Source: Candidatus Saccharimonadia bacterium
GTDB lineage: Bacteria > Patescibacteriota > Saccharimonadia > CAILAD01 > CAZGYV01
Direction: 5' to 3'
Length of the DNA: 64,000 bases
Assembly: GCA_041906885.1 (NCBI GenBank)
Contig: JAYRII010000012.1
Span: 94,955-158,954 of the forward strand
Shown here: positions 1 to 64,000 of the stretch, piece by piece
Layout: each line of letters starts with the position of its first letter
Position numbering within the stretch: the stretch's first letter is position 1
The notes under the pieces: model-generated
Database searches by the model: none
The model's input: the letters and a program-made list of their open reading frames with translations, nothing else
What the model was told of the DNA's origin: nothing
Position numbers and translations under genes: made by a program

Positions 1-441
1 CCAGAGGATTTGCCTTCACCCACGAAAAGTAAATCATCCAGCTCAACAGATCAAGCTGGCGGTGGTGCTGTTGGAAAAATTATCGAAGGCCATTTTGACG
101 GTCAGAATATGATTGGGCCGAATGATAAGACGTACCCTGTGCCGGCAAACTACGCCTCAAAATCTAAACTAGTCGAAGGTGATACCCTGAAGCTGACAAT
201 AGCCGAAGACGGATCATTTATATATAAGCAAATTGGTCCAGTTGAGCGTAAGAAACTAATCGGTAAAATTGTCCTAGATGATGGCCAGTATATGGTTGAG
301 GCTGGTGGTAAAAAGTATCATGTCTTGTTTGCTAGTGTGACGTATTTCAAGGCCAGTCCTGGTGATGAGGTTACTATTGTGGTGCCAGCCGACGGAAGTG
401 CAAAATGGGCAGCAATTGAAGCTGTAATTGGTGCTGAATAG
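1..441 (+). CDS. hypothetical protein, 5'-partial (frame open to window start; TTG at 10 is probably not the true start)
   Basis: ORF track 10..441; reading frame continues to position 1; no recognisable motif. Confidence 0.35.
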   Translation, partial: PEDLPSPTKSKSSSSTDQAGGGAVGKIIEGHFDGQNMIGPNDKTYPVPANYASKSKLVEGDTLKLTIAEDGSFIYKQIGPVERKKLIGKIVLDDGQYMVEAGGKKYHVLFASVTYFKASPGDEVTIVVPADGSAKWAAIEAVIGAE

Positions 442-481
442 TAATTGTCTAAAGCAATATGAAATTTGTCAGAGCTAGAGA

Positions 482-967
482 ATGGGGTTGATGTTTCTAT
501 TTTTGTTTACGCTCGTATTATGTTTTGGTATTGCTGTGTTTCGAGGGGCGCCATACCTACCAACTTTTTCGCGCGATATCGAAGAAATCATCAACCAATG
601 CAACCTCAAGGCTGGCGACAGATTAGTTGATCTCGGTAGTGGTGATGGTAAGGTACTGGTGGCCGCTGCCAAGCGGGGTATTCACGCAACAGGCTATGAG
701 ATTAATCCAATTTTGTGGCTAATTTCTTCAGTCAGACTATGGCCATATCGCGAAATTGCCTCAGTTCGTCTGGCAAGTATGTGGCGAGCTGATGTGGTCA
801 AGGCTGATGTAGTTTTTATCTTTTTACTTGATCGACTGATGTCCAAAATGGAAAAAAAATTGAGTGCTGAGATGGGTCATGGGTCAATCGTGGCTTCATA
901 TGTGTTTAAATTCTCCAGTAGAAAAGAGATTTGGAAAACCCGGAATGCTTATGGTTATAAATTTTGA
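482..967 (+). CDS. small class I SAM-dependent methyltransferase with N-terminal hydrophobic segment
   Basis: motif-I-like LVDLGSGDGKVL following a hydrophobic N-terminus. Confidence 0.5.
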   Translation: MGLMFLFLFTLVLCFGIAVFRGAPYLPTFSRDIEEIINQCNLKAGDRLVDLGSGDGKVLVAAAKRGIHATGYEINPILWLISSVRLWPYREIASVRLASMWRADVVKADVVFIFLLDRLMSKMEKKLSAEMGHGSIVASYVFKFSSRKEIWKTRNAYGYKF

Positions 968-1029
968 CTTTAAGGCCTGATAAAACTTAAAATAATATTA
1001 AGTTGATAGTTATGAGAAGGGAGTTGAAG

Positions 1030-1626
1030 ATGGAAGTAAAACCTCTAAAATATAAAAAGCTAGCTGGTCTGAGCCAACGTCAGCTAGCCGAACATCATGA
1101 TGTTCTGTATGCTGGTTATATCAAAAAATACAATGAGATTGTTGAAAAATTAGACTCGGTCGACTATTCTCAGGCCAACGCTACTTATTCTGAGATCCGC
1201 GAGCTTTCACTCGAGAAAGGATTTGCCCTCAATGGTGTTAAGTTGCACGAATATTATTTTGACAACCTGACAGATAAACCAAAAAATATTGATGGGCCGA
1301 TCAAACAACTGATCGAGATGCGATGGGGGAGTGTGGCGGCCTGGTCGGAAGAATTTGCGGCACTCGGAGTCGCCTCGCGCGGCTGGGTGGTATTGAGTTG
1401 GGATTTTGATCTTGATCGGCTCGACAACGTGCTGTGCGATGTTCATAATCAGGGTGGAATCTGGAATGGCACGACCATACTGGTGATGGATGTTTATGAG
1501 CATGCTTATTTCTTGGATTATGGCGTTAAGCGCAAGGATTATATAGAAGCATTTATGTCGGCTATCGATTGGGAAATTGTTAATGCCCGCTTACCAAAAT
1601 GGGTTATAGAAAAATATACTAAATAA
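1030..1626 (+). CDS. sodA: Fe/Mn superoxide dismutase
   Basis: N-terminal HH...H pattern and C-terminal DVYEHAYFLDY (SOD DVWEHAYY signature); AAGGGAG RBS before ATG at 1030 (track ORF starts 1003). Confidence 0.85.
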   Translation: MEVKPLKYKKLAGLSQRQLAEHHDVLYAGYIKKYNEIVEKLDSVDYSQANATYSEIRELSLEKGFALNGVKLHEYYFDNLTDKPKNIDGPIKQLIEMRWGSVAAWSEEFAALGVASRGWVVLSWDFDLDRLDNVLCDVHNQGGIWNGTTILVMDVYEHAYFLDYGVKRKDYIEAFMSAIDWEIVNARLPKWVIEKYTK

Positions 1627-1637
1627 GGAGAAAAATT

Positions 1638-2165
1638 ATGTTAACTTTAGGAAAAAAAGCCCCAGATTTCAAAAATCCAGCTTATCAAAAGGGGATTAAA
1701 GGTGATTTTCGAGAAATCAGCCTCTCAGATTATAAAGGCAAATGGCTGGTGTTGTTTTTTTACCCGCGTGATTTTACCTTCGTCTGTCCGACAGAAATTG
1801 AGGGTTTTGCTCGTCACGAGGCTGAATTTAATAAGGCAGGTTGCGAAATTGTAGCAGCTTCAACTGATAGTGTTCATTCGCATAAAGCATGGTTTGAGCG
1901 TGATCTCAAGACGGTAGCTTATCCTATTTTGGCCGATACGACACATCAGTTATCCAAAGATTACGGCGTGTTAAATACATCCGATGGAACAGCAGAACGC
2001 GGCACTTTTATCATAGATCCAGAAGGCGATTTGCGATATATCTTAGTTTCTGATGGTAATGTCGGTCGTAGTATCGAGGAAACTCTGCGGGTCGTTAAAG
2101 CGTTACAAACCGGTGGACTATGTCCGGTAGATTGGCAGCCGGGCCAGGCTAATTTACAAGGGTAG
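1638..2165 (+). CDS. 2-Cys peroxiredoxin (AhpC/Prx family)
   Basis: FTFVCPTE peroxidatic Cys motif, thioredoxin-like; resolving Cys near C-terminus (GGLCPVDW). Confidence 0.85.
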   Translation: MLTLGKKAPDFKNPAYQKGIKGDFREISLSDYKGKWLVLFFYPRDFTFVCPTEIEGFARHEAEFNKAGCEIVAASTDSVHSHKAWFERDLKTVAYPILADTTHQLSKDYGVLNTSDGTAERGTFIIDPEGDLRYILVSDGNVGRSIEETLRVVKALQTGGLCPVDWQPGQANLQG

Positions 2166-2240
2166 AAAGCTGCAAGCCCTTCTGCTTAAAGGATTTTTGA
2201 TTTGCCAAAAGCATGACTTTTATATGATAATGTAAATTAA

Positions 2241-3041
2241 ATGGATTCAAGCCAAAATAACAATCAGAGCCAGCCTCAATATAAACCGCCTGACAGCACG
2301 ACCCAATACCAACCGCAGACATCTGGATTTCAACCAAGCGATCTAAGTGGTCAGCCGATTGGTGTTTCGTCGCGTGGCAACCCCAATCAAGGTAAAACTT
2401 CAGCCGAGCAACTTAAGCGCAATAAGATTTTGCTAATTATCGTGTCCTCGATCGCTGGTGTGCTCTTTGTGGCCTGTCTTGTATTAACGTATTTTGCCAC
2501 AATTAATCAGGGTAAGCTTAATGCCGAGTACAAAAAAGGCCAATCAGATGGCAAGGTTACTCAAAGGACGGCCGACAATGAAGAGTACGCTAATAAGCTC
2601 AATAGTGAGTTCACTACCTATAAAGCACGCGAAGAAGATGGTAGCTTTGAGGTCAGTTTTCCTAAGTATTGGAGCATCTCAACCAACTCATCAGGCCAAG
2701 ACCAGTTGCTGGCCTATGCTCATCCCGACAAGGTTGATATGACGACCGGTGTCTATGCGTTGCGTTTTACACTCAAAAAGGCGGGAGTAGAAGAAACCCG
2801 TAAAACTTGGGATCAGATGGTAAAAAATAAAAAACAACATCTCAGTATGGAGGCAGTCACAATACCTGGTAATATCCAGGGTTATAAATACACTGGCTTG
2901 CTGGATCAGAAAGCTAAAAATAATGGGACCGCCATTATTGTTCCGGTCAGAGATAAGACCTTGGTCTTCCAGACCGACAAGAACGATGGATATCTGGATA
3001 TGTTCAATAAGATTATTGCTCAGGTAAAAATCTACCCTTAA
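2241..3041 (+). CDS. hypothetical membrane-anchored protein with Q/P-rich disordered N-terminus
   Basis: low-complexity N-terminus, one TM helix (LLIIVSSIAGVLFVACLVLTYF). Confidence 0.4.
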   Translation: MDSSQNNNQSQPQYKPPDSTTQYQPQTSGFQPSDLSGQPIGVSSRGNPNQGKTSAEQLKRNKILLIIVSSIAGVLFVACLVLTYFATINQGKLNAEYKKGQSDGKVTQRTADNEEYANKLNSEFTTYKAREEDGSFEVSFPKYWSISTNSSGQDQLLAYAHPDKVDMTTGVYALRFTLKKAGVEETRKTWDQMVKNKKQHLSMEAVTIPGNIQGYKYTGLLDQKAKNNGTAIIVPVRDKTLVFQTDKNDGYLDMFNKIIAQVKIYP

Positions 3042-3050
3042 AATTGCACT

Positions 3051-3836
3051 ATGAAGCGGCCGAGTAAATGGCACCAGTTCTACTCAAGCAGGGCTTTTCC
3101 CGTCTTGTTGCTGGTATTTTTTGTTTTGGCACTGACTTGTGCTGTCTTTTGGTGGTATAAGTATCGTTGGAATATTCCATTACTCCATCCATCTGCTACA
3201 CCAACTCCATCAACCCAAGCAAGCTTGTATACACTGGCAATTACCACATCGGCCTCTCAAATGAATGCTTCAAACGACTACGGCTCTGGTGTAGAGCTAA
3301 CCTTTGAGCTGCGTGATGCCAATGGGGGTAAGGTTAGAGCCGAAGGCAGCCGGATTGTTATTTTGAGTAGCGATGCGGCGGCCTCGAGCTTTGAATCTGG
3401 CGATACAGTTACGATTAATGACGGAGACTACGGCGCCTCGACCCGTTATAAATCGACTAAGGCCGGCGTTTCGACAATTACTGCCGTGGTTGGTGATATT
3501 AAGCCCGCTACGGCTAGAATACTAACGATAGCTGGTCACGCTTCAGGCTTATCACCGATAAGTCTCCGTGGCTCAGCTGATATTCACGAGCTCAAGAGCC
3601 AGATGGAATATAGCTTCGAGGCTAGTGTTGTTGATAGCTTTGGCAATGTAGTCGAAAGCCCATCTTTGGTAAATTGGCAGGTGTTATCTGATCCGACGGT
3701 TTATCCAGTCAAGACTGATGTCAAAGGCAAGTCAATTTTTAACTACGTTTTTGGTGGTGATCAGTCGCGCTCTGAGATAATAAGGGCTAGTGCTGGCAGT
3801 GGCCATCAAGATTATCCGGTGACCATCGTCCAGTAA
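3051..3836 (+). CDS. hypothetical membrane-anchored extracytoplasmic protein (Ig-like/Big-type repeats suspected)
   Basis: N-terminal TM, T/S-rich linker, beta-rich repeats. Confidence 0.35.
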   Translation: MKRPSKWHQFYSSRAFPVLLLVFFVLALTCAVFWWYKYRWNIPLLHPSATPTPSTQASLYTLAITTSASQMNASNDYGSGVELTFELRDANGGKVRAEGSRIVILSSDAAASSFESGDTVTINDGDYGASTRYKSTKAGVSTITAVVGDIKPATARILTIAGHASGLSPISLRGSADIHELKSQMEYSFEASVVDSFGNVVESPSLVNWQVLSDPTVYPVKTDVKGKSIFNYVFGGDQSRSEIIRASAGSGHQDYPVTIVQ

Positions 3837-3900
3837 ATAACGATTGCCTTAATACTTAAGCTTGTGCTAAGCGCGTAAAAACTATAATTTAGTTGATAGG

Positions 3901-4674
3901 ATGAGGGTGAGAACTGAGACAAGCAATGAAATATCGGCGAGTGAGCTGCAAGAGCTAGTATTGCTGCTCTTGCATCATGCAAAAAGCCCATTGGTGGCTG
4001 TTAGTGGCTTTATCGATATGGCTAAGAGCGAACCAGCTGATCGTTCCACCGCTCACCCAGCTATCAATCAGAAGCTTCTACGTTACGCCAGGCTGAGTGC
4101 CGAGAGGGCTTTGACTCTGATCGATACCATTTCGACAATTACATCTCTGAGTATCAATGGCAATAGTGCTGTCATTATGCCAACCAGACTAGATCTGGCT
4201 CTTAAAAATTCTTTACTAAATTATCAAGCCAGCCAGGATCAAAAGCAGCTTATCTGTAGCATTCGTCGCAGCTATAAATTGCCCATGGTACTGGCAAATC
4301 AACCCAAACTCGAGGAGTCACTGCGACTCTTGGCACACATTTTTTTAAGCGCCGGCCCGAGTAAGCAGGAAAAACTCAATATCGGCTTTCGGACTCGAGG
4401 TGATTATCTGGTGATGCGCTTATCTTCGGCTGCACTAGCGAGTGCTCTGGCTGATGTCAGAAAAGTTTTTTATAAGAAGATTCAACTAACTCGACTAGCC
4501 ACCGAGCATAATTGCGAAGCGGTTGTGCAAGCCTACATCATCAGGCGCAATATTGAGCTGGCTGGCGGGTTCGTCAAGGTTGAAGCCAAGCGGGGCGCAC
4601 TGACCAGTATGTATATTCATTTGCCACTTAGTCGACAATTACAACTCGAGGGTTGCTTGGAGAGGCAGGAGTAG
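3901..4674 (+). CDS. HisKA/DHp-like domain protein, possible degenerate sensor kinase lacking recognisable ATPase boxes
   Basis: H-box-like LLHHAKSPLVAVSGF; no N/G1/G2 boxes seen; immediately followed by a receiver gene. Confidence 0.35.
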   Translation: MRVRTETSNEISASELQELVLLLLHHAKSPLVAVSGFIDMAKSEPADRSTAHPAINQKLLRYARLSAERALTLIDTISTITSLSINGNSAVIMPTRLDLALKNSLLNYQASQDQKQLICSIRRSYKLPMVLANQPKLEESLRLLAHIFLSAGPSKQEKLNIGFRTRGDYLVMRLSSAALASALADVRKVFYKKIQLTRLATEHNCEAVVQAYIIRRNIELAGGFVKVEAKRGALTSMYIHLPLSRQLQLEGCLERQE

Positions 4675-4723
4675 GGTAGGCTTAAGTTAGTACCGAGGAA
4701 TATTTTAGAAGGAGGGTAATTGG

Positions 4724-5110
4724 TTGGCTCAACCCACCATATTGTTAGTCGAGGACGACGAGACCTTGGCCGCGATGTATCAGCTCAAGTTGGAAGCAGC
4801 CGGCTATAAGGCTGACGTGGTGCATTCTGGAGCGGCTTGTTTGGCCTATATTGATCGCAAGAAACCCAGCTTGATTTTGTTGGATATACTTTTGCCGAAG
4901 CTAAACGGCTTTCAGGTCTTAAAAGAGCTACGCAAAATCAAATCTATGGCTCAAACGCCAGTCATCATCCTGACCAACTTGGTCGAGGCCGATGTCAGTA
5001 TGAGCCAAGAGCTGGCCAGTAGTCTCGGTGTAGTTGATTATTTGGTTAAGTCTAAGGTGACACCAAATGAGGTGGTGGCCAGGGTCAACTTGGCAATTGG
5101 TGGCAAGTAA
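4724..5110 (+). CDS. single-domain response regulator receiver (CheY-like)
   Basis: LLVEDDE...LILLDILLP...K pattern typical of REC domains. Confidence 0.8.
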   Translation: MAQPTILLVEDDETLAAMYQLKLEAAGYKADVVHSGAACLAYIDRKKPSLILLDILLPKLNGFQVLKELRKIKSMAQTPVIILTNLVEADVSMSQELASSLGVVDYLVKSKVTPNEVVARVNLAIGGK

Positions 5111-5139
5111 ATGATGATAATAGCAACAGGCAGCTAGGC

Positions 5140-5856
5140 GTGAGAGCTAGGAATTATAGGGCGCGTGGCTTGGTCATTAAGAGGCACAATCTGGGTGAGG
5201 CCGACCGGATATTGACGGTTTTTACGAGTGAGCTGGGCAAGTTGCGGGTAGTCGCTAAAGGTGTGCGTCGAGGTCGTAGCAAGCTGGCTGGCCACCTAGA
5301 GCCGTTTGTCGAGACAGAGCTTCAGTTGGCGCGTGGTCGCAACCTGGATGTGGTGACAGGCGCGCGCGGGCAGCGCTACTACTTAATCAATCAAGATAGC
5401 CTGGAGACTATCACGACGGCTTATTTGTGCCTAGAGGTTATCGACCGACTGATGGCTGACGAGCAGGCGAGCGAGCCTGTCTACGCGCTGGCCGGTGAAG
5501 TCTTAGCGAGGCTAGAGAGCGGTGTAAATTACCTGCTAGCGCGGCACTATTTCTTCGTCAAGTTTTTATACTTGACTGGCCAACAGCCTAATATGGAAGC
5601 GCGTGATGGGGCAAGTGAATATTTCTTGAATTTTGATGCCGGAGTAATCAGCGGCCAGGTCCAAGAGGGACAAGAGGCCAGGCCGATAGCTAGAGAGATT
5701 ATTAAGCTGTGGCGACTCATCTACGGTAATGATCTAGCCCAGATCAGCCGCTTGGGTGGGGTGGAGCGACATTTGGCGGCCGCCCAGGAGCTGATTGAGC
5801 TCTTCTATGATTACCACCTGCATACTCGCTTCAGGTCGGAGAAGATATTGGGGTAG
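5140..5856 (+). CDS. recO: DNA repair protein RecO
   Basis: N-terminal OB-fold signature GLVIKRHNLGEADRILTVFT, length 238 aa. Confidence 0.8.
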   Translation: MRARNYRARGLVIKRHNLGEADRILTVFTSELGKLRVVAKGVRRGRSKLAGHLEPFVETELQLARGRNLDVVTGARGQRYYLINQDSLETITTAYLCLEVIDRLMADEQASEPVYALAGEVLARLESGVNYLLARHYFFVKFLYLTGQQPNMEARDGASEYFLNFDAGVISGQVQEGQEARPIAREIIKLWRLIYGNDLAQISRLGGVERHLAAAQELIELFYDYHLHTRFRSEKILG

Positions 5857-5874
5857 GCTTTTTTAAGTTTTTAA

Positions 5875-5930
5875 CTACGTTTCGTCCTCATTAGGACTCA
5901 TCAGAACGACTATATAATTCGTTGACGTAG
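5875..5930 (-). ncRNA. hammerhead ribozyme, type III topology (open stem III)
   Basis: minus strand reads CUACGUC|AACGA-AUUAUAUAG-UCGUU-CUGAUGA-GUCC-UAAUGA-GGAC-GAA-ACGUAG: complete CUGAUGA and GAA core, GUC cleavage triplet, stem III CUACGU/ACGUAG (6 bp), stem I AACGA/UCGUU, stem II GUCC/GGAC. Confidence 0.8.
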
Positions 5931-5951
5931 CCCGCCCCTAAAAGGGGCGGG
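5931..5951. terminator. strong GC hairpin CCCGCCCC-uaaaa-GGGGCGGG abutting the ribozyme cleavage site; bidirectional hairpin between convergent recO and minus-strand ORF
   Basis: perfect 8-bp G/C stem; no clean U-tract, so probably an RNA 3'-end stabiliser rather than a classic intrinsic terminator. Confidence 0.45.
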
Positions 5952-6013
5952 TGCCACCCTAGATCATCTTGTGACCTCGGGTAGCTGGAGAAGAGAAGAA
6001 AGTCAGTGTGGCA

Positions 6014-6631
6014 TTATTTATGCCACCAGACTACCTCCTCGGGGGAGCCGGTGAACTCTCTCACCTCCTCGCGAACCGAGAAGCTCATTAGCTTCTCGGC
6101 GTGCCCATAGGCCAAGATTTGTGACCGGTTGAAGGCAATATATGCTTTGCCTTCAAAATCAGGTTTGACCGCATAGATAGGCCATTCAAAGCCTTTGTCC
6201 AGGTATTCGGACACGAAGAGCTCTGGGTCGAGCTCTTCTCCTGGGATTTTGGCTACTGATAGCCCCTCCGGGCTATCTTCGAACCACTCGATCCAACCGT
6301 TGCTTGAGTCTCCGAGAGCGAATGGCTTTCCATTCGCTACGGTAAATAGCACCCCTTCGACCCTATCTGTGCCGGTGGGGGTTGCTGCATATTCATGCAG
6401 CAACTCGATAGCCTCCTCCTTCGAGCGCACTATGTACGCATAAGAGTAGTCTTTTCCAAAAGCTACTTCGTTGAATCGGTCGGTTATTACCAGGTATGCC
6501 TGGTCTTCCATCTTCCCTCCAGGGAAGTCGTCCTCCGAGTACTCATTATTCCTCGAAGGTGGGTCATGGTGGCCACTTCTGGAGTGACCTTTCGTTTCCG
6601 CTTTTTTTTGACCCATTCGGACCTGATACAC
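6014..6631 (-). CDS. hypothetical protein (GC-richer than neighbours; His/Lys-rich N-terminus)
   Basis: 205-aa ORF; alternative ATG at 6616 (MGQKK...); no recognisable motif. Confidence 0.5.
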   Translation of the reverse strand: MYQVRMGQKKAETKGHSRSGHHDPPSRNNEYSEDDFPGGKMEDQAYLVITDRFNEVAFGKDYSYAYIVRSKEEAIELLHEYAATPTGTDRVEGVLFTVANGKPFALGDSSNGWIEWFEDSPEGLSVAKIPGEELDPELFVSEYLDKGFEWPIYAVKPDFEGKAYIAFNRSQILAYGHAEKLMSFSVREEVREFTGSPEEVVWWHK

Positions 6632-6963
6632 CTGGCCAGGTTCTTTTTTCTTAACCCGTAGGTGACCTGGTAGGTGGTATCAGAAAACTCAAGGTGCCGA
6701 TCAGGTTTTTAACCCTCACAACGTCATACATATTACCATAAGTGAAATAATATGTCAATAGTTTTGTGCCAGTCTGGAATAGCTCTATGTCTCGACCATA
6801 AAGAAAGTAGTAGATCCCCTGCGCCCTCGAAAAACAGAAAGTCGAGTTAGGAATTTAGTTGATCCAGAAATACAGCTTTGAGCGGGAGCGAGTCTGTATT
6901 TCCAACTAAAATTCTAATGAGACACTTCTAGCTTTTGAGCCCTAGGCGCGAAAGAGGCTTTTG

Positions 6964-6990
6964 CTACTTTTGGCCGTAACCCAAAAGTAG
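6964..6990. other. perfect 10-bp-stem hairpin CTACTTTTGG-ccgtaac-CCAAAAGTAG
   Basis: seen directly in sequence, immediately upstream of repeat array. Confidence 0.6.
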
Positions 6991-6995
6991 AGAAG

Positions 6996-7144
6996 AGATC
7001 CTTCGGCTACGCTCAGGATGACAACGGGGGATATACGAATAGATCCTTCGACTGCGCTCAGGATGACACTTGGTGAGCTCAGGATGACGGGGCGGCTCAG
7101 GATGATGGAGGGTGAGAGATCCTTCGGCTACACTCAGGATGACA
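6996..7144. repeat. direct-repeat array: three 28-bp copies AGATCCTTCG(G/A)CT(A/G)C(G/A)CTCAGGATGACA (6996, 7041, 7117) plus two short copies GCTCAGGATGA(C/T) (7077, 7095)
   Basis: repeats read directly; irregular 45/36/18/22-bp spacing. Confidence 0.7.
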
Positions 7145-7161
7145 GGACGAGAGAATTTAAA

Positions 7162-7190
7162 ATGACAGACCAGATCATTTAAGGTATAAT
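7162..7190 (+). promoter_or_regulatory. sigma70-like promoter ATGACA-N17-TATAAT 10 nt upstream of glyQS ATG (near-leaderless)
   Basis: hexamers and 17-bp spacer seen in sequence. Confidence 0.4.
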
Positions 7191-7200
7191 ATGGCTCAAT

Positions 7201-8574
7201 ATGGCAGAAAATAAACCTGAAAAACAATCTCATATTTCAATGGAAGAGCTAACCAGCTTCGCCAAAAGGCGCGGCTTTGTCTTTCAAGCCAGTGAGCTTT
7301 ATGGCGGCATTGCCGGCTTCTGGGATCTCGGTCCGTATGGGGTCGAGCTGGCCAGTAATATCAAAAAAAGCTGGTGGCGCGAGTTTGTCTATAAAAACCC
7401 TGAAATTATCGGCCTTGATTCGACCATTATTCAAAACCCCAAGCTGTGGCAGGCCAGTGGTCACACCGATACCTTTGTCGATCCGATGATTGATTGTAAG
7501 GCCTGCAAGCACCGTTTTCGAGCAGATCACGTGGCTGGAGTTGACACAAGTGACCTGGCCAAGCTAGACAAGGCTCTAGCAGATAAAGCTTGTCCGAACT
7601 GTGGCAAGACCAAGACTTTCACTCCAGCTCGGACTTTCGGCATGATGTTTAAGACTTACGTCGGCCCGATCGAAGACGAAGCTGCCAAAAGCTATCTGCG
7701 CCCCGAAACGGCCGGGGGAATATTTACTGATTTCGAGCTAGTACGGGAGACGATGCGAGCCAAGCTGCCATTTGGTATCGCTCAGATTGGTAAGGCTTTT
7801 CGCAACGAGATCACGCCTGGAGATTTTATATTTCGAGTGCGTGAATTTGAGCAAATGGAGCTGGAGTACTTTGTCGACCCCAAGGAGGCGAAGAAATGGT
7901 ACGAAGACTGGAAGAAAGCTTGCATGGCTTGGTGTGAGTCGATTGGCCTCTCGAAGGAAAACCTGCAATTCCACGATCACGCTCCAGATGAAAAAGCACA
8001 TTATGCCGATGCCAGCGTCGATATCCAGTATCGCTATCCGTTTGGCTTCAAGGAGCTTTATGGTATCGCTAATCGAACTGACTTTGACCTCAAGGCCCAC
8101 GCCAAAGAGTCAGGCCGCGATTTGAGCTACTTTGATGAAGCCTCGGGCAAGCGTTTCGTGCCTTATGTAATTGAGCCGTCGGTTGGTGCCAGCCGGCTAA
8201 TGCTGGCGCTACTGCTCGACGCTTATGATGAGGAAGAGGTTAGCGGCGAGAAGCGGGTCGTACTACGATTTAAGCCAGAAATAGCTCCGGTCAAAGTAGC
8301 GATATTGCCATTATCAAAGAAGCCCGAGCTATCCAAGCTGGCGCACGAAGTTTATACGACAGTAGCAGGGGAGTACAATGTCGAATATGATGAGACCCAA
8401 TCGATTGGCCGGCGCTATCGCCGCGCCGACGAGATCGGCACACCGTATTGTGTGACAGTTGATTTTGAGAGTCTCGAGGATCAGGCTGTGACCGTGCGTG
8501 AACGTGACTCGATGAAACAAGTACGGATTAAAATCAACCAGCTCAAGGGATATCTTGCAACTAGATTGAACTAG
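7201..8574 (+). CDS. glyQS: glycyl-tRNA synthetase, alpha2 (GlyQS) type
   Basis: class II aaRS motifs, length 457 aa, N-terminal FQASELYGGIAGFWDLGPYG typical of dimeric GlyRS. Confidence 0.9.
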   Translation: MAENKPEKQSHISMEELTSFAKRRGFVFQASELYGGIAGFWDLGPYGVELASNIKKSWWREFVYKNPEIIGLDSTIIQNPKLWQASGHTDTFVDPMIDCKACKHRFRADHVAGVDTSDLAKLDKALADKACPNCGKTKTFTPARTFGMMFKTYVGPIEDEAAKSYLRPETAGGIFTDFELVRETMRAKLPFGIAQIGKAFRNEITPGDFIFRVREFEQMELEYFVDPKEAKKWYEDWKKACMAWCESIGLSKENLQFHDHAPDEKAHYADASVDIQYRYPFGFKELYGIANRTDFDLKAHAKESGRDLSYFDEASGKRFVPYVIEPSVGASRLMLALLLDAYDEEEVSGEKRVVLRFKPEIAPVKVAILPLSKKPELSKLAHEVYTTVAGEYNVEYDETQSIGRRYRRADEIGTPYCVTVDFESLEDQAVTVRERDSMKQVRIKINQLKGYLATRLN

Positions 8575-9064
8575 ACTTTAGATAAACCCCAACGGCGATG
8601 CCAATAGCACAGGCCACACCGCCGATTACTAGTACTTCGAGGCCGCTACGCAGGGGAGAGCGGCCGGTAATCTTGCCTTTGCCAAGCCCCAGTATAAAAA
8701 GCCCGACTAAAGCTAAAATGACACTGACTACCACCGAGATAGAAGGTGGCAAAAGCACAATCGGCGCGATTGGTAGCAATCCAGCCATAAAGTAGGCTAT
8801 AAACATAATTATGCCACCAAATACTGGCCGATCTTTGGCCTGGCCGTGCTTTAGCTCGTTGGTGGTTTGTTCGCTCAAAAATTCGCCAGCCGCCATCGAG
8901 ATACCAACAATACCAGCCAGGACAATAAATTTTGGATCTTGCGTACCGGCGCCAATGCCGGCGATTAGGCCCGTTGTAGACACCAGACTGTCTTCAATGC
9001 CAAAGAATGCACTACGCAAGTAGTCGCCCGACACTCTGTGGCGATGCTGTTTATGTCTACCCAT
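8561..9064 (-). CDS. VIT1/CCC1-family membrane protein (putative Fe/Mn transporter)
   Basis: Gly-rich TM helices GLIAGIGAGTQD...MAAGEFLSE pattern. Confidence 0.5.
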   Translation of the reverse strand: MGRHKQHRHRVSGDYLRSAFFGIEDSLVSTTGLIAGIGAGTQDPKFIVLAGIVGISMAAGEFLSEQTTNELKHGQAKDRPVFGGIIMFIAYFMAGLLPIAPIVLLPPSISVVVSVILALVGLFILGLGKGKITGRSPLRSGLEVLVIGGVACAIGIAVGVYLKSSSI

Positions 9065-9133
9065 AAATAAATTATAACCTAAAAAGCTTGAGCTTATATA
9101 AAAAAGCTAAAAAGTCGTAAAAAACTCTTGCCA

Positions 9134-9180
9134 GTGGGTATAGTAAAGTATTATACTGATTGTAGTGGGTGAAAGTGGGT
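9134..9180 (+). promoter_or_regulatory. putative MraZ operator: GTGGGT at 9134, then GTGGG-tgaaa-GTGGG at 9165/9175 (5-nt spacer)
   Basis: matches the known MraZ GTGGG direct-repeat operator architecture; location upstream of mraZ. Confidence 0.45.
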
Positions 9181-9228
9181 AATACTAAACAATAGAAATA
9201 AGTCAAAAGAAAGCCACCACTTTTTAAG

Positions 9229-9600
9229 ATGAACACACGAGAAATAGATTACTTTGAAAGAAAGCTTGATGATAAGAATCGCTTATCAATTCCAACCGCC
9301 TTGCAAGAAGAATTTGGCGAAAGAGTTGTGATCACTCGTGGATTTGGCGATTATCTTCATCTCTACCCTGAAAAGGTATGGAATATAGACATGGAATCGG
9401 CCTTAGCTGGAGATATTCTCGATGAGCGAGTAGCTGATCTTAATGTCAAATTCCGCACCGGAAAAGTGATCGCTACCTTGGACAAAAAACAAGGTCGGAT
9501 CACACTTGAATCTCATCATTTGGTGTACGCGCGGATTGATCGCGATGTAGTTGCCGTACGAGCTGGCAAATACTGGCGCATTCAACCAAAAAAACACTAA
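9229..9600 (+). CDS. mraZ: transcriptional regulator MraZ
   Basis: two DXXXR motifs (LDDKNRLSIP; LDKKQGRITL), ~123 aa, first gene of dcw cluster. Confidence 0.85.
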   Translation: MNTREIDYFERKLDDKNRLSIPTALQEEFGERVVITRGFGDYLHLYPEKVWNIDMESALAGDILDERVADLNVKFRTGKVIATLDKKQGRITLESHHLVYARIDRDVVAVRAGKYWRIQPKKH

Positions 9601-9919
9601 TTGATGGGGTTTAAAAAATAAACCAAGCAACTTGAAAAAACAAAAATAAAAATATCAAGATCAGCTATTCGGCAGTCAGTAAGCGCATCAAAGTAACGAG
9701 CGGCGCTTACCAACTGCTCTGACGTACCTTTTTAAAGATCAAAGGAAACAAAACTCCACCTCACAAACTTTAACTCTTGTATCTTGGACTTATTCTTTTA
9801 CTATAAGCATAAGTCCTTGCCACACAATCGTTGGGACACCTTACTAGTCCTAACAAACACTTTTTCAAAAACAAAAACAAACATAGACAACTGGCTGCTG
9901 AATAGGTAACCTTGACAAT

Positions 9920-10822
9920 ATGGAACCACACAACCCAGTCTTAATTGACAGTGTATTAGATGTGACGAGTTCGCATTATGGAGATAGATATTTGGATTTG
10001 ACAGCAGGATATGGTGGGCATGCAGCAAAAGTATTAGAAAGAGTTGGCGCAAAAGGACAAGCCTGGCTGTATGATCAAGACGACGAAGCGATTGACCACC
10101 TGCGACGTAAATTTAAGGACGCCTCAAATGTTGTGATCACGAAGAGTAATTTTAACGAGATTGATTTTCGCACTTTGCCAGATTTTGAGAGTATTTTGAT
10201 GGACTTAGGCGTCAGCTCACCACAGCTAGATGAGCCGTCAAGGGGATTTAGCTTTAACAAAGAGGCGGATTTAGATATGCGTATGGATAGAACTCGCGAG
10301 CTTGATGCGCGTGAGATTGTGAATACTTATGATGAGAAGAAGTTAGCAGATATTTTTTATCGATACGGCGAAGAGCGTAAGAGTAGACAGGTCGCGAGGG
10401 CAATTTGTGAAGCAAGGAGGGTGAGACCAATTGCAAGCACAATAGAACTGGCTAGTATCATCGAGAGGGTTGTGAAAAAAAGTAATAAAATCCATCCTGC
10501 TACGAAGGTTTTTCAGGCTCTACGTATCGAAGTTAATGATGAGCTTAGCGTACTTGAGGACGCTTTACCGAAGATTGTTACTAAGCTCACGCCAGGTGGC
10601 AGATTGGTGATTATTACCTTTCATTCACTCGAAGATCGGATCGTTAAACAGTACTTTAAATCACTTGTGACGCTAGAGCGTGATAACTTTGGACATGAAA
10701 TTGGGGTTCCACAATTCAAATTAGTTACCAAACGTCCGATTAAAGGTTCGGTAGTAGACCGAAATAATCCCCGTAGCAGGAGTGCTAAGCTCCGCGCTAT
10801 CGAGAAAATCAAACAAAAATAA
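9920..10822 (+). CDS. rsmH: 16S rRNA (cytosine1402-N4)-methyltransferase RsmH
   Basis: DLTAGYGGHA SAM-binding motif, length 300 aa, position after mraZ. Confidence 0.9.
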   Translation: MEPHNPVLIDSVLDVTSSHYGDRYLDLTAGYGGHAAKVLERVGAKGQAWLYDQDDEAIDHLRRKFKDASNVVITKSNFNEIDFRTLPDFESILMDLGVSSPQLDEPSRGFSFNKEADLDMRMDRTRELDAREIVNTYDEKKLADIFYRYGEERKSRQVARAICEARRVRPIASTIELASIIERVVKKSNKIHPATKVFQALRIEVNDELSVLEDALPKIVTKLTPGGRLVIITFHSLEDRIVKQYFKSLVTLERDNFGHEIGVPQFKLVTKRPIKGSVVDRNNPRSRSAKLRAIEKIKQK

Positions 10823-11021
10823 AAAGGAGGCGAGTATGACATTAGTAGTCAAGAATCTTAGACCAAGAGCGGTCAAGCTAAAAGTCCGCGTCGTAAAATA
10901 ATTCATTTGAGTACTGCTTGACTAGTAGAAATAATACATCAGCAGTACCTCAAGTAGGCTTGAATAGAACAATCATTCAAGCCTCGTCATCATAAAAACA
11001 AAAATCAAAGGAAAAATAAAC

Positions 11022-11348
11022 ATGACAACTTCAGCCGTGGCTATGCGCCGCAATCAGAATTTAACCCGTACTAGCACCAGTATACAGTCTGGCCCGTTGA
11101 CGGTTAGTTTTATGTTTATTGCCCTGGTTATTTTATTATCTCTTTTGTATTTAAACCAAGTCACCAAGACATCTACCTTTAACTACAAAATTGCGAATCT
11201 GGATAGCAAGCACAAACAGCTCGAAGCTATGAAAGAAAAAATGCAAATTGATGCAGCCAGACTGCAGTCTCTCTCAAACGTGCGAGATTCCGCTGCAGTT
11301 GGTAAAATGGTAAATGTCGAGAGCGTAAGCTATGCTGATGCGCGATAG
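11022..11348 (+). CDS. ftsL: FtsL-like cell division protein
   Basis: small bitopic protein (TM then coiled-coil-like region) between rsmH and ftsI. Confidence 0.5.
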   Translation: MTTSAVAMRRNQNLTRTSTSIQSGPLTVSFMFIALVILLSLLYLNQVTKTSTFNYKIANLDSKHKQLEAMKEKMQIDAARLQSLSNVRDSAAVGKMVNVESVSYADAR

Positions 11349-11379
11349 TTTATAACTTGATCTAAAACAAGAGGGTATT

Positions 11380-13128
11380 TTGGCTTTTACAGATAATTTG
11401 CGGGCCAGTCGCCGTATTACAATCATCACGGTATTTTTTGCTATCTGCTCGATGGCGGTTACAGCACGCTTATTTGAAGTTCAAGTCGTCAAAAGTCAGG
11501 AGTATATAGCCAAGGCTGACGCTCAACAAGAAAGAAAATTTCAGATCCCAGCAAAGCGTGGGCAAATTTATTTGAGTGAGAATAATGATCTTTATCCAAT
11601 TGCCTTAAATCAGAGCTTAAAGATGCTTTATGTCGATCCCAAGTTTGTGCAAGACCCAGCCCAGTCAGCCCAAAAGCTATCTCAAGTTACTGGCCTTGAC
11701 CAAGTCAAACTAGAAAAAATTTTAACTTTTGATGGCAAGAAACGCTATGAAGTCATAAAAGAAAAGGTCTCGGCTGAAGAGTCTGCCAAGATTCAAGCTC
11801 TTAGGTTGCAAGGCGTGGTGCTAGCGGACAAGGACTACCGTTATTATCCTGAGGCGAATTTGTTTTCGCATGTCTTAGGCTATGTCAACATCGATGGAGA
11901 GGGTCAATATGGTATCGAACAATACCTCAACGATGATTTGACAGGCCAGCCGGGCCAGGTTAAGGCAGTGACTGATAGCTTCGGTGTGCCAATCGTCAGT
12001 CAGGAAAACACCATCAATGACCCGAAGAATGGTAATAGCTATATCTTGACGATTGATCGTTCGATTCAAAATATTGCTGACCGTGCTCTAAAGGATGCAG
12101 TTGAGAAAAACAAAGCTGAATCGGGCAGTATCGTGGTAATGGATCCCAAAACGGGCGCCATTAAAGCACTGGTCAATTATCCTAACTTTGACCCCAATAA
12201 TTATGCCAGCGTGAAGCCGGAAGATTATCGCCGTTTCATCAATAGTACCGTCTCAAATCAATTTGAACCGGGCTCTGGCTTTAAAGTTTTCACTATGTCA
12301 GCTGGTATTGATACGGGCAAGGTCAAAGCCGATACGACCTATAATGATACTGGTGAGGTTAAAGTGGCCGATCGCACCATCAAGAACGCTGAAAATCATA
12401 AGTTTGGTATTCAAACTATGACAGATGTCATTCAGAAGTCACTTAATACTGGCGTGGTTTTTGTCTTAAAGCAGCTTGGCGGTGATTCAAATAAAATTAC
12501 CAGGGCTGGTAAAGAAATATTTTATAAATACATCAGAGACTTTGGTTTTGGTGAACGAACTGGTATCGAGCAGGCTGGTGAAGCTACGGGCAAGGTCAGG
12601 GATGCTAAAGCTTCAGATGTGGATTATGCTAATATGACTTTTGGCCAGGGCTTATCAACCACGACAATTCAGATGGTTCAGGCAGTCGGTGCGATTGCCA
12701 ATGGCGGTACCATATACCAACCTTATTTGGTCGACAAGACTATCAATGCCGATCAAGATGTTGTGGATAATAAGCCAAAGGTAGTTAAGGATCGAGTTAT
12801 TAGTAAGCAATCGGCTGCAATTGTCGCTTCGATGATGCAAAAAGTTGTTGAGCATGGTTCTGGCTATGCGACCAGGATTAAAGGTTATAACATTGCCGGT
12901 AAAACTGGAACAGCTCAGGTACCTCGGGCAGATGGACAGGGTTACGATGAGGATAAAAATATTGGTAGTTTTGTTGGTTTTGCTCCAACCGAAGATCCGA
13001 AGTTCGTCATGATGGTTAGGATTGACTATCCGCATGTCTCTGGCTTTGCTGAGAAAACTGCCGTACCGGCTTTTGCGATAGTAGCAAAAGAACTATTAAA
13101 GTATTATCAGATACCTCCTAGTAGCTAG
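11380..13128 (+). CDS. ftsI: penicillin-binding protein 3 / FtsI transpeptidase
   Basis: SGFK (SxxK), SLN, KTGTA motifs; N-terminal TM; PBP dimerisation region. Confidence 0.85.
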   Translation: MAFTDNLRASRRITIITVFFAICSMAVTARLFEVQVVKSQEYIAKADAQQERKFQIPAKRGQIYLSENNDLYPIALNQSLKMLYVDPKFVQDPAQSAQKLSQVTGLDQVKLEKILTFDGKKRYEVIKEKVSAEESAKIQALRLQGVVLADKDYRYYPEANLFSHVLGYVNIDGEGQYGIEQYLNDDLTGQPGQVKAVTDSFGVPIVSQENTINDPKNGNSYILTIDRSIQNIADRALKDAVEKNKAESGSIVVMDPKTGAIKALVNYPNFDPNNYASVKPEDYRRFINSTVSNQFEPGSGFKVFTMSAGIDTGKVKADTTYNDTGEVKVADRTIKNAENHKFGIQTMTDVIQKSLNTGVVFVLKQLGGDSNKITRAGKEIFYKYIRDFGFGERTGIEQAGEATGKVRDAKASDVDYANMTFGQGLSTTTIQMVQAVGAIANGGTIYQPYLVDKTINADQDVVDNKPKVVKDRVISKQSAAIVASMMQKVVEHGSGYATRIKGYNIAGKTGTAQVPRADGQGYDEDKNIGSFVGFAPTEDPKFVMMVRIDYPHVSGFAEKTAVPAFAIVAKELLKYYQIPPSS

Positions 13129-13150
13129 TATGATAAAATAATTATATAAA

Positions 13151-14176
13151 ATGACAGAAATCACCATAATTTCACAACTGATGCGTATCTTGCTTCTAGC
13201 TTTTTCTAGCTTCTTGCTGGCAATGTGCTTAACACCGGTTTATACCCACTTTGCTTACAAGCATAAGTGGTGGAAGCAGGTGCGTGATACCACTACAACG
13301 GGAGAAAAAGCACCGGTATTTTATAAGCTTCACGCCGCGAAGCACAAACGACATATTCCGACAATGGCCGGGCTTATTATGATAGTGGTGGTCTCAATTA
13401 TTACACTTTTGTTCAACTGGAGTCGATCGCAAACCTACTTGCCGCTTTTCGGGTTGGTTTGCGCTGGAGCAGTTGGCTTGATCGATGACATTATAAATAT
13501 TAGGGGTGATGGTAAAGGGGTGGCGGGTATGCGTGGTAAGATAAAATTTGGTTTGATTCTGACAATCGCGGTCGTTGGCGCTTTGTATTTCTACTTCAAG
13601 CTTGGCTATGACTTGCTGCACATTCCGGCGGTCGGCACATTTAGTATTGGCTGGCTTTATATGCCGCTCTTTGTCTTGGTGGTAATATGCACGGCTAATG
13701 CGGTTAATATTACAGACGGTCTCGACGGTTTGTCGGGAGGGCTTTTGGCGACAGCTTTTAGTGCTTTTGCAGTGATTGCTTTTGCTCAGGGTAATTTTGG
13801 TATCGCCACATTTTGTGCCACGGTTGTCGGTGCAGTATTGGCCTATACTTGGTTTAACATTTTTCCGGCTCGGTTTTTCATGGGTGATTCGGGGGCGTTT
13901 GCACTTGGTACGGCATTGGGTGTAATTGCGATGTTGACTGATTCAGCCTTAGTTTTACCGATCATCGGAGCTGTCTTTGTGGCTGAAGCTGGCTCCAGTG
14001 TCTTACAAATAGTCTCCAAAAAACTATTTAATCAAAAAATATTTTTGTCAGCTCCATTACATCATCATCTAGAAGCTAAAGGCTGGCCAGAGACTAAGGT
14101 CACTATGCGTCTGTGGATTATTGGTGCGGCTGTTGGTATCTTGGGTCTGATTATTGGTCTGATTGCACGCGGGTAG
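13151..14176 (+). CDS. mraY: phospho-N-acetylmuramoyl-pentapeptide transferase MraY
   Basis: NITDGLDGL motif, ~10 TM helices. Confidence 0.9.
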   Translation: MTEITIISQLMRILLLAFSSFLLAMCLTPVYTHFAYKHKWWKQVRDTTTTGEKAPVFYKLHAAKHKRHIPTMAGLIMIVVVSIITLLFNWSRSQTYLPLFGLVCAGAVGLIDDIINIRGDGKGVAGMRGKIKFGLILTIAVVGALYFYFKLGYDLLHIPAVGTFSIGWLYMPLFVLVVICTANAVNITDGLDGLSGGLLATAFSAFAVIAFAQGNFGIATFCATVVGAVLAYTWFNIFPARFFMGDSGAFALGTALGVIAMLTDSALVLPIIGAVFVAEAGSSVLQIVSKKLFNQKIFLSAPLHHHLEAKGWPETKVTMRLWIIGAAVGILGLIIGLIARG

Positions 14177-14181
14177 ATCGT

Positions 14182-15414
14182 TTGAGAGCAAATCGCACCA
14201 GTACAAAAATTAATCAACCTCACCGGCCAGACTATATAATCGCAGTTTTTGTTATCACTTTAATTGCGATTGGGTTAGTTATGATCTATTCGACTGGGTC
14301 AATTGTCAGCTTTAATGTTACCGGTGGCTCATCGGATAAGAATACGTTTTTCTACACTCAGTTGATTAGTTTTTGTTTGGGTTTGGTTGCCTGGTATGGA
14401 GTAAGTAAGGTTGATTACCATAAGTGGCGCAAATGGGCTCCGTGGATATTTTATTGTTCACTGGTATTGATGTTTTTAGTGCTAATTCCTCAGTTTTCAA
14501 TGGCTACCAAGGGTGCCACGAGGTGGCTGAAAATAGGTATTTTGCCAGGTTTCCAGCCGGTAGAATTTTTTAAGCTCGGCCTGGTGCTCTATTTGGCATC
14601 GTGGATCGAGAAAAATCGTGAGAATCTTGGCAAGATATCTACCGGCCTGATTCCATTTCTTATCATAATTGGTTTAATCTCCGTTCTGGTGATGGTTATC
14701 CAAAAAGATATGGGGAGTGCAGCGGTGCTTGTTGGTGCGGCATTGAGCATCTATTTTATCTCCGGTGTGCCACTTTGGATTTTCGGTGCGGGAGTAGCTT
14801 CGCTGCTCGCTGGTGCTACTATGATGGTAATGATATTTCCGTATAGATTAGCTCGGGTTTTGACATTCATCAACCACAAGGAAGATACTGCCGGTAGCGG
14901 CTATCATATAAATCAAGCTTTAATTGCATTAGGCAGCGGTGGCATTCTAGGCAAAGGGCTGGGCAAGACCCTGCAGGCTTATGGCTATTTACCAGAATCT
15001 ACTAATGATTCGATTTTTGCTATTATCGGCGAAGAATTCGGGCTTTGGGGCGCAATGTTGGTTATAATGTTATTTAGCGGATTGGTTTATCGGGGCTTAC
15101 GCATTAGCCGTCATGCTCCTGATGGATTTGGTAGATCGGTAGCAATTGGTATCACGGCATGGATTGGCTTCCAGGCACTGATTAATGTCGCTGCCATGCT
15201 CAACCTGATACCATTAACGGGCATTCCGTTGCCATTTATCAGCTACGGTGGCACCAGCTTGCTGGCCCTCTTGGCTGCAGTTGGTATCTTGCAGAATATA
15301 TCAAAATTCACATATAAAGAGGCAATTCATGAGAGTAGCAGTATCAGGCGGGGGAACCGCCGGCCATATAGCGCCAATTCTGGCAATGCTCGAAGAGTTA
15401 AAATCGTACAATAA
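14182..15414 (+). CDS. ftsW: SEDS-family cell division protein FtsW (track ORF from ATG 14113 overlaps mraY; in-frame TTG 14182 more plausible)
   Basis: polytopic SEDS pattern; C-terminal SYGGTSLLA-like region. Confidence 0.8.
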   Translation: MRANRTSTKINQPHRPDYIIAVFVITLIAIGLVMIYSTGSIVSFNVTGGSSDKNTFFYTQLISFCLGLVAWYGVSKVDYHKWRKWAPWIFYCSLVLMFLVLIPQFSMATKGATRWLKIGILPGFQPVEFFKLGLVLYLASWIEKNRENLGKISTGLIPFLIIIGLISVLVMVIQKDMGSAAVLVGAALSIYFISGVPLWIFGAGVASLLAGATMMVMIFPYRLARVLTFINHKEDTAGSGYHINQALIALGSGGILGKGLGKTLQAYGYLPESTNDSIFAIIGEEFGLWGAMLVIMLFSGLVYRGLRISRHAPDGFGRSVAIGITAWIGFQALINVAAMLNLIPLTGIPLPFISYGGTSLLALLAAVGILQNISKFTYKEAIHESSSIRRGNRRPYSANSGNARRVKIVQ

Positions 15415-16486
15415 GTCAATAGAGATCTTATTTATTGGATCGGGAGGCTCGATTGAGAAAAAAATTCTTGAAGGGGTTGGTTTGCAGTACGTTCAAATTC
15501 CTGCCGGCAAGTTCAGGCGTTACAATCGCTCCATTATCCAGGCTGCTCTTGATGTCAAAACCAACTGGAAGAATACAAAAGATTTTTTTAGATTTAATGC
15601 CGGTATTTTGAAAGCGCACAAGATCTTGCGTAAGTTTGATCCGGACGTTGTTTTTGTCAAAGGGGGCTTTGTCGGCTTACCGGTTGGGATTGCTGCCCGA
15701 CGCCTGAAGCTGCCACTAGTGATTCATGAATCAGATTTGTCCTTTGGGATGACAAACCAATTTTTAGCCAAATTTGCAGACAAAATTGCCGTTGGCTTTC
15801 CGCTTGAATTTTATCGCCAATTACCACACAAAAATCTAGTTTATACAGGTTCACCCATACCGCGCAGCAGTCTCGTTGGAGATAAGAAGTCTGCCAAGTT
15901 GTATTTTAAGATAACAGAAGAAAAACCGAACATATTTATTACTGGTGGTTCACAAGGGGCTCAGCCTATCAATAAGGTTATCTTCGATAGTTTAGAGCTA
16001 CTGGCCAGGAATTATAATCTTATTCATCAGACAGGGGAGGGTGACATTGAGCGGGCCAGATTTCTGGCTAGTCGCTTGAAGCCAGCGGAGAAGAAGTCGT
16101 ATCGACCTTATAGCTTTCTAAAAACCGAAATGGGCTTGGCTTACGCGCTTGCCGATATCGTAATCTCGAGAGCTGGAGCTAATGCACTGATCAATCTGGC
16201 AGCTTGGCGTAAGCCGTCTATCATTATCCCATTACCGAGCTCTGCCCAGGATCATCAATCCGAAAACGCCCGTTTATTGGCCCGGGCTGGTGCTATTAGG
16301 ATGATGCCACAGGCAAATTTAACAGGTCTGCGATTGGCCTCAGAGATCGATGGAATTTTAAAAAATAAAGAAGCCCAGGCTTATTTGGCTGAAGGCATTC
16401 ACAAATTCTACAATCAAGATGCAGCGGGTGATCTGGCCAAAGTGATTTATGATGTTGGTACGGGCCAGGGGAGCAAAACGCATTGA
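15329..16486 (+). CDS. murG: undecaprenyldiphospho-muramoylpentapeptide beta-N-acetylglucosaminyltransferase MurG
   Basis: GGGTAGHIAP N-terminal motif at internal Met (track ORF starts earlier at 15248). Confidence 0.85.
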   Translation: MRVAVSGGGTAGHIAPILAMLEELKSYNKSIEILFIGSGGSIEKKILEGVGLQYVQIPAGKFRRYNRSIIQAALDVKTNWKNTKDFFRFNAGILKAHKILRKFDPDVVFVKGGFVGLPVGIAARRLKLPLVIHESDLSFGMTNQFLAKFADKIAVGFPLEFYRQLPHKNLVYTGSPIPRSSLVGDKKSAKLYFKITEEKPNIFITGGSQGAQPINKVIFDSLELLARNYNLIHQTGEGDIERARFLASRLKPAEKKSYRPYSFLKTEMGLAYALADIVISRAGANALINLAAWRKPSIIIPLPSSAQDHQSENARLLARAGAIRMMPQANLTGLRLASEIDGILKNKEAQAYLAEGIHKFYNQDAAGDLAKVIYDVGTGQGSKTH

Positions 16487-17292
16487 GGGGCCGCAATGTA
16501 CGTAAGCCATCTCGAATAGCAACCGCACCGGTCTATCGCACCAGGTATACAGAGCCCAAAAAACCGATTCAAATTCGCAATATTGTGCGACCCATATTTT
16601 ATGTTTTTATTGTCAGCTTAGTCTTTTGGTGGATATTTTTGTCGGGATTTTTTACGGTCAAACAAATTGATGTAAAAGGGAATCGAACGGTCTCAGGTAG
16701 AGAAGTTGCGGAGCAATTAACAAATATTATGAATAGCTCGATATTGGGTAAAAATATCATTTTTATAAATACTAATAAACTGGCGGCCCAATTTGCAGAT
16801 AAGCATCCCCAGCTAAGTGGCATTAAGATTAAAAAGAAGTTCTTAAACAAGATCGAGATTAGTCTAACAGAACGACAGGCGTCTCTAATTTGGAAGACAG
16901 GCAATAACCAATTTGTTTTAAGCGAGGATGGTCGGGCATACAGTCAATGGAGCGGGGGGAGTACAAATCTACTGATCGTGACAGATGGTGCTAATCTGCC
17001 AGTTACAATTGGCCAACAGGTGGTACCAGCGAGTTTTATTGTTTTCACGCGCCAGCTGATTTCACGGCTGAACGAACAAAAAATTGCCTACAGCGGTATA
17101 TCTGTTCCTGAAACCACCAGCGAGGTATATATCACAACTAAAGATGGCTACATCTTAAAATTGGATACGACTAGATCGGTTGATGATCAGATAGCAGACC
17201 TAAAGGCAGTGATAGCATTACTGGCTAAACAAAAGAATAAGCCAAAAGAATATATCGATTTAAGGATATCAGGTAAAGTCTTCTATAAATAA
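16483..17292 (+). CDS. ftsQ: FtsQ/DivIB-like cell division protein (POTRA)
   Basis: TTG start overlapping murG stop; TM then VKxIxVxGN POTRA-like start. Confidence 0.65.
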   Translation: MRGRNVRKPSRIATAPVYRTRYTEPKKPIQIRNIVRPIFYVFIVSLVFWWIFLSGFFTVKQIDVKGNRTVSGREVAEQLTNIMNSSILGKNIIFINTNKLAAQFADKHPQLSGIKIKKKFLNKIEISLTERQASLIWKTGNNQFVLSEDGRAYSQWSGGSTNLLIVTDGANLPVTIGQQVVPASFIVFTRQLISRLNEQKIAYSGISVPETTSEVYITTKDGYILKLDTTRSVDDQIADLKAVIALLAKQKNKPKEYIDLRISGKVFYK

Positions 17293-17734
17293 GAACAATT
17301 TATTTAAAAAAATCATTTTGCACTACTTTTAAGTTCGGTATTTGTTTAACGGATAGTTTTAAACGGCGGAATCCTCTCGCGCTCAATAAAAAAAATGATG
17401 AGTTAGAGTGCCAAATAGGCGACAAAACTAAAAAATTTTATATAAATTAAAACATAAATTTATATAGCAAAACTTAATGTTATTTAATAGCACAAGCATG
17501 TTAATGCCTTTTAGTGGTGGTCTAATTTCATCGCAGGCATGCCTATGCTATAGATAGCTTATATCTGTCTATTACAGGAGTGTGTAGCGGCTTGAGTATT
17601 AACCATTTTGGTATATTTATACCTGCATGTGATAATAATACAGTGTCGCAAAATATACATTGTACGACGCTAACATCTATTATTTATCAAATGTGGCAAA
17701 AACACTACAGCACTATTACTTTTGCTTATACTCG

Positions 17735-20392
17735 CTATTTTTCTACACGTTCATGTGGCTTAGCTGGTTGTCTGGCTTTATGGTGTTTTCTTTTGTGTCC
17801 AGCATCATTTGGAGAAGATTTTTTCAGTTGCTGACTATAGATTTTAGGCTCAATTCCAGAAATGTTTGGTTTTTGTACAACTGTAGGGATGAGTGGTTGT
17901 TCTCCTAGCTCTACCTGATTATCATCAGATTTTGATTGTTCGGCCTTAAATCCAGACCATTTAGATATTTCTGCCTCCACCTCGGACTTAGTTTTACTAT
18001 AGTGGGATCTAGATGTTTGAACGATACTATCTGTTAAATCCCTATGAGGTGCTGGCATCGGTAAAGTTTTAGCTGAAAACGGGATAGATGTTTGGCCATC
18101 AATACTCATCGAGACATAGATATTTTGTATGTTGAGGTTGACCAAGTCATTAGACTCAAATGTCGGTTCAAAATATTTAGTTAGGAAGGTGGCATCGGCT
18201 GCACCAATCCTAAAGCTAACCATCGAGCCGACATTACCAAAGACAGCTTCTCTAACCTCTTCGGGCATTTGCCCGACGTATTGGTTGGCAACAGTCAGGA
18301 ATAGTCCATACTTCCTGGCCTCACTTAGGATGACAGCGAACGATTCGGTGGCGAAGTTCTGGAATTCATCGACGTAAAGGTAAAATGATCGTCTCTCATC
18401 AAAGCTGATATTAGCCCTACTCATGGCTGCAAGTTGAATCTTGGTAATGACTAAAGCACCCAAGATCGAAGCATTGTCCTCGCCCAGTCTGCCGCGAGAT
18501 AAGTCGACAATCAGGATTTTACCTTGATCCATGATCTGGCGGATATCAAAGCTTGATTTAACTTGGCCAAGTACATTTCTAATGAGAGGATTGGCTGTGA
18601 AAGCCCCTACCTTATTGAGGACTGGTGCAACCGCTTCTGAGGCGAATTTATCATTCCAGCTAGCAAACTCATTCACCCAAAAAGCTTTTACCACCGGGTC
18701 AGTTACACTTCCTACGACCTGCTTACGGTACCCCTTATCGGTCAGCATGCGGGTGATGCCGAGCATGGTTGCATCCGGTGTCTCTAGGAGTGCTAAGAGT
18801 GTAAAACGCAAAATGTGTTCTAAACGCGGACCCCATGAGTCGGCAAACATTTTCTTTAACACGCCGACGATCTCCGAAGCAATCGAAGCTCGCATATTGG
18901 GATCGCTGTTTTCCATCGGGTTAAATGATATCGGAAAGTCTAAATCAGACGGGTTGAAATATATCACATCGTCAACCCGATGTTCGGGTATATATTTCAT
19001 GACATCCTGAGCATAGTCACCGTGCGGATCAACCACCGCGAAGCCGTGATCATGGTATATGTCTGACAAGGTTAATAGCTGGAGTAAAAATGATTTACCA
19101 ACACCCGACTTACCGATAATGTAGAGATGCCGTTTGCGGTCTTCTCTTTTGATGCCAAACTTGACATTCCCCTGTCTAAATGTAGTCGTACCAATTAAAC
19201 TAATATCCTCCGCTCTGGTATTTTCGCCCGTCGGTAAATTCGTCGGCGGCTCCCCTACTTTAGTGGTCGTCCAGGCTATATTTGGCGTCTCAACTGAGAT
19301 ATGTGGTAGGTGCCAGAGGCTAGCTAACTCTTCAATATTGAGAACGAAACCAGGATCGTCGAAAAGCCTAGCCCGGTATTCATCCAAGCTGTCAGGTTTA
19401 TTGTCTATCCCCTTACCGATAAAACCATTCAGGTTGATGGTATTAAATTGTTTAAAACCTCCGACCAATGCTTGCAGACGTTGTTTGGCTACATTCCCAT
19501 CGGTACCAATATAGGTTGTTCGTATTTTGACCGCATAGCCTAGCTTCTGGGCCTTAGTTTCGATGGCGGTGTTGACGGTGGTTTGGCCGGTTGGCAGTTC
19601 TTTCTTGTCCTCCTTCTTCTTATCCTCCGGCTTGGCCGGGCCAACGAAGGCAGCTTTGGCGAGCATGCCGAGTAGTCTAAATGGCAAGATTAAAATTTTC
19701 TTTTCCCAATTATCAAATAGATTAGTTCGACCGCCATTTTTGATCGATTCGATATAGCTATGCGATCGAGCGTGCCAACTGTCATCGACTGGTCTAATTA
19801 ATATCTGTAGCCACATTTCCTCACTACCTTCTAGAGTGGCAAGAGCGGTCGTAATGCCTGCGAGAGGGTCTACCTCAAAAGTAGGAAATGTTCGAATTGG
19901 AAAAATTTCATCTTTCGAGAGAGCTATTTCAGTCGTATAACCTTCTCGATCATTAAGGTCTTGCTTGGCATAATCATCATCCATCTGATTGATCTGGACT
20001 GTTGGATATTGAGCATAAATTTGGCTCTCAACGTAGCCTTTGAGTGCTTTGGGTAGCCAAACATAAAAATTTATCAGATTTTTTTCAGCTGCAATCTCAA
20101 AGCTAATATGGTCTTGCAGACTACCTTCTGAGGTAATCTGACTCTTGGGTTTTAAAATATTGTGCAAACTGGCAAATAACTGCTCGGCTGAAAGCTCTTT
20201 TTTTTCATTGTCCTTTGGTACGACAATATGCAGTATAATATGCTCACTACTGGTGACGTAGCGGACGCGCCGCCTGTTTTGCCAAATTTGCCAAGCAAAA
20301 TAAGCTGCTACAAGTGTCCAGCCCCAATATTTAAAGAGTACTGTACCTATTAATGACAGAATTAGTCCTAGTACGTTTAGAATTATGTCCAT
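17735..20392 (-). CDS. VirD4/TraG-like (type IV coupling protein-like) membrane ATPase of the HerA/FtsK/VirB4 superfamily
   Basis: two N-terminal TM helices, Walker A YIIGKSGVGKS, Walker B YLYVDEFQNF, ARKYG motif; 885 aa. Confidence 0.6.
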   Translation of the reverse strand: MDIILNVLGLILSLIGTVLFKYWGWTLVAAYFAWQIWQNRRRVRYVTSSEHIILHIVVPKDNEKKELSAEQLFASLHNILKPKSQITSEGSLQDHISFEIAAEKNLINFYVWLPKALKGYVESQIYAQYPTVQINQMDDDYAKQDLNDREGYTTEIALSKDEIFPIRTFPTFEVDPLAGITTALATLEGSEEMWLQILIRPVDDSWHARSHSYIESIKNGGRTNLFDNWEKKILILPFRLLGMLAKAAFVGPAKPEDKKKEDKKELPTGQTTVNTAIETKAQKLGYAVKIRTTYIGTDGNVAKQRLQALVGGFKQFNTINLNGFIGKGIDNKPDSLDEYRARLFDDPGFVLNIEELASLWHLPHISVETPNIAWTTTKVGEPPTNLPTGENTRAEDISLIGTTTFRQGNVKFGIKREDRKRHLYIIGKSGVGKSFLLQLLTLSDIYHDHGFAVVDPHGDYAQDVMKYIPEHRVDDVIYFNPSDLDFPISFNPMENSDPNMRASIASEIVGVLKKMFADSWGPRLEHILRFTLLALLETPDATMLGITRMLTDKGYRKQVVGSVTDPVVKAFWVNEFASWNDKFASEAVAPVLNKVGAFTANPLIRNVLGQVKSSFDIRQIMDQGKILIVDLSRGRLGEDNASILGALVITKIQLAAMSRANISFDERRSFYLYVDEFQNFATESFAVILSEARKYGLFLTVANQYVGQMPEEVREAVFGNVGSMVSFRIGAADATFLTKYFEPTFESNDLVNLNIQNIYVSMSIDGQTSIPFSAKTLPMPAPHRDLTDSIVQTSRSHYSKTKSEVEAEISKWSGFKAEQSKSDDNQVELGEQPLIPTVVQKPNISGIEPKIYSQQLKKSSPNDAGHKRKHHKARQPAKPHERVEK

Positions 20393-20454
20393 ATTATAGT
20401 TGCTTTTTTGCCCTCTCTATTGTCTAGATCGATGCTACTTACTTAAGTCAAACC

Positions 20455-21486
20455 TTAGCTTTGTTTGAGCTGATAAGTTGCTTTACTGATGCGTTCGAAT
20501 TGAGGCTTTTCTTGTAGGTTAAGTGCGATGGTTGTGACTTTTACCTGACGACGAGCTAATACCCGACGAACGATTTCGTCCTTTGTGAGCGGAGATTCTT
20601 CTTTCAATATACTCTCTATAATATCAGCAACAGTGCCGGCTTGGTAGCCCCATTCTGCTAAGGCGTATATGCCGCGTCCGATTAGGACAAATCTTTTATC
20701 CTTAATTAGTTCATTGTGGACGGCTTGCGTGGTGACTTTTTTGGGATTTGCTTCAACTTGACTAATTTTCTTTGCAATTTGAGAAAAATGCATCGGTTTG
20801 TGAGATTTATTTAAGACCAAATAAACTTTATCTCGAATACTTTTTGGATTAACTTCAGGCCATTGGGCTAAGCCCCACATCGAGTCTAACTCAGAGATGA
20901 GATTAGAACTAATCGCAAGCTGCCTTAATGCAGTTGATTTGTGCGGACCATCGATTTTTTTGGCGAAATTGTCAAAGACATCGGGTTGTCCATAGGTCTT
21001 GATGGCTGTTATTAGTTTTTCATGCAAAAGAGCAACATCACTTGGATTATACATCTCGCCCAATACCACAATTGTGTCATGGTTGTCATTTCGATCGATT
21101 AGATTAAATCCGGGATCTAGCTTGATTAGGAAGCTTAATTTGGCCTTATTATCAGGGTAAATCTTAAGTTTATTAGACAAATCTTCAAATGTAATAATAC
21201 CACCTTCATCGGTCAGAACTTCAGTAATTTTTTGATTGAGCTGGTTATTAAAGGACTGCTCTTTTTGGATCCGACTCATAGCCGCTTTCTCGATTTGGCG
21301 AACGCGTTCTCGGGTGATACCAAGTTGAGTTCCAATTTGCTCTAGCGTATAAGAATTAGCAACATCAATACCATGTCGCTTAATTAGAATATCCCGATCT
21401 CGATCCTTCTTGAGGTAGTTCAAAGAATCTTGAATCAGGTCATCTAAGTTTTCTAGCTGTTGTATTTGAGTAGTATTTTGCTGCAT
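20455..21486 (-). CDS. DNA-binding protein: sigma70 region 4 HTH followed by HARE-HTH-like winged-helix domains
   Basis: YTLEQIGTQLGITRERVRQIEKAAM (sigma r4.2-like); later GRGIYALAEWGY (HARE-HTH signature). Confidence 0.5.
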   Translation of the reverse strand: MQQNTTQIQQLENLDDLIQDSLNYLKKDRDRDILIKRHGIDVANSYTLEQIGTQLGITRERVRQIEKAAMSRIQKEQSFNNQLNQKITEVLTDEGGIITFEDLSNKLKIYPDNKAKLSFLIKLDPGFNLIDRNDNHDTIVVLGEMYNPSDVALLHEKLITAIKTYGQPDVFDNFAKKIDGPHKSTALRQLAISSNLISELDSMWGLAQWPEVNPKSIRDKVYLVLNKSHKPMHFSQIAKKISQVEANPKKVTTQAVHNELIKDKRFVLIGRGIYALAEWGYQAGTVADIIESILKEESPLTKDEIVRRVLARRQVKVTTIALNLQEKPQFERISKATYQLKQS

Positions 21487-21583
21487 GAATATTGTTGGCC
21501 TAGGGCACTTTATGAGTAGAGTTATATACCGATAAATTATATCATCTAAGTGCTATTTGGTCAACAAATTCTGGCAGTATGAA

Positions 21584-23536
21584 TTAATGATTTTGTTGGT
21601 TAGGTTTTGTCCATGTTGCATAATCACAATCTGGATAACGACTACAACCGTAAAATTTACGACCCTTTTTGGTTTTTTTCTCAACCACTTCACCATCTTG
21701 ACATTTCGGACAGGCCAGACCAATAGATTTGACAATTGGCTTGGTATTTTTACATTCGGGCCAGCCAGAACAGGCCAAAAATTGACCAAATCTGCCAGAT
21801 TTTATGACCATTGGCTTACCACATAGCTCGCATTTTTCATCTGTCATAATGACTGGTATTTTAACGCGTTCGATAGAGTCTGTCTTTTCTTGGACTAATT
21901 TTTCCATAGGCGTGTAAAAATCTCTAACCACCGGTTGCCAGCTTTCTTTACCATCTGCGATATCGTCTAATTTATCCTCCATTTGGGCAGTAAATTCAGG
22001 CTCGGTCACAAATTCGAAGTTTTGACTCAATAAATCACTGACAATTATGCCGATTGATTGAGGAATCAGTCGCTTCTCTTCGCTAACGACATAGCCTCGA
22101 CTTTGAATGGTAGAAATTGTTGGGGCATAGGTGCTTGGTCGACCAACTCCCTCTGACTCAAGTTTTTTAACCAGGCTGGCTTCGGAGTAGCGAGCTGGTG
22201 GCTGGGTGAAATGTTGTTCTGTGCGAACAGACTCGAGGTTGAGAGATTCATTTTTGGTTAATTCTGGTAAAATTTGTGGCTCATTCTTTTTACTATTGCC
22301 CCAGACCTTCGTAAAGCCATCAAAAAGCACGATTCGACCGGTTGATCGCAAGGTATATTGCCCGGCTACTACATCGATGCCGTTTTGCTGGTAATGCGCC
22401 TCATTCATTTGTGATGCGACAGCTCTTTGCCATATTAGTCGGTAGAGCTTCAATTCATCACTCTTTAGGCTGCTCTCAAGCGACTGGGGGCTTTTGAAGA
22501 AGTCAGTTGGTCTAATGGCTTCATGGGCCTCTTGGGCACCTTTTGATTTCTTCTTATAAAATCGTGGCTTAGTTGGCAGATAGTTGTCGCCGTATTGTTT
22601 TTTGATAAGCTTTCTAACCTGTTCCATTGCAATATCACTAATATTGGTTGAGTCTGTTCGCATATAACTAATTAGGCCACCCTCATAGAGCTTCTGAGCT
22701 ATGCTCATTGTTCTGCGTGTGTCATAGCCGAGTCTGGAATACGCTGATTGTTGCAAGGTGGAAGTAATAAATGGTGGTAGCGGGCTTTTTCGGCTTTCCT
22801 TTGAATCTATCGATGAGACCACATAGCTGGCTTTTTTCAGATCAGCTTCAATGTCTTTAGCATCATTTTCAGTCCTTACGACCGCCTTTTTGTTGTCGAT
22901 TTTGGTTAGTTCGGCCGCAAAAACTTCGCTTTTAGCTGTTTTTAAGTCAGAAAAGATTTGCCAGTATTCTTCTGCTTTAAAAGCTTCTATTTCGCGTTCA
23001 CGATCGACGATAAATTTTAATGCCACTGATTGTACTCGTCCAGCGGACAGACCATATCTAATTTTTTTCCAAAGCACTGGTGACAGACTGTATCCGACCA
23101 GTCGGTCTAAGATTCGTCGGGCTTGCTGAGCGTCCACTAAGTTTTGGTTAAGCTTTCTTGGATGGGTAATCGCCGCCTTGATGGCTGACTCAGTAATTTC
23201 TGAGAAAGTGATTCGTTTGACTGTTTGCTCGGAAGTTGGCGGAACGGCCTGGATGATATGCCAAGCAATTGCTTCCCCTTCTCTGTCAAGGTCAGTGGCC
23301 AGATAAATGGTTTGGGCCTGGTGGATTTGTTTCTTGAGCTCATTAATTCTTTTGGCGCTACCACGCGGTATCATATATTCTGGCGTAAAATTATGATCGA
23401 CATCAATGCCGAGCTTGGACTTGGGTAAGTCGCGAACATGGCCAAAACTAGCCACCACTTGGTAGTCCTTACCAAGATAGCCTTCAATGGTGGCAGCCTT
23501 TGCGGGACTTTCTACTATTACAAGATTTTTAGACAT
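21584..23536 (-). CDS. topA: DNA topoisomerase I with C-terminal zinc ribbons
   Basis: Toprim start MSKNLVIVESPAKA, active-site region, C-terminal CxxC pairs. Confidence 0.9.
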   Translation of the reverse strand: MSKNLVIVESPAKAATIEGYLGKDYQVVASFGHVRDLPKSKLGIDVDHNFTPEYMIPRGSAKRINELKKQIHQAQTIYLATDLDREGEAIAWHIIQAVPPTSEQTVKRITFSEITESAIKAAITHPRKLNQNLVDAQQARRILDRLVGYSLSPVLWKKIRYGLSAGRVQSVALKFIVDREREIEAFKAEEYWQIFSDLKTAKSEVFAAELTKIDNKKAVVRTENDAKDIEADLKKASYVVSSIDSKESRKSPLPPFITSTLQQSAYSRLGYDTRRTMSIAQKLYEGGLISYMRTDSTNISDIAMEQVRKLIKKQYGDNYLPTKPRFYKKKSKGAQEAHEAIRPTDFFKSPQSLESSLKSDELKLYRLIWQRAVASQMNEAHYQQNGIDVVAGQYTLRSTGRIVLFDGFTKVWGNSKKNEPQILPELTKNESLNLESVRTEQHFTQPPARYSEASLVKKLESEGVGRPSTYAPTISTIQSRGYVVSEEKRLIPQSIGIIVSDLLSQNFEFVTEPEFTAQMEDKLDDIADGKESWQPVVRDFYTPMEKLVQEKTDSIERVKIPVIMTDEKCELCGKPMVIKSGRFGQFLACSGWPECKNTKPIVKSIGLACPKCQDGEVVEKKTKKGRKFYGCSRYPDCDYATWTKPNQQNH

Positions 23537-23655
23537 ATACTCCTAGTATGCTAATGGTTATGTTTGTTTAGCGCAAGTCATATATATTTGTTTTAAAAAA
23601 GACACATGGCGCGCAAAGTCAGACTTTAGCAATCTTTAGCTATTTTGTCAAAAAG

Positions 23656-24501
23656 CTATCTGATAATCCATGTGCCACCACCAATATTGCGGATCTTGCC
23701 TGTAATTTCCATCAGTGAAATCAGATGAGCAAACTGAGCTGCCTCCATGCCAGTTTGCTCGATGAGAGCTTGATTAGAGCTTACTCCACGATCAATTAAA
23801 CCAATGATAGTCTCCTCCTCAATAGAATCGGCTTTGATTGGCTTGGTGGTGAGCTTGGGGCTAACCAATCCGAGCTGGGTAAGGACATCAATACCACTCG
23901 TTACAGCGATCGCACCCATCTTAATTAGGTCATTTGGACCGCAGCTTCTGGGACTAAAAATATTACCAGGCACAGCCATAACCTGCCTATTTTCCTGCAA
24001 GGCAAAATTAGCAGTGATCAGCGAACCACTTTTACTCTCTGCCTCAGTTACAATTGTGGCTAGACTCATCCCGGCAATTATTCTATTGCGGGCAGGAAAA
24101 TGAGATTTAAATGGCTGCACACCAATGTCATATTCTGAGATGAGGCAGCCGCCACTAGCGACAATATTTTGAGCCAGAGGCTTATTGATTGAAGGATAGA
24201 TTGTATCCAACCCACATCCAAGTACAGCAATAGTCACGCCACCGGCATCGATGGCGGCCTGATGGGCAACCGCATCAATGCCAAGTGCTAGGCCGCTGAC
24301 AATTACCAGCCCAGCTTTTGCCAGGTCATGACTCAATCTATAGGTAGCTTGCTTGCCGTAATCGGACATCTTTCTGGTGCCAACGATTGCGACCATGGGT
24401 AAGTCAGGCAACTTCCCAACAATATGTAGCTCTTTCGGCGGCTGGGCAATTTCCGCTAAAAGCGATGGATATTGGTTGCTATTTTTACTAATACGTTTCA
24501 T
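23656..24501 (-). CDS. dprA: DNA processing protein DprA
   Basis: Rossmann-like VIVSGLALGIDAVAHQAA motif, 281 aa, adjacent to topA. Confidence 0.85.
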   Translation of the reverse strand: MKRISKNSNQYPSLLAEIAQPPKELHIVGKLPDLPMVAIVGTRKMSDYGKQATYRLSHDLAKAGLVIVSGLALGIDAVAHQAAIDAGGVTIAVLGCGLDTIYPSINKPLAQNIVASGGCLISEYDIGVQPFKSHFPARNRIIAGMSLATIVTEAESKSGSLITANFALQENRQVMAVPGNIFSPRSCGPNDLIKMGAIAVTSGIDVLTQLGLVSPKLTTKPIKADSIEEETIIGLIDRGVSSNQALIEQTGMEAAQFAHLISLMEITGKIRNIGGGTWIIR

Positions 24502-24619
24502 TGTTAGGTTCTTTTTTAGGTGGTCTTAGTGGCAAAATTGAAGACTTATTTATTCTTTTAATAAATGTAATAGCTTAAAAAGTATTGACAAATATTACAA
24601 CTAATGTTACTATACATAA

Positions 24620-24826
24620 GCCTTTTTTTGAAGGTGGAAATCTGTCTCGCGAGGTTTAACCTAAATCTCACCCTCCTTTAGGTTTACTCGAGGGGCAGAT
24701 TCCCCCCTTTAATGACCACGGTTTATAGAATATTTAAGAAACCGGCAAACTCCCGTATGGGTGGCATTAGAGGGTGTTTAAAAACAGACCAGCTAGACTA
24801 ACCAGGCTGGTCTGTTTCTATTTTGT
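24620..24826 (+). ncRNA. candidate structured small RNA of unknown class
   Basis: TTGACA(24585)-N17-TACTAT promoter; ~70-nt long imperfect hairpin (GGAAAUCUG...CAGAUUCC); 3' intrinsic terminator CAGACCAGC...GCUGGUCUG + U-run at 24784..24826; no ORF. Confidence 0.3.
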
Positions 24827-24862
24827 ACGGTATTACACCGATTTGCAAGCTAAACTGCAATC

Positions 24863-25429
24863 CTAATCAATCAATTGATATGAGGTGTGCTTGGGTTCTC
24901 CGTTAATCCCATCAATTATCTTCTCTGCTACCTGACTGCAGATAGTGTCTAAATGCTTCTTTTCAATATCAGTAAATTGACTTAGGACAAATTTTTCACT
25001 GGTGACTTTTGAGCTGAATTTATTGTGAATGCCAACCCGAAAGCGAATATAATCCTCTCCAATTGCTTGAGAGATTGATTTAATGCCATTATGGCCGGCC
25101 GAACCGCCTCCTTTACGAATCCGCATTTGACCAAATTCTAGGGCCAGTTCGTCGTGAACAATCCAGATATCTTCGGCAGATATCTTATAGAAATTTGCCA
25201 CTAGTCCGACGGCCTGGCCAGAGTTATTCATAAATGTTGATGGTTTGAAAAGGATTATTTTCTGGTTTGATTTACTAGTTTCTGTGATCTGGCCGATAAA
25301 TTTTGGACTGTTGGCAAACTTCAGTATAGCCAGCTCCGATGCCAGCCTATCCAAAATCAAATACCCAAGATTGTGACGCGTATTGATATACTCTTGACCT
25401 GGATTGCCCAGACCTACTATCAATTTCAT
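24863..25429 (-). CDS. pth: peptidyl-tRNA hydrolase
   Basis: MKLIVGLGNPG...RHNLG signature. Confidence 0.9.
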   Translation of the reverse strand: MKLIVGLGNPGQEYINTRHNLGYLILDRLASELAILKFANSPKFIGQITETSKSNQKIILFKPSTFMNNSGQAVGLVANFYKISAEDIWIVHDELALEFGQMRIRKGGGSAGHNGIKSISQAIGEDYIRFRVGIHNKFSSKVTSEKFVLSQFTDIEKKHLDTICSQVAEKIIDGINGEPKHTSYQLID

Positions 25430-25453
25430 AGTTGGCTTTGCTCGTCTACTAAA

Positions 25454-26791
25454 CTATTTATTCTTACATTCTATTATAATTGGAGTGCCGCTATATTCAT
25501 ACGCTTTGCGGAGCTGGTTTTCAATATAGCGCAAGTACGAAAAGTGAATTTGCTCCGGATAGCTGGAAAATAAACTAAAAATCGGCGGCTTGGTGCCCTT
25601 TTGAACAGCATATTTCAGCTTTGGTCGCTTGCCTTTTAAGCCGGCTGGGGGCTGTTTAGCAACTGCTTCTGCAATAATATTATTGAGTAACTTGGTAGGT
25701 ATTTGTGTTTGACGATTCAATTCGACTTGTGTAATTATATCCAGTAATTTATCGTTGTTTTGACCGGTTTTGGCTGATGAAAAAATTAATGGTGCCCACC
25801 ACACAAATTGATAGTTGGCCGTAATCAGTCTGGTCAGGCGAGCCATTGATTTATCATCCTTGTTATAAAATGCGTCCCACTTGCTAACCACTAGGATTAG
25901 GCCTTTGCCAGCTTCTTTGACTAGACCAGCAATTTTTTGATCTTGGCTGGTAAGCGGCTCATTAACATCTATTAAAAGCAGGCAAACGTCACTATCATTA
26001 ATAGCTTTTGATGTCCTAAGACTCGAAAAATACTCGATATCCCGACCTATTTTACCGGGTCGGCGCAGACCGGCCGTATCAGCAAATTCAATTATTTGTC
26101 CATTGTGTTCGACTGCACCATAATTAACGTCTCGAGTGGTGCCTGCAACCGGCCCAGTAATTGCTAAGCGCTGTCCAGACAAGCTATTGAGCAAGCTAGA
26201 TTTGCCGACATTCGGCCGGCCTAGAATGGCAACCTTGAGTTTAGTTAGATGCTCGATCTTTTGACCGGCTGGCAGATAATCAGTGATTTGGTCTAATAGG
26301 TCGCCCGAGCCAGTTCCAGAGATAGCAGCAATGGTTTGAATTTGTTTAATGCCAAGCTGAGAAAAATATTTAGCTGGCTGCAATTTTTTCGCTTGATCGG
26401 CTTTATTTACGGCTAATATACAAGGTTTTTTACTTTTTAGCGATTGACGAGCTAATCCGCGATCGTATTCGTTTAAAGTGGCCGTACCGTCAATGACTAA
26501 AACGATGACATCGGCTAGATCTAGGGCGTGATCTATGAGCCTGACCGCCTCTTTGATGAGAGGGTCGTTACTCTTATTAAGGCCGGCCGTGTCGATAAGC
26601 TCAAACTGCTTGTCACGCCATTTGACCGTAGTGTAAACCAAATCGCGAGTTGTATTGGCAATATCTGAGATGATTGCTTGCTTAGCACCTGCTAGACGAT
26701 TAAATAAGGTTGATTTACCAACATTAGGTTGGCCAATAATTACTACTTTGAGGGATTTTTGATTCATATTATTTCCAGGTGTGATTTGCAA
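25454..26791 (-). CDS. der: ribosome-biogenesis GTPase Der (EngA), two G domains + KH
   Basis: two P-loops GQPNVGKST and GRPNVGKSS. Confidence 0.9.
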   Translation of the reverse strand: MQITPGNNMNQKSLKVVIIGQPNVGKSTLFNRLAGAKQAIISDIANTTRDLVYTTVKWRDKQFELIDTAGLNKSNDPLIKEAVRLIDHALDLADVIVLVIDGTATLNEYDRGLARQSLKSKKPCILAVNKADQAKKLQPAKYFSQLGIKQIQTIAAISGTGSGDLLDQITDYLPAGQKIEHLTKLKVAILGRPNVGKSSLLNSLSGQRLAITGPVAGTTRDVNYGAVEHNGQIIEFADTAGLRRPGKIGRDIEYFSSLRTSKAINDSDVCLLLIDVNEPLTSQDQKIAGLVKEAGKGLILVVSKWDAFYNKDDKSMARLTRLITANYQFVWWAPLIFSSAKTGQNNDKLLDIITQVELNRQTQIPTKLLNNIIAEAVAKQPPAGLKGKRPKLKYAVQKGTKPPIFSLFSSYPEQIHFSYLRYIENQLRKAYEYSGTPIIIECKNK

Positions 26792-27701
26792 ACGCCCAGT
26801 CTAACATATTTTTACTCTCTTGAAAACGGTCTGGGCTGTTTAAAACTACAGCCAGAAGCTGATGATTATCCTTTTGAGCAAATGAAATCAGGGTTTGGCC
26901 AGCCTCGGTGGTAAAACCGGTTTTAATACCGTGGATGTAGTTATAACCGAGCAGTTTGTTTGTATTAGTTAGGACATATTCTTTGCCGTCTTTATTCTTG
27001 GCGGTATAGCTTGGTGTATCAACGATTTTTCTAAAATCATCATTTTGCATTAAGATGGTGGCAAGAGTGATTAGATCAGACGCGCTTGAATAGTGATTAT
27101 TTTCGTCGAGTCCAGTCGGGTTGACGAAATGAGTATTTTTCAGACCCCATAATTTGGCTTGATTATTCATTTTGGTGATAAATTTACCTCTTGAGCCAGT
27201 ATCCCAGGTGGCTAGGGATTCAGCCATATCATTTGCAGATGATATAAGCATGGCCCGCAAGGCTTCGTCCAAGCTAAATTTCTCACCGGCCTTTAATCCC
27301 ACCTGCTCGCCATCAGTCGGTAATGATATTACTTTGGGGATTGTGATAGTTTCATTTAATTGATGGCCATTTAGTATAACTAAGGCTGTAGCAATTTTTG
27401 TAATTGATGCAATTGGCATTTTTTCATCAGCTTTTTTTTGATATAGAAATTGAGCCGAGTCAAGATCATAAACAGCCGCTGCTTTTGCCGCCGCTTCGTA
27501 GCTGACGGCCGATTCATTCCGATATGGAAAAGCTTTATATGCTAAGCCCGGCTTGTTGGCCGGCTGTAGGCTGTTGTTCTGATTTGTTTGAATGACACGC
27601 TCAGCTATCTGCTTGTGCAAGCGGCTAAAAATATTGCCGTTTGGTAATAAAGCAGCCAGTAGAGTTAGTACGATGGCGTATTGACTGATCAGCTGATTCA
27701 T
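26769..27701 (-). CDS. D-alanyl-D-alanine carboxypeptidase (peptidase S11)
   Basis: SITK (SxxK), SAND (SxN), KTGFT (KTG) motifs; signal peptide. Confidence 0.8.
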   Translation of the reverse strand: MNQLISQYAIVLTLLAALLPNGNIFSRLHKQIAERVIQTNQNNSLQPANKPGLAYKAFPYRNESAVSYEAAAKAAAVYDLDSAQFLYQKKADEKMPIASITKIATALVILNGHQLNETITIPKVISLPTDGEQVGLKAGEKFSLDEALRAMLISSANDMAESLATWDTGSRGKFITKMNNQAKLWGLKNTHFVNPTGLDENNHYSSASDLITLATILMQNDDFRKIVDTPSYTAKNKDGKEYVLTNTNKLLGYNYIHGIKTGFTTEAGQTLISFAQKDNHQLLAVVLNSPDRFQESKNMLDWAFANHTWK

Positions 27702-28393
27702 GCTGGTTTTTCCATTTCAATAAACTTGTGCTTACCTATAGCTAAGGTGCCGATTTTATAGTTATCAATCCTGACTCGTTCAAGTTTAGTGATAGTGTGG
27801 TCAATTGCTTCAAAACTTCGCCTAATTTGTCGATTGCGGCCGGTAGTTAAGACAAGCCTGAGGGTATTTGAATTAATTTTTTTAACAAGTTTAAAATAAC
27901 TCATGCCATCATCTAGCTTGATTCCGCTCCTTAGCCTACTGATGTCATGTTGGCTTAATGGCGTGACGGTGGAGACAATATATTCTTTTTCTTTCGCACT
28001 AGACGGGTGGCTCATTTGCTGTACAAAATAGCCGTTAGAACTAAGAATCATCAGTCCCTGGCTATCTTTGTCTAGTCTACCAGCGCACTTAAGTCGTGAA
28101 AATTTTTTTGGTAGCAATTGGTAAATTGTCTCTTGGGATCCTTGGGCTTTGTGAGTACAAACGTAACCTTTTGGTTTATTAAAGACGATTGCTATATCAT
28201 TTTCCAGGCGACCGAGCTTGCCTTGGGCTTTAATGCTATCACTCTGAGACACTTTGGTCGTCAGTGCCGTGACTATTTGGCCGTTAATACTAACTTGCCC
28301 TTGCTTGATGAGTTCATCGGCCGATCTTCTGGAATTTGCCAGACTCAACTCAACCAGTCGCTTATTAAGCCTAATTAGGTTTGGCTGACTCAT
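27698..28393 (-). CDS. rluB: RsuA/RluB-family pseudouridine synthase with S4 domain
   Basis: GRLD catalytic motif region, N-terminal S4-like segment. Confidence 0.75.
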   Translation of the reverse strand: MSQPNLIRLNKRLVELSLANSRRSADELIKQGQVSINGQIVTALTTKVSQSDSIKAQGKLGRLENDIAIVFNKPKGYVCTHKAQGSQETIYQLLPKKFSRLKCAGRLDKDSQGLMILSSNGYFVQQMSHPSSAKEKEYIVSTVTPLSQHDISRLRSGIKLDDGMSYFKLVKKINSNTLRLVLTTGRNRQIRRSFEAIDHTITKLERVRIDNYKIGTLAIGKHKFIEMEKPA

Positions 28394-28875
28394 TGCAACT
28401 TCGGCAGCTGTTTAATTGATGCTAGACCGAGAGCAGTCAGTAACTTTCCAGTTGTCTTATAGACTATCTGTGTTTTACTGGCATTTTGAATTTCAATGAT
28501 TAGTTTGCGAGCTAATAGACCCTTGATGCTTTGATCACTCGAAACACCCCTAATTTGCTCTATTTGTGATTTAGAGACTGGCTGATTGTATGCAACAATG
28601 GCCAACACCTCAAGGGCGGCTTGAGACAATGTTGGTGCGGTTTTATGCTGAAATAATTGGACATCTTGAGCAAATCTACTAGATACTGCGAGCTGGTAGG
28701 ATGTAGTGTGCTCGATTAGCTCCAAACCGCTATCAGTTAAATATTTTTTTAATTTTTTCAGACAATCTCTGATATCAGATTCTCTCATTTTAGTATTTTT
28801 TTGCAAATCGCTAATATCCACAAAACCAGGCTGACTAAAGAGGATGGCTTGTAGTTTGGCTACGTCGTCAGGCAT
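28390..28875 (-). CDS. scpB: segregation and condensation protein B
   Basis: size and position immediately downstream of scpA-like gene; winged-helix pattern. Confidence 0.65.
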   Translation of the reverse strand: MPDDVAKLQAILFSQPGFVDISDLQKNTKMRESDIRDCLKKLKKYLTDSGLELIEHTTSYQLAVSSRFAQDVQLFQHKTAPTLSQAALEVLAIVAYNQPVSKSQIEQIRGVSSDQSIKGLLARKLIIEIQNASKTQIVYKTTGKLLTALGLASIKQLPKLQ

Positions 28876-29573
28876 TTGTTGGCTCTTAAAATAAACTGCT
28901 CGTACTTACCAGTACTTTGCTTGATGATCAAAATACGGCCAGACTTGTGTAGCTCCAAGATGGCTAAAAAATACAGTACAGCCTCATGGGTGTTTTGGGT
29001 GTTATTTATAACCTCGGTCATATCGCAAGTACCTGACTGCAGTAGCTTTAATTCAAGCTTTTTAATGACCTGGTCAATTCTAATCTTTTGCTCAATCATC
29101 TCCCACTGAACATGTGGTTGACGGTTGCGGACATCACTTAGGCACTTTTGGTAGGCTGAGCTTATTAAATCTACTGTTAAGTTGGTTGGTGTTAGGTCTT
29201 GATTGGTAGAGTTCTTTAGACGTGGCCTTGGAATAGCTGGATTTTTGGATAATATTGCAAATTCTCGAGCCATGTTGCGGAATATGCGATAGGTTTTAAG
29301 CTGCTCAGTAAGATCTAGGGCTTCATCTTCTTCGTCTAGCGTGTCCTTGTCTGACAAAAGAACTTGTGATTTGATCCTGACTAGCTTACTTGCAATCTCA
29401 ACAAACCAATTTAACTCTTCTGGCTCGAGGTCTAGCTGGCTCATCTGGGCTAAGTAATCGTTGGTTACTTTACTGATCGCAATATCGGTAATATCTAGTT
29501 GTTCGCGCTCTATAAAACGCAAAAGCAGCTCCAATGGTCCTTCAAAATTTGCTAATAATACTGTGTAGCTCAT
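28860..29573 (-). CDS. scpA: segregation and condensation protein A (kleisin)
   Basis: length ~237 aa, overlaps scpB start; kleisin-like N-terminus. Confidence 0.65.
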   Translation of the reverse strand: MSYTVLLANFEGPLELLLRFIEREQLDITDIAISKVTNDYLAQMSQLDLEPEELNWFVEIASKLVRIKSQVLLSDKDTLDEEDEALDLTEQLKTYRIFRNMAREFAILSKNPAIPRPRLKNSTNQDLTPTNLTVDLISSAYQKCLSDVRNRQPHVQWEMIEQKIRIDQVIKKLELKLLQSGTCDMTEVINNTQNTHEAVLYFLAILELHKSGRILIIKQSTGKYEQFILRANKCLTT

Positions 29574-29591
29574 ATTGCCCTCCAGGAGAAA

Positions 29592-31001
29592 CTATTTTTT
29601 TGGTGATTGCTTTGCCACATTGATGCCCAGCTCATGTAATTGCTCTGGGTTGGCGGCTGATGGCGCATCTAGCATTAAGTCGCGCATATCGCCGGTTTTC
29701 GGAAAAGCCACCACATCTCTAATTGACGGCGTTTTCATCAGTAGCATAATAATTCGATCAAGGCCGGGCGCTAAGCCACCGTGTGGCGGAGCACCATATT
29801 CGAAGGCCTTTAAGAACTGCCCAAATCTATCGGTAATTTGATCGTCAGTCATACCCATCAATTTAAATATTTTGCGTTGCAATTTTGGATCGTGTATGCG
29901 CAAGCCCCCGCTTGATAGTTCAAAACCATTTAAGACCAAGTCATAGCTGTAAGCTCTAATTTTCAGTAAATCTTCTGGATTTTTACTGTCCAGTAATTTT
30001 AGGTCTTCGTCTCGCGGTCTGGCAAATGGATTGTGGGCAAAAGTAATGTCTCCCTCACTGTTTCGTTCGAAGACCGGAAAGTCAACGATCCAAACAAAGG
30101 CCAGCTCGTTGTCGTCTTGCTGATTTTTTCTCAGGTCTGGCTTATCGGTTTGGTATTTTTGAATGGCTTCGTCATAAGTCAAGCGAGGAAATTCATCTGG
30201 CAATTTCTTGTCTGGCAGCAGCTCTTTAATGACGCTTTTAAACATTGCTTCGGTCAGCTCGAGGATTTCGTCTTGAGTAACAAAGCTCATCTCGATATCA
30301 AGTTGTGTGAACTCGGGCTGGCGATCAAGCCGCAGGTCTTCGTCGCGAAAACAACGGGCGATTTGATAATATCTTTCAAACCCGGCAATCATGAGAAGCT
30401 GTTTAAACTGTTGAGGAGCTTGGGGTAAGGCATAAAATTTACCAGAATTTAATCGTGAAGGCACTAAGAAGTCTCGTGACCCCTCAGGGCTGCTTTTTGT
30501 CAAGATTGGCGTTTCGATCTCGATAAAACCAACTTTATCTAGGTAGTTTCTAATTGATTTTACAAATTTATGCCGAAAATGCATAATCTCTTGCATGCGG
30601 CGGGAGCGCAAATCCAAATAGCGATACTGCATTCTAGTTTCTTCGCCGACTGTATGATGCTCATCCTCTACCTCAAAGGGCGGAGTTTGGGCTGAATTGA
30701 CGATGATAATCTCATCAGCCACCAACTCAATTTTACCAGTCGACATGTTGGGATTGGCTAGTTTCTGAGGGCGTTGTTGGACATGACCATTGATTTCGAC
30801 AACGAATTCAGGTCTTATTGTGGCAATAGCTTCGGTTTGTTTACTTTGTTCGTTTTTAAATACTACCTGAACTCTATCGGTGTGATCACGTACTTCAAGA
30901 AACAACAGCTTGCCATGGTCACGCCTGACACTGACCCAACCGTTGATTTTAACTCTGTCCCCTGTTTGATTAACTAAGTCTCTAATATAAGAACGTTTCA
31001 T
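29592..31001 (-). CDS. aspS: aspartyl-tRNA synthetase, bacterial-type catalytic core but lacking GAD insertion (469 aa)
   Basis: motif FRDEDLRLDRQPEFTQLD matches bacterial AspRS motif 2 region; N-terminal OB anticodon-binding fold. Confidence 0.85.
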   Translation of the reverse strand: MKRSYIRDLVNQTGDRVKINGWVSVRRDHGKLLFLEVRDHTDRVQVVFKNEQSKQTEAIATIRPEFVVEINGHVQQRPQKLANPNMSTGKIELVADEIIIVNSAQTPPFEVEDEHHTVGEETRMQYRYLDLRSRRMQEIMHFRHKFVKSIRNYLDKVGFIEIETPILTKSSPEGSRDFLVPSRLNSGKFYALPQAPQQFKQLLMIAGFERYYQIARCFRDEDLRLDRQPEFTQLDIEMSFVTQDEILELTEAMFKSVIKELLPDKKLPDEFPRLTYDEAIQKYQTDKPDLRKNQQDDNELAFVWIVDFPVFERNSEGDITFAHNPFARPRDEDLKLLDSKNPEDLLKIRAYSYDLVLNGFELSSGGLRIHDPKLQRKIFKLMGMTDDQITDRFGQFLKAFEYGAPPHGGLAPGLDRIIMLLMKTPSIRDVVAFPKTGDMRDLMLDAPSAANPEQLHELGINVAKQSPKK

Positions 31002-31085
31002 TGGGTGTAATTATACCAGAGAAACTCATAAAATCAGAGTGTCGCTTGTAAGTTTATGTAAAAATATCTTACTAGTTGGTCGGAT

Positions 31086-31526
31086 TTAGTTTGATGCTGG
31101 AGGTGTGTCGTCACTCACTACGGGCGGCTTATCGCTAGTTTGAGCGGTTGAGTTGGCTGCACCAGACAGTACACGTTTGACCGTGACTACAACATCTTCA
31201 AGAGTTACTTGTGATTTGACTAAGTATTGATCTACGCCGAGTTTTTCGCCTCTTTGGCGATCCTCTGGCGACGATAATGCCGTCATCATAATGACTTTGG
31301 TCTTGGCGGTTTCTGGCGTCGAACGAATAATATCAAGCACATCAAAGCCTGAAATGCGAGGCATCATGACATCTAGTACGATTAGGTCGGGCTTCTCCTT
31401 GACTGCGGCGGCCAGTGCTTCCTCGCCATTGCCTGCTACTACCAAATTAAAACCTTCTGCTTGGAATCTCGCAAAATAGACATCACGCAGGTTGACGTCG
31501 TCTTCAACTAATAAAATTTTTGCCAT
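31086..31526 (-). CDS. single-domain response regulator receiver with P/S/T-rich C-terminal tail
   Basis: LLVEDD...LIVLDVMMP...K receiver pattern. Confidence 0.8.
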   Translation of the reverse strand: MAKILLVEDDVNLRDVYFARFQAEGFNLVVAGNGEEALAAAVKEKPDLIVLDVMMPRISGFDVLDIIRSTPETAKTKVIMMTALSSPEDRQRGEKLGVDQYLVKSQVTLEDVVVTVKRVLSGAANSTAQTSDKPPVVSDDTPPASN

Positions 31527-31580
31527 TACACCTTCCTTGTTTTATGAATATTGTAATCTCAAATAGCCCAATGATGCAAG

Positions 31581-33302
31581 TTATTTGACTAGCGGCAGCG
31601 AAAAATTAAATTTGCTACCCTTGCCAACTTGGCTTTCGACCCAAATGCGCCCGCCATAGGTTTCGATTAAACTGCGAGCGATATAGAGGCCAAGCCCGGT
31701 ACCGCCGATCTCTCGAGTCATTGAGCTATTGACACGATAGAATTTTTGAAATAAATGTTTTTGGTCTTCAGCTGAAATTCCAGCACCGGTGTCAGCCACT
31801 GAGACAGTGACACTTTGCCGATTACCACTTAGATAGACATCAACCCCTCCTGTGGCGGTGTATTTGATCGCGTTATCAATCAAATTTGAAACCACCTCTC
31901 GAAGTCTTTCAGGGTCAGCACTGACCTTATATGTAGGGGCAAGTACTAATTGATTTTTCATGCTAGTCTCTCCGATATGGGTATGCAAGACTAAATTCTT
32001 GCGTTTAGCAATAATTTCCATTTCTGAGGCAATTTGAGTGATCAACTCGCTTAGATTAAAGACTTGTCGATTGTCTACTAATCGCTTATCTTCTATCTTG
32101 GTAACACTCAAGAGGTCTTGGAATAATTTGCCCAGATGCAAGGCAGAGTTATGTGCTTTTGAGATAAAGTTTCTTGCTCTCTCGTCGACTGTTGCTAAAT
32201 TAGGATTGATGGCCATTGATAGATAGCCCTCAATGGCTGCTACAGGAGTACGCATCTCGTGACTAGCAGTTGATACAAATTCATTACGCTCACGCTGAAC
32301 GGCTTTCTGCTCGGAGATATCATGAAATACAGCGACCGCACCTTCGATTTGTTGACGTATGTTATAGGTCGGTGCAATTGAGATTGAGAACGAGATTTTT
32401 TGATTGTTTTTATCGAGCATATAAAAATCATCTCTACTTGTGTGCTTGTTTTCTTTTAATACCATCATAAATGGATCGGTCAGATTATTGATTTCTTGGT
32501 CTTTAGCATCTTTTAGCTTAAAAATAGTATTGTATTGTATACCAAGAGCACTATTGATGTCCCAACCGGTCAGTCTCTCAGCTGCTTGATTAAATAATAC
32601 AATTTTAAGATTTTTATCAACACCAACTACAGCATCATCGATGGCACTCATCATGAGTTGTTCTTTAACTTCAGCTGTATCCAATTGGCTGATAAGCTTT
32701 TCGGCAATGCTAATATCTTTGCGGTAGTTATCAATTAGAATACTAATGACAAAACTGAGCGCGGTCGCAGTGACAGTTAAAATCCAGACTGTAATACTAC
32801 CGAGATGGTTGGTATGAGTGGTGAATGTGAGACCAGCTGCAATCAGGTAGTAAAGCAAAGTCAGTGTAGTAGCGAGAAAGCAAACGCGCCGTGATAGTAG
32901 GCCGGCAATAATTACGACCGTAAACCAGCGCACGAAATATTGGCTAGCCAATCCCCCATCGGCGAACGTTAAAATCATTAGAACTAAAGAGATAGTGAGC
33001 GCAACTGAAAAAACCGCCATTGGCCGGTCGCGAGATTTTAATTTAGGCCAAATTATTAAGTTGTAGATCAGTCCAATAACCGACAGTCCTATTGCAGAGA
33101 ATTTAATTATCAACGAATAACTGTTTAATTGACCTGTTTGAGGTAAAAATAGTACAGTTGCTATGACTGCAAGCTGGAGTACGGAAGAAATGTACATTAA
33201 CCAGTTGTTAAAACGTCGGTCAATACGAGAAACTCGCCACAGGTCACTTTCGGTATTGGGTGGATTTTTTATTTCTGCCGACTGATTGGTAGTTGGTACC
33301 AT
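31581..33302 (-). CDS. sensor histidine kinase (multi-TM N-terminus, PAS, HisKA, HATPase_c)
   Basis: H-box SHEMRTPV, N-box, G-boxes DTGAGIS and GGTGLGL. Confidence 0.85.
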   Translation of the reverse strand: MVPTTNQSAEIKNPPNTESDLWRVSRIDRRFNNWLMYISSVLQLAVIATVLFLPQTGQLNSYSLIIKFSAIGLSVIGLIYNLIIWPKLKSRDRPMAVFSVALTISLVLMILTFADGGLASQYFVRWFTVVIIAGLLSRRVCFLATTLTLLYYLIAAGLTFTTHTNHLGSITVWILTVTATALSFVISILIDNYRKDISIAEKLISQLDTAEVKEQLMMSAIDDAVVGVDKNLKIVLFNQAAERLTGWDINSALGIQYNTIFKLKDAKDQEINNLTDPFMMVLKENKHTSRDDFYMLDKNNQKISFSISIAPTYNIRQQIEGAVAVFHDISEQKAVQRERNEFVSTASHEMRTPVAAIEGYLSMAINPNLATVDERARNFISKAHNSALHLGKLFQDLLSVTKIEDKRLVDNRQVFNLSELITQIASEMEIIAKRKNLVLHTHIGETSMKNQLVLAPTYKVSADPERLREVVSNLIDNAIKYTATGGVDVYLSGNRQSVTVSVADTGAGISAEDQKHLFQKFYRVNSSMTREIGGTGLGLYIARSLIETYGGRIWVESQVGKGSKFNFSLPLVK

Positions 33303-33501
33303 ATATTTAATATTGTAGCATAAACAATTACATCAAAAGCTTAATAATAACTTAAGTTAGTGCGTCAATATCTAGTAGTACTTATATCTGTGGCGGCTGG
33401 ACAAAATAGTTGAATTATAGCTCAACTGCTTTGTGGGCCGCCACCCGACCTTAAGGCCGGGTAGCGTGAACCAACTTTGTCTCGTCTAACGAAAAATTTG
33501 G

Positions 33502-33615
33502 TTATTGGTCGTTTTTACGCAGGGCCGCGATCATGGCAGCAAGACCGATACATACCCCCACAAAGGAGTATGCAATTGTGGCAACCACCAACTTGTCATA
33601 AATCCGCTTCTTCAT
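33502..33615 (-). CDS. candidate 37-aa hydrophobic peptide (MKKRIYDKLVVATIAYSFVGVCIGLAAMIAALRKNDQ)
   Basis: GGAG RBS 7 nt upstream of ATG; single TM; not in ORF track because <60 aa. Confidence 0.3.
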   Translation of the reverse strand: MKKRIYDKLVVATIAYSFVGVCIGLAAMIAALRKNDQ

Positions 33616-33671
33616 TATTATCTCCATTTTTATTTGGTCATGCAGTATCCCTTACAGATACAAATGTACTA

Positions 33672-33700
33672 AAAAACCATCTTACCAATCAGATGGCTTT
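33672..33700. terminator. bidirectional intrinsic terminator AAAAAA-CCATCT-taccaatc-AGATGG-CTTTT
   Basis: 6-bp stem flanked by A-run and T-run. Confidence 0.45.
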
Positions 33701-33746
33701 TAAGACCTACTATCTAACAAATGGTGCATATTGGCAATAATTTTCT

Positions 33747-33908
33747 TGGTGATCCCACGGGGAGTGTAGCTACGCTACGTGCATTCGCAGTGCTCGATCC
33801 GCCCGGTGGCGGATTCTGTGCTCTGCTCATTGGCACCCGCCCCATGGGTTCGAGATATCTCACGATATCAACCATGAAAAATGCCCACCTTGCGGTGAGC
33901 TTCTTTCA
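33747..33908 (-). repeat. ~140-nt element downstream of tRNA-Glu ending in a 19-nt direct repeat (TGGTGATCCCACGGGGAGT, plus-strand 33747..33765) of the tRNA 3' end
   Basis: exact 19-nt duplication of 33909..33927; internal hairpins; homologous to element after tRNA-Leu. Confidence 0.55.
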
Positions 33909-33983
33909 TGGTGATCCCACGGGGAGTCGAACCCCGGTTACCAGGATGAGAACCTGGCGTCCTAACCACTAGACGATGGGACC
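33909..33983 (-). tRNA. tRNA-Glu (anticodon CUC), 75 nt with encoded CCA
   Basis: cloverleaf folded by eye: acceptor GGUCCCA/UGGGAUC, D-stem GUCU/GGAC, anticodon stem CCAGG/CCUGG loop UUCUCAU, T-arm CGGGG-UUCGACU-CCCCG. Confidence 0.9.
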
Positions 33984-34081
33984 GGACTAATATTAGCTAT
34001 TTTTAACCACAAAATAATACCATAAAAAGTTATTTACTCCAAGAGGCCCATGTGCATTAGATGTGATAAAATATAATTCTT

Positions 34082-35314
34082 ATGGCAAATAAAAAACCAC
34101 AATTTAAAGCTATCGACATCAGTATTCGCAAACGAGCTATAAAGCCAGAAGTTCCACTGGGAAAAAAAAGTCTCAGCACACCCCAGACTACAAAAAGCAC
34201 TAAAATATCTGCCGCTACTGAGCAGCAAACAGCAAGCTCCCCGTCCAAACCCAAAAAAAGGCTTAGTAAAAAGACAAAAATAATCATAATAGTGACAGTT
34301 ATTCTATTAGTTTTGTCTGCCGCGGGGCTGATTTTTTATTATACTCGCCCCAAGCCGACCACTACTCGCGCTCAAACTAGCGTCAAGACATCAGAAGAAG
34401 CAGTTAAGCCGGCTACCGTGCCGAGTCCTTTGACTGGTGTTGGTGTTGGCGGGGCGGCTGCCAAGCAGCCGGTTGTGGCGGTTGTCGTCGAAAATTTCTA
34501 TCCAGACGCTCGTCCCCAGTCTGGTTTGGCCAGCGCCGGAGTAGTTTATGAGGCCTTAGCCGAAGGTGGAATTACGAGATATCTTGCTCTCTATCAGGAT
34601 CATTTAGCACCAGATATTGGTCCCGTGCGGTCGCTCAGGACCTACTTTGTTGACTGGGGGCTTGAATACAACGCTCCCGTTGCGCATGTCGGTGGTAATG
34701 CCGATGCACTAGATTTAATTAAACCACTCAATATGAAGAATCTTGATCAATTCTATAATGGTAGCTACTTTCGGCGAGTGACGTCACGCTATGCTCCACA
34801 TAATGTTTATATCATTGATGCGCAGATGAAAAAATTATTAAATGATCGAGGCTACGCTGGCGAGCCAACCTTTACTCCTTGGCCGAGGAAAGACGATAAA
34901 AAGTCAGATAGTTTAACGGCCTCGACTATCACTGTGAATTTTTCCGGTGCTGACTATCAGGCGAAATTCGAGTACGACCCGAGCAGTAACAGTTACGCGC
35001 GATTTGTGCGCAACACGCCTGATGTGGACGCCAATGACAAGGTGGCAGTTAAACCCAAAAACGTTATTGTAATGTATATGCCAACTCAATTTGGTGCGAC
35101 TAGAATTGGTGAGGCTACTGTTGTTATGCAAACCGTCGGTACTGGCAAGGCGGTTGTTTTTATGGACGGTGTGGCGACTGAAGCGACCTGGAAAAAAGCC
35201 AGTCATGAAGGTCGGACACAGTATTATGACACCAACGGTGCTGAAATCAAGCTAAATCGCGGCCAGACATGGGTATCGGTGATACCGGTTGGCAAAGAAG
35301 TCAGCTACAAGTAA
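34082..35314 (+). CDS. DUF3048-like lipoprotein/secreted protein
   Basis: signal anchor, T/P-rich linker, conserved VVVENFYPDARPQSGL...RSLRTYF pattern of DUF3048. Confidence 0.55.
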   Translation: MANKKPQFKAIDISIRKRAIKPEVPLGKKSLSTPQTTKSTKISAATEQQTASSPSKPKKRLSKKTKIIIIVTVILLVLSAAGLIFYYTRPKPTTTRAQTSVKTSEEAVKPATVPSPLTGVGVGGAAAKQPVVAVVVENFYPDARPQSGLASAGVVYEALAEGGITRYLALYQDHLAPDIGPVRSLRTYFVDWGLEYNAPVAHVGGNADALDLIKPLNMKNLDQFYNGSYFRRVTSRYAPHNVYIIDAQMKKLLNDRGYAGEPTFTPWPRKDDKKSDSLTASTITVNFSGADYQAKFEYDPSSNSYARFVRNTPDVDANDKVAVKPKNVIVMYMPTQFGATRIGEATVVMQTVGTGKAVVFMDGVATEATWKKASHEGRTQYYDTNGAEIKLNRGQTWVSVIPVGKEVSYK

Positions 35315-35317
35315 TCT

Positions 35318-35716
35318 TCAGTCGTTTTGAATATTGATACTAGTGCTGGTGGAATTTTGAGTGTTGGCAGATCCGTCGTCACTACTAGCTGATTGGCTCG
35401 ACTGATTAGTAACTGACACGTTATTAGTGCCGTCTTTGTGCTCAACAGTTGAGTCGGAGCTTGAGCTGACCGATCCACCTGGGCTTGTCTGGCGACTAGT
35501 TTCCTGCTTGATTTCGACCTTAGACTTCTCGGACTGATCACTCATTTCAATCTCCTGACTTACCTCTGGCAATTTGGTGGCATGATTTTTACTATTTTGC
35601 TTACTGGTTGAATTATGCGTTTGTACCGCCAGGCCAATACCACCAAGAATCAACGATGCCAAAATACCAAATCCGATCTTGGTAAATATTTTTTGGCTAT
35701 TTCTAAACTTAAACAT
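35318..35716 (-). CDS. hypothetical signal-anchored Ser-rich protein
   Basis: N-terminal TM then low-complexity S/N/Q-rich. Confidence 0.35.
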   Translation of the reverse strand: MFKFRNSQKIFTKIGFGILASLILGGIGLAVQTHNSTSKQNSKNHATKLPEVSQEIEMSDQSEKSKVEIKQETSRQTSPGGSVSSSSDSTVEHKDGTNNVSVTNQSSQSASSDDGSANTQNSTSTSINIQND

Positions 35717-35771
35717 TATCGTAATTCCCCTAATTCATTCTACAATACAAAGAGTAAAATTCTGTAAGATT

Positions 35772-36722
35772 TTACTCATTTTTTATGTTAATAATATTGG
35801 TTGTCTGATTGCTGGTTGACGAATTACCACTATTAGAGCCGTTACCACTAGTACTTTGTTGGTTGTTACTATTTATGATGCCGATATTGTTGTTATTCAC
35901 GATATTGATATTACAGTTGTCATTAAACGTGATTGAATTGGTCGAGCCAGGACCAGTGTCTGTAATCGTGCCACTGTGATTTGGCGTTGGGCAGGTGTTA
36001 TTGTTGCCACCTGAGCCTGAATTATTAACGGAGATGGTATTACCAATCAGACTAGCTTGAGAAAAAAGCCCTGCCCTGGCGTAACTAAAGCTTAACAATG
36101 AAAAAACCACAATCACCAAGGCTCGTTTAGCTATACCGTCAATATTGGGTCGGCCTGCCTTTGGTGTTTGATCAGCCGGTTTTGTCTTGTCTTTGATGGG
36201 AGGATTTTTGGGTAAATCATTGTGTGATTTGCTGGTTTTTCTAAGAGACTGTCGAAGAATTCTTATTTCATCGTAAATGATAAAAGCGGCCGGAATGAAA
36301 ATGAGTAATATTATAATTGGCCAGCCTTTGGAGTGGTTTAGGTAGCCGCCAATTTTGGGATAATGCCACTCTACCCTACCAACTACATTGCCACCGAATA
36401 TCTCAGCGTCATTCTGTTCGTTGGCGTCACCTTTCGTGATCAATGCCGGTAGACCTTGTTTGGTTTTTAGCTCGACGATGCGGTGAGTAATAGTCTGTTT
36501 GGTGTTTTGCGGATTGATATAGGTCACTACGTCGCCAGTTTTTAGCTGCTTATAGGGAACGCGATGGACTATTACCAGTGATTCCTGCGGGATGGCAGGA
36601 TTCATACTGCCAGTCAAAACCGACATGGCCCTAAAGCCAGTTTGCGGTAATAAAAAGACTGCCAGTATGATCCCGCTGATCACACAAATCGTGGCACAAA
36701 ATATTTTTAGAGCTTTGATCAT
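35772..36722 (-). CDS. sipW: SipW-like (archaeal/ER-type, S26B) signal peptidase I with unusual C-terminal extension
   Basis: LTGSMNPAI (SGSMxP box), ITHRIV (His box), ITKGDANEQND (TKGDNN box); second TM then Asn-rich tail. Confidence 0.7.
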   Translation of the reverse strand: MIKALKIFCATICVISGIILAVFLLPQTGFRAMSVLTGSMNPAIPQESLVIVHRVPYKQLKTGDVVTYINPQNTKQTITHRIVELKTKQGLPALITKGDANEQNDAEIFGGNVVGRVEWHYPKIGGYLNHSKGWPIIILLIFIPAAFIIYDEIRILRQSLRKTSKSHNDLPKNPPIKDKTKPADQTPKAGRPNIDGIAKRALVIVVFSLLSFSYARAGLFSQASLIGNTISVNNSGSGGNNNTCPTPNHSGTITDTGPGSTNSITFNDNCNINIVNNNNIGIINSNNQQSTSGNGSNSGNSSTSNQTTNIINIKNE

Positions 36723-36763
36723 GTTTTGATCTCCCGAAAAGGAATAATTTATTTGTGTTGTTT

Positions 36764-37300
36764 TTAAGGTTGTGTGCCAGTAAAGACAATGTCAAAGGCA
36801 TTGATCTGAGCCGCAGAGCCAGTCACAGCATCGGCGTGCACATTTACAACCACTTGATAGTTGTTTGTAGCAGCCGCATTGATAGTGGCAATTGAGACGT
36901 TGCCATTAATCAGATCCGCTAAAGTTGTGTCAACGACAGGCGAGTTGTCAATTTTCTGAATCTTGACTTCTACTTTGTTGAAATCTGTAAAGTTGCTGTA
37001 AGTTGGGGCAACTGGCACATGTGCAGTGACAGCTAATGCTACACCACCATTGTTTTTCAAATCAAAAGCGAAGGGTGTGGTATTCACACCAGGAACTACA
37101 TTTGTAAGCATAAAACCCTGCGCCGAGCTACCAAAACCAGACCCAGTATCAACTTGCAAATCAGCCGTGGCAGTAGCTAGCGTGTTATTTGTCAGGGTCG
37201 CAGTTGAAGTCAAATTCGCAAAAGTTGCACCTGCGACTAAAGTGAGAGTTGCTCCAATAGCAACAGCAGCACGAGAGATTGCCATACGTCGTGTTGTCAT
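36764..37300 (-). CDS. TasA/camelysin-family (SipW-cognate signal peptide) secreted protein
   Basis: signal peptide MTTRRMAISRAAVAIGATLTLVAGATFANL with A-x-F-x-N SipW-cognate motif and downstream TLATATADLQVD resembling TasA N-terminus; adjacent to sipW. Confidence 0.55.
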   Translation of the reverse strand: MTTRRMAISRAAVAIGATLTLVAGATFANLTSTATLTNNTLATATADLQVDTGSGFGSSAQGFMLTNVVPGVNTTPFAFDLKNNGGVALAVTAHVPVAPTYSNFTDFNKVEVKIQKIDNSPVVDTTLADLINGNVSIATINAAATNNYQVVVNVHADAVTGSAAQINAFDIVFTGTQP

Positions 37301-37487
37301 ATCTAAATCACCCCCTCTCTGATCCAATTAGCCTCACAAAAAGCTTATCCTTATTATACACTTATTATAATAAAAGCAATCTTTAAATGTAATAAAGCAC
37401 AATTTTTTTGACAGAAGAGGCTGTCTGCTCTATCCTGCAGTCATCATTATAGTTAATTGGGGTGGTGTACTGGGCAAGATTTTATTA

Positions 37488-38570
37488 GTGAGATTAGGGC
37501 TAGGGTTGCTGATCGGAGTATATATAATCGGAGGCTTAGTTCTGTCTGGGGGCAATCCAGTTTTAGCATTGGTGGAGTCAGTCAAGCAGGAGCTCCAGTC
37601 GCCAAGCCAGTTGGCTCGATCGCCCATCCCAGCAAATAGTCAACTAGCTAATGACACTAGTCAAACCCCAGTCTCCAAATCGCCAGCAGCCAAATCTGGT
37701 GAGAATATGAAATCAAACAGTCAGCCACTGACAAAAAAGCCCCAGTCAGTTGGCATTTTTATCAGCAATTCCCCGGATGATCCGGCTGCGTTTGGCGTCC
37801 TAGATCAGGTCTCGGCTATGGGCTTTAACACGGTCTATAACTATTCTTCTTTTCACTCATCACCAGAAAACGTTAGAAAATACCTTGACTATGCTGGAGG
37901 GCGTGGCCTGAAAGTTATTTTTAGTCTTAAAGATCTCTATGATCAATTACCAGGCAGTCAGCAGTGGCCACAAAATTTTGGTTATTATGGAGGTAGCAAC
38001 GAGGAAATAGCCCTAAACGTTGTCCGACTATTTAAGGACCACCCCGCAACCTGGGGATTTTCAATTAGTGATGAAGCACCGGAGGGCCCTGCCCAGTTAT
38101 CGTCTTGGCAGCAAGTGCTTGAAAGCCGTTATCAAAAGATCAAGTCGATCACCAATAAGCCCGTTATGTTGGTATTGGTCGGACAGACCAGCCCAAACCA
38201 ATCGACTCGCAGGAATTTCTTAAGCAGCCTGAGGAGTGCTCGAGATAATTTTGCACTTGATTACTACCCGATTCCGTTCGAATCCCCTGACCAAATTAAT
38301 TCTATCACTGCTGATATGCCAGCGATTGGTGAAAATAATGGTTGGTTCGTTGCTCAATGCTTTAGCTGGAGTAGCTATTCAACAACAGCCTATGGCTTGG
38401 GCTATAATGCCTCTGTTGCTCGCCCGCCAGCCGCTGAGGAGATGTATAATATGGCCAAAATGGCCTTAAACTCCGGAGCGCGCAATATTATGTTTTATTC
38501 ATATTTTGACATCAAAGACAATCCAGCCCAGCTGGCGGCCCTAAAAAGCGTAGTCGCCAGACTACGCTAG
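37488..38570 (+). CDS. secreted hypothetical protein (TIM-barrel glycoside-hydrolase-like suspected)
   Basis: signal peptide; no firm catalytic motif identified. Confidence 0.3.
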   Translation: MRLGLGLLIGVYIIGGLVLSGGNPVLALVESVKQELQSPSQLARSPIPANSQLANDTSQTPVSKSPAAKSGENMKSNSQPLTKKPQSVGIFISNSPDDPAAFGVLDQVSAMGFNTVYNYSSFHSSPENVRKYLDYAGGRGLKVIFSLKDLYDQLPGSQQWPQNFGYYGGSNEEIALNVVRLFKDHPATWGFSISDEAPEGPAQLSSWQQVLESRYQKIKSITNKPVMLVLVGQTSPNQSTRRNFLSSLRSARDNFALDYYPIPFESPDQINSITADMPAIGENNGWFVAQCFSWSSYSTTAYGLGYNASVARPPAAEEMYNMAKMALNSGARNIMFYSYFDIKDNPAQLAALKSVVARLR

Positions 38571-38601
38571 TTTTGATCTTTAGCTTGATTGAAGCGTGCT
38601 A

Positions 38602-40311
38602 CTAGATTTGTGGTGTAAGCTCGGTAATCGCCTGATCAACAGTTTTAATCGGCACTCCAGACTGCTCAATTGCAGAAATGTGTGTATCGAGGTCAGTCGG
38701 CGTAACGGCATAACTGTCACCCGAACTATCTACTTGGTGATAAACTAGCACCAACCAAGTTTTATCGGCTTTGGCTCTGGCGACCCAGCTTGCAACTTGC
38801 TCTGGCGTGGTAGTTGATAAGATGTTTTGTACCCTGATATTATATAGGTCAAAGTTATCTTTACTGTTGTAGCCCTCATCAACCGATCGGTGTGAGCGAT
38901 AGAGTATCTTAATCGCTGCGATAGTGGATGAATTGTATGCACCATATGGCGAGGCAAAATCCTGGACTGGGCTACCAAAATGCACTTCTAAGAAACTTTT
39001 TGAATTGGTCAATTCAGCCATCAAATCATTGTAGGCCAAAGTCGTCAGATCGGGGTGAGTCACTGTGTGTGAAGCAATCTGGTGGCCAGCATTTTTGAAT
39101 GCCATCACATCACTTGAGGTCATGTAGAGTGGATCTTTGTCGATATTACCCGTCAAAATGTATTGCGTTGACAAGACATGATGGGCTGAGAGAATTGGCA
39201 GACCACTGCTGTAAATAGATTTCCAGCCGTCATCAAAAGCCAAGCTGACCAGGCCATTATTAAAGCCGTGTACGGTGGTTGGTACGAAGCTATAATCATC
39301 TACACTCAAATAGCCGACCCCGGCAATCAAGTGAAATACTGTCACGCTTGAGGTGCCGGCTGGCAGTTCAACGCTGTCGCTATATTGCGTCCAGCTTGTC
39401 GGGCTGGCTGGGGCATTTTTTAGGTTCAAATAGCTTATCGTACCATCAATCTTGCTAGCAGCAACCACAACGTGTGTATCGATGCTGGATTTGTAGTAAT
39501 CACTAAAACTATAGATTTGTCCGCCCTGAGCCGGCTGCGAGTCAAAGTACCATTTGGCGTCTCCGTCGGTGTACTTAGTCATGTCAATCCGAGCAGCATG
39601 GTTACCATTGTGACCTGTACTGAGGAGGCTAAAAGTGGCCGTATTAGTACCCCATTTACTATTCTGCCAGGCCAGTGGGCTGCCAGTTAGGTCGTTCACC
39701 TGTTCTAGTGAGTTATTTGGCACCCCGCTAGTTATGACTGGTACGTCAGCTGTGTATTGAGCCAGCTTAGTATTGTCGATGATTAGCCAGCCCCGACCAG
39801 TAATTAGGTGTAAAACAGTAACTGATTTGGCCTTAGCAGGTGTACTAAAAACATATGATACTTGTTTCCAGGTGTTTGTTTTAGCTGCCGTACCTAGCCA
39901 TTGGTAGCTGACACCACCGTCTTCATCGGTCACCCGGACGACTACTTCAGAACTAATATTGGCCCGATAATAATCACTGTATATATACTGTGAGTTAGCT
40001 TTGACCGCCACATCGTCAGAGAACCATTTGGCGTCACCATCGGTGTAGCTAGCTATATTGACTTTGACGCTCCGACTGCCAGTCTGACCGGTCTTGAGAT
40101 AGCTGTATCCGGCAGTATTTGTTCCCCAATTCGAATGAGTCCAGCCTTGAGGTAGTTGGCCTGGTTTATTGGTGCTTGGTTGCTCCATTGATGGATTGAC
40201 GATCAAGTTAGGCCCAATTGCTGCCTGAGCAGGGTTCATCAAGGCACTCACGACAAAAGCAGCCAGAGCAATCATTAGACCTAGTCCAAATCGCATAAGT
40301 AATTTTTTCAT
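38602..40311 (-). CDS. secreted polysaccharide deacetylase (CE4/NodB) with two N-terminal CBM-like beta-sandwich repeats
   Basis: NodB motifs LAFDDGW and HTVTHPDL; duplicated ~150-aa N-terminal modules; signal peptide. Confidence 0.75.
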   Translation of the reverse strand: MKKLLMRFGLGLMIALAAFVVSALMNPAQAAIGPNLIVNPSMEQPSTNKPGQLPQGWTHSNWGTNTAGYSYLKTGQTGSRSVKVNIASYTDGDAKWFSDDVAVKANSQYIYSDYYRANISSEVVVRVTDEDGGVSYQWLGTAAKTNTWKQVSYVFSTPAKAKSVTVLHLITGRGWLIIDNTKLAQYTADVPVITSGVPNNSLEQVNDLTGSPLAWQNSKWGTNTATFSLLSTGHNGNHAARIDMTKYTDGDAKWYFDSQPAQGGQIYSFSDYYKSSIDTHVVVAASKIDGTISYLNLKNAPASPTSWTQYSDSVELPAGTSSVTVFHLIAGVGYLSVDDYSFVPTTVHGFNNGLVSLAFDDGWKSIYSSGLPILSAHHVLSTQYILTGNIDKDPLYMTSSDVMAFKNAGHQIASHTVTHPDLTTLAYNDLMAELTNSKSFLEVHFGSPVQDFASPYGAYNSSTIAAIKILYRSHRSVDEGYNSKDNFDLYNIRVQNILSTTTPEQVASWVARAKADKTWLVLVYHQVDSSGDSYAVTPTDLDTHISAIEQSGVPIKTVDQAITELTPQI

Positions 40312-40451
40312 ATTTTCTCCCTTATTGAAATTTAATGTTGCACTAAAGAAGCTATGACGCGTGACATTAAAACTATGTGGTAAATACCAAATGCAGTAGC
40401 CACAAAAGCTATTATTAAAGATCTAATTTTAAACTTTATCAAAATAACCTG

Positions 40452-40628
40452 CTATTTTGTGGCGTTTTTGAGGTACAAAACACCCCAAACAAGTAAAATG
40501 ACTGCTGACAAGCTAGCTACTGGGATAGCCCAGTTAGCACCAGTTGATGGCAACACAGCTACGCCGGCACCAGCTACTACTGGTACTATTACGCCGCCGC
40601 CGCGGCCTGGTGTAATTCCTTCACTCAT
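40452..40628 (-). CDS. 58-aa peptide ending in a cell-wall sorting signal (LPSTG + hydrophobic + KNATK)
   Basis: AGGAAA RBS 6 nt upstream of ATG; LPSTG-ANWAIPVASLSAVILLVWGVLYL-KNATK; below ORF-track size cutoff. Confidence 0.4.
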   Translation of the reverse strand: MSEGITPGRGGGVIVPVVAGAGVAVLPSTGANWAIPVASLSAVILLVWGVLYLKNATK

Positions 40629-40651
40629 GATTTTTCCTTACTATTAAAAAA

Positions 40652-41758
40652 CTATCTGGTCTGGATGCGATAGCGTCGCGATGACGTTTCCCATCCAGGC
40701 TTAATAGTTTTAAAACGACCCAGAATAATTACCTCGATAAATGACTTATAAAACAGGTATAGATTCGTAAATCTCAAAACGTAAAATAACGGAAAAGCGG
40801 TAAATATATCCCACCGTTTATTTAAGGCAGCGGCAAACGTTGTCCAGCCGAGCATGAAGCCAATGTCAAAGATAAAGTACATCGCCAAAGAGCTTAGCCC
40901 GCGTTGGCTCAAGGCTGCAAATGCCATAATCAAGAGGAGTTCAATCGTAAAAATAAATGTCTCAGCAATCATAAAAAACATATAAGCATCAATTTTTTGA
41001 GCTCGCATGGCTAGCTGGTGTTTTTTCTGACCTTGCCAAAATCCTCTGTACCATCGGACTACCTGATTTTTAAAATCTTTAAAATCTTTCGGATCTTGAG
41101 TGTAGCTTTTTGCTTCCGGGAAATAGGCGATTTTACCAAGTCTGGCGCGGTGTAATTGGATAGTCAGGTCAAAGTCCTCGGTCAGACTACTGTGATCAAA
41201 GTCTAGCTGGTCGAAAATATCAGATCTAAAGCATGAAGTTGGACCGGGAATGACAGTAATTGTGCCCAGCCAGGCCTGCAAACGACGGAAAATTTCTAGA
41301 CCGATAGTGTATTCGAAGGTACGGTATTTGCTAACCCATCCGCCTGGTAAGCTCTGGACATGACCACAGGCAGCTGCATACTTTGGGTTGAGTTTATGAC
41401 GGAAAACCTTGAAATATGTTGGTCCGAAGACTCCATCAGCATCGGCGATATGGATCCAAGAATAGCGTGCCGTCAGATTATAAAAATCAACACACTTCTT
41501 GATCGCACCAGCTTTACCACTGTGCGCTACCTTGATGACATTATTTGGATGTATCATCTGGCTGGCAATTAGTGAGGTGTTATCAACCGAAGCATCATCA
41601 ACGACATAAATATCTCGCTTCGGTTGACCAGCTTTTTTGGCCGAAGCAATTGTAGCAGCAATCACCAGCTCTTCATTATGGGCTGGAATGACCAGGGCTA
41701 ATTTACGTTTATAAATTCTAGCTTTAAACATGAGCTTCCTTGTGTAAACAAAGCCCAT
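40652..41758 (-). CDS. processive family-2 glycosyltransferase (PgaC/IcaA/cellulose-synthase-like)
   Basis: DDAS, DADG, TED and QVVRW (QxxRW) motifs; C-terminal TM helices. Confidence 0.75.
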   Translation of the reverse strand: MGFVYTRKLMFKARIYKRKLALVIPAHNEELVIAATIASAKKAGQPKRDIYVVDDASVDNTSLIASQMIHPNNVIKVAHSGKAGAIKKCVDFYNLTARYSWIHIADADGVFGPTYFKVFRHKLNPKYAAACGHVQSLPGGWVSKYRTFEYTIGLEIFRRLQAWLGTITVIPGPTSCFRSDIFDQLDFDHSSLTEDFDLTIQLHRARLGKIAYFPEAKSYTQDPKDFKDFKNQVVRWYRGFWQGQKKHQLAMRAQKIDAYMFFMIAETFIFTIELLLIMAFAALSQRGLSSLAMYFIFDIGFMLGWTTFAAALNKRWDIFTAFPLFYVLRFTNLYLFYKSFIEVIILGRFKTIKPGWETSSRRYRIQTR

Positions 41759-41924
41759 TTTTTAAATAAAAAGAGGGCTTTCACCCTCGAAATAAACAAT
41801 GAGGCGTATAATAACTTATAATTAACAATATGTCAATAGTCATTAGGTAATAAATTACAAAATACATTTTAAATTTTACTGCCAAAACGCTTACCCTTTG
41901 ATATAATACTTCCTAGGACCAATC

Positions 41925-43301
41925 ATGGCATTATCACGCAGGATCCCTAGTCCCCTAGGCTCTACTTTAGTCGAAATAATTATTAGTCTAAGTATTGTAT
42001 CGGTTGTAATTTTGGCAGTTGTATCGGTACTGATATTTAATTTACGAATAATTTCCAGCGCTAAAGCTCGAGCTATCGGCACGGCACTAGCTAATGAAAA
42101 ATTAGAAAATCTACGCAACATGCCCTACGATAGCCTGGCTACGGTCAATGGACCGATCTATCCGGCCGGTACGATTCCGGATGATCAAAACGTTACTGTC
42201 AGCAATATCAAAATGCGTGTTCACACCGATATTGACTACGTTGACGATCCTTATGATGGAAACTATAGTGGTACAATTGTTGGTAAGCCAAAGGATTTAT
42301 ACCCTTATGATTATAAAAAAGCTACCATATCTGTTTATCTAGTAGCTGGCAATCAGAAATTAACCTCACTCAGTTCAAATATAGCCGGTAAGGTTGCCGA
42401 GACGGCCAGTAATACCGGCATTATCGCGGTTAAAGTCCAAGACGCCAGCGGCAATCCAGTCGAAGATGCTGTTGTCCATTTGACTAATTCCTCAGTTGCA
42501 CCAGCGGTTGATATCACCACTAATACTGATATTCAGGGTCAAGTATTAGTGCCAAAAATGCCACCAGATGCTGGTGGTCATTATCATATTGAAGTGACTA
42601 AAACTGGCTATTCAAGCGATCAAACATATCCAGCTACAGCTCAATTACCAGTACCGGCGCGACCGGACTTTAGTGTTATAGCACAGCAAACTATCAGTCT
42701 GACATTTAGCATTGATCAAACAGCTAATTTAACCGTTAGAGTAAAAGACGCCTCTGGCAATGCTTTAGCTGGTAAGTCAATTACTGTCAGCGGGCAAAAA
42801 CTACTCAATGATCCGAATTCTACACCAAATGTACCAAAAACAACCCAAACACTAACGACTGATGCGACTGGAAAAATCAATATTTCTAGCCTGGAGTGGG
42901 ACAGTTACACTTTCTCAATAAATGGATATAAAATCCTCACTTCATCCCCCTATAGTCCGGTTAGTGTCGGCCCGCTTTCAAGCCTGACAGTTGATATTGT
43001 GGCTGATGTTAATTCAACTAATTATCCGACTATCAGTAATGTTAGCCCTCGCAGTGCCCCACCAGGAGGCAGTTTGCAACTTGATGTAATTGGAAATAAC
43101 TTGAGCAGTACGACCACAGTCAGGCTGAAAAAATCTGGCCAAAGTGATATTCTTGCATCTGGAGTAACTTATGATAGTTCAACAGGTACGCTGAGTGGTA
43201 ACGTTGATCTGAGTAGTGCGGCAACAGGAAACTGGGATATCGAGATTACAAAAGGCGGCTTAACAACTACCCAGATTGGAGGTCTGAATGTCTCAAATTA
43301 G
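41925..43301 (+). CDS. type IV pilin-like (pseudopilin) protein, 458 aa
   Basis: prepilin-type N-terminus ...PLG|STLVEIIISL (Glu at +5) then hydrophobic helix. Confidence 0.6.
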   Translation: MALSRRIPSPLGSTLVEIIISLSIVSVVILAVVSVLIFNLRIISSAKARAIGTALANEKLENLRNMPYDSLATVNGPIYPAGTIPDDQNVTVSNIKMRVHTDIDYVDDPYDGNYSGTIVGKPKDLYPYDYKKATISVYLVAGNQKLTSLSSNIAGKVAETASNTGIIAVKVQDASGNPVEDAVVHLTNSSVAPAVDITTNTDIQGQVLVPKMPPDAGGHYHIEVTKTGYSSDQTYPATAQLPVPARPDFSVIAQQTISLTFSIDQTANLTVRVKDASGNALAGKSITVSGQKLLNDPNSTPNVPKTTQTLTTDATGKINISSLEWDSYTFSINGYKILTSSPYSPVSVGPLSSLTVDIVADVNSTNYPTISNVSPRSAPPGGSLQLDVIGNNLSSTTTVRLKKSGQSDILASGVTYDSSTGTLSGNVDLSSAATGNWDIEITKGGLTTTQIGGLNVSN

Positions 43302-43893
43302 GCCAAGCTGGACTCAGTCAAAAGGTATGACAATGCTAGAGATTATCATTGTACTGCCAATGGTAGCAATTCTAACTATTATTGTCTTTGTATTAATAAC
43401 CAGTTCGCTCAAAAGTTATCGTTATTCCCAAGCTCAAGCCCAAGGCTCATACCAGATTGCTAACTATCTAGAACGGGTCGGACGGGTATTGCGTGGTGCT
43501 TTTGATGTTGAGAGTGCAGATAGTAAATCGTTGGTGATACACGCCTACTTCTCTCCTCGAGACAACATCCCTGACCGGATCAGGTATTTTGTTGATAGTA
43601 GCGGCAACCTAAAGGTTGGTACTGTAGTTGCCACTGGTACCGCTCCCAATTACACCTATAATGTCGCCAGTGAACGAGTTACTACACTACTGTCGAATAT
43701 TAAAAATGATACTACCACACCTGTTTTTACCTACTATGATGATAATGGCAACCAGCTGACCGGTACAATTGCACCTACATCTATTAAGGAAGTTGGCATT
43801 AGATTTGACATTAATCCAGATAGTTCAATCTTGAAAAAGAACATGACCGGACAAACTAGAATCAATCTTAGAAACAGAAAAACGAACCTATGA
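43288..43893 (+). CDS. type IV pilin-like protein, 201 aa
   Basis: ...SKG|MTMLEIIIVL (Glu +5). Confidence 0.6.
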   Translation: MSQIRPSWTQSKGMTMLEIIIVLPMVAILTIIVFVLITSSLKSYRYSQAQAQGSYQIANYLERVGRVLRGAFDVESADSKSLVIHAYFSPRDNIPDRIRYFVDSSGNLKVGTVVATGTAPNYTYNVASERVTTLLSNIKNDTTTPVFTYYDDNGNQLTGTIAPTSIKEVGIRFDINPDSSILKKNMTGQTRINLRNRKTNL

Positions 43894-45332
43894 AAATAGC
43901 TAAAAAATTATTCAATACCGGTGATACTATAAAGGGGTTTACCACAGTTCAAGTCATAATTACATCAATCTTATTAATAAGTATTGGTCTAATTGTCGCC
44001 ACCACTGCCGTGATGAATTACAAATTCTCTACCTACACCCAAAAATCGATTAGCGCCGGAGCTATCGCCGAGGCAGGTGTTAACTACTATTTGTGGCATT
44101 TATCGCATAATGTGACAGATTATTGCGATGGCAATACATGCGGCGTACAAGGTCCTGACGGTTTCGGCCCTTTCGCTTATAACTATAAAGATAGTAGTGG
44201 TAAAGTGGTTGGTACCTATTCTCTCTATGTTAAGCCGCCCCAGAATTATGCTAATACCGTCACTGTCAAGTCAATTGGCAAAGTCAATGGCCTAAATAAA
44301 TCACGAGTAGTTCAGGCTCAACTATCTATTCCGACAGTCGCCTCGTACGTCCTACTCACTTCAACCCAAGCTTGGATTGGACAGAACGAGACATTTAATG
44401 GGCCACTACATTCAAATATTGGCTTAAGAGTAGATTCGACAGTTAATGCCCCAGTGACGGTGGCTCAAAGCACCTACACGCCATCGGTACAGTTTGGTGG
44501 TAATGGTTCGGTCAAACCGGGTATTTGGGCAGGGGTCAATCCTCAACCCGGCAAGTCTACCTGGCAATTTCCGGTGCCGCCGATCGACTTTAGCTCTGTC
44601 ACGACCAACTTACAACAGCTAAAATCCAGCGCTCAGTCGGGTGGAAAATATTTGGGAGCATCTGGCAAAAAAGGTTATTATCTTTTCTTAAAAAGTGATA
44701 ATTCGATTGACGTCTACAAGGTTAATACAGAGAATTGTAATGGTCAGCACATCACAAAAAGCTTTTATCAAAATATTTCTAAGCCGGCTAACGGCATACT
44801 ATTTGTTGAGGATGATGTTTGGATCCAGTCAAATGGCTCACAGCCTAATGTTGATAAGTATAACGGCCGATTGACTATTGCAACTGGTCGCTTCCCAACC
44901 AACAGTAGTACGAACACAACTATCACAATCGAGGGTGACATCTTGTATGCTAAAAAAGATGGTAGCAATGTGATTGGCCTGATAGCCCAAAAAGACGTCA
45001 AAGTGTCACGATTTGCGCCTACTAACATTGAGATCGACGCTGCTATGCTAGCTCAAACTGGCCATGTTTGGTACAACAAAGATACGCTAAATAATAATGG
45101 TAATTGTCAGACTTCAGTTAAAAATAATATTAATTTTTATGGCTCAATGGCGACCTACGATTATTGGACTTGGACGATCGTCAATGGCTCTGGTAGCACG
45201 ATCGATGGCTACAATACTACGGTGAATAATTATGATCAAAATCTCAAATATAATCCCCCACCGGGCTTTCCGACCACAACAACTGGTAATTTTGCTATTC
45301 TCAACTACCGCGAACTACTCGAAAATCCATAA
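43890..45332 (+). CDS. large minor-pilin-like protein lacking Glu+5 (GspK/PilX-like), 480 aa
   Basis: ...IKG|FTTVQVIITS (Gln at +5), overlapping start with previous gene. Confidence 0.5.
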   Translation: MKIAKKLFNTGDTIKGFTTVQVIITSILLISIGLIVATTAVMNYKFSTYTQKSISAGAIAEAGVNYYLWHLSHNVTDYCDGNTCGVQGPDGFGPFAYNYKDSSGKVVGTYSLYVKPPQNYANTVTVKSIGKVNGLNKSRVVQAQLSIPTVASYVLLTSTQAWIGQNETFNGPLHSNIGLRVDSTVNAPVTVAQSTYTPSVQFGGNGSVKPGIWAGVNPQPGKSTWQFPVPPIDFSSVTTNLQQLKSSAQSGGKYLGASGKKGYYLFLKSDNSIDVYKVNTENCNGQHITKSFYQNISKPANGILFVEDDVWIQSNGSQPNVDKYNGRLTIATGRFPTNSSTNTTITIEGDILYAKKDGSNVIGLIAQKDVKVSRFAPTNIEIDAAMLAQTGHVWYNKDTLNNNGNCQTSVKNNINFYGSMATYDYWTWTIVNGSGSTIDGYNTTVNNYDQNLKYNPPPGFPTTTTGNFAILNYRELLENP

Positions 45333-45344
45333 GGAGCCAACACC

Positions 45345-46790
45345 TTAAAGCGCTTGTAAGATTGCTTTAATTCTGACGACCGATTCTGTTATACCCAAGA
45401 CGTGTATCGTTGCAAACAAGCCGGGTGCGGCCGTCTTGCCAGTGATGGCGACTCGAATTGGGTAAAAAAGCTCTCCAGGCTTAACCCCGTTTTCTTTAGC
45501 TTGGTAGCGTAAGCATTGCTCGATCGATTGCTCGTCGTCTGAGCATTTACTCAGGGCAATAGATGCACTTGTGAGTAATTTGGTGATTTCTGATCGACTG
45601 TTTTTCTTACAAACTAGCTCAATTAAGTTCGAATCAACCCTTGGGGCTAGAAAGAAAAATTCTAAAAGCTCCGTAACCTCTCCAAATGCCCTAATCCGAT
45701 CGCGCTCTAAATTGGCCGCTAAGGTGATATATTCCTGGTTATATTTTTTTAAATCAAGGTTGGATTTATTGAGCTCTTTTGCGACATGCTTGAGATATTC
45801 TGACTGACTGATTTTCTCACGAATATAAACACCATTGATCCAGTCAAGCCTTTCCCTATCAAAGATTGCTGGGCTTTTTAAAATTCGATCAATACTAAAT
45901 TTAGCTACAAGCTCACTAATAGAATAAATTTCTTGAGTCGAGCCATCGTTCCAGCCCAAAGAAACTAAAAAATTAATCAATGCTGCTGGTAAATATCCTT
46001 TTGCTCTATAGTCCAATAAGTCGGTATCGCCATCTCGCTTTGAGAGTTTCTTACCGCTAGCACCATTTATGACTGGTAAATGAATCCAATACGGCCTTTC
46101 CCACTTGAGGGCGTCATAGAGCATGACGTGTTTTGGCGTACTGGAAATAAACTCATCACCACGAATGACGTGACTAATCTTCATCAGATGATCATCAACT
46201 ACGTTAGCAAAATTGTAAGTCGGAAATCCGTCAGCCTTAATGATGATAAAGTCATCGATAAAGTCATTATTGATATCAAAATCACCCCTAATCTCGTCAC
46301 GCCACTTGGTAGTGCCGCGACTAACCTTTAGGCGAATTGGTAGGTTATTATTTGGTTTAATAACACTCTTTGGCTCCATGCTCTGGCGGTAAACAAACGG
46401 TTGCTTGGCAGCAATAGCGGCATCGCGCCTAGTTTTGTAATCGGCTGGGTCGATAATGGAATAATATGCCAAGCCTGCTTCGACTAACTTGTTGGCAAAA
46501 TCTTGGTAATGCGGCAGTCTTTCTGATTGGATATAGGGACCAAATTCTCCCTTATGCTGCCCCATCCAAAATCCTTCATCCGGCTTGAGGCCAAGCCAAT
46601 TCAAGCTTTCGATTATCTGAAGGGCGCTCGAGTCGACAAATCTGTCTCTATCGGTATCTTCCAGACGCAAAATGAACTTACCCTGGTAGTGTTTAGCAAA
46701 TAGATAGTTAAATAAGGCTGTCCTAACCCCACCAATGTGCATAAGGCCAGTTGGAGATGGGGCGAAGCGCACTCTTACATTGGATTTCAT
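45345..46790 (-). CDS. gltX: glutamyl-tRNA synthetase
   Basis: HIGG motif (HIGGVRTALFN), KMSKS-like KLSKR. Confidence 0.9.
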   Translation of the reverse strand: MKSNVRVRFAPSPTGLMHIGGVRTALFNYLFAKHYQGKFILRLEDTDRDRFVDSSALQIIESLNWLGLKPDEGFWMGQHKGEFGPYIQSERLPHYQDFANKLVEAGLAYYSIIDPADYKTRRDAAIAAKQPFVYRQSMEPKSVIKPNNNLPIRLKVSRGTTKWRDEIRGDFDINNDFIDDFIIIKADGFPTYNFANVVDDHLMKISHVIRGDEFISSTPKHVMLYDALKWERPYWIHLPVINGASGKKLSKRDGDTDLLDYRAKGYLPAALINFLVSLGWNDGSTQEIYSISELVAKFSIDRILKSPAIFDRERLDWINGVYIREKISQSEYLKHVAKELNKSNLDLKKYNQEYITLAANLERDRIRAFGEVTELLEFFFLAPRVDSNLIELVCKKNSRSEITKLLTSASIALSKCSDDEQSIEQCLRYQAKENGVKPGELFYPIRVAITGKTAAPGLFATIHVLGITESVVRIKAILQAL

Positions 46791-46838
46791 AAAGTCATTA
46801 TACTCGAATTACAGTCTCAACCAACACTCCTTGACAGT

Positions 46839-47168
46839 TTAGAGTATGCCCTCGGGAGCTATCTCCAGCCAATCATTATTGGTTTTTTGATATAGCACAA
46901 CCTTGCTACTCGTTTCTTCTGGGTCGTATATGTTTTCGATACGCTGGGCACCACCTGATCGATGATAGTAAGTTTTTTTGTCGATAATGCGTGGCTTGAT
47001 TGTGCGGGTAAATTTATATTCTTGACCGGACCGTTCAAATACAACTTCGATGATTGTTTCTTCTAAGTTGTGGTTGTCCTCAAGCTTTTGGACGTGCCGG
47101 CGGTGTGACGAGATGCCATATTTTTGGTCGATTACATCAAGTAGTTCTTCCCATGCTCGATCGCTCAT
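46839..47168 (-). CDS. hypothetical protein
   Basis: 109-aa ORF, start overlaps upstream gene stop. Confidence 0.4.
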   Translation of the reverse strand: MSDRAWEELLDVIDQKYGISSHRRHVQKLEDNHNLEETIIEVVFERSGQEYKFTRTIKPRIIDKKTYYHRSGGAQRIENIYDPEETSSKVVLYQKTNNDWLEIAPEGIL

Positions 47169-49447
47169 AAGCTGGTTGCAATTTTAATGATTTGGTCTTG
47201 TGAGAGACCGTGATCTTGACCCTCAATACGATACCAATTGCCACGGTTAATCCAGCTTGCTTGATTGTTGCCGTAAACATAAATAGTCAACCCCTGAGCT
47301 TGTAAGGCTAAATAATTTGGTGATTTTGAAGCTATATAGTTTTCCGCCAATGCTTGCGAGTCCCAGTCAGTTTTTGATTCTGTAATTGCCACCTGACGCT
47401 TATTTCCATCAGATTGTAAATCATAACTGACGACCCCGGGTGAAGTTTTAATATTATTACTTAATTTCCAACCGCTCGGGATGTATCCTGGTGAACTAGC
47501 ACTAATGCCCGCCTTGCTAGCCGCTACTTTAAAAGCTAAATTTGGATAATTAATTTGCCAGATATAAGCACCGACTAAAAATAAGCCGACAATACTTAGG
47601 CCCATCGTGCTAGCAGAAAAGCTATGACCAACTTTTGGCTTAGGTAAATTTGCCTCCTCAGCGACCTTTTTATGAACTAGTTTTAAGGCTTCCTCTTCGG
47701 TAAGCGGCCTATCTTCTGTCTCGGCCTCTGCAGGCTTAACCTTCATCACAGGATAATCTATCGCGTGACTTGGATGAAATGACACACCTGGCGTGATACC
47801 ATCTGGTGATGGCGGCAAAGTAGTAATTGTATTTTGGCTGTAGACCTTCTCAGCTCTATTGGCTACGTTGGATGTTGTTTGAGCTGAAGTACTTGGCTTT
47901 GTAACAGCTGCAGTATCAATTGGCTTAAATGCCTTTGGTCTAGTTGCAGCTTCGCTATTGGCATTAATCGGTTCAGTTGTCTTAACAGATGACTGCGGAG
48001 CTTGTGTTACAGAATCAACATTTGAGTTCGATGCTGAGACAGTTGGGCTAGTCCTTGCTAGCTCGTTAAATTCATTATCGCTAATGACAGATTCATCCTT
48101 AGTGTCAAGTGAGATAATTTCACTACCTATGTGCTCAGTATTATCGTTATCCTCCGTCGTAGCAACGGTAGCAGCAGATATGGCCGGTTGGCTTTCTGCA
48201 GTATCATCTTGTGGCTGAATAGATGGCTGCTGAGAGGTAACTGTAGAACGGCTTGGGTCGCTAACACTACCGACAAGGTTTGTTAGTTGATCAAGGGTGT
48301 TTTGATTGAGTTGACCAAGATTGGTCTTTGGTACTGCAGTTGAGGCTGAGTCCTCACTGGCCTGCTCGATTACTGCTGTATTATCACCAGTCGCAACATT
48401 TATTGGTCCATTTTGTTGAATTGGAATTGTATTTGCCAGCTCCGAGAAAGTTTGCGATTTTTGAATATTATTAGGCCCAAGTTGGGTACCCACATTAGGC
48501 TTAGGAGGTGGTAGCGGTGGTGGCGCAATAGTGGCTCTAGTTGTCTGGTTAGCGACATTAGCTGGTTGCGGTATATTAGCTTGACTGATTGTCTGCGGTT
48601 GGAATTTATTTATTACTGCAGATCTCGGCACTGTAGCGGCACTTATGTACTTTTGTTCTCGGTTCCTGGTAATAACTTGTGGGCTATTATTAGTCTGCGC
48701 CACACTAGGCTTATTAGAAGCTAAGCTCGACATGCGATCAGACAGAACTTTAGTCGGGCTGGTTTGTTTTACGGGCTGTCTTGATGTAATTACTTGATCG
48801 ATGACCTCTGCAATGCGTTCACTTGGTATTGGAGAAAAATTTGAAATCTCAGCGTTTTCGCTTAGCATTCTTGTATCAATTTGCATCGGGTTGGCTTGAG
48901 AGCTTTGTTGATTAGCAATACCAATATTGAGTGCAAATTCTTGTGATCCGTCCTTAATGTCTCCAATTGGCGAGTGGGGAATAATCGGTTTGATTAGATC
49001 TTCACTCGCGATGATATTTCTTGACTCCTGTGGGACGGTAGCCAAATTTTGAGCTATCTCTTTGACAATTGATTCATTTTGATGATTTGCTCTAGAAATT
49101 AATTCGCCCGATTGCTTACTGGCTTTTAGTCTGTCTTCGATATTGTCAATCTTCTTGGCTACGATGGGAGTAGCTTTTGGCGTTGATATGCTCGTCTTAC
49201 TAATAGTGGGTAAAATCGTTTTTTGGACGACCGGAGGAGCTGGTTTGGCTTGTGGCTGAGTTGGTGCTGGTGGATTGGGTAATTTTTGAGCAGTACTTAA
49301 AGCGGGAGTAGCTTTTTGAGCATCTCCACTGGCGACTTTGTCGCCTGTCGCATTGCTTGGTTGCCATGGTGTGCCACAATTAGCACAAAAAACCCTGCCA
49401 GCAATTACGATCTTGTCTTTATCTTCGCAATCAGGACAATTTACCAT
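47165..49447 (-). CDS. hypothetical protein: N-terminal zinc ribbon, ~550-aa P/S/T/Q-rich disordered region, TM helix, C-terminal extracytoplasmic domain
   Basis: CPDC...CANCG; low complexity; GLSIVGLFLVGAYIW TM. Confidence 0.5.
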   Translation of the reverse strand: MVNCPDCEDKDKIVIAGRVFCANCGTPWQPSNATGDKVASGDAQKATPALSTAQKLPNPPAPTQPQAKPAPPVVQKTILPTISKTSISTPKATPIVAKKIDNIEDRLKASKQSGELISRANHQNESIVKEIAQNLATVPQESRNIIASEDLIKPIIPHSPIGDIKDGSQEFALNIGIANQQSSQANPMQIDTRMLSENAEISNFSPIPSERIAEVIDQVITSRQPVKQTSPTKVLSDRMSSLASNKPSVAQTNNSPQVITRNREQKYISAATVPRSAVINKFQPQTISQANIPQPANVANQTTRATIAPPPLPPPKPNVGTQLGPNNIQKSQTFSELANTIPIQQNGPINVATGDNTAVIEQASEDSASTAVPKTNLGQLNQNTLDQLTNLVGSVSDPSRSTVTSQQPSIQPQDDTAESQPAISAATVATTEDNDNTEHIGSEIISLDTKDESVISDNEFNELARTSPTVSASNSNVDSVTQAPQSSVKTTEPINANSEAATRPKAFKPIDTAAVTKPSTSAQTTSNVANRAEKVYSQNTITTLPPSPDGITPGVSFHPSHAIDYPVMKVKPAEAETEDRPLTEEEALKLVHKKVAEEANLPKPKVGHSFSASTMGLSIVGLFLVGAYIWQINYPNLAFKVAASKAGISASSPGYIPSGWKLSNNIKTSPGVVSYDLQSDGNKRQVAITESKTDWDSQALAENYIASKSPNYLALQAQGLTIYVYGNNQASWINRGNWYRIEGQDHGLSQDQIIKIATSL

Positions 49448-49504
49448 ATTATTTACACTTATGCCTATACTAGATTATAGAAGTAATTATCATAAGCGTA
49501 AAGA

Positions 49505-50347
49505 TTATTTTTGTCGTTTAGTAGAGAAATAGACTAGCCAGACGAAATATGGCACGCTGAGCATTCTGATGATGCGCTTTGGCTGCATGAATAGGCGCCA
49601 CAGCCACTCTAGACCAATTTTACGCATAGCCTGCGGGGCTCGTTTAATACGACCTCCCAGCTGATCATAATCAAAGCTGCCACCTTCACCTATTAGCACA
49701 CGAGCCAAGTCTGTTTCCAGGTATTTACAGATAAACTTTTCTTGTAGTGGAAATCCTCGTGCCACCAAGAGAATGTCTAGATTGTATGATTTGATATCGT
49801 CGATCATGACTCTCTCGAGGGAGTCATCAAAATACCCAGGCCAAACTCGAACTAGGTTCAAAGTCGGGAAGATTTTTTTTAGATTATTTTTGACGCTAGC
49901 CGTATTACTGTCCTTCCCTGTCATTATTCCAATACTCCAGTCATGTTTTTGAGCGACTTGCAATAATTTACTTGTTGCATCGACTCCCGCTCCCCGTTCT
50001 TTTATGATTTGTTGTCGCCACTGTGGCTTTTGAATATAAACAAATAAACTTTTAATCAGCTTCCATATAGTTGGTTTAGTGCTCGGCCTCCCATATAAAA
50101 AGCTAGCCGCCCACTGCAAAGACACGCCATCGGCCAAGCATAGTTCAGCTTGATTGAGTATATTTTTAATGTTTTTATCATGACTAGCTTTGGTCATAAA
50201 CTCCACATAAGGCTTGACGATATAAATGCTAGTAGTACGCTTTTGAGATAAAAACCCTTCGATATACTGAATTGATTCATCGGGCGAGAGACAGTCGATC
50301 TCAACACCGAGTATAGTTGCCTTGTCGAATTTAGTTTGCTTTGACAT
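49505..50347 (-). CDS. WecB/TagA/CpsF-family (GT26) glycosyltransferase
   Basis: family-typical N-terminal ILGVEIDCLS and overall length; start set at internal Met (track ORF to 50407). Confidence 0.75.
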   Translation of the reverse strand: MSKQTKFDKATILGVEIDCLSPDESIQYIEGFLSQKRTTSIYIVKPYVEFMTKASHDKNIKNILNQAELCLADGVSLQWAASFLYGRPSTKPTIWKLIKSLFVYIQKPQWRQQIIKERGAGVDATSKLLQVAQKHDWSIGIMTGKDSNTASVKNNLKKIFPTLNLVRVWPGYFDDSLERVMIDDIKSYNLDILLVARGFPLQEKFICKYLETDLARVLIGEGGSFDYDQLGGRIKRAPQAMRKIGLEWLWRLFMQPKRIIRMLSVPYFVWLVYFSTKRQK

Positions 50348-51467
50348 CGGCTTCCATAAGTTTATCCACTTGAGACTTGATCTTACTAGTAAAGATTTTT
50401 CGATCAAACTTCTTGGCTTGCGCTACTAATAACTTATTATCGAAGGATGTTTTTTCAGCCTGCGCAATAGCGCGGTTCAATGACTCAACCGTTTGCTCTT
50501 TAAAAAGCACACCGGTCTTCCTATCGATAACTGTTTCACAAACGCCACCTTGAGACAAGGCTATCACTGGTGTACCAGCAGACATGGCTTCAACTGGCGT
50601 GATACCAAAATCTTCAATTCCAGGAAAAATGAATCCTCTTGCTTGTTCAAGTAAAATACCCCTTTTAAAATCGTTGATTCGACCTAAAAAAGTAATATTA
50701 CTTTGTCCAGCTGCAAGATTCTGTAAGCGTGCTGCATCAGGACCGTCTCCGGCAATTATGAGCTTCTTGCCGCTGGCAATAAAAGCTTTGATTGCCAGAT
50801 CAATATTTTTGTATCGACTCAAAACTGACAAGATCAAATAGTAGCTCTGTTTGGTATGCTTGTATTGCGAACTAAATAATTCTGTCTTGACTGGTGGATA
50901 AATCACAACCGACTCTCGATTATAAAATTTATTGATTCTTCCCGCTACAAATTTGCTATTGGCCACGAACTGGTCTACACCTTCTGAGCCGTAATAATCC
51001 CACACCCTCAAGCTTGAAGCTATCTTGTAAATAAAATACCGGCTAATTGGTCCAAGCTTGAAGGATTTGATTTTAATATCATTCAAATAAGCCGGCCAAC
51101 TATCCCAAAGCATCCTAGCTGGACTATGGCAATAGCATAAATGCTTTGTTTTCTTGTCTAGACTGATGTTTTTAACCCAAGCCGTTGAGCTAGATATGAC
51201 CAAATCATAGCTGCTAAAATTCATGTCTTTGACGGCGTCCTTGATAAATGGTAAGAACAATTGCGGGCTAAACTTCATAAAATTTGGGAATTTTTGTAGT
51301 TTACTTGTTTTGATTGGCCGTCCAGATAGAAAGCTGCCGAATTTTGAATAGTCGCAGACTAGTGCATAGAGATCTGCTTCTGGATAAAGCCTGGCTAGCT
51401 CAAAGAAAACTGACTCTGCCCCACCAATTTTAGTGTTGAGCCAGTCATGTACGATAGCGACTCTCAT
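50331..51467 (-). CDS. GT4-family glycosyltransferase
   Basis: E-X7-E motif region (GIEDFGITPVEAMSAG). Confidence 0.8.
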   Translation of the reverse strand: MRVAIVHDWLNTKIGGAESVFFELARLYPEADLYALVCDYSKFGSFLSGRPIKTSKLQKFPNFMKFSPQLFLPFIKDAVKDMNFSSYDLVISSSTAWVKNISLDKKTKHLCYCHSPARMLWDSWPAYLNDIKIKSFKLGPISRYFIYKIASSLRVWDYYGSEGVDQFVANSKFVAGRINKFYNRESVVIYPPVKTELFSSQYKHTKQSYYLILSVLSRYKNIDLAIKAFIASGKKLIIAGDGPDAARLQNLAAGQSNITFLGRINDFKRGILLEQARGFIFPGIEDFGITPVEAMSAGTPVIALSQGGVCETVIDRKTGVLFKEQTVESLNRAIAQAEKTSFDNKLLVAQAKKFDRKIFTSKIKSQVDKLMEADVKAN

Positions 51468-52753
51468 TGTCTTCTCCCATGTTGCACTCCAAGTAAAGCC
51501 AGCAGTGTGATCGCTAGAGTACTATCACTAAAGCTATGTAAAAACATGTTAGTACCAGCCAGACCAATGATACTGGCAAATAACCCTATACTAGCCAAGT
51601 TCTTACTGTCTAAGCTGTCTTTAAAGAGCGAGAAGGCATTGATCACAAAAAATGCGATGAACAATATTAGGCCAATTAGACCTAATTCGATGGCGATTTG
51701 AAGATACCAATTTTCTGTAATGAGAGATTTAAGTGAATGATAGCTGGCTGGTCCGGCTGTGCCCAAGCCCTTGCCCAGTGGGTTTTTTAGAGCGTCTTCT
51801 AGTCCGGCTTTCAGGGAGGATAATCTGATCTGATCAGAACCCTTTAATGAGTTATTGGTGCAGCTGCCATGCAATAAGTAGTATTGAATGGTATTGCTTG
51901 GATCGCAGAAATTACGCGATACGATCAGTAGCAAACCAAGGCCGGTAACAATGCCGAGGCCGATCAGTATCTTCACCCTACTCTTCTTCGAAACACTAAC
52001 TATTATGGTAGTTAATATCGCCAAAGCTGCTCCGATCCAAGCACTTCTGGAATAGGTCAAATATAGTCCGGTGAGCAGACTCAAAAGTATGATTAACTTT
52101 TTGCCATCAAATTTTTTGACTAAATTCGCCGTCACTAAGGTAATTGGTAAAATCAGATAAGCCCCTAATTGGTTGGGGCCGCCGAGCGTTGAAAATGCTC
52201 TTATGACCATGGTCGTGGAGTCAACGTACTGGCCAGGTATTATTGTTGAGCTGCCATAGCCAAGCTTGGTTAGAAAATCTGGCGGTATGGCCAGAGCTTG
52301 TAAGATAGCCAAGACAGAAACAATAAAAGCCGGCCAGACGATTAGATTGTAGACTTTAAACTCATCGAATCTAGAGGCAACAATTTGGGCTAATAGAAAG
52401 ATCACAAGTGGCATTAGGTCGGTTTTAATACCGAAGATTAAAGCCGACAAACTACCGAACCTAACCAGACTAACGACTAAAGCCAAAATAAAGATCGCGA
52501 TCACCAACTTGTTGAGTTGATCAAGCTTGAGACGTGCTTCTTTTTTGTTGAACAAATATACAGCAGCAATGGCGGCTAAGGCAACTGTTAATATTTCCTT
52601 CCAAGCTTGAAGACGATGGCCCAAATGCAATAAATTACCGAAGTATATTGTCAAAAAAGCATGGAAAGGCATGGCAATAATTAGCGTCACAATTCCAGCG
52701 TATAAAATCTGCTCTAGATTTACTTTGATCAGTTTATTCTTTTCTGCCTTCAT
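51464..52753 (-). CDS. O-antigen ligase/Wzy-like polytopic membrane protein
   Basis: ~11 TM helices with large loop; location in glycosyltransferase cluster. Confidence 0.55.
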   Translation of the reverse strand: MKAEKNKLIKVNLEQILYAGIVTLIIAMPFHAFLTIYFGNLLHLGHRLQAWKEILTVALAAIAAVYLFNKKEARLKLDQLNKLVIAIFILALVVSLVRFGSLSALIFGIKTDLMPLVIFLLAQIVASRFDEFKVYNLIVWPAFIVSVLAILQALAIPPDFLTKLGYGSSTIIPGQYVDSTTMVIRAFSTLGGPNQLGAYLILPITLVTANLVKKFDGKKLIILLSLLTGLYLTYSRSAWIGAALAILTTIIVSVSKKSRVKILIGLGIVTGLGLLLIVSRNFCDPSNTIQYYLLHGSCTNNSLKGSDQIRLSSLKAGLEDALKNPLGKGLGTAGPASYHSLKSLITENWYLQIAIELGLIGLILFIAFFVINAFSLFKDSLDSKNLASIGLFASIIGLAGTNMFLHSFSDSTLAITLLALLGVQHGRRQ

Positions 52754-53757
52754 CGGTTTGAGATTACGCTTCTCATGTACTCATCCAAATTCTCTAAAGC
52801 AATGCCAGTTCCTTTGGCGACACAAAGTAGAGGTTCTTCAGCCACATAAGCGGGTACGCCGGTTACCTTTGTCATTAGCTTATCGATATTGCGTAACAAG
52901 CTTCCCCCGCCCGTCATGACCATGCCTCGATCAATAATATCGCTTGAAAGTTCGGGAGGGGTTTGTTCTAAGACTACTTTGACGGCCATAATGATTTCAT
53001 CGAGTCGATCACCGATCGCCTCAGTCACCTCTGTCGAGTCGAGATTGACAGTCTTTGGTAGTCCAGCAATCATATCACGACCTCTGATCTGCATGCGCAT
53101 CGGTTTATCTAGGGGCATAGCAGAGCCAATTTGTTTTTTAATGTCTTCAGCTGTTTTATCACCGATAACTAGGCCATATTTTTTCCTAATATAGTCACTA
53201 ATAGCTTGATCGATCTTATTGCCGCCAATTCTAACGCTATTCTGGGCGACAATACCACCCAATGAGATAATTGCCACTTCGGTCGTTCCACCGCCGATAT
53301 CAACTACTAAATTGCCTGCTGGAGCTGCAATTGGCACATTTGCACCAATTGCTGCTGCTAGTGGTTCTCTGATAATATGAGCTTTCTTTGCCCCGGCTGC
53401 TAAAGCAGCATCAATCACAGCTCGTCTCTCGGTCGATGTTACGCCGGCTGGGATACTTATCATCAGCTCAGGACGACTCAATCTGAAGCGGCCGGAGACT
53501 TTGTTGATATAGTGTTTGAGCATAGCCTGTGTAATTCTGTAGTCAGCAATCACGCCATCACGCAAGGGTCGATTAGCTGTAATGATATCAGGTGTACGCC
53601 CAAGCATTTCCTTGGCTTCATTGCCGATTGCAACAATTCGATTGTCATCGACACTAACTGCCACTACGCTAGGTTCATTGGCCACAATACCCTTTTTAGG
53701 TAAATAGACTAGAATGTGGGCGGTGCCTAAATCAATCGCTATTCGCTTTTTAATCAT
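52750..53757 (-). CDS. mreB: rod shape-determining protein MreB
   Basis: actin-fold N-terminus IAIDLGTAHILVY, DIGGGTTE phosphate-2 motif. Confidence 0.9.
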   Translation of the reverse strand: MIKKRIAIDLGTAHILVYLPKKGIVANEPSVVAVSVDDNRIVAIGNEAKEMLGRTPDIITANRPLRDGVIADYRITQAMLKHYINKVSGRFRLSRPELMISIPAGVTSTERRAVIDAALAAGAKKAHIIREPLAAAIGANVPIAAPAGNLVVDIGGGTTEVAIISLGGIVAQNSVRIGGNKIDQAISDYIRKKYGLVIGDKTAEDIKKQIGSAMPLDKPMRMQIRGRDMIAGLPKTVNLDSTEVTEAIGDRLDEIIMAVKVVLEQTPPELSSDIIDRGMVMTGGGSLLRNIDKLMTKVTGVPAYVAEEPLLCVAKGTGIALENLDEYMRSVISNR

Positions 53758-53806
53758 AATCTATATAATATCAATTAACACCTTAAATTACCATCCTAAG
53801 CTAGGT

Positions 53807-55072
53807 TTAAATAGCTGATGTTTGTCGATGCATATCGGCACCTAGTAGACGTAACCGAGCATCAAAGTTTTCATATCCGCGGTCAATATGCTCGACTCGA
53901 TCAATCACTGTGCGTCCTTCAGCCACCATAGCAGCAATTAAAATTGTGGCTCCAGCTCTGATATCAAAACTAATTAGCTCGGTACCAAAGAGTGGTGTAG
54001 GGCCAGAGATAGTGCCAGTGTGCGTATCTTTAATCGCGACATTTGCACCCATACGCTGAAGCTCATAAAGGTATTGCAACCTACCTTCGTAGAGTGTTTC
54101 AAAAATTTCTGAAGTACCAACAGCTTGGGTTAAAAGCACGGCTAATGGCGCCTGCAGATCACTAGGAAAATTTGGATACGGCTGCACTTTGATCGTAGTA
54201 GCCTTAAGCGGTTGTCGGCGTGGTTTGATATGCAAGGTATGATCATTGACCACCTTGAAATTAACACCAATCTGGGCAAATTTTATCAAAAGAGCATCAT
54301 GGTCGTTGATGACAAAGTCATCGATCAGCACATCGCCATTGGTAGCTGCAGCGGCAATGGCCAGTGTCCCGGCCTCAAGCTGATCTGGTGCAATTGACCA
54401 TTCGCCGCCATGCAACTTCTTGACCCCTTTGATTTCTAAGACATGACTACCAATACCGGATATTTTGGCACCAAGATGATTTAAGAAATTACATAGATCT
54501 ACTATATGCGGTTCGGTTGCGGCCATTCGTAATTCGGTCACGCCATCGGTCAGCACCGAGGCCATGATGATATTCTCAGTTGCTGTAACCGATAAATCGT
54601 CCAGGATTACTCGACCTGGCTTAGGCGTTCCAGATAGTGATACTAGGCCATCCTTGTAGACAACTTTTACACCTAAAGCCTCAAAGGCATGGAGGTGAGT
54701 GTCGAGCGGTCGCGCACCAATGATATCACCTCCGGGTTCGGCAATCTTTATCTTGTGTAGTCGAGCAATTGCCGCCCCCATAATCAGTACAGAGGCTCGC
54801 ATACGCGCTGTTAGACTACGCTCTACGGTTGTGGCACTAATATGGCGGGCCGTGATATTTAATATGCCGTTTCCATAAGCAACATCAGCCCCCAACTGGC
54901 GCAATATATCAGTCATGACCCAGACATCGGAAATATCAGGGATATTTTTTAGGTAAACCGGCTTTTCACTTAAGAGACAAGCTGCGATAATAGGTAGAGT
55001 GGCATTTTTACTACCAGCCACTTTGATTTGACCATTAAGTTGACTAGGCCCGTCTATGATTAATTTTGCCAT
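53807..55072 (-). CDS. murA: UDP-N-acetylglucosamine 1-carboxyvinyltransferase
   Basis: length 421 aa, GSKNATLP motif region, catalytic Cys loop. Confidence 0.9.
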   Translation of the reverse strand: MAKLIIDGPSQLNGQIKVAGSKNATLPIIAACLLSEKPVYLKNIPDISDVWVMTDILRQLGADVAYGNGILNITARHISATTVERSLTARMRASVLIMGAAIARLHKIKIAEPGGDIIGARPLDTHLHAFEALGVKVVYKDGLVSLSGTPKPGRVILDDLSVTATENIIMASVLTDGVTELRMAATEPHIVDLCNFLNHLGAKISGIGSHVLEIKGVKKLHGGEWSIAPDQLEAGTLAIAAAATNGDVLIDDFVINDHDALLIKFAQIGVNFKVVNDHTLHIKPRRQPLKATTIKVQPYPNFPSDLQAPLAVLLTQAVGTSEIFETLYEGRLQYLYELQRMGANVAIKDTHTGTISGPTPLFGTELISFDIRAGATILIAAMVAEGRTVIDRVEHIDRGYENFDARLRLLGADMHRQTSAI

Positions 55073-55157
55073 TGACTAGGTATAAATAATATGAGATTAG
55101 AGCACTTATTAACAAACATTACGGTAACCATTATAATCTAATAAAGCATTTGATACT

Positions 55158-56555
55158 ATGATTTCCAAACAAACTCGAACTGCAATTTTCTACATCGCTA
55201 GTATCTTGATTATTGTCATTGGTACGATCATTTTAGTCGCACTAGCTCGAGGCTATAGTTATGATTTCTTTAATGGTCAGATTAAAGAAAATGGCCTTGT
55301 GATAGTTAACTCAATACCTTCTGGGGCTTCGATCAGCTTTAATGGCAATGTTACTAAATATAAAACTCCTTACAGATTGGTTAACGCCGAGCCGGGCAGC
55401 CTGACTGTTAGCTTAAAAAAGGCTGAATTTCGAGATTGGCAGAAAAAGCTAATTGTCCAAGCTCAAGAAGTAAGCTTTGCTGACCGGGCTCTTCTAATAC
55501 CACAGACGATATTCTACGAAAACCTATATGGCTCATTTCGAGTCGCAGCCAGTTTGCAATCTAATGACAACCGAAAAGTAGTTTTTGTAACCGATAAGCC
55601 TACCCTATCAATCTGGATGTCGGAAGGCGAAAAAGCTCCAGTTAAAATTTACCAGGTGCCAACGCCTGATAAACCCGAAGAGACAATCACTTCGATTAGT
55701 GATCTGCAGCTCTCACCAAATAATGGTAGCCAATTACTTTTTAAAGTCACTAGTCAGGCCAGGAGTAATTATTTAACTCTCCCTACTATTGAGAATCAAA
55801 TACCAATAAATATCAACAATACATTTGGTATTAATAGTGGTAATCTGACGTTTAACCCGACAAATAACCACGAATTCTATTGGCTTGACAGTGGCCTGGT
55901 CAGAAAGATAAATCTCGATTCAAAGAATACTGGTGATATATTGGTCGACAATATTATTTATATCAAGGTGGATAGCGATCGAATATTCTATATATCAGCC
56001 GCCACTCCTAATAATTTAAGTCGTGAGTTATGGGGAATGGATCTTAATGGAGTACGAAAAATCAAAATTCTTAACTCGGTTGTCGATAGCCCGGATTACC
56101 AGATTGATTATACGCGCGTCAATCAAAAAGACTATCTTGTGCTGCTAGCCTCAAAGGATAAAACGGCCACGCTATATAGTGATATCTATAATCAGCTACA
56201 AAGTAGTGTACTGAGCAAAGACGCAGTTGGATTCACTTTTTCACCCAATGGGACTTACTTAGTGGTTAATAACAACAACTCAACAAAATCTTTCGATCTT
56301 GATCTGGTCAAACACTATAACTTCAAAACGGATCTAGCCGGCTTGTCGGATTGGCGTTGGCTTGATGACTATCACTTACTAATTATTACAAATGGTAAGC
56401 TCAGAATAATGGATTTTGATGGTCAGAATGATCAGTTAATTTCTGCATCCGGTGATATCGTATCGAATGTTTTGCCCAACAATGACATTAAGTCAATTAA
56501 CTATGTATCATCTGGACAAGTTAAAAAACTTCATTTAACTTTAATGAAAAAGTAA
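55158..56555 (+). CDS. PEGA-domain membrane-anchored protein with C-terminal beta-rich domain
   Basis: N-terminal TM; VIVNSIPSGASISFNG...KTPY PEGA-like segment. Confidence 0.45.
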   Translation: MISKQTRTAIFYIASILIIVIGTIILVALARGYSYDFFNGQIKENGLVIVNSIPSGASISFNGNVTKYKTPYRLVNAEPGSLTVSLKKAEFRDWQKKLIVQAQEVSFADRALLIPQTIFYENLYGSFRVAASLQSNDNRKVVFVTDKPTLSIWMSEGEKAPVKIYQVPTPDKPEETITSISDLQLSPNNGSQLLFKVTSQARSNYLTLPTIENQIPININNTFGINSGNLTFNPTNNHEFYWLDSGLVRKINLDSKNTGDILVDNIIYIKVDSDRIFYISAATPNNLSRELWGMDLNGVRKIKILNSVVDSPDYQIDYTRVNQKDYLVLLASKDKTATLYSDIYNQLQSSVLSKDAVGFTFSPNGTYLVVNNNNSTKSFDLDLVKHYNFKTDLAGLSDWRWLDDYHLLIITNGKLRIMDFDGQNDQLISASGDIVSNVLPNNDIKSINYVSSGQVKKLHLTLMKK

Positions 56556-56556
56556 T

Positions 56557-57699
56557 TTAGCTGACCTCAGGTAAATGAGGTGATTTTGTGTTATCCGGTG
56601 TGGGCTGGAGATTATTTTGATTATCATTTTTGTGAGGATTAAAAAACGCTATAATTTTATTAAATAATCCTTTAATCTGATCGCCAAAACTCGGAGCGTT
56701 ACCCGGCAAATTAGCTGATTTTACATCACTTACTGCTGCTAATTGTGGTGTGGTCTCCGTTTTTGGTAATGGTTCGATTTGTTTGGCCGTCACTATCAAT
56801 CGCTTCCAACTCGTACCTGGTGGTGTGCAAGTAATCAAAGTCAGGATTGGCTCACTAGTTTGGTTTAAAACTGAAAGATCGGTTGGTGCTACAATTTTGG
56901 TGTTGATCACCTCATAAACATACTTACGTGAAGAATAGTTGACTTGAACTTTATCTCCAACCGCGAGCTTATCGAGCAAAGCAAAGACAAATTTATAGTT
57001 ACCTGGCTCCCACCAATCATTACTTGAGTGTCCGACTATGACTACATTTCCGATCTCACCTGGTACAGCCGTACCGGCATAGTGTACAACGCCATCACGC
57101 AAAGCCACCTGTATGTTCTTCTCCTGTTGGCTAGGCTCGAGGATAAGTGGTGCTGTCGAGTTTATCTTTGGGACCGATACGATATTTTCTGGTGGTACGA
57201 CTTCCGCCTGAGGCGCACTGGCTTGCTTGGTCGAGACAGGGAGATTGATGCTCTCTTGAGCTTTGGGCGGATTAAAAAAATAATTTATCTGCGAGATAAT
57301 AACGGGAGCATTAAAAATAAGTGCAAAAACCGTAAAGCTAATCAAGCCAATACCTAAGTACTTCAGACGACGTTTAGTGGCAATCTTGTTAAGATGGAGA
57401 TTTTTAATCACTTTTTCTGACCAGGTAGACGGTTCTTTGTTTATGGCTAAATCTGAATGACTTGGGCTGTAGTCGTGCAGAGTGTTGGGCTTAATACCGC
57501 TATCGACTTTGATTTGAGGCATTGGCTCGGCTTTTGGTGGCGGAGGTGGCGGTGGACTTGGCTGTTTAATGACATTTAATAACTCATTTGCTTCTAGCTC
57601 AGCCTTGGTTGGTTTTTGGACACGACCCAAATTCGGCTGACTTGCACCGGTTCGGTCATCGATATTGAGGTTAGTGGGATTGTTATCTGAGGGATTCAT
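56557..57699 (-). CDS. sortase (transpeptidase) with Pro-rich cytoplasmic N-terminus
   Basis: VIVGHSS (His), TLITC (TLXTC Cys), conserved Arg region; TM helix. Confidence 0.8.
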   Translation of the reverse strand: MNPSDNNPTNLNIDDRTGASQPNLGRVQKPTKAELEANELLNVIKQPSPPPPPPPKAEPMPQIKVDSGIKPNTLHDYSPSHSDLAINKEPSTWSEKVIKNLHLNKIATKRRLKYLGIGLISFTVFALIFNAPVIISQINYFFNPPKAQESINLPVSTKQASAPQAEVVPPENIVSVPKINSTAPLILEPSQQEKNIQVALRDGVVHYAGTAVPGEIGNVVIVGHSSNDWWEPGNYKFVFALLDKLAVGDKVQVNYSSRKYVYEVINTKIVAPTDLSVLNQTSEPILTLITCTPPGTSWKRLIVTAKQIEPLPKTETTPQLAAVSDVKSANLPGNAPSFGDQIKGLFNKIIAFFNPHKNDNQNNLQPTPDNTKSPHLPEVS

Positions 57700-57755
57700 G
57701 CTTTAATTTCGTGATATAATCTATTATAATACAGGAGTTTTGGAGTTACAGCCAA

Positions 57756-57842
57756 GCCAGAGTGGTGGAATTGGTATACACGCATGACTCAAAATCATGT
57801 GGAGCTTGCTCCTTGTGGGTTCGAGTCCCACCTCTGGTACCA
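57756..57842 (+). tRNA. tRNA-Leu (anticodon CAA), 87 nt with long variable arm and encoded CCA
   Basis: acceptor GCCAGAG/CUCUGGU, anticodon stem CAUGA/UCAUG loop CUCAAAA, variable arm GGAGCUUGCUCC, T-arm GUGGG-UUCGAGU-CCCAC. Confidence 0.9.
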
Positions 57843-58010
57843 ACTAAAGCTCGCACGCCAGTGGGGGCTTTAGTTGGTATTTGGCGAGAACCCAAGGTTC
57901 GGTGAAGCAGAGCGCGCAGGCCAAAAGTCAAATTAATTTGATCTTTTACCGAGCACTTTGCGGAGGTCGCGTCAGCGACAGTCCCACCTCTGGTACCAAC
58001 TAAAGCTCGC
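57843..58010 (+). repeat. ~130-nt element after tRNA-Leu ending in 30-nt direct repeat (GTCCCACCTCTGGTACCAACTAAAGCTCGC, 57981..58010) of the tRNA 3' end + trailer (57825..57854)
   Basis: exact 30-nt duplication; ~75% similar to the tRNA-Glu-associated element over much of its length. Confidence 0.55.
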
Positions 58011-58034
58011 GCGTTAGACTGCAAGGTAGTTTTT

Positions 58035-58901
58035 TTAATTTTCACGATTGATTTCCATTTTGATATTATCAATTAAAGATACTGCGTCATGATGATAAGC
58101 TGATGTTACCTTAAAGATATATCCGGCTGTCATGGCTCGTTTAAAGAAATTTATATTTTTACTGCTAGAATCAGCTAGTAAGCCAGACATGAGCCCCAAT
58201 AAAACGCCTCTGCGAGCTAAAATATCAACATTGTTAGTGTCTACAATACCCATTACATCATCTCGACTGCAAACTAAAATTTGCTCCTTGTCATAAACAA
58301 TAAAGTCACTTTTGAATTTGCCTTGGAGCTCTTTAATTATATCAATTTTATTAAATACACCCCTGTCAGGACGAATCGAGACACCGATTTTTTGGTAGTT
58401 CGCTAGGTCGATCAGGCCATGTGAGCTAATTAGAAAAATCGTATTCGTGCGGTGAAATACTGTTGGGTTAAGCCTGGCCAGCCGTAGAGCCTCATCGGTA
58501 ATAATGACAGGTGAAGTACAATTTTCGAACATATAATCACAAGCGATTTGATTAGTACTATTTTGTGGCAGAAAAGGCGCCAGAACCAACAAATTAGCAT
58601 CGTCTAGCTGTGACTTTAAGATGGCTTTATTGATTTGGCCAGCTGATTGTAGCTCAATACAGGCCTTAGCCGGTACCTTGACCCCTAATTTCGATAAACC
58701 GCTTGGCACTATTAGCTCAGGATAGGCATCTAAAGCACTTAAAATCTGATAGGCTGTATCCAAATTATTTAAGCTACCAACTTCGCCACCGACTATCAAC
58801 ACAACTGGTTTGAGCATAGGGTTGATTGGCTTATCAAACAGAACCTCTGGATAAAGCATATCGCCTTTTTGATGAATAATTTTTTGACTACTAGATGACA
58901 A
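58035..58901 (-). CDS. hypothetical protein, possibly degenerate YjeF_C/carbohydrate-kinase-like fold
   Basis: weak resemblance VVLIVGGEVGS / GVLLGLMSGLLA to NAD(P)HX dehydratase motifs; true start probably internal. Confidence 0.3.
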   Translation of the reverse strand: MSSSSQKIIHQKGDMLYPEVLFDKPINPMLKPVVLIVGGEVGSLNNLDTAYQILSALDAYPELIVPSGLSKLGVKVPAKACIELQSAGQINKAILKSQLDDANLLVLAPFLPQNSTNQIACDYMFENCTSPVIITDEALRLARLNPTVFHRTNTIFLISSHGLIDLANYQKIGVSIRPDRGVFNKIDIIKELQGKFKSDFIVYDKEQILVCSRDDVMGIVDTNNVDILARRGVLLGLMSGLLADSSSKNINFFKRAMTAGYIFKVTSAYHHDAVSLIDNIKMEINREN

Positions 58902-58906
58902 AATCT

Positions 58907-59305
58907 TTAAGCTTTTATATAAATTTGGTTGAGATCTGCGGGCAAGGCTCGCATTAGCTTCGTTCTCGCCTGGGGGCTGACAACTATCTTGACAGCTTTG
59001 AAGTATGCCTTGAGTACTGTAGCGACCTCCGATTCATCAGTTAATTGGAGGGATATTTTTAGTCTCTCGACTAATGTCACTCGCTTGAATCGAGGTTGCC
59101 AATCCATTATACGGACGTAAAATTTCTGTTGACTAGGCTGTAAATATCCTGGCATTATAGAAAATAAATAGTTAGCCCTTTTAGGATCAATTGTCATATC
59201 GAGTCCGTCAGATATCAGCCTTATGACTCGCACGGCCTCATCATCACTACGCAAATTGGCATGTTGCTTGACAAGTGCAATAAAATAATCAGGAATGGGT
59301 TTCAT
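58907..59305 (-). CDS. hypothetical protein
   Basis: 132-aa ORF. Confidence 0.4.
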   Translation of the reverse strand: MKPIPDYFIALVKQHANLRSDDEAVRVIRLISDGLDMTIDPKRANYLFSIMPGYLQPSQQKFYVRIMDWQPRFKRVTLVERLKISLQLTDESEVATVLKAYFKAVKIVVSPQARTKLMRALPADLNQIYIKA

Positions 59306-59349
59306 GATTTATATATTATACAATAAGCGTGAAGATTAGTCCACTATTT

Positions 59350-59517
59350 TTATTTGTCGAAACCCTGCTTTAATGTTTCGACTTTATTTTCAGCGTTTTT
59401 AAGATAAACCTGAAGTTCTTGGGCGATTTTTATGCCATGTTCATATTTTTGCATGGCATCGTCCAGATTTATCTCAGAGCCTTCTAGGAAATTTGCAATT
59501 TCCTCAAGCTCAGACAT
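59350..59517 (-). CDS. xseB: exodeoxyribonuclease VII small subunit
   Basis: MSELEEIANFLEGSEINLDDAMQKYEHGIKI pattern; start set at internal Met to avoid 71-nt overlap with xseA. Confidence 0.7.
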   Translation of the reverse strand: MSELEEIANFLEGSEINLDDAMQKYEHGIKIAQELQVYLKNAENKVETLKQGFDK

Positions 59518-59530
59518 TTTCTTACTAAAA

Positions 59531-60769
59531 TCAAAATTTGAGTCTGGTTTGGTTGCCTTTTTGGCTCTGTGATTGTGGCCGTTTGATGCGTTGTTTGACA
59601 CCAGAGCCTCCTTTATTCAGCTTAAGTTCAACTCTTCCTTGGTATAATTGTAACACAACCAAGTCTTCAGGTTGAATTTGTTCTTCTGACATCACAACTT
59701 GACCAAGAATTGTTGCTACACTATAACCACGAGCTAAAATTGCTTTCGGGTTTAAGCTAGTTAGAACTCGCAAGAGACCGGCCAATTTGTCGGCTTGGTA
59801 GCGCAAAATCCGCTCCATGCTATGATCGTTTTGGTGCCCTAGCTCCGACAATCTGGTTTTAAACTCCCCATATCTGCGCATAAAGACGTGATTTATTCTC
59901 TCGATTTGCGTTTCGGACTGTTTAATTAGACTGATCACTGATTTTGATGATTGATTTTGTAAGCTAGTAATAGAGCTTATGACTTGAGTCATATCTGGAA
60001 CTAATCTGCGAGCGGCATCACTTGGTGTGGCTGCTCGCTGGTCGGCCGCTAGTTCAGCTAAGCTAATATCGTCTTCGTGGCCGATTCCAACCAAGCAAGG
60101 TATTTTTGAGCCGTAGACTGCTCTCACGACGTCTTCGTGATTGAAAGCCTGCAGATCCTCGGCGCTACCACCACCTCTTATCACCACTAGCACGTCAGAT
60201 TGTTCAGGATGCTCATTAAAATAGTTGATAGCGCTTACAATTTGTCTTGGCGAGTCTATACCTTGAACCTGAACTTGAGCGTGGATAATATTTAAGCCGC
60301 GCCAGCGGTCACCGACAATTTTTAGAAAATCATTGAAAGCAGCTGCCTGCTTCGACGTAACAAGGGCAATATTTTTTGGATATTGGGGTAGAGGTCGCTT
60401 GCGCTCTAAGGCAAAAAGTCCTTCACGCTCGAACTTGGCTTTTAGAATATCAAAAGCTTTTTTTACGGCTCCCTCGCCCGATAACTCAACCTCCTTAATG
60501 GTAATACTAAACTTGCCCCATTTGGTTAGATTCGGAGTGGCAGCGACTTTGACTAGCATACCGTCTTCAAGCGGGACATTTAAGTGATAAATAGGCATAA
60601 AGCAACCAATCGTACAATCCGCATCCTTCAGATCAAAAAAGACCCATTTGCCTTGATTCACCTTAAAGCTGGCAATTTCACCCTCGATAACAACTAGTGG
60701 ATAGGCAAATCCTAATGTTTGATTGATTAAGTTATTAAACTCGCTAACTGTCAGTACTTCATTTTCCAC
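59531..60769 (-). CDS. xseA: exodeoxyribonuclease VII large subunit
   Basis: OB-fold N-terminus, conserved RGGGSAEDL motif. Confidence 0.85.
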   Translation of the reverse strand: MENEVLTVSEFNNLINQTLGFAYPLVVIEGEIASFKVNQGKWVFFDLKDADCTIGCFMPIYHLNVPLEDGMLVKVAATPNLTKWGKFSITIKEVELSGEGAVKKAFDILKAKFEREGLFALERKRPLPQYPKNIALVTSKQAAAFNDFLKIVGDRWRGLNIIHAQVQVQGIDSPRQIVSAINYFNEHPEQSDVLVVIRGGGSAEDLQAFNHEDVVRAVYGSKIPCLVGIGHEDDISLAELAADQRAATPSDAARRLVPDMTQVISSITSLQNQSSKSVISLIKQSETQIERINHVFMRRYGEFKTRLSELGHQNDHSMERILRYQADKLAGLLRVLTSLNPKAILARGYSVATILGQVVMSEEQIQPEDLVVLQLYQGRVELKLNKGGSGVKQRIKRPQSQSQKGNQTRLKF

Positions 60770-61787
60770 GACTAATCTCTTGTTTCATTTTCGGCTTGTC
60801 AATCATAGATTTTTTATAGTAATACAAGCCAAGCGGTATAAACAGCCACAATGCAATTAGCCGATAAATCGTCACAACTGAGAGACTGAGCGCAAACGGC
60901 TGCCCCAGAGCCACGAAAGTGGCCACCATAGTAGCTTCATAGACACCAATGCCACCAGTGAAAAATGAAGCTAGTGAAAACACCAAAGCAATAATATAGC
61001 CTGCAATCACAACACCAGGATTTACAACTACGCCAAAAGCCAAGAACACAATATAAATCGATGTCGCCTCGAAAATAATATAGGCAATCAATGCTGTGAT
61101 TGGCTTTTTTAGCCTCAAATGATGGCTAGTGACATAATCGAGAGCATTGTAGAAGTCAGCAATAAATTTATTGATATTTTTTTCAGACAGGATGTCTCTT
61201 TTGAATTTCTTTAAGATCGCATTGACTGGCCGAGTGGCCCAAAATAAAAGCTTCTTTGATAAATCTCGAGAAAACATCAAGACGGCTGCAGCAGCACCGG
61301 CTACTATTATCACAATCAAAAATATAAGCACAATCTTGGAGCTAATTTTACCAGCTTGATTAGACATAAATAACATCAAAAAACAAAGCCCGGCAAAAAA
61401 TAAATAACAAAAGAAGCTAATCGGGTACCAGAATATTTGAGCTATTGTAACCGTCTGACTATCAACCTTATCATTGAGCTCTCTAGACATATAGGATATT
61501 CCTGAAATTCCACCAGTTGGAAAAACTGTATTGACAAAATTCATTGCCATAATCACTGGAAATAGGCGTTTGTATCTTATTTTATGATTAAAAATACCAA
61601 AAAAACCTTGGAAGTATTTGGTATTAGCCCAATAGCTTAGATATCGGATGAGTATGATCAGGCTCAAGATCCAAATGTTTAGATTTTGGATCAGATTTGT
61701 TAGATTTTGAAACTTGCCAAAATTCCGTACGAAAAGCAGACCAATAATCACCAGTGCGATAAAAAACAAAAAATGTCTTGCTTTCAT
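60759..61787 (-). CDS. UPF0104/flippase-like (LPG-synthase TM domain family) membrane protein
   Basis: 8 TM helices, family-typical layout. Confidence 0.55.
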   Translation of the reverse strand: MKARHFLFFIALVIIGLLFVRNFGKFQNLTNLIQNLNIWILSLIILIRYLSYWANTKYFQGFFGIFNHKIRYKRLFPVIMAMNFVNTVFPTGGISGISYMSRELNDKVDSQTVTIAQIFWYPISFFCYLFFAGLCFLMLFMSNQAGKISSKIVLIFLIVIIVAGAAAAVLMFSRDLSKKLLFWATRPVNAILKKFKRDILSEKNINKFIADFYNALDYVTSHHLRLKKPITALIAYIIFEATSIYIVFLAFGVVVNPGVVIAGYIIALVFSLASFFTGGIGVYEATMVATFVALGQPFALSLSVVTIYRLIALWLFIPLGLYYYKKSMIDKPKMKQEISRGK

Positions 61788-61861
61788 AATTACTCGTATT
61801 TTAGCCTATTTTCTAGCATTTTTGCCAATAATTATAAAAATCTTAAGCTATAATTAAGGCT

Positions 61862-63040
61862 ATGAAACTGGTGATTTTAGGACGAGAGACTAACTTATGT
61901 CGAGCTGAAATCGAAGCTATCGCTCAAGATGTTAGCCACTTAGATGGTGGCGTGAGCCTAGTGTCAGATGCGATTGAGCTGGATATTAATCACGCTGGCG
62001 GTATTGTTAAGATCGCTCAAGTTATTACACGAACTTCTGGCCATAAAGCAGCTACCCTAGCTAGTGATATCCAAAAGCTAGTTATCGAGTTTATAAAATC
62101 ACACCAGCTGGAGCGAAAAGTCTCGTTTGGTATTAGTCTATATGGTGATAAAATAACTTGCCAGCCTCTAATCAAGAAAAATTTGGGTCTTGGCATTAAG
62201 AAGCAGTTAGTAGCCGAGGGCATCAGTTGCCGCTACGTCATGGCCAAAAACGGCCACACTACTTCAGCTGCTCAAGTTAACTACAATAGTTTGCTCGGTC
62301 CAGGCAGTAAAGGCTTTGATTTCGTATGCTACGCCAGTCAGAAAAAGCTTATTCTTGGCTATACTACGGCCGTCCAGGACATTGCAAGCTACACCAAGCG
62401 TGATTTTAAACGACCTTGCCGTGATATGGTCACTGGTATGCTGCCGCCTAAACTGGCTCAGATAATGATCAATTTAGCTCATCTCAAAAATGGCCAAGTC
62501 ATTGTCGATCCATTTTGTGGCAGTGGTGTTATATTGCAGGAGGCGCTACTGATGGGCTATGACACCCATGGTAGTGATATGAGTGATAAAATGGTGCGCT
62601 GTAGTCAAAATAATCTAACTTGGCTAAGAGCAAATTATAAGATCGCAAGTCACTTTCGCGTCAGTCAAGCCGATGCCACCACGATCAGTACACTGCCTCA
62701 AAATTGTGCTATTGTAACCGAAGGCTATCTTGGCAAACCGTTAAGTCAAGCCATTGATGAAGCCGATTTTTTGCTTATTCAAAAAGAGCTGACCAACCTT
62801 TACCTAGTCTTCTTTGAGAATTTGTCATTACTTAAGCACCAACCTAGCATCATTGTAATAAGTCTACCTGTCTGGCGGGCTAAAACGAATATATTAACAC
62901 TCGAGATTATTGACCAAATTGAGGATTTAGGTTATACTTTAGAACAGTTTGCAGGTCAGAATGTGGCTGATTTGATTTATCTAAGAGACAATCAGTTCGT
63001 TGGCCGGCAAGTATTAGTACTTAGTAGAAAGGCAACTTAA
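61862..63040 (+). CDS. THUMP-domain RNA methyltransferase (class I SAM MTase)
   Basis: N-terminal THUMP-like region; [14 protein letters not shown] motif. Confidence 0.65.
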
Positions 63041-63321
63041 TGTCAAAGACAAAAGCTGGAGGTTCGACTAGAAACGGCCGAGATTCTCAGGCCAATCGGC
63101 TAGGGGTCAAGCTTTTTGGCGGTCAAATCGTTAAGCCTGGCGACATCATCGTGCGTCAGCGTGGTACTAAATTCGACTGTGGCAAAAATACTGGACTAGG
63201 TGTCGATCACACAATTTATGCCAAGACTAGCGGGCAGGTAACCTTCTCGAGTGCCCGAAAAACGCTTTTTACGGGTTCAACCAAAAGAAAAACTATCGTC
63301 AGCGTCACACCCTCCCATTAA
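63040..63321 (+). CDS. rpmA: 50S ribosomal protein bL27
   Basis: [20 protein letters not shown]...[12 protein letters not shown] signature. Confidence 0.9.
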
Positions 63322-63350
63322 AAGCGTTGCATTCAAATCTAATTGCGATA

Positions 63351-63740
63351 CTACTTTTTGGTTTCTTTGATATTTAGCAACTTTTTAACTTCACTAACCA
63401 CATCATCGATTGTAGATTGTGATTTTATACAATAGCCATCTGCACCTAAAGCTTTTGCTTTATCAATATCCTTTTTCTGCGACAATGCCGATAAGACAAT
63501 AATCTTAATGTGCTTGATACCGTCGGTATTGCGCAGAATGTCAAGTACGTCGTAGCCTGAGATGCGTGGCATCATGATATCAAGCAAGATTAAATCTGCT
63601 TCATGTTTAGCAATTTTAGCTAGAGCTTCTTCGCCATTTGACGCCCAAAAAACATCAAAATCTTCTGCTTCTAGTCTAGTTTGATAAACAGACGCTAGTT
63701 CCTGGTCATCTTCAACGAGTAATATTTTATACTTTGCCAC
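63351..63740 (-). CDS. single-domain response regulator receiver
   Basis: LLVEDD...LILLDIMMP...K pattern. Confidence 0.8.
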
Positions 63741-64000
63741 CTTTGACTCCTTCTACTCTTAATATTTTGCTTTGATTTGACTGTCTAATTAACTTCGCCG
63801 CACCAATAAAGTCTCTAAATAATGGATGTGGTCGATCTGGACGTGACAGAAATTCGGGATGGAATTGGCTGCCGACATAAAATGGATGATCCGATATCTC
63901 GACTATTTCTACTAACTTGTTGTCCGGCGATGTACCGCTAATCACCAAGCCATTGTCTTGCAGAGACTGTCGGTATTTATTATTAAATTCATATCTGTGT
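63727..64000 (-). CDS. pyrG: CTP synthase, C-terminal (glutamine amidotransferase) end; gene continues beyond window
   Basis: GSQFHPEF...RPHPLF C-terminal signature; frame open to window edge. Confidence 0.8.

What the first reader, a model, noticed from the sequence alone, without database searches (positions are those of the whole stretch)
33747..33983. tRNA-Glu followed by a ~140-nt element bounded by a 19-nt duplication of the tRNA 3' end
The last 19 nt of tRNA-Glu including CCA (ACUCCCCGUGGGAUCACCA) recur exactly 162 bp downstream. This is the architecture of attL/attR around an integrated element that targets a tRNA 3' end. But the enclosed DNA is only ~140 nt: a GNRA-capped hairpin + U-run, a palindromic GATATC hairpin, then further hairpins. 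It may be a heavily decayed integrative-element scar, or a miniature tRNA-targeting element. A tmRNA was considered and rejected: there is no 5' tRNA-like half and no tag ORF.
Basis: seen in the sequence. Interest (0 to 1): 0.65.

Follow-up and report, generated by a model that had tools for sequence, protein, structure and literature searches.

The report
Miniature mobile element at tRNA ends
A 162-base insertion sits at the end of a tRNA-Glu gene in a Saccharibacteria genome and repeats the tRNA's last 19 bases; it belongs to a small family of tRNA-end-inserting elements with a second copy at tRNA-Leu and a gene-carrying copy in a related species, and its layout matches the long-unexplained RtT repeats behind the E. 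coli tRNA-Tyr genes.

Summary
tRNA-Glu(CTC) lies at 33983..33909 on the minus strand. Its last 19 nt (T-loop A58 to CCA) recur exactly 162 bp downstream, at 33765..33747.

A related species has the empty site. The DNA after its tRNA continues into the DNA that follows the second copy here. The feature is therefore a clean 162-bp insertion, not a conserved trailer.

It is not unique. tRNA-Leu(CAA) at 57756-57842 carries a homologous 156-bp insertion, and its duplication also starts at A58.

In a related species the Leu element holds 1.9 kb of cargo (two genes). The cargo sits between the same left hairpin and the same ~105-nt right-end module, bounded by the same 19-nt repeat. Four other relatives are empty at that site.

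No recombinase was found in the elements or among the 30 window ORFs checked. No Rfam family matches, and no copy turned up in viral, phage, plasmid or JGI metagenome collections.

Best reading: a cargo-less miniature island integrated by site-specific recombination in the tRNA 3' part, with the enzyme supplied in trans.

The closest known layout is E. coli RtT (178-bp units, each ending in tRNA-Tyr A58-A76). There is no detectable sequence homology to it.

I rate this a new variant of a known kind, of moderate to high interest.

The parts
33909..33983 (-). tRNA-Glu(CTC), an intact gene with encoded CCA. Its last 19 nt (33909-33927, A58-A76) are the first copy of the repeat (attL-type junction).
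33871..33912 (-). Left hairpin H1. A long hairpin pairs the tRNA's ACCA plus the A-rich trailer with UUUUCAUGGU. Its core is a GCAA-capped G+C stem followed by a U run (33883-33900), a terminator-like site that could act in both directions.
   Evidence: (I2)
33854..33869 (-). GATATC-GUGA-GATATC hairpin. It is present only in the Glu element, so it is not a conserved part of the family.
33766..33853 (-). Conserved right-end module. It comprises the block GAACCCANGG (33842-33851), the long hairpin H3 (33779-33836) with conserved base AGCAGAGC...CGAGCACT, and the 5-bp hairpin H4 (33766-33778), which abuts the repeat.
33747..33765 (-). Second copy of the tRNA-Glu 3' end (A58-A76), the displaced fragment (attR-type junction). 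The native trailer follows it.
57756..57842 (+). tRNA-Leu(CAA), target of the second family member. The first repeat copy is 57824-57854.
57838..57879 (+). Left hairpin H1 of the Leu element (19-nt arms, loop GCCA). It pairs UACCA plus the trailer with GCUUUAGUUGGUA.
   Evidence: (I1)
57875..57979 (+). Right-end module of the Leu element: GAACCCAAGG at 57888-57897, H3 at 57907-57962, H4 at 57966-57979.
57980..58010 (+). Second copy of the tRNA-Leu 3' end plus 12 nt of trailer. It is 31 nt exact, or 34 nt with one mismatch, at a spacing of 156.

Best explanation
The feature is a cargo-less member of a small family of elements that insert into the 3' part of tRNA genes.

Each element has the same layout, read in the tRNA's direction:
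- a replacement copy of the tRNA from T-loop A58 to CCA, which keeps the gene intact;
- a long hairpin that includes the ACCA end and looks like a two-way terminator;
- an optional cargo slot;
- a conserved, hairpin-rich module of about 105 nt;
- the displaced original 19-nt tRNA end, followed by the native trailer.

I infer Campbell-type site-specific recombination between a circular form (core + hairpin + module, about 160 bp without cargo) and the tRNA gene. The crossover would lie within A58-A76. The recombinase would be encoded elsewhere, so the element is non-autonomous, analogous to a cis-mobilisable element or a MITE. The conserved module would then be the cis-acting arm that this enzyme and its accessory factors need.

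Shown: the insertion, the family, the cargo-bearing relative, the empty sites, and the conservation of the hairpins.

Inferred: the circular intermediate, the type of enzyme, and the role of the module.

The elements lie directly behind tRNA genes, and the Leu copy's first hairpin lacks a good U run. The module is therefore probably also co-transcribed as a tRNA trailer RNA, as E. coli RtT is.
For: Clean insertion:
- The L006/L007 trailer after the tRNA-Glu CCA is homologous to the window DNA after the second copy. The two alignment blocks overlap by 24 nt.
- All five related tRNA-Glu loci have a single copy.

Family:
- The tRNA-Leu element has a 31-34-nt duplication that also starts at A58.
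- The two inserts share collinear blocks. The chain of exact matches is 29 nt against 11.6 +/- 5.0 in 1000 dinucleotide shuffles, and the global alignment scores 24.2 against 10.6 +/- 2.8. In each test 1 of 1000 shuffles reached the real value.
- A covariance model built from the Leu elements alone finds the Glu module at E = 0.018 in 169 kb and 3.7e-5 locally.

Cargo version:
- L028/L029 have tRNA-Leu, the same H1 stem, 1.9 kb holding an SDR gene and a frameshifted aldo-keto reductase, the module (96/105 identical), and then an exact 19-nt repeat at a spacing of 2085.

Empty Leu sites:
- L030, L032, L035 and L036 are empty.

Selection or recent transfer:
- Third-codon positions between these species are 36-57% identical, against 91% for the module.
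- Two compensatory pairs occur in H1.
- Every substitution inside the modelled H3/H4 helices of the Leu module keeps the pair.
- H4 differs between Glu and Leu by a compensatory A-U to C-G change (read from the sequence).

Foreign trailer in L028:
- The first-copy trailer is of the window/L035 type and the second-copy trailer is not.

Background: direct repeats of 15-25 bp made of the tRNA 3' end and starting in the T-loop are the norm for integrase-borne islands (PMC4383910; 10.1101/2020.11.02.365908).
Against: - No recombinase gene lies in either window element, in the L028 cargo, or among the 30 window ORFs scanned.
- No excised form, attP-bearing replicon or polymorphic site within the species was seen. 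All assemblies of this species carry the element.
- A 160-bp circle is very small for recombination.
- Hairpin-rich arms with compensatory changes are not typical of tyrosine-integrase attP arms.
- Only three module sequences exist, from two independent lineages, so the covariation statistics are weak.
- The family was not found anywhere else.
- The Glu element appears to carry a Leu-type terminator hairpin with a Glu-specific core. A simple integrase model does not explain how the core was exchanged.
Confidence: 0.6

Rival explanations
1. Inert scar. Each element is what remains of an ordinary kilobase-sized, integrase-bearing island after internal deletion. The hairpins are leftover terminators with no present function or mobility.
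For: The L028 island shows that a larger form exists. Its cargo is flanked by an exact 16-nt inner direct repeat (TGAGCTTTAGTTGGTA), and a deletion between the two copies gives precisely the window's cargo-less Leu form. No integrase was found anywhere. One cargo gene in L028 is already frameshifted.
Against: Two elements at different tRNAs have decayed to the same minimal architecture and kept collinear homologous ends. The module is 91% identical between species whose synonymous sites are saturated. Hairpins are kept through compensatory changes. Even the L028 form has no trace of an integrase.
Confidence: 0.2
2. RtT-like trailer RNA. The insert is primarily a structured RNA gene co-transcribed with the tRNA. 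Its tRNA-like 3' end (copy of A58-CCA) lets the tRNA 3'-processing machinery release and stabilise it. Copies arise by local duplication or unequal crossing-over rather than by an element-specific recombinase.
For: The layout is the same as E. coli RtT: units directly behind a tRNA, each ending in the 19-nt A58-A76 copy. In the Glu element a 12-bp helix (GAACCCAUGGGG/CCCCGUGGGAUC) pairs the tail like an acceptor/T-stem stack. The element is G+C-rich (0.51-0.58 against 0.43) and strongly folded. The Leu H1 lacks a good U run, so read-through is likely.
Against: Tail pairing is only marginal for Glu (23/500 shuffles) and absent for both Leu copies, against 0/500 for RtT. Sense and antisense strands fold equally well. 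Local duplication explains none of the following: the unrelated 143-nt filler, the cargo version, the foreign trailer in L028, or homologous modules at two different tRNAs. This function could co-exist with mobility.
Confidence: 0.12
3. Staggered-cut transposition. An enzyme of casposase/Cas1-like or other type cuts the tRNA gene at 57/58 on one strand and after 76 on the other. It inserts the element, and gap repair creates a 19-bp target-site duplication.
For: The duplication is exactly 19 nt (A58-A76) in the Glu element, in L028 and in E. coli RtT, with both limits at structural landmarks of the tRNA. This would explain automatically how homologous elements come to carry the matching end of different tRNAs. 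From my own knowledge, casposons target tRNA 3' ends with 14-15-bp duplications.
Against: No terminal inverted repeats were seen. The element's left end resembles a native tRNA-Leu trailer and terminator, which fits an attP that captured a tRNA 3' region rather than a transposon end. The window Leu duplication is 31-34 nt, not 19. No Cas1-like gene was seen.
Confidence: 0.08

Closest known systems
Genomic islands and prophages integrated in tRNA genes by tyrosine integrases (T-loop/3'-end sublocation, P4-like type; Islander definition)
   Same: The tRNA gene is regenerated by element-borne sequence. The displaced 3' fragment forms a direct repeat that marks the far end. The repeat starts in the T-loop and runs to CCA, and 19 nt falls in the usual 15-25-bp range. 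Relatives have empty sites. Cargo sits between the ends in L028.
   Different: The element is 162 bp (2.1 kb with cargo), whereas the Klebsiella survey cited found no integrase-bearing island under 3.5 kb. There is no integrase gene. The right end is a conserved hairpin-rich module shared by elements at two different tRNAs.
E. coli RtT RNA / tyrT-tyrV 178-bp repeats (Rfam RF00391, rttR)
   Same: The units lie directly downstream of a tRNA gene and are of similar size (178 against 156-162 bp). Each ends with the tRNA's last 19 nt starting at A58 (AATCCTTCCCCCACCACCA). They are G+C-rich and structured. Their origin and function are still unclear.
   Different: There is no Rfam hit at E <= 10 and no significant pairwise similarity. 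RtT is tandemly repeated and tied to tRNA-Tyr. Its tail is firmly paired in a closing helix (0/500 shuffles), which is not conserved here. No cargo-bearing RtT form is known to me.
Non-autonomous derivatives of integrative elements (cis-mobilisable elements, CIMEs), and MITEs as the transposon analogue
   Same: These keep the ends needed in cis, lack the enzyme, and are presumed to be mobilised in trans. They can arise by internal deletion.
   Different: As I recall them, CIMEs are kilobase-sized and derive from ICEs. MITEs have terminal inverted repeats and short target duplications, and neither is seen here.
Casposons
   Same: They target tRNA gene 3' ends and duplicate part of the target.
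   Different: Casposons have terminal inverted repeats, a 14-15-bp duplication and Cas1 and polymerase genes. None of these is present.

Membership tests
tRNA-integrated island (site-specific recombinase type) | Intact target tRNA gene plus a displaced 3' fragment as a direct repeat at the far end | tested here: met
   Glu; Leu; L028
tRNA-integrated island (site-specific recombinase type) | Empty (virgin) site in related genomes, with the native trailer continuous after the tRNA | tested here: met
   L006/L007 for Glu; L030, L032, L035 and L036 for Leu
tRNA-integrated island (site-specific recombinase type) | Integrase gene inside the element | tested here: not met
   The window elements have no ORF of suitable size. 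The L028 cargo is an SDR gene plus a frameshifted AKR. No recombinase domain was found in the 30 window ORFs scanned.
tRNA-integrated island (site-specific recombinase type) | Excision or integration activity (attP/attB forms) | not testable with these tools
   No read-level data are available. All assemblies of the species carry the filled site.
RtT RNA (Rfam RF00391) | Score at or above the family's gathering threshold | tested here: not met
   No RtT hit even at E <= 10 on the Glu, Leu or L028 regions. E. coli units score 133-137 bits.
RtT RNA (Rfam RF00391) | Unit directly behind a tRNA gene that ends in the tRNA's 19-nt A58-A76 copy | tested here: met
   here; for E. coli
RtT RNA (Rfam RF00391) | Tail sequestered in a closing helix with an upstream strand | tested here: inconclusive
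   Glu: -22.1 kcal/mol, reached by 23/500 shuffles. LeuW 99/500, LeuR 400/500, RtT 0/500.
tmRNA (including permuted forms) | tRNA-like domain plus tag reading frame | tested here: not met
   ARAGORN and Rfam find none in the window
MITE / DDE transposon derivative | Terminal inverted repeats and a short (2-15 bp) target duplication | tested here: not met
   The repeat scans show no terminal inverted repeats apart from the pairing created by the tRNA-end copies themselves. The duplication is 19-34 nt.
Guide-RNA scaffolds of transposon nucleases or recombinases (omega RNA, bridge/seek RNA) | Match to a described scaffold family and an adjacent TnpB, IscB or IS110 gene | tested here: not met
   No Rfam match and no such gene next to any copy. 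The resemblance (scaffold followed by a 19-nt target-identical 3' end) is only formal.

The most novel reading that the evidence does not exclude
The ~105-nt module plus the A58-CCA tail may define a previously unrecognised class of minimal, non-autonomous tRNA-end integrating elements. These would be minicircles of about 160 bp that can pick up cargo. Their T-loop A58 junction is shared with the E. coli RtT repeats. If so, RtT and these elements are products of one tRNA-structure-directed insertion mechanism that is widespread in bacteria. The module would be its cis-acting, possibly RNA-level or folded-DNA, recognition component.
Probability: 0.2. Interest if true: 0.8.

Novelty: new variant of a known kind. 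Interest (0 to 1): 0.6.

Why it matters
tRNA genes are the classic landing sites for islands, but the elements described so far carry their own integrase and are kilobases long. Here the whole element can be 160 bp, yet it keeps conserved ends, occurs at two different tRNAs, and can hold cargo. That suggests a minimal, trans-mobilised vehicle for gene gain in the reduced genomes of Saccharibacteria.

It also offers a testable origin for the E. coli tyrT/RtT repeats. As I recall, these have been known since 1978; they show the same 19-nt A58-CCA block and similar unit size, and their origin and function remain unclear.

In practice, the 19-34-nt repeats break short-read assemblies at tRNA loci.

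Tried and rejected
Searches that found nothing real:
- Six exact-pattern scans of viral contigs found no real copy. Four used Glu-specific patterns, one a shared right-end pattern (92) and one a Leu-specific pattern (107).
- A seventh viral scan, with the family consensus pattern, gave only chance hits inside a phage ORF (L026/L027).
- The one JGI metagenome scan gave a single chance hit in a high-GC ORF.
- blastn of both elements against phage and plasmid collections found nothing.
- A chimeric six-frame 'protein' query, meant to catch spurious ORFs called over homologous modules in Logan/ENA, found nothing.
- Rfam in E-value mode on all three loci gave only tRNA.

Attempts to extend the data:
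- Extending the genome beyond the window gave no hit on the left. On the right it gave 10 kb with no tRNA.
- MAFFT misaligned the Glu and Leu elements. Homology was therefore tested with a Leu-only covariance model and with shuffle-controlled chaining.

Ideas considered and dropped:
- tmRNA or a permuted tmRNA: no call from ARAGORN or Rfam.
- A decayed second tRNA copy or a tRNA-derived module: no significant similarity of the inserts to tRNA positions 1-57.
- A group II intron fragment, a ribozyme or an omega/bridge RNA: no Rfam hit and no partner gene.
- True homology with E. coli RtT: not significant.
- A strand-specific RNA fold: sense and antisense are equally stable.
- A promoter inside the module for the L028 cargo: none found.

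Full report
**1. The observation**

tRNA-Glu(CTC) is on the minus strand at 33983..33909 (ARAGORN; Rfam tRNA 62 bits). Read in the tRNA's direction, its T-arm is CGGGG-TTCGACT-CCCCG. The 19-mer ACTCCCCGTGGGATCACCA therefore runs from T-loop A58 to the encoded CCA.

This 19-mer occurs twice in the window and nowhere else, even with three mismatches allowed, and none is expected by chance. The repeat extends to 24 nt with one mismatch, and the spacing is 162.

One of them is a terminator-like GCAA hairpin followed by a U run. The stretch is unusually stable (z = -5.8; z = -6.4 with the tRNA included). Independent assemblies from several sequencing runs are 100% identical here.

**2. It is an insertion**

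The flanking DUF3048 protein places the window in Saccharibacteria. Its closest relatives are only 68-74% identical in protein sequence.

Five related loci keep the gene order AsnRS - response regulator - histidine kinase - tRNA-Glu - DUF3048. All have a single copy of the tRNA end.

In L006/L007 the sequence after the CCA is TGAAATCATTGCTAATAT..., followed by the terminator AAAGCCATCTG...AGATGGTTTTTT. This is homologous to what follows the second copy in the window. BLAST splits the window sequence into two blocks that overlap by 24 nt on L006.

The window therefore carries a clean 162-bp insertion with the tRNA end duplicated.

**3. A second, homologous element**

While checking the other tRNA of the window I found the same layout at tRNA-Leu(CAA), 57756-57842. 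The sequence AGTCCCACCTCTGGTACCAACTAAAGCTCGC recurs 156 bp downstream (31 nt exact, 34 nt with one mismatch). This duplication also starts at A58 of the T-loop.

The two inserts share a collinear series of blocks:
- a long first hairpin that includes the tRNA's ACCA;
- TGGT;
- GAACCCANGG;
- AGCAGAGC ... CGAGCACT, which form the base of a long hairpin whose tip differs completely between the two;
- a 5-bp hairpin that abuts A58. It is GTAGC-GTA-GCTAC in the Glu element and GTCGC-GTCA-GCGAC in the Leu element, a compensatory A-U to C-G change.

A plain local alignment is not significant. Two tests that use collinearity are. The chain of exact matches is 29 nt against 11.6 +/- 5.0, and the global score is 24.2 against 10.6 +/- 2.8. 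In each test 1 of 1000 dinucleotide shuffles reached the real value.

A covariance model built from Leu sequences only finds the Glu module at the expected place, with E = 0.018 in 169 kb and 3.7e-5 locally.

**4. A cargo-bearing orthologue, and more empty sites**

I fetched the tRNA-Leu locus of relatives through the adjacent sortase.

L030, L032, L035 and L036 are empty. In them tRNA-Leu is followed within a few bases by its terminator or by the convergent gene.

L028/L029 belong to the species that is empty at tRNA-Glu. There the tRNA-Leu region contains, in order:
- tRNA-Leu;
- the same first-hairpin stem, with a different tip and two compensatory pairs;
- 1.9 kb with a short-chain dehydrogenase gene and a frameshifted aldo-keto reductase on the opposite strand;
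- the right-end module, 96/105 identical to the window's;
- an exact 19-nt copy of A58-CCA, 2085 bp from the first.

An exact 16-nt inner repeat (TGAGCTTTAGTTGGTA) flanks the cargo. A deletion between its two copies would give the window's cargo-less form.

The trailer after the first copy in L028 is of the type found natively in the window and in L035 (ACYAAAG...). The trailer after its second copy is not. This suggests the element brought a foreign tRNA-Leu trailer with it.

L028's species and L030's species are slightly closer to each other (74-79% protein identity) than either is to the window (72-74%). The element's distribution therefore needs either a loss or a second gain.

**5. Conservation and structure**

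Third-codon positions between the window and the L028/L006 species are 36-57% identical. The module is 91% identical. Intergenic DNA around these tRNAs is also fairly conserved (80-96%), so this argument is supportive rather than decisive.

Every substitution inside the modelled H3/H4 helices of the Leu module keeps the pair. With only two or three sequences, though, the shuffle controls carry no weight.

Sense and antisense strands fold equally well. I therefore cannot say whether RNA or folded DNA is the object of selection.

The modules are G+C-rich (0.51-0.58) in a genome of 0.43 G+C.

**6. What was not found**

No recombinase domain was found in the L028 cargo or in the 30 window ORFs scanned. 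The region is core genome, including the division/cell-wall cluster, aminoacyl-tRNA synthetases and MreB.

No Rfam family other than tRNA matches.

No further copy was found in viral contigs, JGI metagenomes, phage or plasmid collections, or the roughly 250 kb of related loci held. The only hits were chance matches in ORFs.

**7. Mechanism**

The best-supported model is Campbell-type site-specific integration into the tRNA 3' part. The element brings A58-CCA and a terminator, so the tRNA stays functional. The displaced original end marks the far side.

This is the defining geometry of tRNA islands (PMC4383910). Repeats of 15-25 bp that start in the T-loop are typical of one group of integrases (10.1101/2020.11.02.365908).

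The departures from that model are these:
- the size, 162 bp or 2.1 kb;
- the absence of an integrase, so any mobilisation must be in trans;
- the conserved hairpin-rich right end, shared by elements at different tRNAs.

One point stays unexplained. The Glu element's first hairpin has a tip resembling the Leu-type native terminator, but its core and stem base are specific to tRNA-Glu. How the core was exchanged is not accounted for by a simple integrase model. A staggered-cut (target-duplicating) mechanism would explain it, but it fits the other data less well.

**8. Comparison with RtT**

I checked my recollection of the E. coli tyrT locus. K-12 has four RtT units (RF00391, 133-137 bits) at 178-bp spacing behind tyrT and tyrV. 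Each ends in AATCCTTCCCCCACCACCA, which is tRNA-Tyr A58-A76.

The 19-nt block, the A58 start, the unit size and the position directly behind a tRNA gene all match the elements here.

Membership fails, however. There is no Rfam hit and no significant sequence similarity. RtT's strong tail-closing helix (0/500 shuffles) is only marginal in the Glu element (23/500) and absent in the Leu elements.

RtT is present in 4726 of 5426 complete E. coli genomes, at 1-9 places per genome. A preprint reports raised 'mobilome' coverage of the region under stress and calls its mode of action unknown.

**9. Verdict**

The element is best described as a cargo-less miniature member of a new small family of tRNA-end integrating elements in Saccharibacteria. 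Its architecture resembles RtT.

It is a new variant of a known kind. The enzyme, the strand and level at which the module acts, and the family's true distribution all remain open.

Noticed in passing
window 57756-58013: A second element of the same family sits behind tRNA-Leu(CAA). It has a 31-34-nt duplication starting at A58, a spacing of 156, and a homologous hairpin and module. It was not part of the finding I was given.
   Followed up: yes
window ~33630-33660 (minus strand); compare L006 2947-3738, L010 2030-2794, L013 2880-3674: The window lacks the cytidylate-kinase-like gene (PF02224, ~260 aa) that relatives carry between tRNA-Glu and the small ORF upstream of the histidine kinase. 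Only ATGACCAAATAA remains. It is unclear whether this deletion is linked to the element.
   Followed up: partly
L010 2978-3811; L001 4251-5849: The DNA just downstream of tRNA-Glu differs in every relative. L010 has a DUF4357 gene and L001 has a 532-aa convergent gene, neither with a tRNA-end duplication. The site is a general hotspot.
   Followed up: partly
L017 ~45 (other strain, SRR27448550); window 33982: tRNA-Glu has G2, giving a G2.U71 wobble, in the window. The L017 strain has A2, giving an A-U pair.
   Followed up: no
L037 15743-15760; L038 13468-13485: Logan contigs of this species end inside the second tRNA-Leu tail. The 31-34-nt repeat breaks k = 31 assemblies, so such elements will often be lost from short-read MAGs.
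   Followed up: partly
L028 1817-2622: The aldo-keto reductase in the cargo of the related Leu element is split into two ORFs (184 + 74 aa), so it is probably a frameshifted pseudogene.
   Followed up: no
L039 (E. coli K-12 NC_000913.3 1286300-1288000): All four RtT units end in the tRNA-Tyr 19-mer that starts at A58. RtT is variably present in complete E. coli genomes (4726/5426, 1-9 places per genome, 18 on plasmids).
   Followed up: partly
window 33513-33626 (minus strand): A 37-aa hydrophobic ORF (MKKRIYDKLVVVATIAYSF...) upstream of the histidine kinase is conserved in L006 and L013. It is probably a small membrane protein of that operon.
   Followed up: no

Follow-up and report, generated by a model that had tools for sequence, protein, structure and literature searches.

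In the stretch of DNA that was analysed (64,000 nucleotides, here called the window), a signal peptidase of the SipW type paired with a TasA/camelysin-like substrate had been reported in a preliminary description. The observation as a whole was confirmed, with both ORFs recovered at their reported positions. Every segment that had been described for the 316-aa peptidase ORF was also present, namely a basic linker following the membrane anchor, a second hydrophobic segment (the third of the chain when TM1 is counted) and an Asn-rich tail. Together with a small gene for a membrane protein, these ORFs make up a group of three genes with the following features.

36764..37300 (-): gene 1, 178 aa, secreted beta-sandwich protein, distant TasA/camelysin-like putative fibre subunit
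37217..37300 (-): gene 1 signal peptide, aa 1-28, SipW-cognate type, sub-threshold on the curated model
35772..36722 (-): gene 2, 316 aa, signal peptidase with predicted internal signal and surface module
36264..36692 (-): signal peptidase I domain of gene 2, ER/archaeal/SipW type, aa 11-153, including most of TM1 (aa 7-26) and the catalytic part (aa 27-133)
36606-36608, 36483-36485 and 36426-36428 (-): catalytic residues Ser39, His80 and Asp99 of gene 2
36255..36323 (-): TM2 of gene 2 by hydropathy, aa 134-156, the normal C-terminal anchor for this peptidase type
36123..36254 (-): basic, Pro-rich, putatively cytoplasmic linker, aa 157-200, terminating in R-P-N-I-D-G-I-A-K-R
36072..36122 (-): internal signal-peptide-like segment, aa 201-217 (hydrophobic 201-214, ARA 215-217)
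36027..36071 (-): donor-strand-like motif GLFSQASLIGNTISV, aa 218-232, matching the start of the mature gene 1 protein, NLTSTATLTNNTLAT
35775..36026 (-): module A, unannotated and predicted to be extracytoplasmic, aa 233-316, with C244...TDTGPGSTNSI...C270, then NNIGIINSNNQQSTSG...NIINI
35318..35716 (-): gene 3, 132-aa membrane protein

When read from a TTG, as in the ORF list, the ORF of gene 1 extends over 36764..37327 (-). The ATG at 37300, just after GAGGGGGTGA, is the likely start and yields the 178-aa protein. A −35/−10-like site was seen at 37393..37364 (-) in a promoter/terminator scan, in which such sites were no commoner than in shuffled sequence. An Rfam search returned two tRNAs and nothing else. 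Cell-envelope genes are abundant nearby, including those for a polysaccharide deacetylase, a DUF3048 protein and a glycosyltransferase.

The order of genes 1 and 2 recurs in related loci. Matches to an HMM of the signal and motif of the 178-aa family adjoin the peptidase upstream in nine of nine further loci (eight of them distinct), the count covering only those with the upstream flank present (L004-L007, L009, L010, L013, L014 and L017). In every locus examined, the peptidase directly adjoins between one and three paralogues that bear the special signal. For the locus search an alignment of 11 sequences worked, the 60-sequence alignment being too divergent as a query. Six genome loci all belong to Candidatus Saccharibacteria/Saccharimonadia, and the label 'CPR-like' given earlier to this genome is therefore right.

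Gene 2: a signal peptidase with an extended C-terminus

The N-terminal part of gene 2 matched TIGR02228 with 87.8 bits over aa 11-153 (cut-off 51.85), and all 60 homologues of the protein also matched this model. Residues S39, H80, D99 and D105 are invariant across these 60 homologues, which indicates a Ser/His (+ Asp) active site and not a Ser/Lys one, and the active-site residues align with GSMEP, VHR and KGDNN of SEC11A/C. The domain was modelled by AF2 with a pLDDT of 95-98, and Foldseek matched it to 7p2q (E 8.3e-6) and 7p2p (E 4.3e-5) with a TM score of 0.63, normalised to target length; matches to bacterial LepB were weaker than those to SEC11-type structures. The enzyme is thus a signal peptidase I of the ER/archaeal type (TIGR02228; MEROPS S26B), which bears out its earlier assignment to the SipW type. 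Against the Bacillus SipW equivalog model NF046067 it reached 63 bits, far under the cut-off of 190. Judged by these profile matches, it is SipW-like by type and context and not an orthologue by the NCBI criterion.

Beyond the catalytic part, AF2 placed a helix over aa 134-168 at TM2. The linker that follows (aa 157-200) holds 12 K/R against 4 D/E, giving a net charge of +8, and its terminal motif recurs among homologues as R-x-x-[IML]-D-G-[IM]-x-[KR]-R. The hydrophobic core of the internal segment has 14 residues, a signal-like length, and AF2 predicted a helix at residues 195-213, whereas aa 216-227 and 273-316 were modelled with low confidence. Immediately after A-R-A217 the chain reads GLFSQASLIGNTIS, which is a position-by-position repeat of the end of the gene 1 signal and of the first mature residues of that protein. 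An HMM built from the N-termini of the 178-aa family picked out the internal segment in all 60 fused homologues, always at the same place. Of these, 41 scored higher than any of 600 tail-shuffled controls, whose maximum was 6.1 bits, and gene 2 of the window scored 9.0 bits at aa 217-231. From −5 to +15, the fused cargo and the major subunit have almost identical per-position profiles. Among 41 fused homologues, Ala stands at position −1 in 38, and one of T, A, V and G at position −3 in 36. By this measure the internal segment is more like the neighbour's signal than expected by chance, and the resemblance to a SipW-cognate signal that had been proposed for the hydrophobic segment was upheld. 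Cleavage is predicted between A217 and G218. The peptidase is seemingly fused to one of its own substrates, since the same chain repeats the signal and the first mature residues of the subunit. Predicted starts of semi-tryptic peptides from the cassette are GLFSQASLIGNTISV... and NLTSTATLTNNTLATATADLQV....

The tail (aa 233-316) is rich in Asn (25 residues), Ser (13), Thr (11) and Gly (10), and contains two Cys. No match to module A was found in Pfam or NCBIfam, and an NCBIfam search with the tail, gene 3 and the module-A proteins gave no family except one LPXTG anchor; AF2 of the full gene 2 protein gave no confident fold in the tail. Module A occurs as well in secreted stand-alone proteins, of which some are LPXTG/sortase-anchored. 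The TapA/YqxM model TIGR04087 matched neither the window protein nor any of the 60 homologues. A lamin-tail domain (LTD, PF00932) is absent from gene 2 of the window and is C-terminal in many homologues of 400-530 aa. It was also observed that some homologues, which appear Firmicutes-like, have long Gln/Pro/Tyr-rich tails without the third hydrophobic segment, an extension of a different kind.

Gene 3 has an N-terminal TM segment or signal and a Ser/Asn-rich tail, and is kept in L010 at 45% identity with the same neighbours. On the module-A HMM its tail scored 38.7 bits, a value reached by none of 2000 composition-matched shuffles (17.65 +/- 3.05); with the HMMER bias correction the match was not significant (E 0.58). 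A resemblance of its last ~40 residues to the second half of module A is only suggestive, since the composition-matched shuffle test is its one support.

Gene 1 and its relation to TasA

When aligned to canonical cognate signals, the site T26-F-A28/N-L-T-S of gene 1 is equivalent to T-R-A/Y-F-S-D, and cleavage is predicted between A28 and N29. The 'A-x-F-x-N' signal given in the preliminary description was therefore one register off. Residues R10, T26 and A28 of the signal are invariant in 24 homologues. The signal model TIGR04088 gave 13.2 bits (E 0.077), below its cut-off of 19, and matched seven of 24 gene 1 relatives at E <= 0.1. With hhalign, the signal of gene 1 mapped onto that of a bona fide PF12389 protein with an E of 0.0018, over 58 columns only.

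For the protein as a whole, the window sequence gave no Pfam match at E <= 0.1, while an orthologue with 75% identity (P0122) matched PF12389 over aa 8-133 with 22.8 bits, just at the gathering threshold (GA) of 22.5. The family is large, with 970 representatives at 50% identity, and only seven of 145 representatives matched PF12389 at E <= 0.01. The AF2 model (pLDDT 81) consists of an N-terminal helix followed by an all-beta part. Foldseek gave no match to it at E <= 0.001, and TasA was absent among the 50 matches listed; the top match by probability (0.99) was the Sulfolobus thread subunit 7pnb (E 1.6e-3, TM 0.39). Searches of PDB sequences with family profiles did not find TasA at significance: it had an E of 1.2 in one, and in another, with a deeper profile, it was absent from the matches listed, all of them designed Ig proteins. 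The 178-aa family thus appears to sit at the edge of PF12389, a borderline placement in which membership with TasA is remote. The TasA/camelysin-like character claimed for this protein has the match of the close orthologue in its favour; in the window protein itself neither Pfam nor the signal model reached its threshold.

A proposed fibre cassette and alternative readings

On balance, it is probable that the three genes form a surface-fibre cassette of a Saccharibacterium, in which the peptidase carries a TapA-like nucleator or anchor on the same chain, and cleavage at the internal signal releases or positions that part. Gene 1 would be the major subunit, a small beta-sandwich whose signal is removed after T-F-A28 and whose new N-terminus (NLTSTATLTNNTLAT...) would, by analogy with TasA, probably serve as the donor strand linking the subunits. 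Gene 2 would combine a dedicated Ser/His peptidase, the linker, a second, internal signal with its donor-strand-like motif, and a surface module. The predicted topology begins with the N-terminus inside and passes through TM1 to a catalytic domain outside, through TM2 back to a linker inside, and through the internal signal to a tail outside, which would place the A217-G218 bond on the same membrane face as the active site. A tail on the outside is consistent with the charge of the linker, the short core of the internal segment and the tail homologues that are secreted or LPXTG-anchored. Cutting of this bond is predicted, either in cis by the peptidase of the same chain or by that of a neighbouring molecule. 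It would release a TapA-like minor subunit, and a fibre could be started or anchored by insertion of the donor-strand-like N-terminus of this subunit into the first major one. The C-terminal module would be the surface or adhesive part, represented here by module A and in relatives additionally or instead by the lamin-tail domain. As far as profile searches can tell, the likeness of the fused cargo to TapA is functional only, without sequence homology. More tentatively, it is quite possible that the peptidase is made as a polyprotein with its own substrate, cutting its own or a neighbour's chain so that each enzyme yields a single nucleator or tip subunit, which primes donor-strand fibres at the surface of a CPR bacterium that lives as an episymbiont.

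An unrecognised gene boundary had been offered earlier as another account of the long ORF, and split arrangements do occur in relatives (L008, L009 and L017). However, the identical 316-aa ORF is carried by at least 24 independently assembled contigs, all 60 aligned homologues, with identities of 25-81%, keep the fusion, and it occurs twice in a single locus (L006). Internal alternative start codons, suggested at the same time as a check, were also rejected: no in-frame ATG lies between residues 121 and 235 of gene 2, an ATG near 36219 is out of frame, and only TTG and GTG codons inside the hydrophobic core are available, neither these codons nor the third hydrophobic segment being preceded by a Shine-Dalgarno sequence. 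That two genes were joined by a sequencing or assembly error, a frameshift or a missed start is scarcely credible. The split arrangement of L008, from a related uncultured bacterium, contains all three functions, ordered as in the window. A bona fide PF12389 gene (35.8 bits) occupies the slot upstream of an unfused 181-aa peptidase, whose gene is overlapped by 13 nt by that of a separate 689-aa protein. This protein begins with ...VSA/NFSDGETSLNNLFSASSLDFSL, a cognate signal, and its terminal region has a faint match to the LTD, a domain that many fused homologues carry. The locus differs from the window in that peptidase and cargo are separate genes and the motifs are of the canonical F-S-D-x-E-T-S type. 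Together with the shared motif, it favours the earlier suggestion of a fused, TapA-like second subunit, which we infer to be the case.

A cleaved internal signal has also to be weighed against a permanent, uncleaved anchor, in which the tail would be an accessory extracytoplasmic domain of the peptidase and the motif would tether the base of the fibre or occupy the active site as a regulator. Peptidase and tail are covalently joined across a whole clade, and AF2 predicted a helix at the third hydrophobic segment, as such an anchor would have it. Peptidase-DUF5305 fusions are known too, and the haloarchaeal fibre peptidase TafD, with four TM segments, retains a second, external domain that is apparently bound to the membrane by the additional TM segments on either side (PMC11821415). 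An uncleaved design is therefore possible. It is nevertheless rather unlikely here, with Ala at −1 and a small residue at −3 retained as strictly as in true substrates, a hydrophobic core of just 14 residues, and an equivalent protein in L008 that opens with an ordinary cleavable cognate signal. Distinctly improbable is a general signal peptidase with ordinary wall or surface proteins as its beta-sandwich neighbours, the fusion merely serving to co-express a surface protein without a role in assembly. No second S26 peptidase was found within the 64-kb window, which speaks for a general enzyme, as do the weak TasA membership of gene 1 and the envelope-rich neighbourhood. Against it stand the strict adjacency of the peptidase to special-signal paralogues, the bona fide PF12389 gene in the same slot of L008, the donor-strand filament subunit (7pnb) as top fold match by probability, and a post-cleavage motif common to substrate and fused cargo, which a general enzyme would not need.

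Significance and comparison with known systems

Little is known of the surface structures of Saccharibacteria, which live attached to host bacteria. Should the internal signal be cleaved, gene 2 would represent a bacterial processing enzyme made as a single chain with its substrate, and the cassette would offer a simple, testable model for the starting and anchoring of chaperone-free donor-strand fibres. The polyprotein reading, if true, would provide a built-in coupling of processing, stoichiometry and site of fibre assembly without chaperone or usher. Two large unannotated families were defined, the 178-aa family and the 'NTGPGS' surface module, and caution is advised in annotation, as proteins of 280-530 aa named 'signal peptidase I' in this clade hold a second functional part. 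Within the searchable literature, no paper was found in which a peptidase of the SipW type is fused to cargo bearing a cognate signal, and for Patescibacteria the published notice of PF12389 homologues amounts to one line of a survey (PMC9245690).

In Bacillus, the donor strand of TasA comprises residues 28-38, immediately past the SipW site, and the N-terminus of TapA resembles it and has been proposed as the source of the first donor strand (PMC9674648; PMC10151520). The cassette shares with tapA-sipW-tasA of B. subtilis a dedicated ER-type Ser/His peptidase beside small secreted beta-sandwich substrates with a special signal, and a minor protein whose predicted post-cleavage N-terminus resembles that of the major subunit, which in Bacillus is the donor strand. 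It differs in its order of subunit, peptidase and cargo, in the fusion of the minor protein behind an internal signal, in a cargo domain unrelated to TapA, in a major subunit at the edge of PF12389 and in the low NF046067 score of the peptidase.

TafD of the haloarchaeal Tat-fimbriae and the bacterial peptidase-DUF5305 fusions are likewise of the ER/archaeal type, dedicated to a filament cluster and equipped with an extra extracytoplasmic domain (PMC11821415). Their domains belong to other families, a substrate-like signal or donor-strand motif is not described for TafD, and the second domain of TafD seemingly stays membrane-bound, given its four TM segments (PMC11821415). The Sulfolobus thread protein Saci_0406 and Pyrobaculum AbpA are also small beta-sandwich subunits processed by signal peptidase I. 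AbpA is a recognised TasA homologue, and its operon has no adjoining dedicated peptidase (PMC9245690). These archaeal donor-strand filaments differ from the cassette in their weak fit to gene 1, as given above for 7pnb. A further parallel is provided by viral polyproteins, single chains that cross the membrane several times and in which internal signal peptides are cut by the host signal peptidase on the outer or lumenal face and the downstream part is released. Unlike these, the window holds the enzyme and the putative internal signal on one chain, and in a bacterial system.

Organization and conservation of the cassette

ORF calling in the window gave three ORFs lying head to tail on the minus strand, separated by gaps of 41 and 55 nt and each preceded by a Shine-Dalgarno-like sequence. 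These and the surrounding features are as follows.

36764..37327, minus: gene 1 ORF from TTG; likely start ATG 37300 behind GAGGGGGTGA, giving 178 aa
35772..36722, minus: gene 2, 316 aa
35318..35716, minus: gene 3, 132 aa
Within 37488-43301: DUF4434-like protein, 360 aa (weak match)
Within 37488-43301: polysaccharide deacetylase, 569 aa, with a CBM_4_9 domain
40452-40628, minus: 58-aa ORF
34082-35314: DUF3048 gene, on the other side of the cassette
33909-33983, minus: tRNA-Glu(CTC), in the gap before the DUF3048 gene
57756-57842, plus: tRNA Leu(CAA), the second tRNA of the window

The cassette lies in cell-envelope surroundings (37488-43301, with DUF3048 on the other side). For the identical locus L001 the gene table adds two neighbours, a 458-aa protein matching CarboxypepD_reg and, faintly, SpaA and Big_1, and a glycosyltransferase of family 2. 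The 58-aa ORF, likewise called as a gene in L001, consists almost wholly of LPSTG flanked by two hydrophobic stretches, with a basic end, and looks like a sortase sorting signal with almost no passenger. It should also be noted that there is no long ORF in 33303-34081, which separates the DUF3048 gene from the histidine-kinase gene (31581-33302).

At least 24 contigs, assembled independently, have the same three genes and flanks, the 316-aa protein being identical in all of them; the arrangement recurs in a relative with 64% identity in the peptidase. In nine loci (L004-L007, L009, L010, L013, L014 and L017) a gene with the cognate signal immediately precedes the peptidase gene, some loci having two or three signal-bearing paralogues there, while in locus L008 a PF12389 gene takes this position. 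Two of the nine, L009 and L017, are two-gene cassettes without cargo. All six genome-collection loci belong to Candidatus Saccharibacteria/Saccharimonadia MAGs, with which the named homologues agree.

The peptidase and its neighbouring substrate candidate

The TIGR02228 model for archaeal/ER-type signal peptidase I gave 87.8 bits for residues 11-153 of the 316-aa protein (cut-off 51.85), and the equivalog model for Bacillus SipW gave 63 bits, under its cut-off of 190. The Pfam Peptidase_S26 model, proposed as a check in the preliminary description, matched at 26.5 bits. In an alignment of 60 homologues (25-81% identity, selected at ≥279 aa), S39, M40, P42, T79, H80, R81, G98, D99, A100, N101 and D105 were invariant and lined up with the GSMEP, VHR and KGDNN boxes of human SEC11A/C. 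The AF2 model of the domain was very confident (pLDDT 95-98), its best structural matches being SEC11C (E 8.3e-6) and SEC11A (4.3e-5), with bacterial LepB behind. On these scores, residues and structural matches the enzyme is a Ser/His peptidase of the SipW/Sec11 type, as had been proposed, with S39 and H80 as catalytic residues; it falls outside the orthologues of Bacillus SipW as NCBI defines them.

For the accompanying proposal of a TasA/camelysin-like substrate, family membership was borderline. The 178-aa protein itself had no match in Pfam and reached 13.2 bits on TIGR04088 (cut-off 19), whereas its 75%-identical orthologue scored 22.8 bits on PF12389 (GA 22.5), the match covering two thirds of the profile. 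The family is large (970 representatives at E ≤ 0.001, 173 at E ≤ 1e-30); PF12389 was matched by 7 of 24 close relatives at E ≤ 1 and by 7 of 145 family representatives at E ≤ 0.01. The hhalign alignment to the L008 PF12389 protein covered 58 columns (E 0.0018), spanning the signal end, the first strand and a P-G...L-x-N motif. AF2 predicted a beta sandwich (pLDDT 81, pTM 0.71) for which Foldseek found nothing in the PDB at E ≤ 0.001; the best match by probability was the Sulfolobus donor-strand thread subunit 7pnb (E 1.6e-3, probability 0.99, TM 0.39), and FimA but not TasA was among the 50 matches listed. The links to TasA/camelysin are real but thin and, given these borderline profile scores and the weak fold match, the protein is best called a candidate distant member of the TasA superfamily rather than a member of PF12389.

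The C-terminal extension of the 316-aa protein

From TM2 onwards the protein is arranged as follows.

aa 134-156: TM2
aa 157-200: linker, 12 K/R against 4 D/E
aa 201-214: hydrophobic core, 14 residues
aa 215-217: A-R-A
aa 218-232: GLFSQASLIGNTISV
After aa 232: tail of 84 residues, with 25 Asn, 13 Ser, 11 Thr, 10 Gly and two Cys

The linker would be cytoplasmic under the positive-inside rule, so that the third hydrophobic segment would be directed from inside to outside like a signal peptide, with the tail on the same side as the active site. The possibility that the extension reflects an unrecognised gene boundary was ruled out. The homologue list consists mainly of extended proteins, 280-530 aa long; all 60 aligned homologues (chosen at ≥279 aa) are single ORFs, down to 25% identity, and hydropathy places a third hydrophobic segment after a linker in nearly all of them. 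An internal alternative start is not plausible, as residues 121-235 contain no in-frame ATG, and TTG/GTG codons occur only within the hydrophobic core, with no Shine-Dalgarno sequence. Two fused peptidase genes stand in tandem at locus L006 (the same as L016) of one Saccharimonadia genome (5001-6014 and 6822-7805; 337 and 327 aa), with a TasA-like gene between them, the first having a degenerate post-signal motif and a tail with a different Cys-containing insert. A second class of long SipW-type peptidases (P0094, P0098, P0104, P0107, P0116 and P0117), judged Firmicutes-like by sequence, has no third hydrophobic segment and carries a 130-250-aa Gln/Pro/Tyr-rich repeat tail, which should be cytoplasmic.

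The third hydrophobic segment of the window protein had been likened to a cognate signal, and this was borne out by an HMM trained on the N-termini of the 178-aa family (signal plus first mature residues), which matched the segment at the same position in all 60 fused proteins. Forty-one exceeded the best of 600 controls with shuffled tails (6.1 bits), the window protein scoring 9.0 bits. Position by position, both groups have the consensus G-x-T-[FYR]-A|A-L-x-S-x-A-T-L-T-[GND]-N-T-I-[ST]. Counted over 41 fused proteins, position -1 is Ala in 38 and position -3 is Thr (26), Ala (6), Val (3) or Gly (1), so the (-3, -1) rule for signal peptidase I is held as strictly as in real substrates; Leu at +2 (28) and +8 (37), Ala at +6 (33), Asn at +11 (36) and Ile at +13 (33) follow. 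Beyond about +15 the fused proteins depart from the 178-aa family, the signal and first strand being common and the body not. Just ahead of the internal signal, a conserved R-x-x-[I/M/L]-D-G-[I/M]-x-[K/R]-R motif (36129-36152 in the window) reads M-D-G in several homologues (P0007, P0015, P0022) and may be what is left of a once-separate gene's start and n-region.

No Pfam or NCBIfam model matched the tail module and AF2 gave no confident fold for it. Searching with a profile built on the tails brought up 46 stand-alone proteins, about 100-240 aa long; those inspected have an ordinary signal peptide and one or two copies of the module (x-I-x-N-T-G-P-G-S-x-N ... N-x-x-x-Q-x-A-x-S-G-x-A ... S-G-x-A-x-N-x-N). 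Several terminate in an LPxTG-like motif, a hydrophobic stretch and a basic tail, one reaching the LPXTG model cut-off. The neighbour of one has four copies, with a sortase gene close by (locus L011, module proteins at 4001-4579 and 4701-6764; module family in P0146-P0191). These signal peptides, LPxTG-like ends and the nearby sortase mark the module as a surface domain, in agreement with the topology proposed here. Saccharibacteria surface proteins carry between one and four copies of this 'NTGPGS' module, of about 80 aa, and some have an LPxTG anchor.

The gene 3 protein combines a hydrophobic segment at its N-terminus with a Ser/Asn-rich tail, and is 45% identical overall to its L010 orthologue, the last ~40 residues (NNVSVTNQSSQSASSDDGSANTQNSTSTSINI) being best conserved and resembling the second half of the fused tail module. 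With HMMER bias correction its match to the module profile was not significant (E 0.58); the tail scored 38.7 bits against 17.65 ± 3.05 for composition-matched shuffles, none of 2000 being as high. In L013, too, the fused gene is followed by a comparable small ORF.

Split relatives and a possible role for the fused cargo

The relative L008 carries the parts as separate genes.

First gene: 224-aa protein, a clear PF12389 member (35.8 bits, GA 22.5)
Second gene: 181-aa peptidase, unfused
Third gene: protein of 689 aa that starts MRKVIFFIVFFILFSVKPVSA|NFSDGETSLNNLFSASSLDFSL and has a faint lamin-tail-domain match, its gene sharing 13 nt with that of the peptidase

The same domain (PF00932) follows the internal signal in many fused homologues. 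By this common domain and the split order, the C-terminal half of the fusion is the counterpart of a separate cognate-signal substrate gene in a relative.

The main rival to cleavage at the internal signal is that the tail stays uncleaved on the enzyme, as may apply to the haloarchaeal peptidase TafD (PMC11821415). Against this, the cleavage-site residues are conserved in the fused proteins, the hydrophobic core is short and L008 is split; the data fit both designs, and on these grounds cleavage is favoured. By analogy with B. subtilis, the preferred reading of the cargo is a nucleator or anchor like TapA, synthesised on one chain with its own peptidase; the predicted cut at A217|G218 would release the cargo, or at least position it. 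The fused TapA-like second subunit of the preliminary description is thereby preferred, the cargo having the major subunit's signal and first strand, and its counterpart being a separate gene in L008.

A survey has already noted PF12389 homologues in Patescibacteria (PMC9245690), and signal peptidases with extra external domains are known from archaeal filament clusters (PMC11821415); the literature searched, whose coverage was incomplete, yielded no account of a fusion between a SipW-type peptidase and a cognate-signal cargo. In B. subtilis, the donor strand of TasA (residues 28-38) lies immediately past the SipW cut, and TapA, with an N-terminus similar to that of TasA, is the proposed source of the first donor strand (PMC9674648; PMC10151520). 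In the fused cargo, the signal and first-strand motif match those of the major subunit, whereas the body differs.

Follow-up and report, generated by a model that had tools for sequence, protein, structure and literature searches.

Background

Sortases are familiar as protein anchors and pilus polymerases, and to our knowledge every sortase substrate characterised so far carries a signal peptide. The LPXTG sorting signal itself (TIGR01167; Pfam Gram_pos_anchor) consists of a pentapeptide, a hydrophobic helix and a basic C-terminal tail, and in ordinary LPXTG anchors only the composition of the helix is conserved. Some sortases lie beside one specific substrate: the class GN "marine" sortase (TIGR03784) has an adjacent target, and the Streptomyces class E sortase lies beside a small specific substrate, a chaplin, the long chaplins being small hydrophobic sortase-anchored proteins. 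These targets carry a signal peptide together with folded or amyloid domains, and no polysaccharide genes accompany them. That a sortase target can consist of little but its signal is already acknowledged in NF058583 (LAXTG_small_WW, a 54-position profile), a curated set of tiny proteins centred on a sortase motif of the LAXTG, class E type; a literature search for this LAXTG small-protein family found no paper. In the icaADBC operon, icaD lies between the synthase and deacetylase genes, and both IcaA-IcaD-IcaB and PgaC-PgaD-PgaB, which serve PNAG, combine a processive GT2, a small membrane protein and a CE4 in one operon. SafA is an actinobacterial sortase-associated small membrane protein with an FPW motif, encoded next to a housekeeping sortase (PMC9282373). 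In PEP-CTERM/exosortase (EpsH) systems, a sorting signal and its enzyme are tied to exopolysaccharide loci with glycosyltransferases and PF01522 deacetylases (Haft et al. 2006, PMC1569441).

Here we analysed a 58-residue "mini" peptide encoded in a 64-kb stretch of Saccharimonadia DNA (the window). Its gene has all three parts of the LPXTG signal, a sortase gene in the window and, in relatives, an adjacent one, and many members of its family match TIGR01167 above cutoff. Unlike textbook LPXTG substrates, the family has neither signal peptide nor passenger domain and places only about 22 low-complexity residues before the motif; its helix is sequence-specific (A, GL, WG, Y), unlike that of ordinary anchors, and the gene is embedded in a polysaccharide operon, unlike those of usual substrates. 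It shares with NF058583 the construction of a very small protein around a sortase motif, though the motif is LPXTG rather than LAXTG. It shares with TIGR03784 and the chaplin system a sortase beside one particular substrate, but it has no signal peptide and no folded or amyloid domain, it is linked to polysaccharide genes, and the sortases here reach no class-specific cutoff. It differs from SafA in having no FPW motif and in that the window sortase is 16 kb away. PEP-CTERM signals likewise consist of a short motif, a helix and a basic tail tied to exopolysaccharide genes, and many of their targets are small, low-complexity proteins; the motif and the envelope type are different and an exosortase takes the place of the sortase, so the likeness is one of analogy only. 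The operon resembles Ica/Pga in its three components, whereas its GT2 scores 81 bits against a 422-bit cutoff, its small protein has one helix plus a sortase motif, and the cassette has no IcaC or PgaA equivalent. The CPR "Pam" pilus was considered and set aside as another locus, unrelated to the mini cassette. Judged from sequence, the mini-LPXTG peptide, GT2, CE4 and, in most cases, a sortase form a previously undescribed Saccharimonadia cassette; literature searches on Saccharibacteria with sortase, LPXTG or PNAG, on small LPXTG peptides with a GT or deacetylase, and on sortase with amino sugars returned no description of it.

Results

A 58-residue gene built around a predicted sorting signal

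The mini gene and its parts were read from the ORF list and the sequence:

40452..40628, minus strand: mini-LPXTG gene, 58 aa plus stop codon, MSEGITPGRGGGVIVPVVAGAGVAVLPSTGANWAIPVASLSAVILLVWGVLYLKNATK
40635..40639, minus strand: ribosome-binding site AAGGA, 6 nt 5' of the ATG
40554..40628, minus strand: N-terminal tail, residues 1-25, rich in G, A, V, T and P; the part that a sortase would transfer
40539..40553, minus strand: LPSTG sortase recognition motif, residues 26-30, codons TTG CCA TCA ACT GGT
40470..40538, minus strand: predicted single transmembrane helix, residues 31-53, ANWAIPVASLSAVILLVWGVLYL; a 23-residue hydrophobic stretch with a Hessa sum of +0.66
40455..40469, minus strand: basic, predicted cytoplasmic tail KNATK, residues 54-58

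A first-pass annotation of this DNA had described the ORF as having a good RBS and as consisting of LPXTG, a hydrophobic segment and a basic tail, with no signal peptide or passenger domain. Each of these points was borne out: the quoted sequence matched exactly, on the minus strand (the strand had been left unstated), and the ATG start codon (40626-40628) is preceded by an RBS region that is kept in alignment with a syntenic locus, L003. The N terminus, MSEGITPGRGGG, has no n-region/h-region layout and hence no Sec-type signal peptide, and there is no passenger domain, only 25 residues preceding the motif. Cleavage is predicted between T29 and G30. The tail before the motif is too polar to span the membrane (best 19-residue Hessa sum +6.6). 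AF2, run with the family alignment, gave a helix at residues 34-57 (pLDDT 73-87) and mostly coil in the N-terminal part, with a short low-confidence helix at 16-22 (pLDDT 53-57). By both Hessa sums and AF2, then, only the C-terminal segment can span the membrane; a hairpin model with the N-terminal stretch as a second transmembrane helix was disfavoured by the hydrophobicity sums and by the prolines and glycines. The residues A38, G44, L45, W48, G49 and Y52 form a conserved helix face.

Across the six frames of the 64 kb, the mini ORF carries the sole sorting signal of LPXTG type. To estimate how often such a signal arises by chance, we performed 300 first-order Markov simulations of the window under identical criteria, which yielded a mean of 0.003 signals per 64 kb. 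The peptide scores 13.5 bits with TIGR01167 (NCBIfam LPXTG_anchor), just under the 15.9-bit cutoff, which probably explains why the ORF has gone unnamed. It matched no Pfam model, even at E <= 1, and did not match NF058583 at E <= 1.

A family of small proteins under purifying selection

A word-based search returned five close homologs (58-66 aa) and one distant one. We then performed a profile search across 1.84 billion cluster representatives (E <= 1e-3), which gave 58 matches, every one 51-92 aa long, and a second profile search brought the family to 114 members of 50-92 aa; in neither did a homolog form the C terminus of a long protein. The typical member is about 57 aa, with a median of 22 residues before LPxTG and 30 after, and reads, from N to C terminus, as a tail rich in G, A, V and T, the LPxTG motif, a single transmembrane helix and a basic end. 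The sequence begins with MY in most members and with MSEGITPGRGGG in the subclade of the window.

Strict LPxTG was found in 109 of the 114 members and near-variants in the remaining 5. In the motif-aligned family, L, P, T and G carry 4.0-4.3 bits each and X only 1.7 bits, being filled by N, A, Q, S, V, T, K or E; four invariant positions with a free X are the pattern that sortases recognise. Ahead of the motif, the tail holds little information (0.65-2.4 bits per column) and is defined by composition (G 18%, A 17%, V 16%, T 13%; about 65% together). Its median best 15-residue Hessa sum is +2.95, against a median of +0.35 for the segment after the motif, which is able to span the membrane. Here conservation is sequence-specific: counted from the motif, positions +12 (A), +18 (G), +19 (L), +22 (W), +23 (G) and +26 (Y) carry about 3 bits each, and W[GA]xx[YF] is present in 110/114 members. 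The last 12 residues contain a median of two K/R. Polymerisation in the manner of pilins, via a lysine, was rejected, as Lys occurs in only 53/114 of the tails before the motif and is absent from that of the window peptide.

Between the mini gene and its syntenic L003 ortholog (66% identity), dN is 0.24 and dS 1.21. A dN/dS of about 0.2 indicates that the ORF is a conserved gene under purifying selection. TIGR01167 matched 46 of the 63 members scanned, several above cutoff, including P0019, P0033, P0049, P0091, P0034 and P0014 (16.5-21.8 bits against 15.9), and the LPxTG signal of the family is probably functional. NF058583 gave weak matches in 5/63 members; the score displayed, for one member, was about 13 bits against a cutoff of 65, which places the mini family outside NF058583. 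A PDB profile search with the family returned only spurious low-complexity matches (designed "Pizza" proteins) and the LPXTG tail of ScpC at E 0.5.

The gene lies in a putative exopolysaccharide operon

The mini gene is the second of four genes on the minus strand, in the order GT2 synthase, mini gene, 36-aa micro-ORF and CBM+CE4 deacetylase, separated by gaps of 23, 9 and 20 nt:

41808..41836, minus strand: best sigma-70-like promoter match, 11/12, 5' of the GT2 start; a consensus match only
40652..41758, minus strand: processive membrane-embedded GT2 synthase, 368 aa, with DxD, TED and QxxRW and with C-terminal transmembrane helices only
40332..40442, minus strand: second micro-ORF, 36 aa, TTG start, one hydrophobic helix, I-Y-H motif
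38602..40311, minus strand: secreted polysaccharide deacetylase, 569 aa, with signal peptide, CBM_4_9-like domain and CE4 domain

The match at 41808..41836 is a candidate operon promoter, and no terminator-like site was found on the minus strand between 40311 and 40652. The synthase is intact, and 23 nt separate its stop codon from the mini gene. It matches Pfam Glyco_tranf_2_3, Glyco_trans_2_3 and Glycos_transf_2; its best NCBIfam match is PgaC_IcaA (TIGR03937), with a score of 81 bits against the 422-bit equivalog cutoff, and its best PDB matches are hyaluronan synthase and BcsA. The matches to PgaC, NodC and hyaluronan synthase all fall far below the family cutoffs. The residues D106xD108, E194-D195 and Q232..R235-W236 are invariant across 10 orthologs, and we predict that the product is a beta-linked polymer; the obligatory CE4 partner suggests an N-acetylhexosamine as its sugar. 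The alignment to hyaluronan synthase begins at residue 120 of the latter, from which it follows that GT2 is without the N-terminal helices of that enzyme.

The deacetylase matches Pfam Polysacc_deac_1 (79 bits) and CBM_4_9, and its FDDG and HTVTH motifs are intact. The micro-ORF starts 9 nt beyond the mini-gene stop, and 20 nt separate its end from the start of the deacetylase. At other loci a CE4 enzyme comes directly after GT2, and it is the N-terminal membrane anchor of such enzymes that the micro-ORF resembles. The micro-ORF is kept in L003, L001 and L016 and absent from L010 and L013. We considered whether it and the mini peptide jointly stand in for two N-terminal helices missing from GT2, and dropped this as not general, since L010 and L013 have no micro-ORF.

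A plausibly displaced sortase in the window

The sortase reported by the first-pass annotation was found as described (Pfam Sortase, 95.8 bits), 16 kb from the mini gene:

56557..57699, minus strand: sortase, 380 aa, with an N-terminal membrane anchor and a TLITC catalytic motif
55158..56555: PEGA-domain gene, convergent with the sortase gene

It passes TIGR01076 and is below cutoff with all class A-F models. Its identity to the cassette-adjacent sortases of L006, L008, L009, L011 and L012 (five of the six compared) is 36-51%. This divergence is similar to that of the GT2 orthologs (42-49% identity in the mini-peptide contexts), and the window sortase is plausibly the same enzyme, moved by 16 kb. 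On this ground we presume it to be the enzyme that processes the mini peptide.

The pair of sortase and PEGA protein also occurs in Southlakia epibionticum (SEML1_0326/SEML1_0327), where Tn-seq classed both genes as growth-defective or essential (Wang et al. 2023, supplementary table, PMC10633639). An adjacent GT2 and CE4 pair is apparently absent from Southlakia; an essential sortase where the cassette is apparently missing implies that the enzyme has other substrates and is not dedicated to the mini peptide in every lineage. The essential Southlakia EPS genes SEML1_0081-0083 were considered as a form of this cassette and rejected, being of the Wzy/flippase type.

Gene neighborhoods in relatives

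To determine which genes accompany the mini peptide, we compared 12 distinct contexts. GT2 and CE4 adjoin it in all 12, in at least three gene orders: GT2, mini, large secreted CE4 (window, L001, L003, L010); mini, short membrane-anchored CE4, GT2 (L006-L009, L011, L012); and, in L002 and the P0032 contig, mini, CE4 and GT2 preceded by a divergent sortase. Seven of the 12 contexts have a directly adjacent sortase (L002, L006, L008, L009, L011, L012 and the P0032 contig), and the association of the mini peptide with GT2 and CE4 is thus closer than its association with the sortase. No other ORF of L001-L012 or of the window carries a convincing sorting signal. The first-pass annotation had proposed looking in related genomes for either the small ORF or a full-length LPXTG protein at this position; orthologous loci carry the same small ORF, and a long protein was present at none of those examined.

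We also approached the locus from the side of the synthase, scanning metagenomes with the GT2 alignment, annotating 80 loci with local HMMs and counting the 35 with at least 1.5 kb on both sides. A mini-LPXTG ORF was present at 28 of these 35 loci (23 by HMM and 5 by motif), CE4 at 32 and a sortase at 18, counts that overstate independence as some metagenome loci are near-duplicates. Where the order is mini, CE4, GT2 and there is enough downstream sequence, a sortase starts within 1.3 kb after GT2 in 17/22 loci. At the other 7/35 loci no mini ORF was found within 5 kb, and a membrane-anchored CE4 of about 470 aa directly follows GT2; at these loci either the synthase can work without the peptide or the peptide is encoded elsewhere. 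The motif-only and weakest-scoring ORFs at GT2 loci appear as a second mini-peptide subfamily without WG..Y. The GT2 family comprises more than 1000 clusters at 90% identity, with names mostly of Saccharimonadales or Patescibacteria; a few odd bin labels (Nevskiaceae, Limnocylindrales) may be binning errors. Linkage of the mini gene to GT2 and CE4 appears to be conserved across Saccharimonadia through these rearrangements of gene order, a context that the first-pass annotation had not noted.

At one locus, L020, the mini module and a large CE4 form one reading frame, with the mini module first; this is a single contig that could be an assembly artefact. The N terminus of the fusion reads MFSSTGKGLF..HHLPNIGSVNGVALVVAVVMIVWAGLYLVFTKFHVK and leads into the signal-like segment of the large CE4. 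This CE4 must be extracytoplasmic, and the mini helix would therefore be oriented N-out/C-in, with the tail and the motif outside, as a sortase requires. The helix motif W-A-x-x-Y is retained in the fusion while LPxTG has decayed to LPNIG, which points to a role of the helix that is independent of cleavage.

Discussion

Our best reading of these data is that the mini peptide is a minimal sortase substrate of a synthase-dependent, deacetylated-exopolysaccharide module conserved in Saccharimonadia. That it is both a substrate of sortase and functionally tied to the polysaccharide genes we regard as somewhat more probable than its contrary, and the suggestion of a sortase-processed peptide in the first-pass annotation gains indirect support from the near-invariant LPxTG with its free X and from the sortases adjacent to it in most relatives. 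The missing signal peptide, the sub-cutoff TIGR01167 score in the window and the 16 kb to the sortase are features at odds with a substrate.

A sortase substrate of this kind could work as follows. The peptide would insert without a signal peptide, N-out/C-in, in the manner of Pf3 coat protein and by a YidC-type route, an orientation inferred by analogy and from the one natural fusion in L020. Its basic tail would then be cytoplasmic and LPSTG would lie at the outer membrane face. The conserved helix face may next dock onto a specific membrane partner, most likely GT2, because this enzyme is without the N-terminal helices of its structural relatives, with the sortase as the alternative partner. 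The sortase would cut between T29 and G30 and move the 29-residue tail through its Thr carboxyl onto a primary amine, so that the species to be found amine-linked after cleavage would be MSEGITPGRGGGVIVPVVAGAGVAVLPST. The acceptor could be a peptidoglycan precursor, as is canonical, or a glucosamine amine bared by CE4 on the GT2 product; with either, the peptide would act as an adaptor that joins the deacetylated polymer covalently to the cell envelope.

A more specific claim, which we hold to be unlikely, is that the sortase ligates the peptide to CE4-bared sugar amines, or anchors the exopolysaccharide to the wall through a peptide adaptor. For ligation, GT2 would extrude a polymer of GlcNAc type, CE4 would expose glucosamine amines, and these, instead of a peptidoglycan cross-bridge, would resolve the thioester between sortase and peptide. 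This would yield a peptide-N-acylated polysaccharide, a conjugate of peptide and glycan produced naturally by a sortase. Such a reaction would explain the near-constant deacetylase, would need no passenger domain and would suit a helix face that docks to the synthase. Samantaray and colleagues are said to have reported in 2008 that sortase A accepts amino-sugar nucleophiles in vitro.

The main alternatives give the peptide a role without cleavage, or a role directed at the sortase. An uncleaved accessory subunit of the IcaD/PgaD type would activate or stabilise GT2, with LPxTG as a structural turn at the membrane surface, and we judge this unlikely. The layout of that system, a two-helix protein next to GT2 and CE4, is matched in gene position, the peptide lying between an IcaA/PgaC-like synthase and an IcaB/PgaB-like deacetylase, and a subunit of this type could also account for the conserved face of the transmembrane helix, for a GT2 that is without the N-terminal helices of its structural relatives and for the L020 fusion, which kept the helix motif as LPxTG decayed to LPNIG. 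However, a simple turn is not expected to preserve L, P, T and G around a free X in 109/114 members, and the sortase adjoins the peptide in most relatives. The peptide has one spanning segment rather than two, although a one-helix micro-ORF follows it; neither Pfam nor NCBIfam gave a match to PgaD or IcaD at E <= 1, and the 25 NCBIfam families listed when 63 members were scanned include neither the IcaD nor the PgaD model. The subunit role is compatible with a peptide that docks first and is then cleaved, and a hybrid of this form is likely. A sortase-directed regulator, an option also raised in the first-pass annotation, could be a pseudo-substrate or a small membrane protein like SafA governing how stable or active the sortase is, or it could be the source of a membrane C-peptide that reports sortase activity and tunes the polysaccharide; this reading seems to us rather improbable. 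It would fit a peptide with no passenger domain, whose best-conserved part apart from the motif is the helix left after cleavage and whose gene is linked to a sortase in many genomes. Streptococcus gordonii is known to sense a C-peptide released by sortase, which would be one precedent. SafA would be another (PMC9282373); the FPW motif that defines it is nevertheless absent here, the neighborhoods of the related loci share no conserved sensor, two-component or otherwise, and linkage to GT2 and CE4 (12/12) is tighter than linkage to the sortase (7/12).

Finally, the first-pass annotation had allowed for a remnant of a larger surface protein, and an ORF so small, with no signal peptide and a score below the TIGR01167 cutoff, could indeed be a frameshifted or truncated piece of a full-length LPXTG protein or a chance ORF. 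We consider this exceedingly improbable. The 58 matches of the first profile search are all 51-92 aa, and in the full family (50-92 aa) none lies within the C terminus of a long protein. The upstream GT2 is an intact gene whose end lies 23 nt from the ATG, the mini gene has an RBS and conserved synteny, and only 0.003 such signals are expected per window. Homolog lengths, dN/dS (about 0.2) and the Markov simulations led us to rule out both a chance ORF and a remnant.

Saccharimonadia require surface contact with host bacteria. A signal-only substrate locked into a synthase and deacetylase cassette points to a role for sortase in building or tethering a surface glycan, and the cassette is found across a whole class of ultra-small epibiotic bacteria. 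The counterpart of the window sortase is essential in Southlakia. The cassette may also offer, in a Gram-positive-type setting, a counterpart to the long-standing puzzle of why PEP-CTERM/exosortase goes with exopolysaccharide. The mini family offers a concrete hypothesis that can be tested with a synthetic peptide, and it illustrates that ORFs of fewer than 60 aa, which fall under annotation cutoffs, can form the conserved core of an operon.

A second micro-ORF and variants of the mini-LPXTG gene

Directly downstream of the 58-aa mini gene lies a second micro-ORF, which is conserved in three related loci:

window 40332..40442 (-): micro-ORF, TTG start, MIKFKIRSLIIAFVATAFGIYHIVLMSRVIASLVQH
L003, about 8196..8306: counterpart
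L001, 6303..6410: counterpart
L016, directly 3' of its mini gene: counterpart

These micro-ORFs are 35-36 aa long and have a single hydrophobic helix bearing an (I/L)-Y-(H/Q) motif; loci L010 and L013 lack them. In other loci, CE4 enzymes of about 470 aa directly follow the GT2 synthase gene, and the micro-ORF is similar to their N-terminal membrane anchor (..A.FYF.YR.. or ..LFLGYHLFP..). This likeness suggests that the micro-ORF may be a detached anchor module.

The mini gene itself also varies among relatives. At L020 (6073..8166), the mini-LPXTG module and the CBM-CE4 deacetylase form one in-frame fusion, in which the LPxTG motif has decayed to LPNIG and the W-A-x-x-Y helix motif is kept. 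Known from one contig only, this fusion could be an assembly artefact. There is also a second mini-LPXTG subfamily, with the pattern MYG.G...LPNTGG.R.LF.AA.AV... and without the WG..Y helix motif of the main family. Its ORFs (L041, L042, L043, L053, L063, L064, L073 and L088) lie 1-1.5 kb downstream of GT2 on the opposite strand, convergent to it and outside the operon.

Secreted and pilin-like proteins flanking the operon

Further genes flank the GT2/CE4 operon, all of those listed here being syntenic in L003:

35772..36722 (-): signal peptidase I, archaeal/SipW-type (TIGR02228, 87.8 bits)
36764..37327 (-): adjoining 187-aa protein
37488..38570 (+): 360-aa secreted protein, convergent to the CE4 deacetylase
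41925..45332 (+): three genes in a row (458, 201 and 480 aa), divergent from the GT2 operon

The signal peptidase carries a long Asn/Ser-rich C-terminal extension. Its neighbour matches the SipW-type signal peptide model TIGR04088 only weakly, at 13 bits, which is under the cutoff. The two look like a fibre subunit pair, of the TasA/camelysin-like or another type. The 360-aa protein, which has a weak match to DUF4434 (glycoside-hydrolase-like), may be a hydrolase acting on the same polymer as the operon. The three divergent genes have hydrophobic N termini similar to type IV pilin or pseudopilin prepeptides (e.g., ...GMTMLEIIIVLPMVAIL) and contain CarboxypepD_reg, Big_1 and SpaA-like domains.

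The sortase and its PEGA-domain neighbor

The sortase gene is convergent to that of a PEGA-domain protein:

55158..56555 (+): PEGA-domain protein
56557..57699 (-): sortase

In sortases of this clade (window, L008, L009, L011 and L012), the catalytic domain is followed by a C-terminal extension that contains a short motif, LPGN or LPxN-like. The motif stretch is SANLPGNAPSFG in the window and LQLPGNTPSLW in L008, and the L009 and L011 enzymes have NELPGN or NELPSN as their extreme C-terminal end. Such a tail might be a substrate mimic or autoregulatory. The PEGA/sortase pair is also present in Southlakia epibionticum as SEML1_0326 and SEML1_0327; Tn-seq classed both genes as growth-defective or essential (supplement to PMC10633639).

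Follow-up and report, generated by a model that had tools for sequence, protein, structure and literature searches.

The closest described systems to the one reported here are the integrative elements which insert at the T-loop of tRNA genes. P4-type islands are reported to integrate at this sublocation by means of tyrosine integrases (Williams 2002), and in the tycheposons of Prochlorococcus successive integrations at one tRNA form tandem arrays (10.1101/2020.12.28.424599). In the Patescibacteria, Saccharibacteria included, genomes are tiny and few mobile elements have been recognised. The family of non-coding units of about 156–166 bp which we describe here from Saccharibacteria is, as far as we can judge, likely to have escaped description so far. 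The units resemble T-loop integrative elements in being flanked by a direct repeat of the tRNA 3' end, in rebuilding the tRNA with the element's own copy of that end, in having empty sites with a single repeat copy and in forming tandem arrays separated by partial tRNAs. Unlike those elements they are only about 160 bp long and non-coding, with no integrase or other gene, they contain covarying core hairpins and a terminator hairpin which pairs with the CCA end, and their identity with the tRNA starts at position 58/59 and does not take in the whole T-loop.

Other known systems share part of this description. The CIMEs of streptococcal ICEs are likewise non-autonomous, att-bounded DNA without recombination genes of their own and are moved by a recombinase acting in trans; however, CIMEs measure kilobases and derive by deletion from a known ICE that shares the site, whereas the units have no known parent, are conserved in their minimal form and are structured. 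MITEs, REPINs and other miniature bacterial repeats are small, non-coding, hairpin-rich and multi-copy like the units, and are mobilised in trans as we propose for the units. In contrast to MITEs, the ends of a unit (the 5' arm of hairpin H0 at one end and hairpin P4 or the tRNA copy at the other) are not inverted repeats; in contrast to both MITEs and REPINs, there is no short target duplication of fixed length but a duplicated segment of 17–31+ nt which restores a gene, and each unit type is strictly specific for one tRNA 3' end. As in integron attC sites and the attP(+) of CTX phage, the hairpins are conserved in structure rather than in sequence, and in computed folds the target sequence can become double-stranded within a long, imperfect hairpin made up of the tRNA copy, H0 and the linker. 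This is a structural resemblance only, which remains untested, and the units differ in targeting tRNA genes, not attI or dif, and in the absence of IntI. Finally, tRNA-gene introns of the same phylum are also structured, RNA-like inserts tied to tRNA genes, but those introns interrupt the gene in the anticodon loop while the units sit behind an uninterrupted tRNA and match no group I model.

The window (the whole 64-kb stretch of DNA that was analyzed) contains two tRNA genes as determined by ARAGORN and Rfam, each with an insert behind it. An intact tRNA-Leu(CAA) gene with encoded CCA lies at 57756-57842 on the plus strand (Rfam tRNA, 57.8 bits) and an intact tRNA-Glu(CTC) gene at 33909-33983 on the minus strand. 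The neighbourhood consists of core genes of Saccharibacteria (Patescibacteria), namely sortase, PEGA, MurA, MreB and DUF3048 genes, the dcw cluster, topoisomerase I, DprA and RecO, and homologues of these neighbouring genes are labelled Saccharibacteria or Patescibacteria by their sources. A repeat search at tRNA-Leu identified the direct repeat AGTCCCACCTCTGGTACCAACTAAAGCTCGC, 31 nt long if exact or 34 nt with one mismatch, whose proximal copy (57824-57854, plus strand) comprises 19 nt of the tRNA, from A58 to A76 and including CCA, followed by 12 nt of trailer. The distal copy, a displaced tRNA 3' end with trailer, lies 156 bp further on (57980-58010), exactly where Logan contigs assembled with k=31 break, and 125 nt separate the two copies. 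Beyond it is the native Leu trailer (58011-58034), which is also present in the empty allele described below and is orthologous to the terminator region of tRNA-Leu in a relative (L253). At tRNA-Glu the repeat is 24 nt long with one mismatch and a spacing of 162 bp; the proximal copy (33904-33927, minus strand) comprises positions 58-76 and 5 nt more, and the distal copy is at 33742-33765. Both repeats of the window start at the same T-loop position, A58, and each insert ends in the 3' end of its own tRNA.

The two inserts are homologous, with a similarity above background. The motif pair AGCAGAGC...CGAGCACT matched the two inserts and nothing else in the window, and had no match in any of 100 window shuffles. 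A covariance model (R2) trained on Leu, Arg and Val copies with the Glu copy left out returned the Glu insert as the best non-self match in the window, over its full length, with 19.9 bits and an E-value of 0.007; the E-values of covariance models made in this analysis are rough. An earlier note, made by reading the window without database searches, had claimed that 18 nt of tRNA-Leu and 12 nt of trailer recur 156 bp downstream and enclose about 130 nt, that the Leu insert is homologous to the Glu insert, and that each insert ends in its host tRNA's own 3' end. The repeat and its spacing held, the only correction being that the tRNA part is 19 nt long; the homology held by both the motif pair and the model trained without Glu; and the last claim held, with A58 as the start in both cases.

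To establish the status of the inserts we relied on empty sites. L001, a Logan contig from the same species whose flanks are 100% identical, has a single repeat copy, lacks exactly 156 bp, or one repeat period, and is continuous from a gene of 288 aa through tRNA-Leu into the sortase gene. The remaining contigs of the same species begin or stop exactly at the 31-mer (L061-L064 at 57980, L192-L201 at 57853), as a k=31 graph breaks where a 31-mer is present twice, that is, in the filled allele. Since L001 runs uninterrupted where the others are broken, it represents a genuinely empty allele rather than a repeat that collapsed in assembly; such a collapse is unlikely because, wherever the repeat is present, the 31-mer makes this same assembler break its contigs. 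Comparison with related species (62–74% protein identity) gave the same result at both loci. In four of them (L202, L253, L254 and L257) an identical or nearly identical tRNA-Leu gene in conserved synteny is followed by a short native trailer only, and in three (L065, L067 and L069) an identical tRNA-Glu gene is empty. The trailer and terminator following tRNA-Glu in L065 align with the window sequence beyond the Glu distal repeat, and therefore the ancestral Glu trailer and terminator (AAGCCATCTG...AGATGGTTTTTT; 33655-33741, minus strand), which in L065 stand directly after tRNA-Glu, now sit behind the insert. The units are thus insertions, polymorphic both within and between species. The polymorphism within the species, taken alone, could possibly also stem from transformation followed by homologous recombination, or from deletion between the repeats.

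The Leu unit (57843-57998, plus strand; 156 nt, absent from L001) consists of H0, a linker, a core, P4 and the tRNA-end copy. Hairpin H0 (57838-57879), which takes its 5' arm from the UACCA end of the tRNA, is an inverted repeat with 19-nt arms that are 89% complementary, was matched in a terminator scan and folds with -31.1 kcal/mol in the sense orientation vs -22.1 kcal/mol in antisense; by trailer comparison it is homologous to, or resembles, the native tRNA-Leu terminator of L253. The small hairpin H2 (57888-57900; GAACC-CAA-GGTTC) is supported by folds and pair counts and has a stem which does not vary in most types. It is followed by the long hairpin P3/H3 (57907-57961), recognised by its motifs and by covariation, in which the conserved AGCAGAGCGC and CGAGCAC flank an internal loop and both partners have changed in 3 of 8 and 4–6 of 9–11 pairs. 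Hairpin P4 (57966-57979; GTCGC-GTCA-GCGAC), which immediately precedes the tRNA-end copy, has a stem that covaries, the variants in other types being GUAGC/GCUAC, GGC/GCC and GUCCGCC/GGCGGAC. The Glu unit (33747-33908, minus strand; 162 nt) is a divergent member of the family and is found in identical form in L002, L003, L007 and L010. Its H0 (33871-33912), which includes the ACCA end, has a GC stem, a GCAA loop and a U run and resembles an intrinsic terminator, and its core (33758-33854) is matched over the full length by covariance models R2 (19.9 bits) and R1 (38.2 bits).

Units are not confined to these two tRNAs. A single motif-pattern scan of the metagenome collection gave 44 matches, 7 of which were judged real; the genome and metagenome collections were each scanned once only, by motif patterns, and only loci reached in this way were seen. 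Units were found directly behind tRNA-Arg(CCT) in L215, L216, L220, L229 and L248 and directly behind tRNA-Val(TAC) in L234 and L239, and ARAGORN and Rfam confirmed a full tRNA at every locus, each followed by a terminator-like H0. The 12 copies obtained, which belong to seven types, are all 156–166 nt long and share one architecture. The order in every copy is the tRNA with its CCA, H0 with a 5' arm from the (N)CCA end, linker, core and tRNA-end copy, and within the core H2 (GAACC-loop-GGTTC), GG.G, P3/H3 and P4, with P3/H3 framed by AG.AAAGCGC.CAG (GGTTCGG..AG.AAAGCGC.CAG if the upstream part is included) and CGAGCAC. The copy of the host tRNA spans 17–19 nt from position 58/59 to CCA and matches the unit's own tRNA. 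Position 58/59 is where the repeat begins in all four tRNAs (Leu, Glu, Arg and Val). Units that are otherwise nearly the same can have A, T or C at position 58 or lack nt 59, and the length of the duplicated segment varies from 17 to >31 nt.

Behind tRNA-Arg the units were also found in tandem. L248 carries types 1, 2 and 3 in a row followed by a partial fourth unit, and L229 carries types 2 and 1, the reverse of the order in L248. One unit and one partial unit each are present in L216 and in the Val locus L234, and partial units sit at the distal ends of arrays. Units thus occur at four or more tRNAs and pile up in tandem behind one tRNA, while no units were found at the other tRNAs in array-bearing or unit-bearing loci. 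The type 1 units of L248 and L229 are 98.9% identical although their flanking genes are only 68–78% identical at the DNA level, which indicates that units either move between genomes or face very strong constraint; we consider it likely that they spread between genomes faster than their flanks diverge. Between the Arg type 1 and Val units the cores agree to about 90%, whereas P4, the tRNA copy, H0 and the linker are unrelated. Such a mosaic may be explained by gene conversion among co-resident units or by exchange of modules.

A longer version was found at tRNA-Leu in a relative (L204 and L205; sortase 73% identical). In these contigs 2.07 kb separate the tRNA-Leu end from its 19-nt repeat, the hairpin stem ACCAACTAAAGC/GCTTTAGTTGGT known from the window follows directly after the tRNA, and a core of about 120 nt, approximately 90% identical to window positions 57867-57979, stands directly before the distal repeat. 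The cargo consists of a short-chain dehydrogenase (SDR) gene and a split aldo-keto reductase (AKR) gene, with no integrase. As the ends of this segment match the unit, the 156-bp insert of the window corresponds to both ends of such an island without the cargo, and L204 shows that units can form the ends of a larger island.

Both inserts of the window fold far better than their shuffles (z-scores of -3.8 for Leu and -6.8 for Glu). Independent minimum-energy folds of all types gave H0 followed by a four-way layout made up of a closing pairing, H2, P3/H3 and P4, where the closing pairing joins UGGUA with UACCA plus variable extras. In the alignment 92–93% of the cells of H2, P3, H3 and P4 form pairs, vs 84% after shuffling and 21–46% in slid controls, and nine pairs are changed on both sides; with seven unit types only, the power to detect covariation is limited. 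H0 is terminator-like on the tRNA strand and is 6–9 kcal/mol more stable there in five of the seven types. In the core A.C cells outnumber G.U cells, an invariant C.A mismatch within P3 would read as U.G wobble in the complementary strand, and in 10 of the 12 copies the core is slightly more stable as antisense. The covarying hairpins H3 and P4 suggest that a single strand, either RNA or single-stranded DNA, may matter, a possibility which is inferred from sequence alone. Promoter scans inside the units did not reveal a consistent promoter on either strand, and a search of the inserts against Rfam at E-values up to 10 returned only tRNAs above the gathering score, the other matches being chance similarities to microRNA-like hairpins.

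Two more specific ideas about the fold were rejected or left without support. The GGTTCG of the core might have been a remnant T-arm, making the insert an 'intron in the T-loop' of a partial tRNA copy. This was rejected because in Leu and in Arg type 3 there is no pairing between the 3' strand of the T-stem and the five bases that precede TTCG, and because the Glu unit has no TTCG. We also considered whether the closing helix between linker and tRNA copy tracks the identity of the tRNA and found no consistent support: the cognate tRNA is clearly the best partner of the linker in Glu and Arg type 3 and marginally so in Arg type 2, and is not in Leu, Arg type 1 and Val.

The window contains no gene for an integrase, transposase or reverse transcriptase, and none was found in or beside any copy examined. 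The array-bearing genomes do contain a gene for a Xer-like tyrosine recombinase, 7 kb away and in a core context, which can be regarded as no more than a possible candidate for a mover acting in trans. Neither the viral contigs nor the phage collection yielded an autonomous relative with the same core. A blastn comparison of the two inserts with the phage collection returned no match, motif-pattern scans of the viral contigs gave nothing real, and the covariance model had no significant match in 100 of the 120 pattern-matched viral loci (0.8 Mb, used as a negative control) or in three further viral loci. A scan of genome contigs with a strict three-motif pattern produced 49 matches, about the number expected by chance, which came from unrelated, mostly GC-rich organisms and none of which adjoined a tRNA 3' end.

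Taken together, we favour, at somewhat better than even odds (about 0.55), the reading that the units are miniature non-autonomous integrative elements which target tRNA 3' ends and are moved in trans, although no circular or excised form has been observed. The tRNA-end repeats, the regenerated tRNA, the precise empty sites, the arrays with partial tRNAs and the cargo version are the grounds for assuming integration of the T-loop type, and the approximately 160 non-coding bases, the folded core and the lack of a recombinase of their own are the grounds for assuming that the units are non-autonomous and moved in trans. In the proposed mechanism the unit, which would probably take the form of a small circle or of a folded single strand, would recombine through its tRNA-end copy with the tRNA gene. 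The site-specific recombinase needed for this would be encoded at another location and would most likely belong to the tyrosine type, by analogy with classical T-loop integration. The copy brought in by the unit would become the working tRNA 3' end and supply the terminator H0, while the old tRNA 3' end would be pushed downstream to form the distal repeat, and later arrivals would push earlier units outward and so build up arrays. The conserved folded core would be the recognition target of the trans-acting machinery. Against this reading stand the absence of an integrase, transposase or reverse transcriptase in or next to any copy, the lack of an autonomous relative among the viral contigs and phages searched, and the finding that P4, to the left of the repeat, does not mirror the T-stem, so that no symmetric core site is evident, and the covarying H3 and P4 are not what one would expect of an ordinary attP arm and point to a single-stranded structure, again by inference from the sequence.

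The earlier note had proposed a tRNA-targeting mini-element family or, as an alternative, attP-arm remnants of integrative elements. The homology, the empty sites and the copies at other tRNAs support the former; the latter is less likely, with the reservation that the 2-kb version in L204 shows that units can end a larger island. The note had called for a search for further copies beside other tRNAs, which yielded those at Arg-CCT and Val-TAC and the tandem arrays, and for a check for integrase genes near copies, which found none in or beside any copy. It had also stated that the proposal would fail if the similarity were at background level, or if no further copies or empty sites existed and a shared terminator accounted for the resemblance, and each of these points came out in favour of an element family. 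Beyond what was proposed there, the trailer hairpin was found to belong to the unit and the core was found to contain covarying hairpins.

Among the rival explanations, the most probable, though still an unlikely one, is that the unit is mainly a structured non-coding RNA gene with mobility being secondary, for which there are no expression data. On the tRNA strand such an RNA might imitate the 3' end of a tRNA and be processed by the tRNA 3'-end machinery, while on the opposite strand its 5' part would be complementary to the last 19 nt of the tRNA and it might act in tRNA maturation, stability or defence. In support of an RNA gene are the helices backed by covariation (92–93% paired vs 84% shuffled, nine double changes), the strong folds (z-scores of -3.8 and -6.8) with the same four-way layout across all types, the conservation of single-stranded motifs, the antisense U.G wobble that replaces the C.A mismatch of P3 and the slightly greater stability of the antisense core in 10 of 12 copies. 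However, the core sits behind a terminator-like hairpin with no promoter-like site within the unit, there is no match to an Rfam family, pairing between linker and tRNA copy favours the cognate tRNA only inconsistently, and the precise insertions and arrays would be left unexplained. We consider it unlikely that larger integrative elements or prophages decayed to give the inserts, with attL and attR and their arms remaining after loss of integrase and cargo. The 2-kb cargo version between the same ends in L204 and L205 and the partial units at distal array ends would fit such decay, but 12 copies of seven types with one architecture and 156–166 nt indicate that the form of about 160 bp is the normal one, and deletions that arose independently of one another would not all end up at the same 160 bp. 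The arrangement of minimal units in tandem, a type that is 98.9% identical across genomes with 68–78% identical flanks, and the covariation of the helices also speak against decay, and the cargo version itself has no integrase.

Two further explanations appear very improbable to us. In a retro-type mobility the tRNA would serve as primer or template, and the copy would end at position 58/59 where a polymerase stops at modified A58. A polymerase stop at this modified base sets the 18-nt primer-binding site of retroviruses. The start of the repeat at 58/59 in all four tRNAs with extension always to CCA, the variable base 58 (A, T or C) or missing nt 59 in otherwise near-identical units, and the high degree of structure of the unit are in line with this idea. 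Against it, no reverse transcriptase was found in the window or in the loci examined, and group II introns are reported as not detected in Patescibacteria (PMC13011429), which weakens it further; CCA is genome-encoded here and so is not diagnostic, and an H0 that resembles the native gene terminator fits an exchange at the DNA level. T-loop integration by tyrosine integrases is also reported to yield repeats which start in the T-loop (Williams 2002, Nucleic Acids Res 30:866). The other explanation invokes no dedicated machinery at all, only natural transformation and homologous recombination of whole loci, with arrays and empty sites arising by unequal crossing-over or slippage between the repeats of 17–31 nt. 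Saccharibacteria carry competence genes, with DprA and RecO in the window, and the repeats are long enough for RecA-independent deletion, but homologous cores behind four tRNAs, each with the right tRNA end, and the differing orders of types at one tRNA would have no explanation. Neither island decay nor pure homologous exchange accounts well for the narrow range of sizes, the conservation and the mixed arrays.

A bolder reading, which we think unlikely, is that of a mobile module without any protein of its own, acting as a folded single strand (RNA or bottom-strand DNA). Its own address, the last 19 nt of the tRNA framed by two hairpins, would pair either with the tRNA or with its gene, the tRNA 3' end might serve for example as a primer or guide, and host enzymes or an unknown recombinase would copy or recombine the unit behind the tRNA. 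The boundary at position 58/59, the covarying hairpins and the antisense wobble would then be parts of the mechanism. If the core does work as RNA or as single-stranded DNA, this would be a new mechanism.

Gene-less inserts of 160 bases rebuild the end of an essential tRNA gene, stack in arrays and, as we consider likely, move between species. If, as in the integrative-element reading that we prefer, a recombinase acting in trans recognises the folded core, the unit would be a minimal and naturally retargeted integration module with one address per tRNA, which would help in understanding the genome plasticity of these episymbionts and might perhaps provide a compact tool for site-specific insertion. 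On a more practical level, the units account for the repeated breaking of contigs behind tRNA genes when metagenomes are assembled, and they offer markers at the level of the strain.

Within helix P3 of the unit core a C.A mismatch (AAAG-C-GC / GC-A-CUUU) was observed where window positions 57912-57914 pair with 57954-57956. The mismatch was invariant, being found at the equivalent positions in all units, and on the complementary strand, antisense to the tRNA, it would read as a U.G wobble.

Analysis of the region behind tRNA-Arg(CCT) in contig L248 revealed a tandem array (645-1300) of three different unit types, two of which were also present behind this tRNA in contig L229 (1063-1460), in reversed order relative to L248. 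Partial units at the distal ends of these arrays contained only the left part of the unit, that is H0 with the linker either present or absent. A Xer-like tyrosine recombinase gene (L248 7633-8547; L229 6715-7977), encoding Phage_integrase and SAM-like N-terminal domains, lies approx. 7 kb from the arrays and adjoins mnmG in a conserved core-gene context.

At tRNA-Leu the direct repeats of the unit (window 57824-57854 and 57980-58010) have the same length as the k-mer of the Logan assemblies (31), and public contigs of the window species were broken at this 31-nt repeat. In practice, such a contig break marks the filled allele. A 2-kb cargo version at tRNA-Leu was found in a relative (L204 7789-9857); within it lie a gene for a short-chain dehydrogenase and one for an aldo-keto reductase, the latter broken into two ORFs. 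The 15-nt string GAGCTTTAGTTGGTA has two occurrences in this version, one following the H0 loop and the other preceding the core.

The cytidylate kinase gene, located between a histidine kinase gene and tRNA-Glu in relatives (L065 8947-9738; L067 8030-8794; L069 8880-9674), is missing in the window species at 33302-33742, where the sole remaining ORF encodes 37 aa (33506-33619, minus strand). The tRNA-Glu 3' flank is an insertion hot spot which also receives unrelated DNA: in one relative (L067 8978-9811; also contig L068 8290-9123) a gene for a 277-aa DUF4357 protein is located 12 nt behind tRNA-Glu, and no tRNA-end repeat accompanied this gene.

Elsewhere in the window (17735-21486, minus strand), a gene for an 885-aa HerA/TrwB-like ATPase adjoins both topoisomerase I and a protein in which sigma-70 region 4 and HARE-HTH domains are combined; DprA is encoded at 23656-24501. 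The ATPase, its sigma-70 region 4/HARE-HTH neighbour and DprA may possibly have roles in DNA uptake or transfer.
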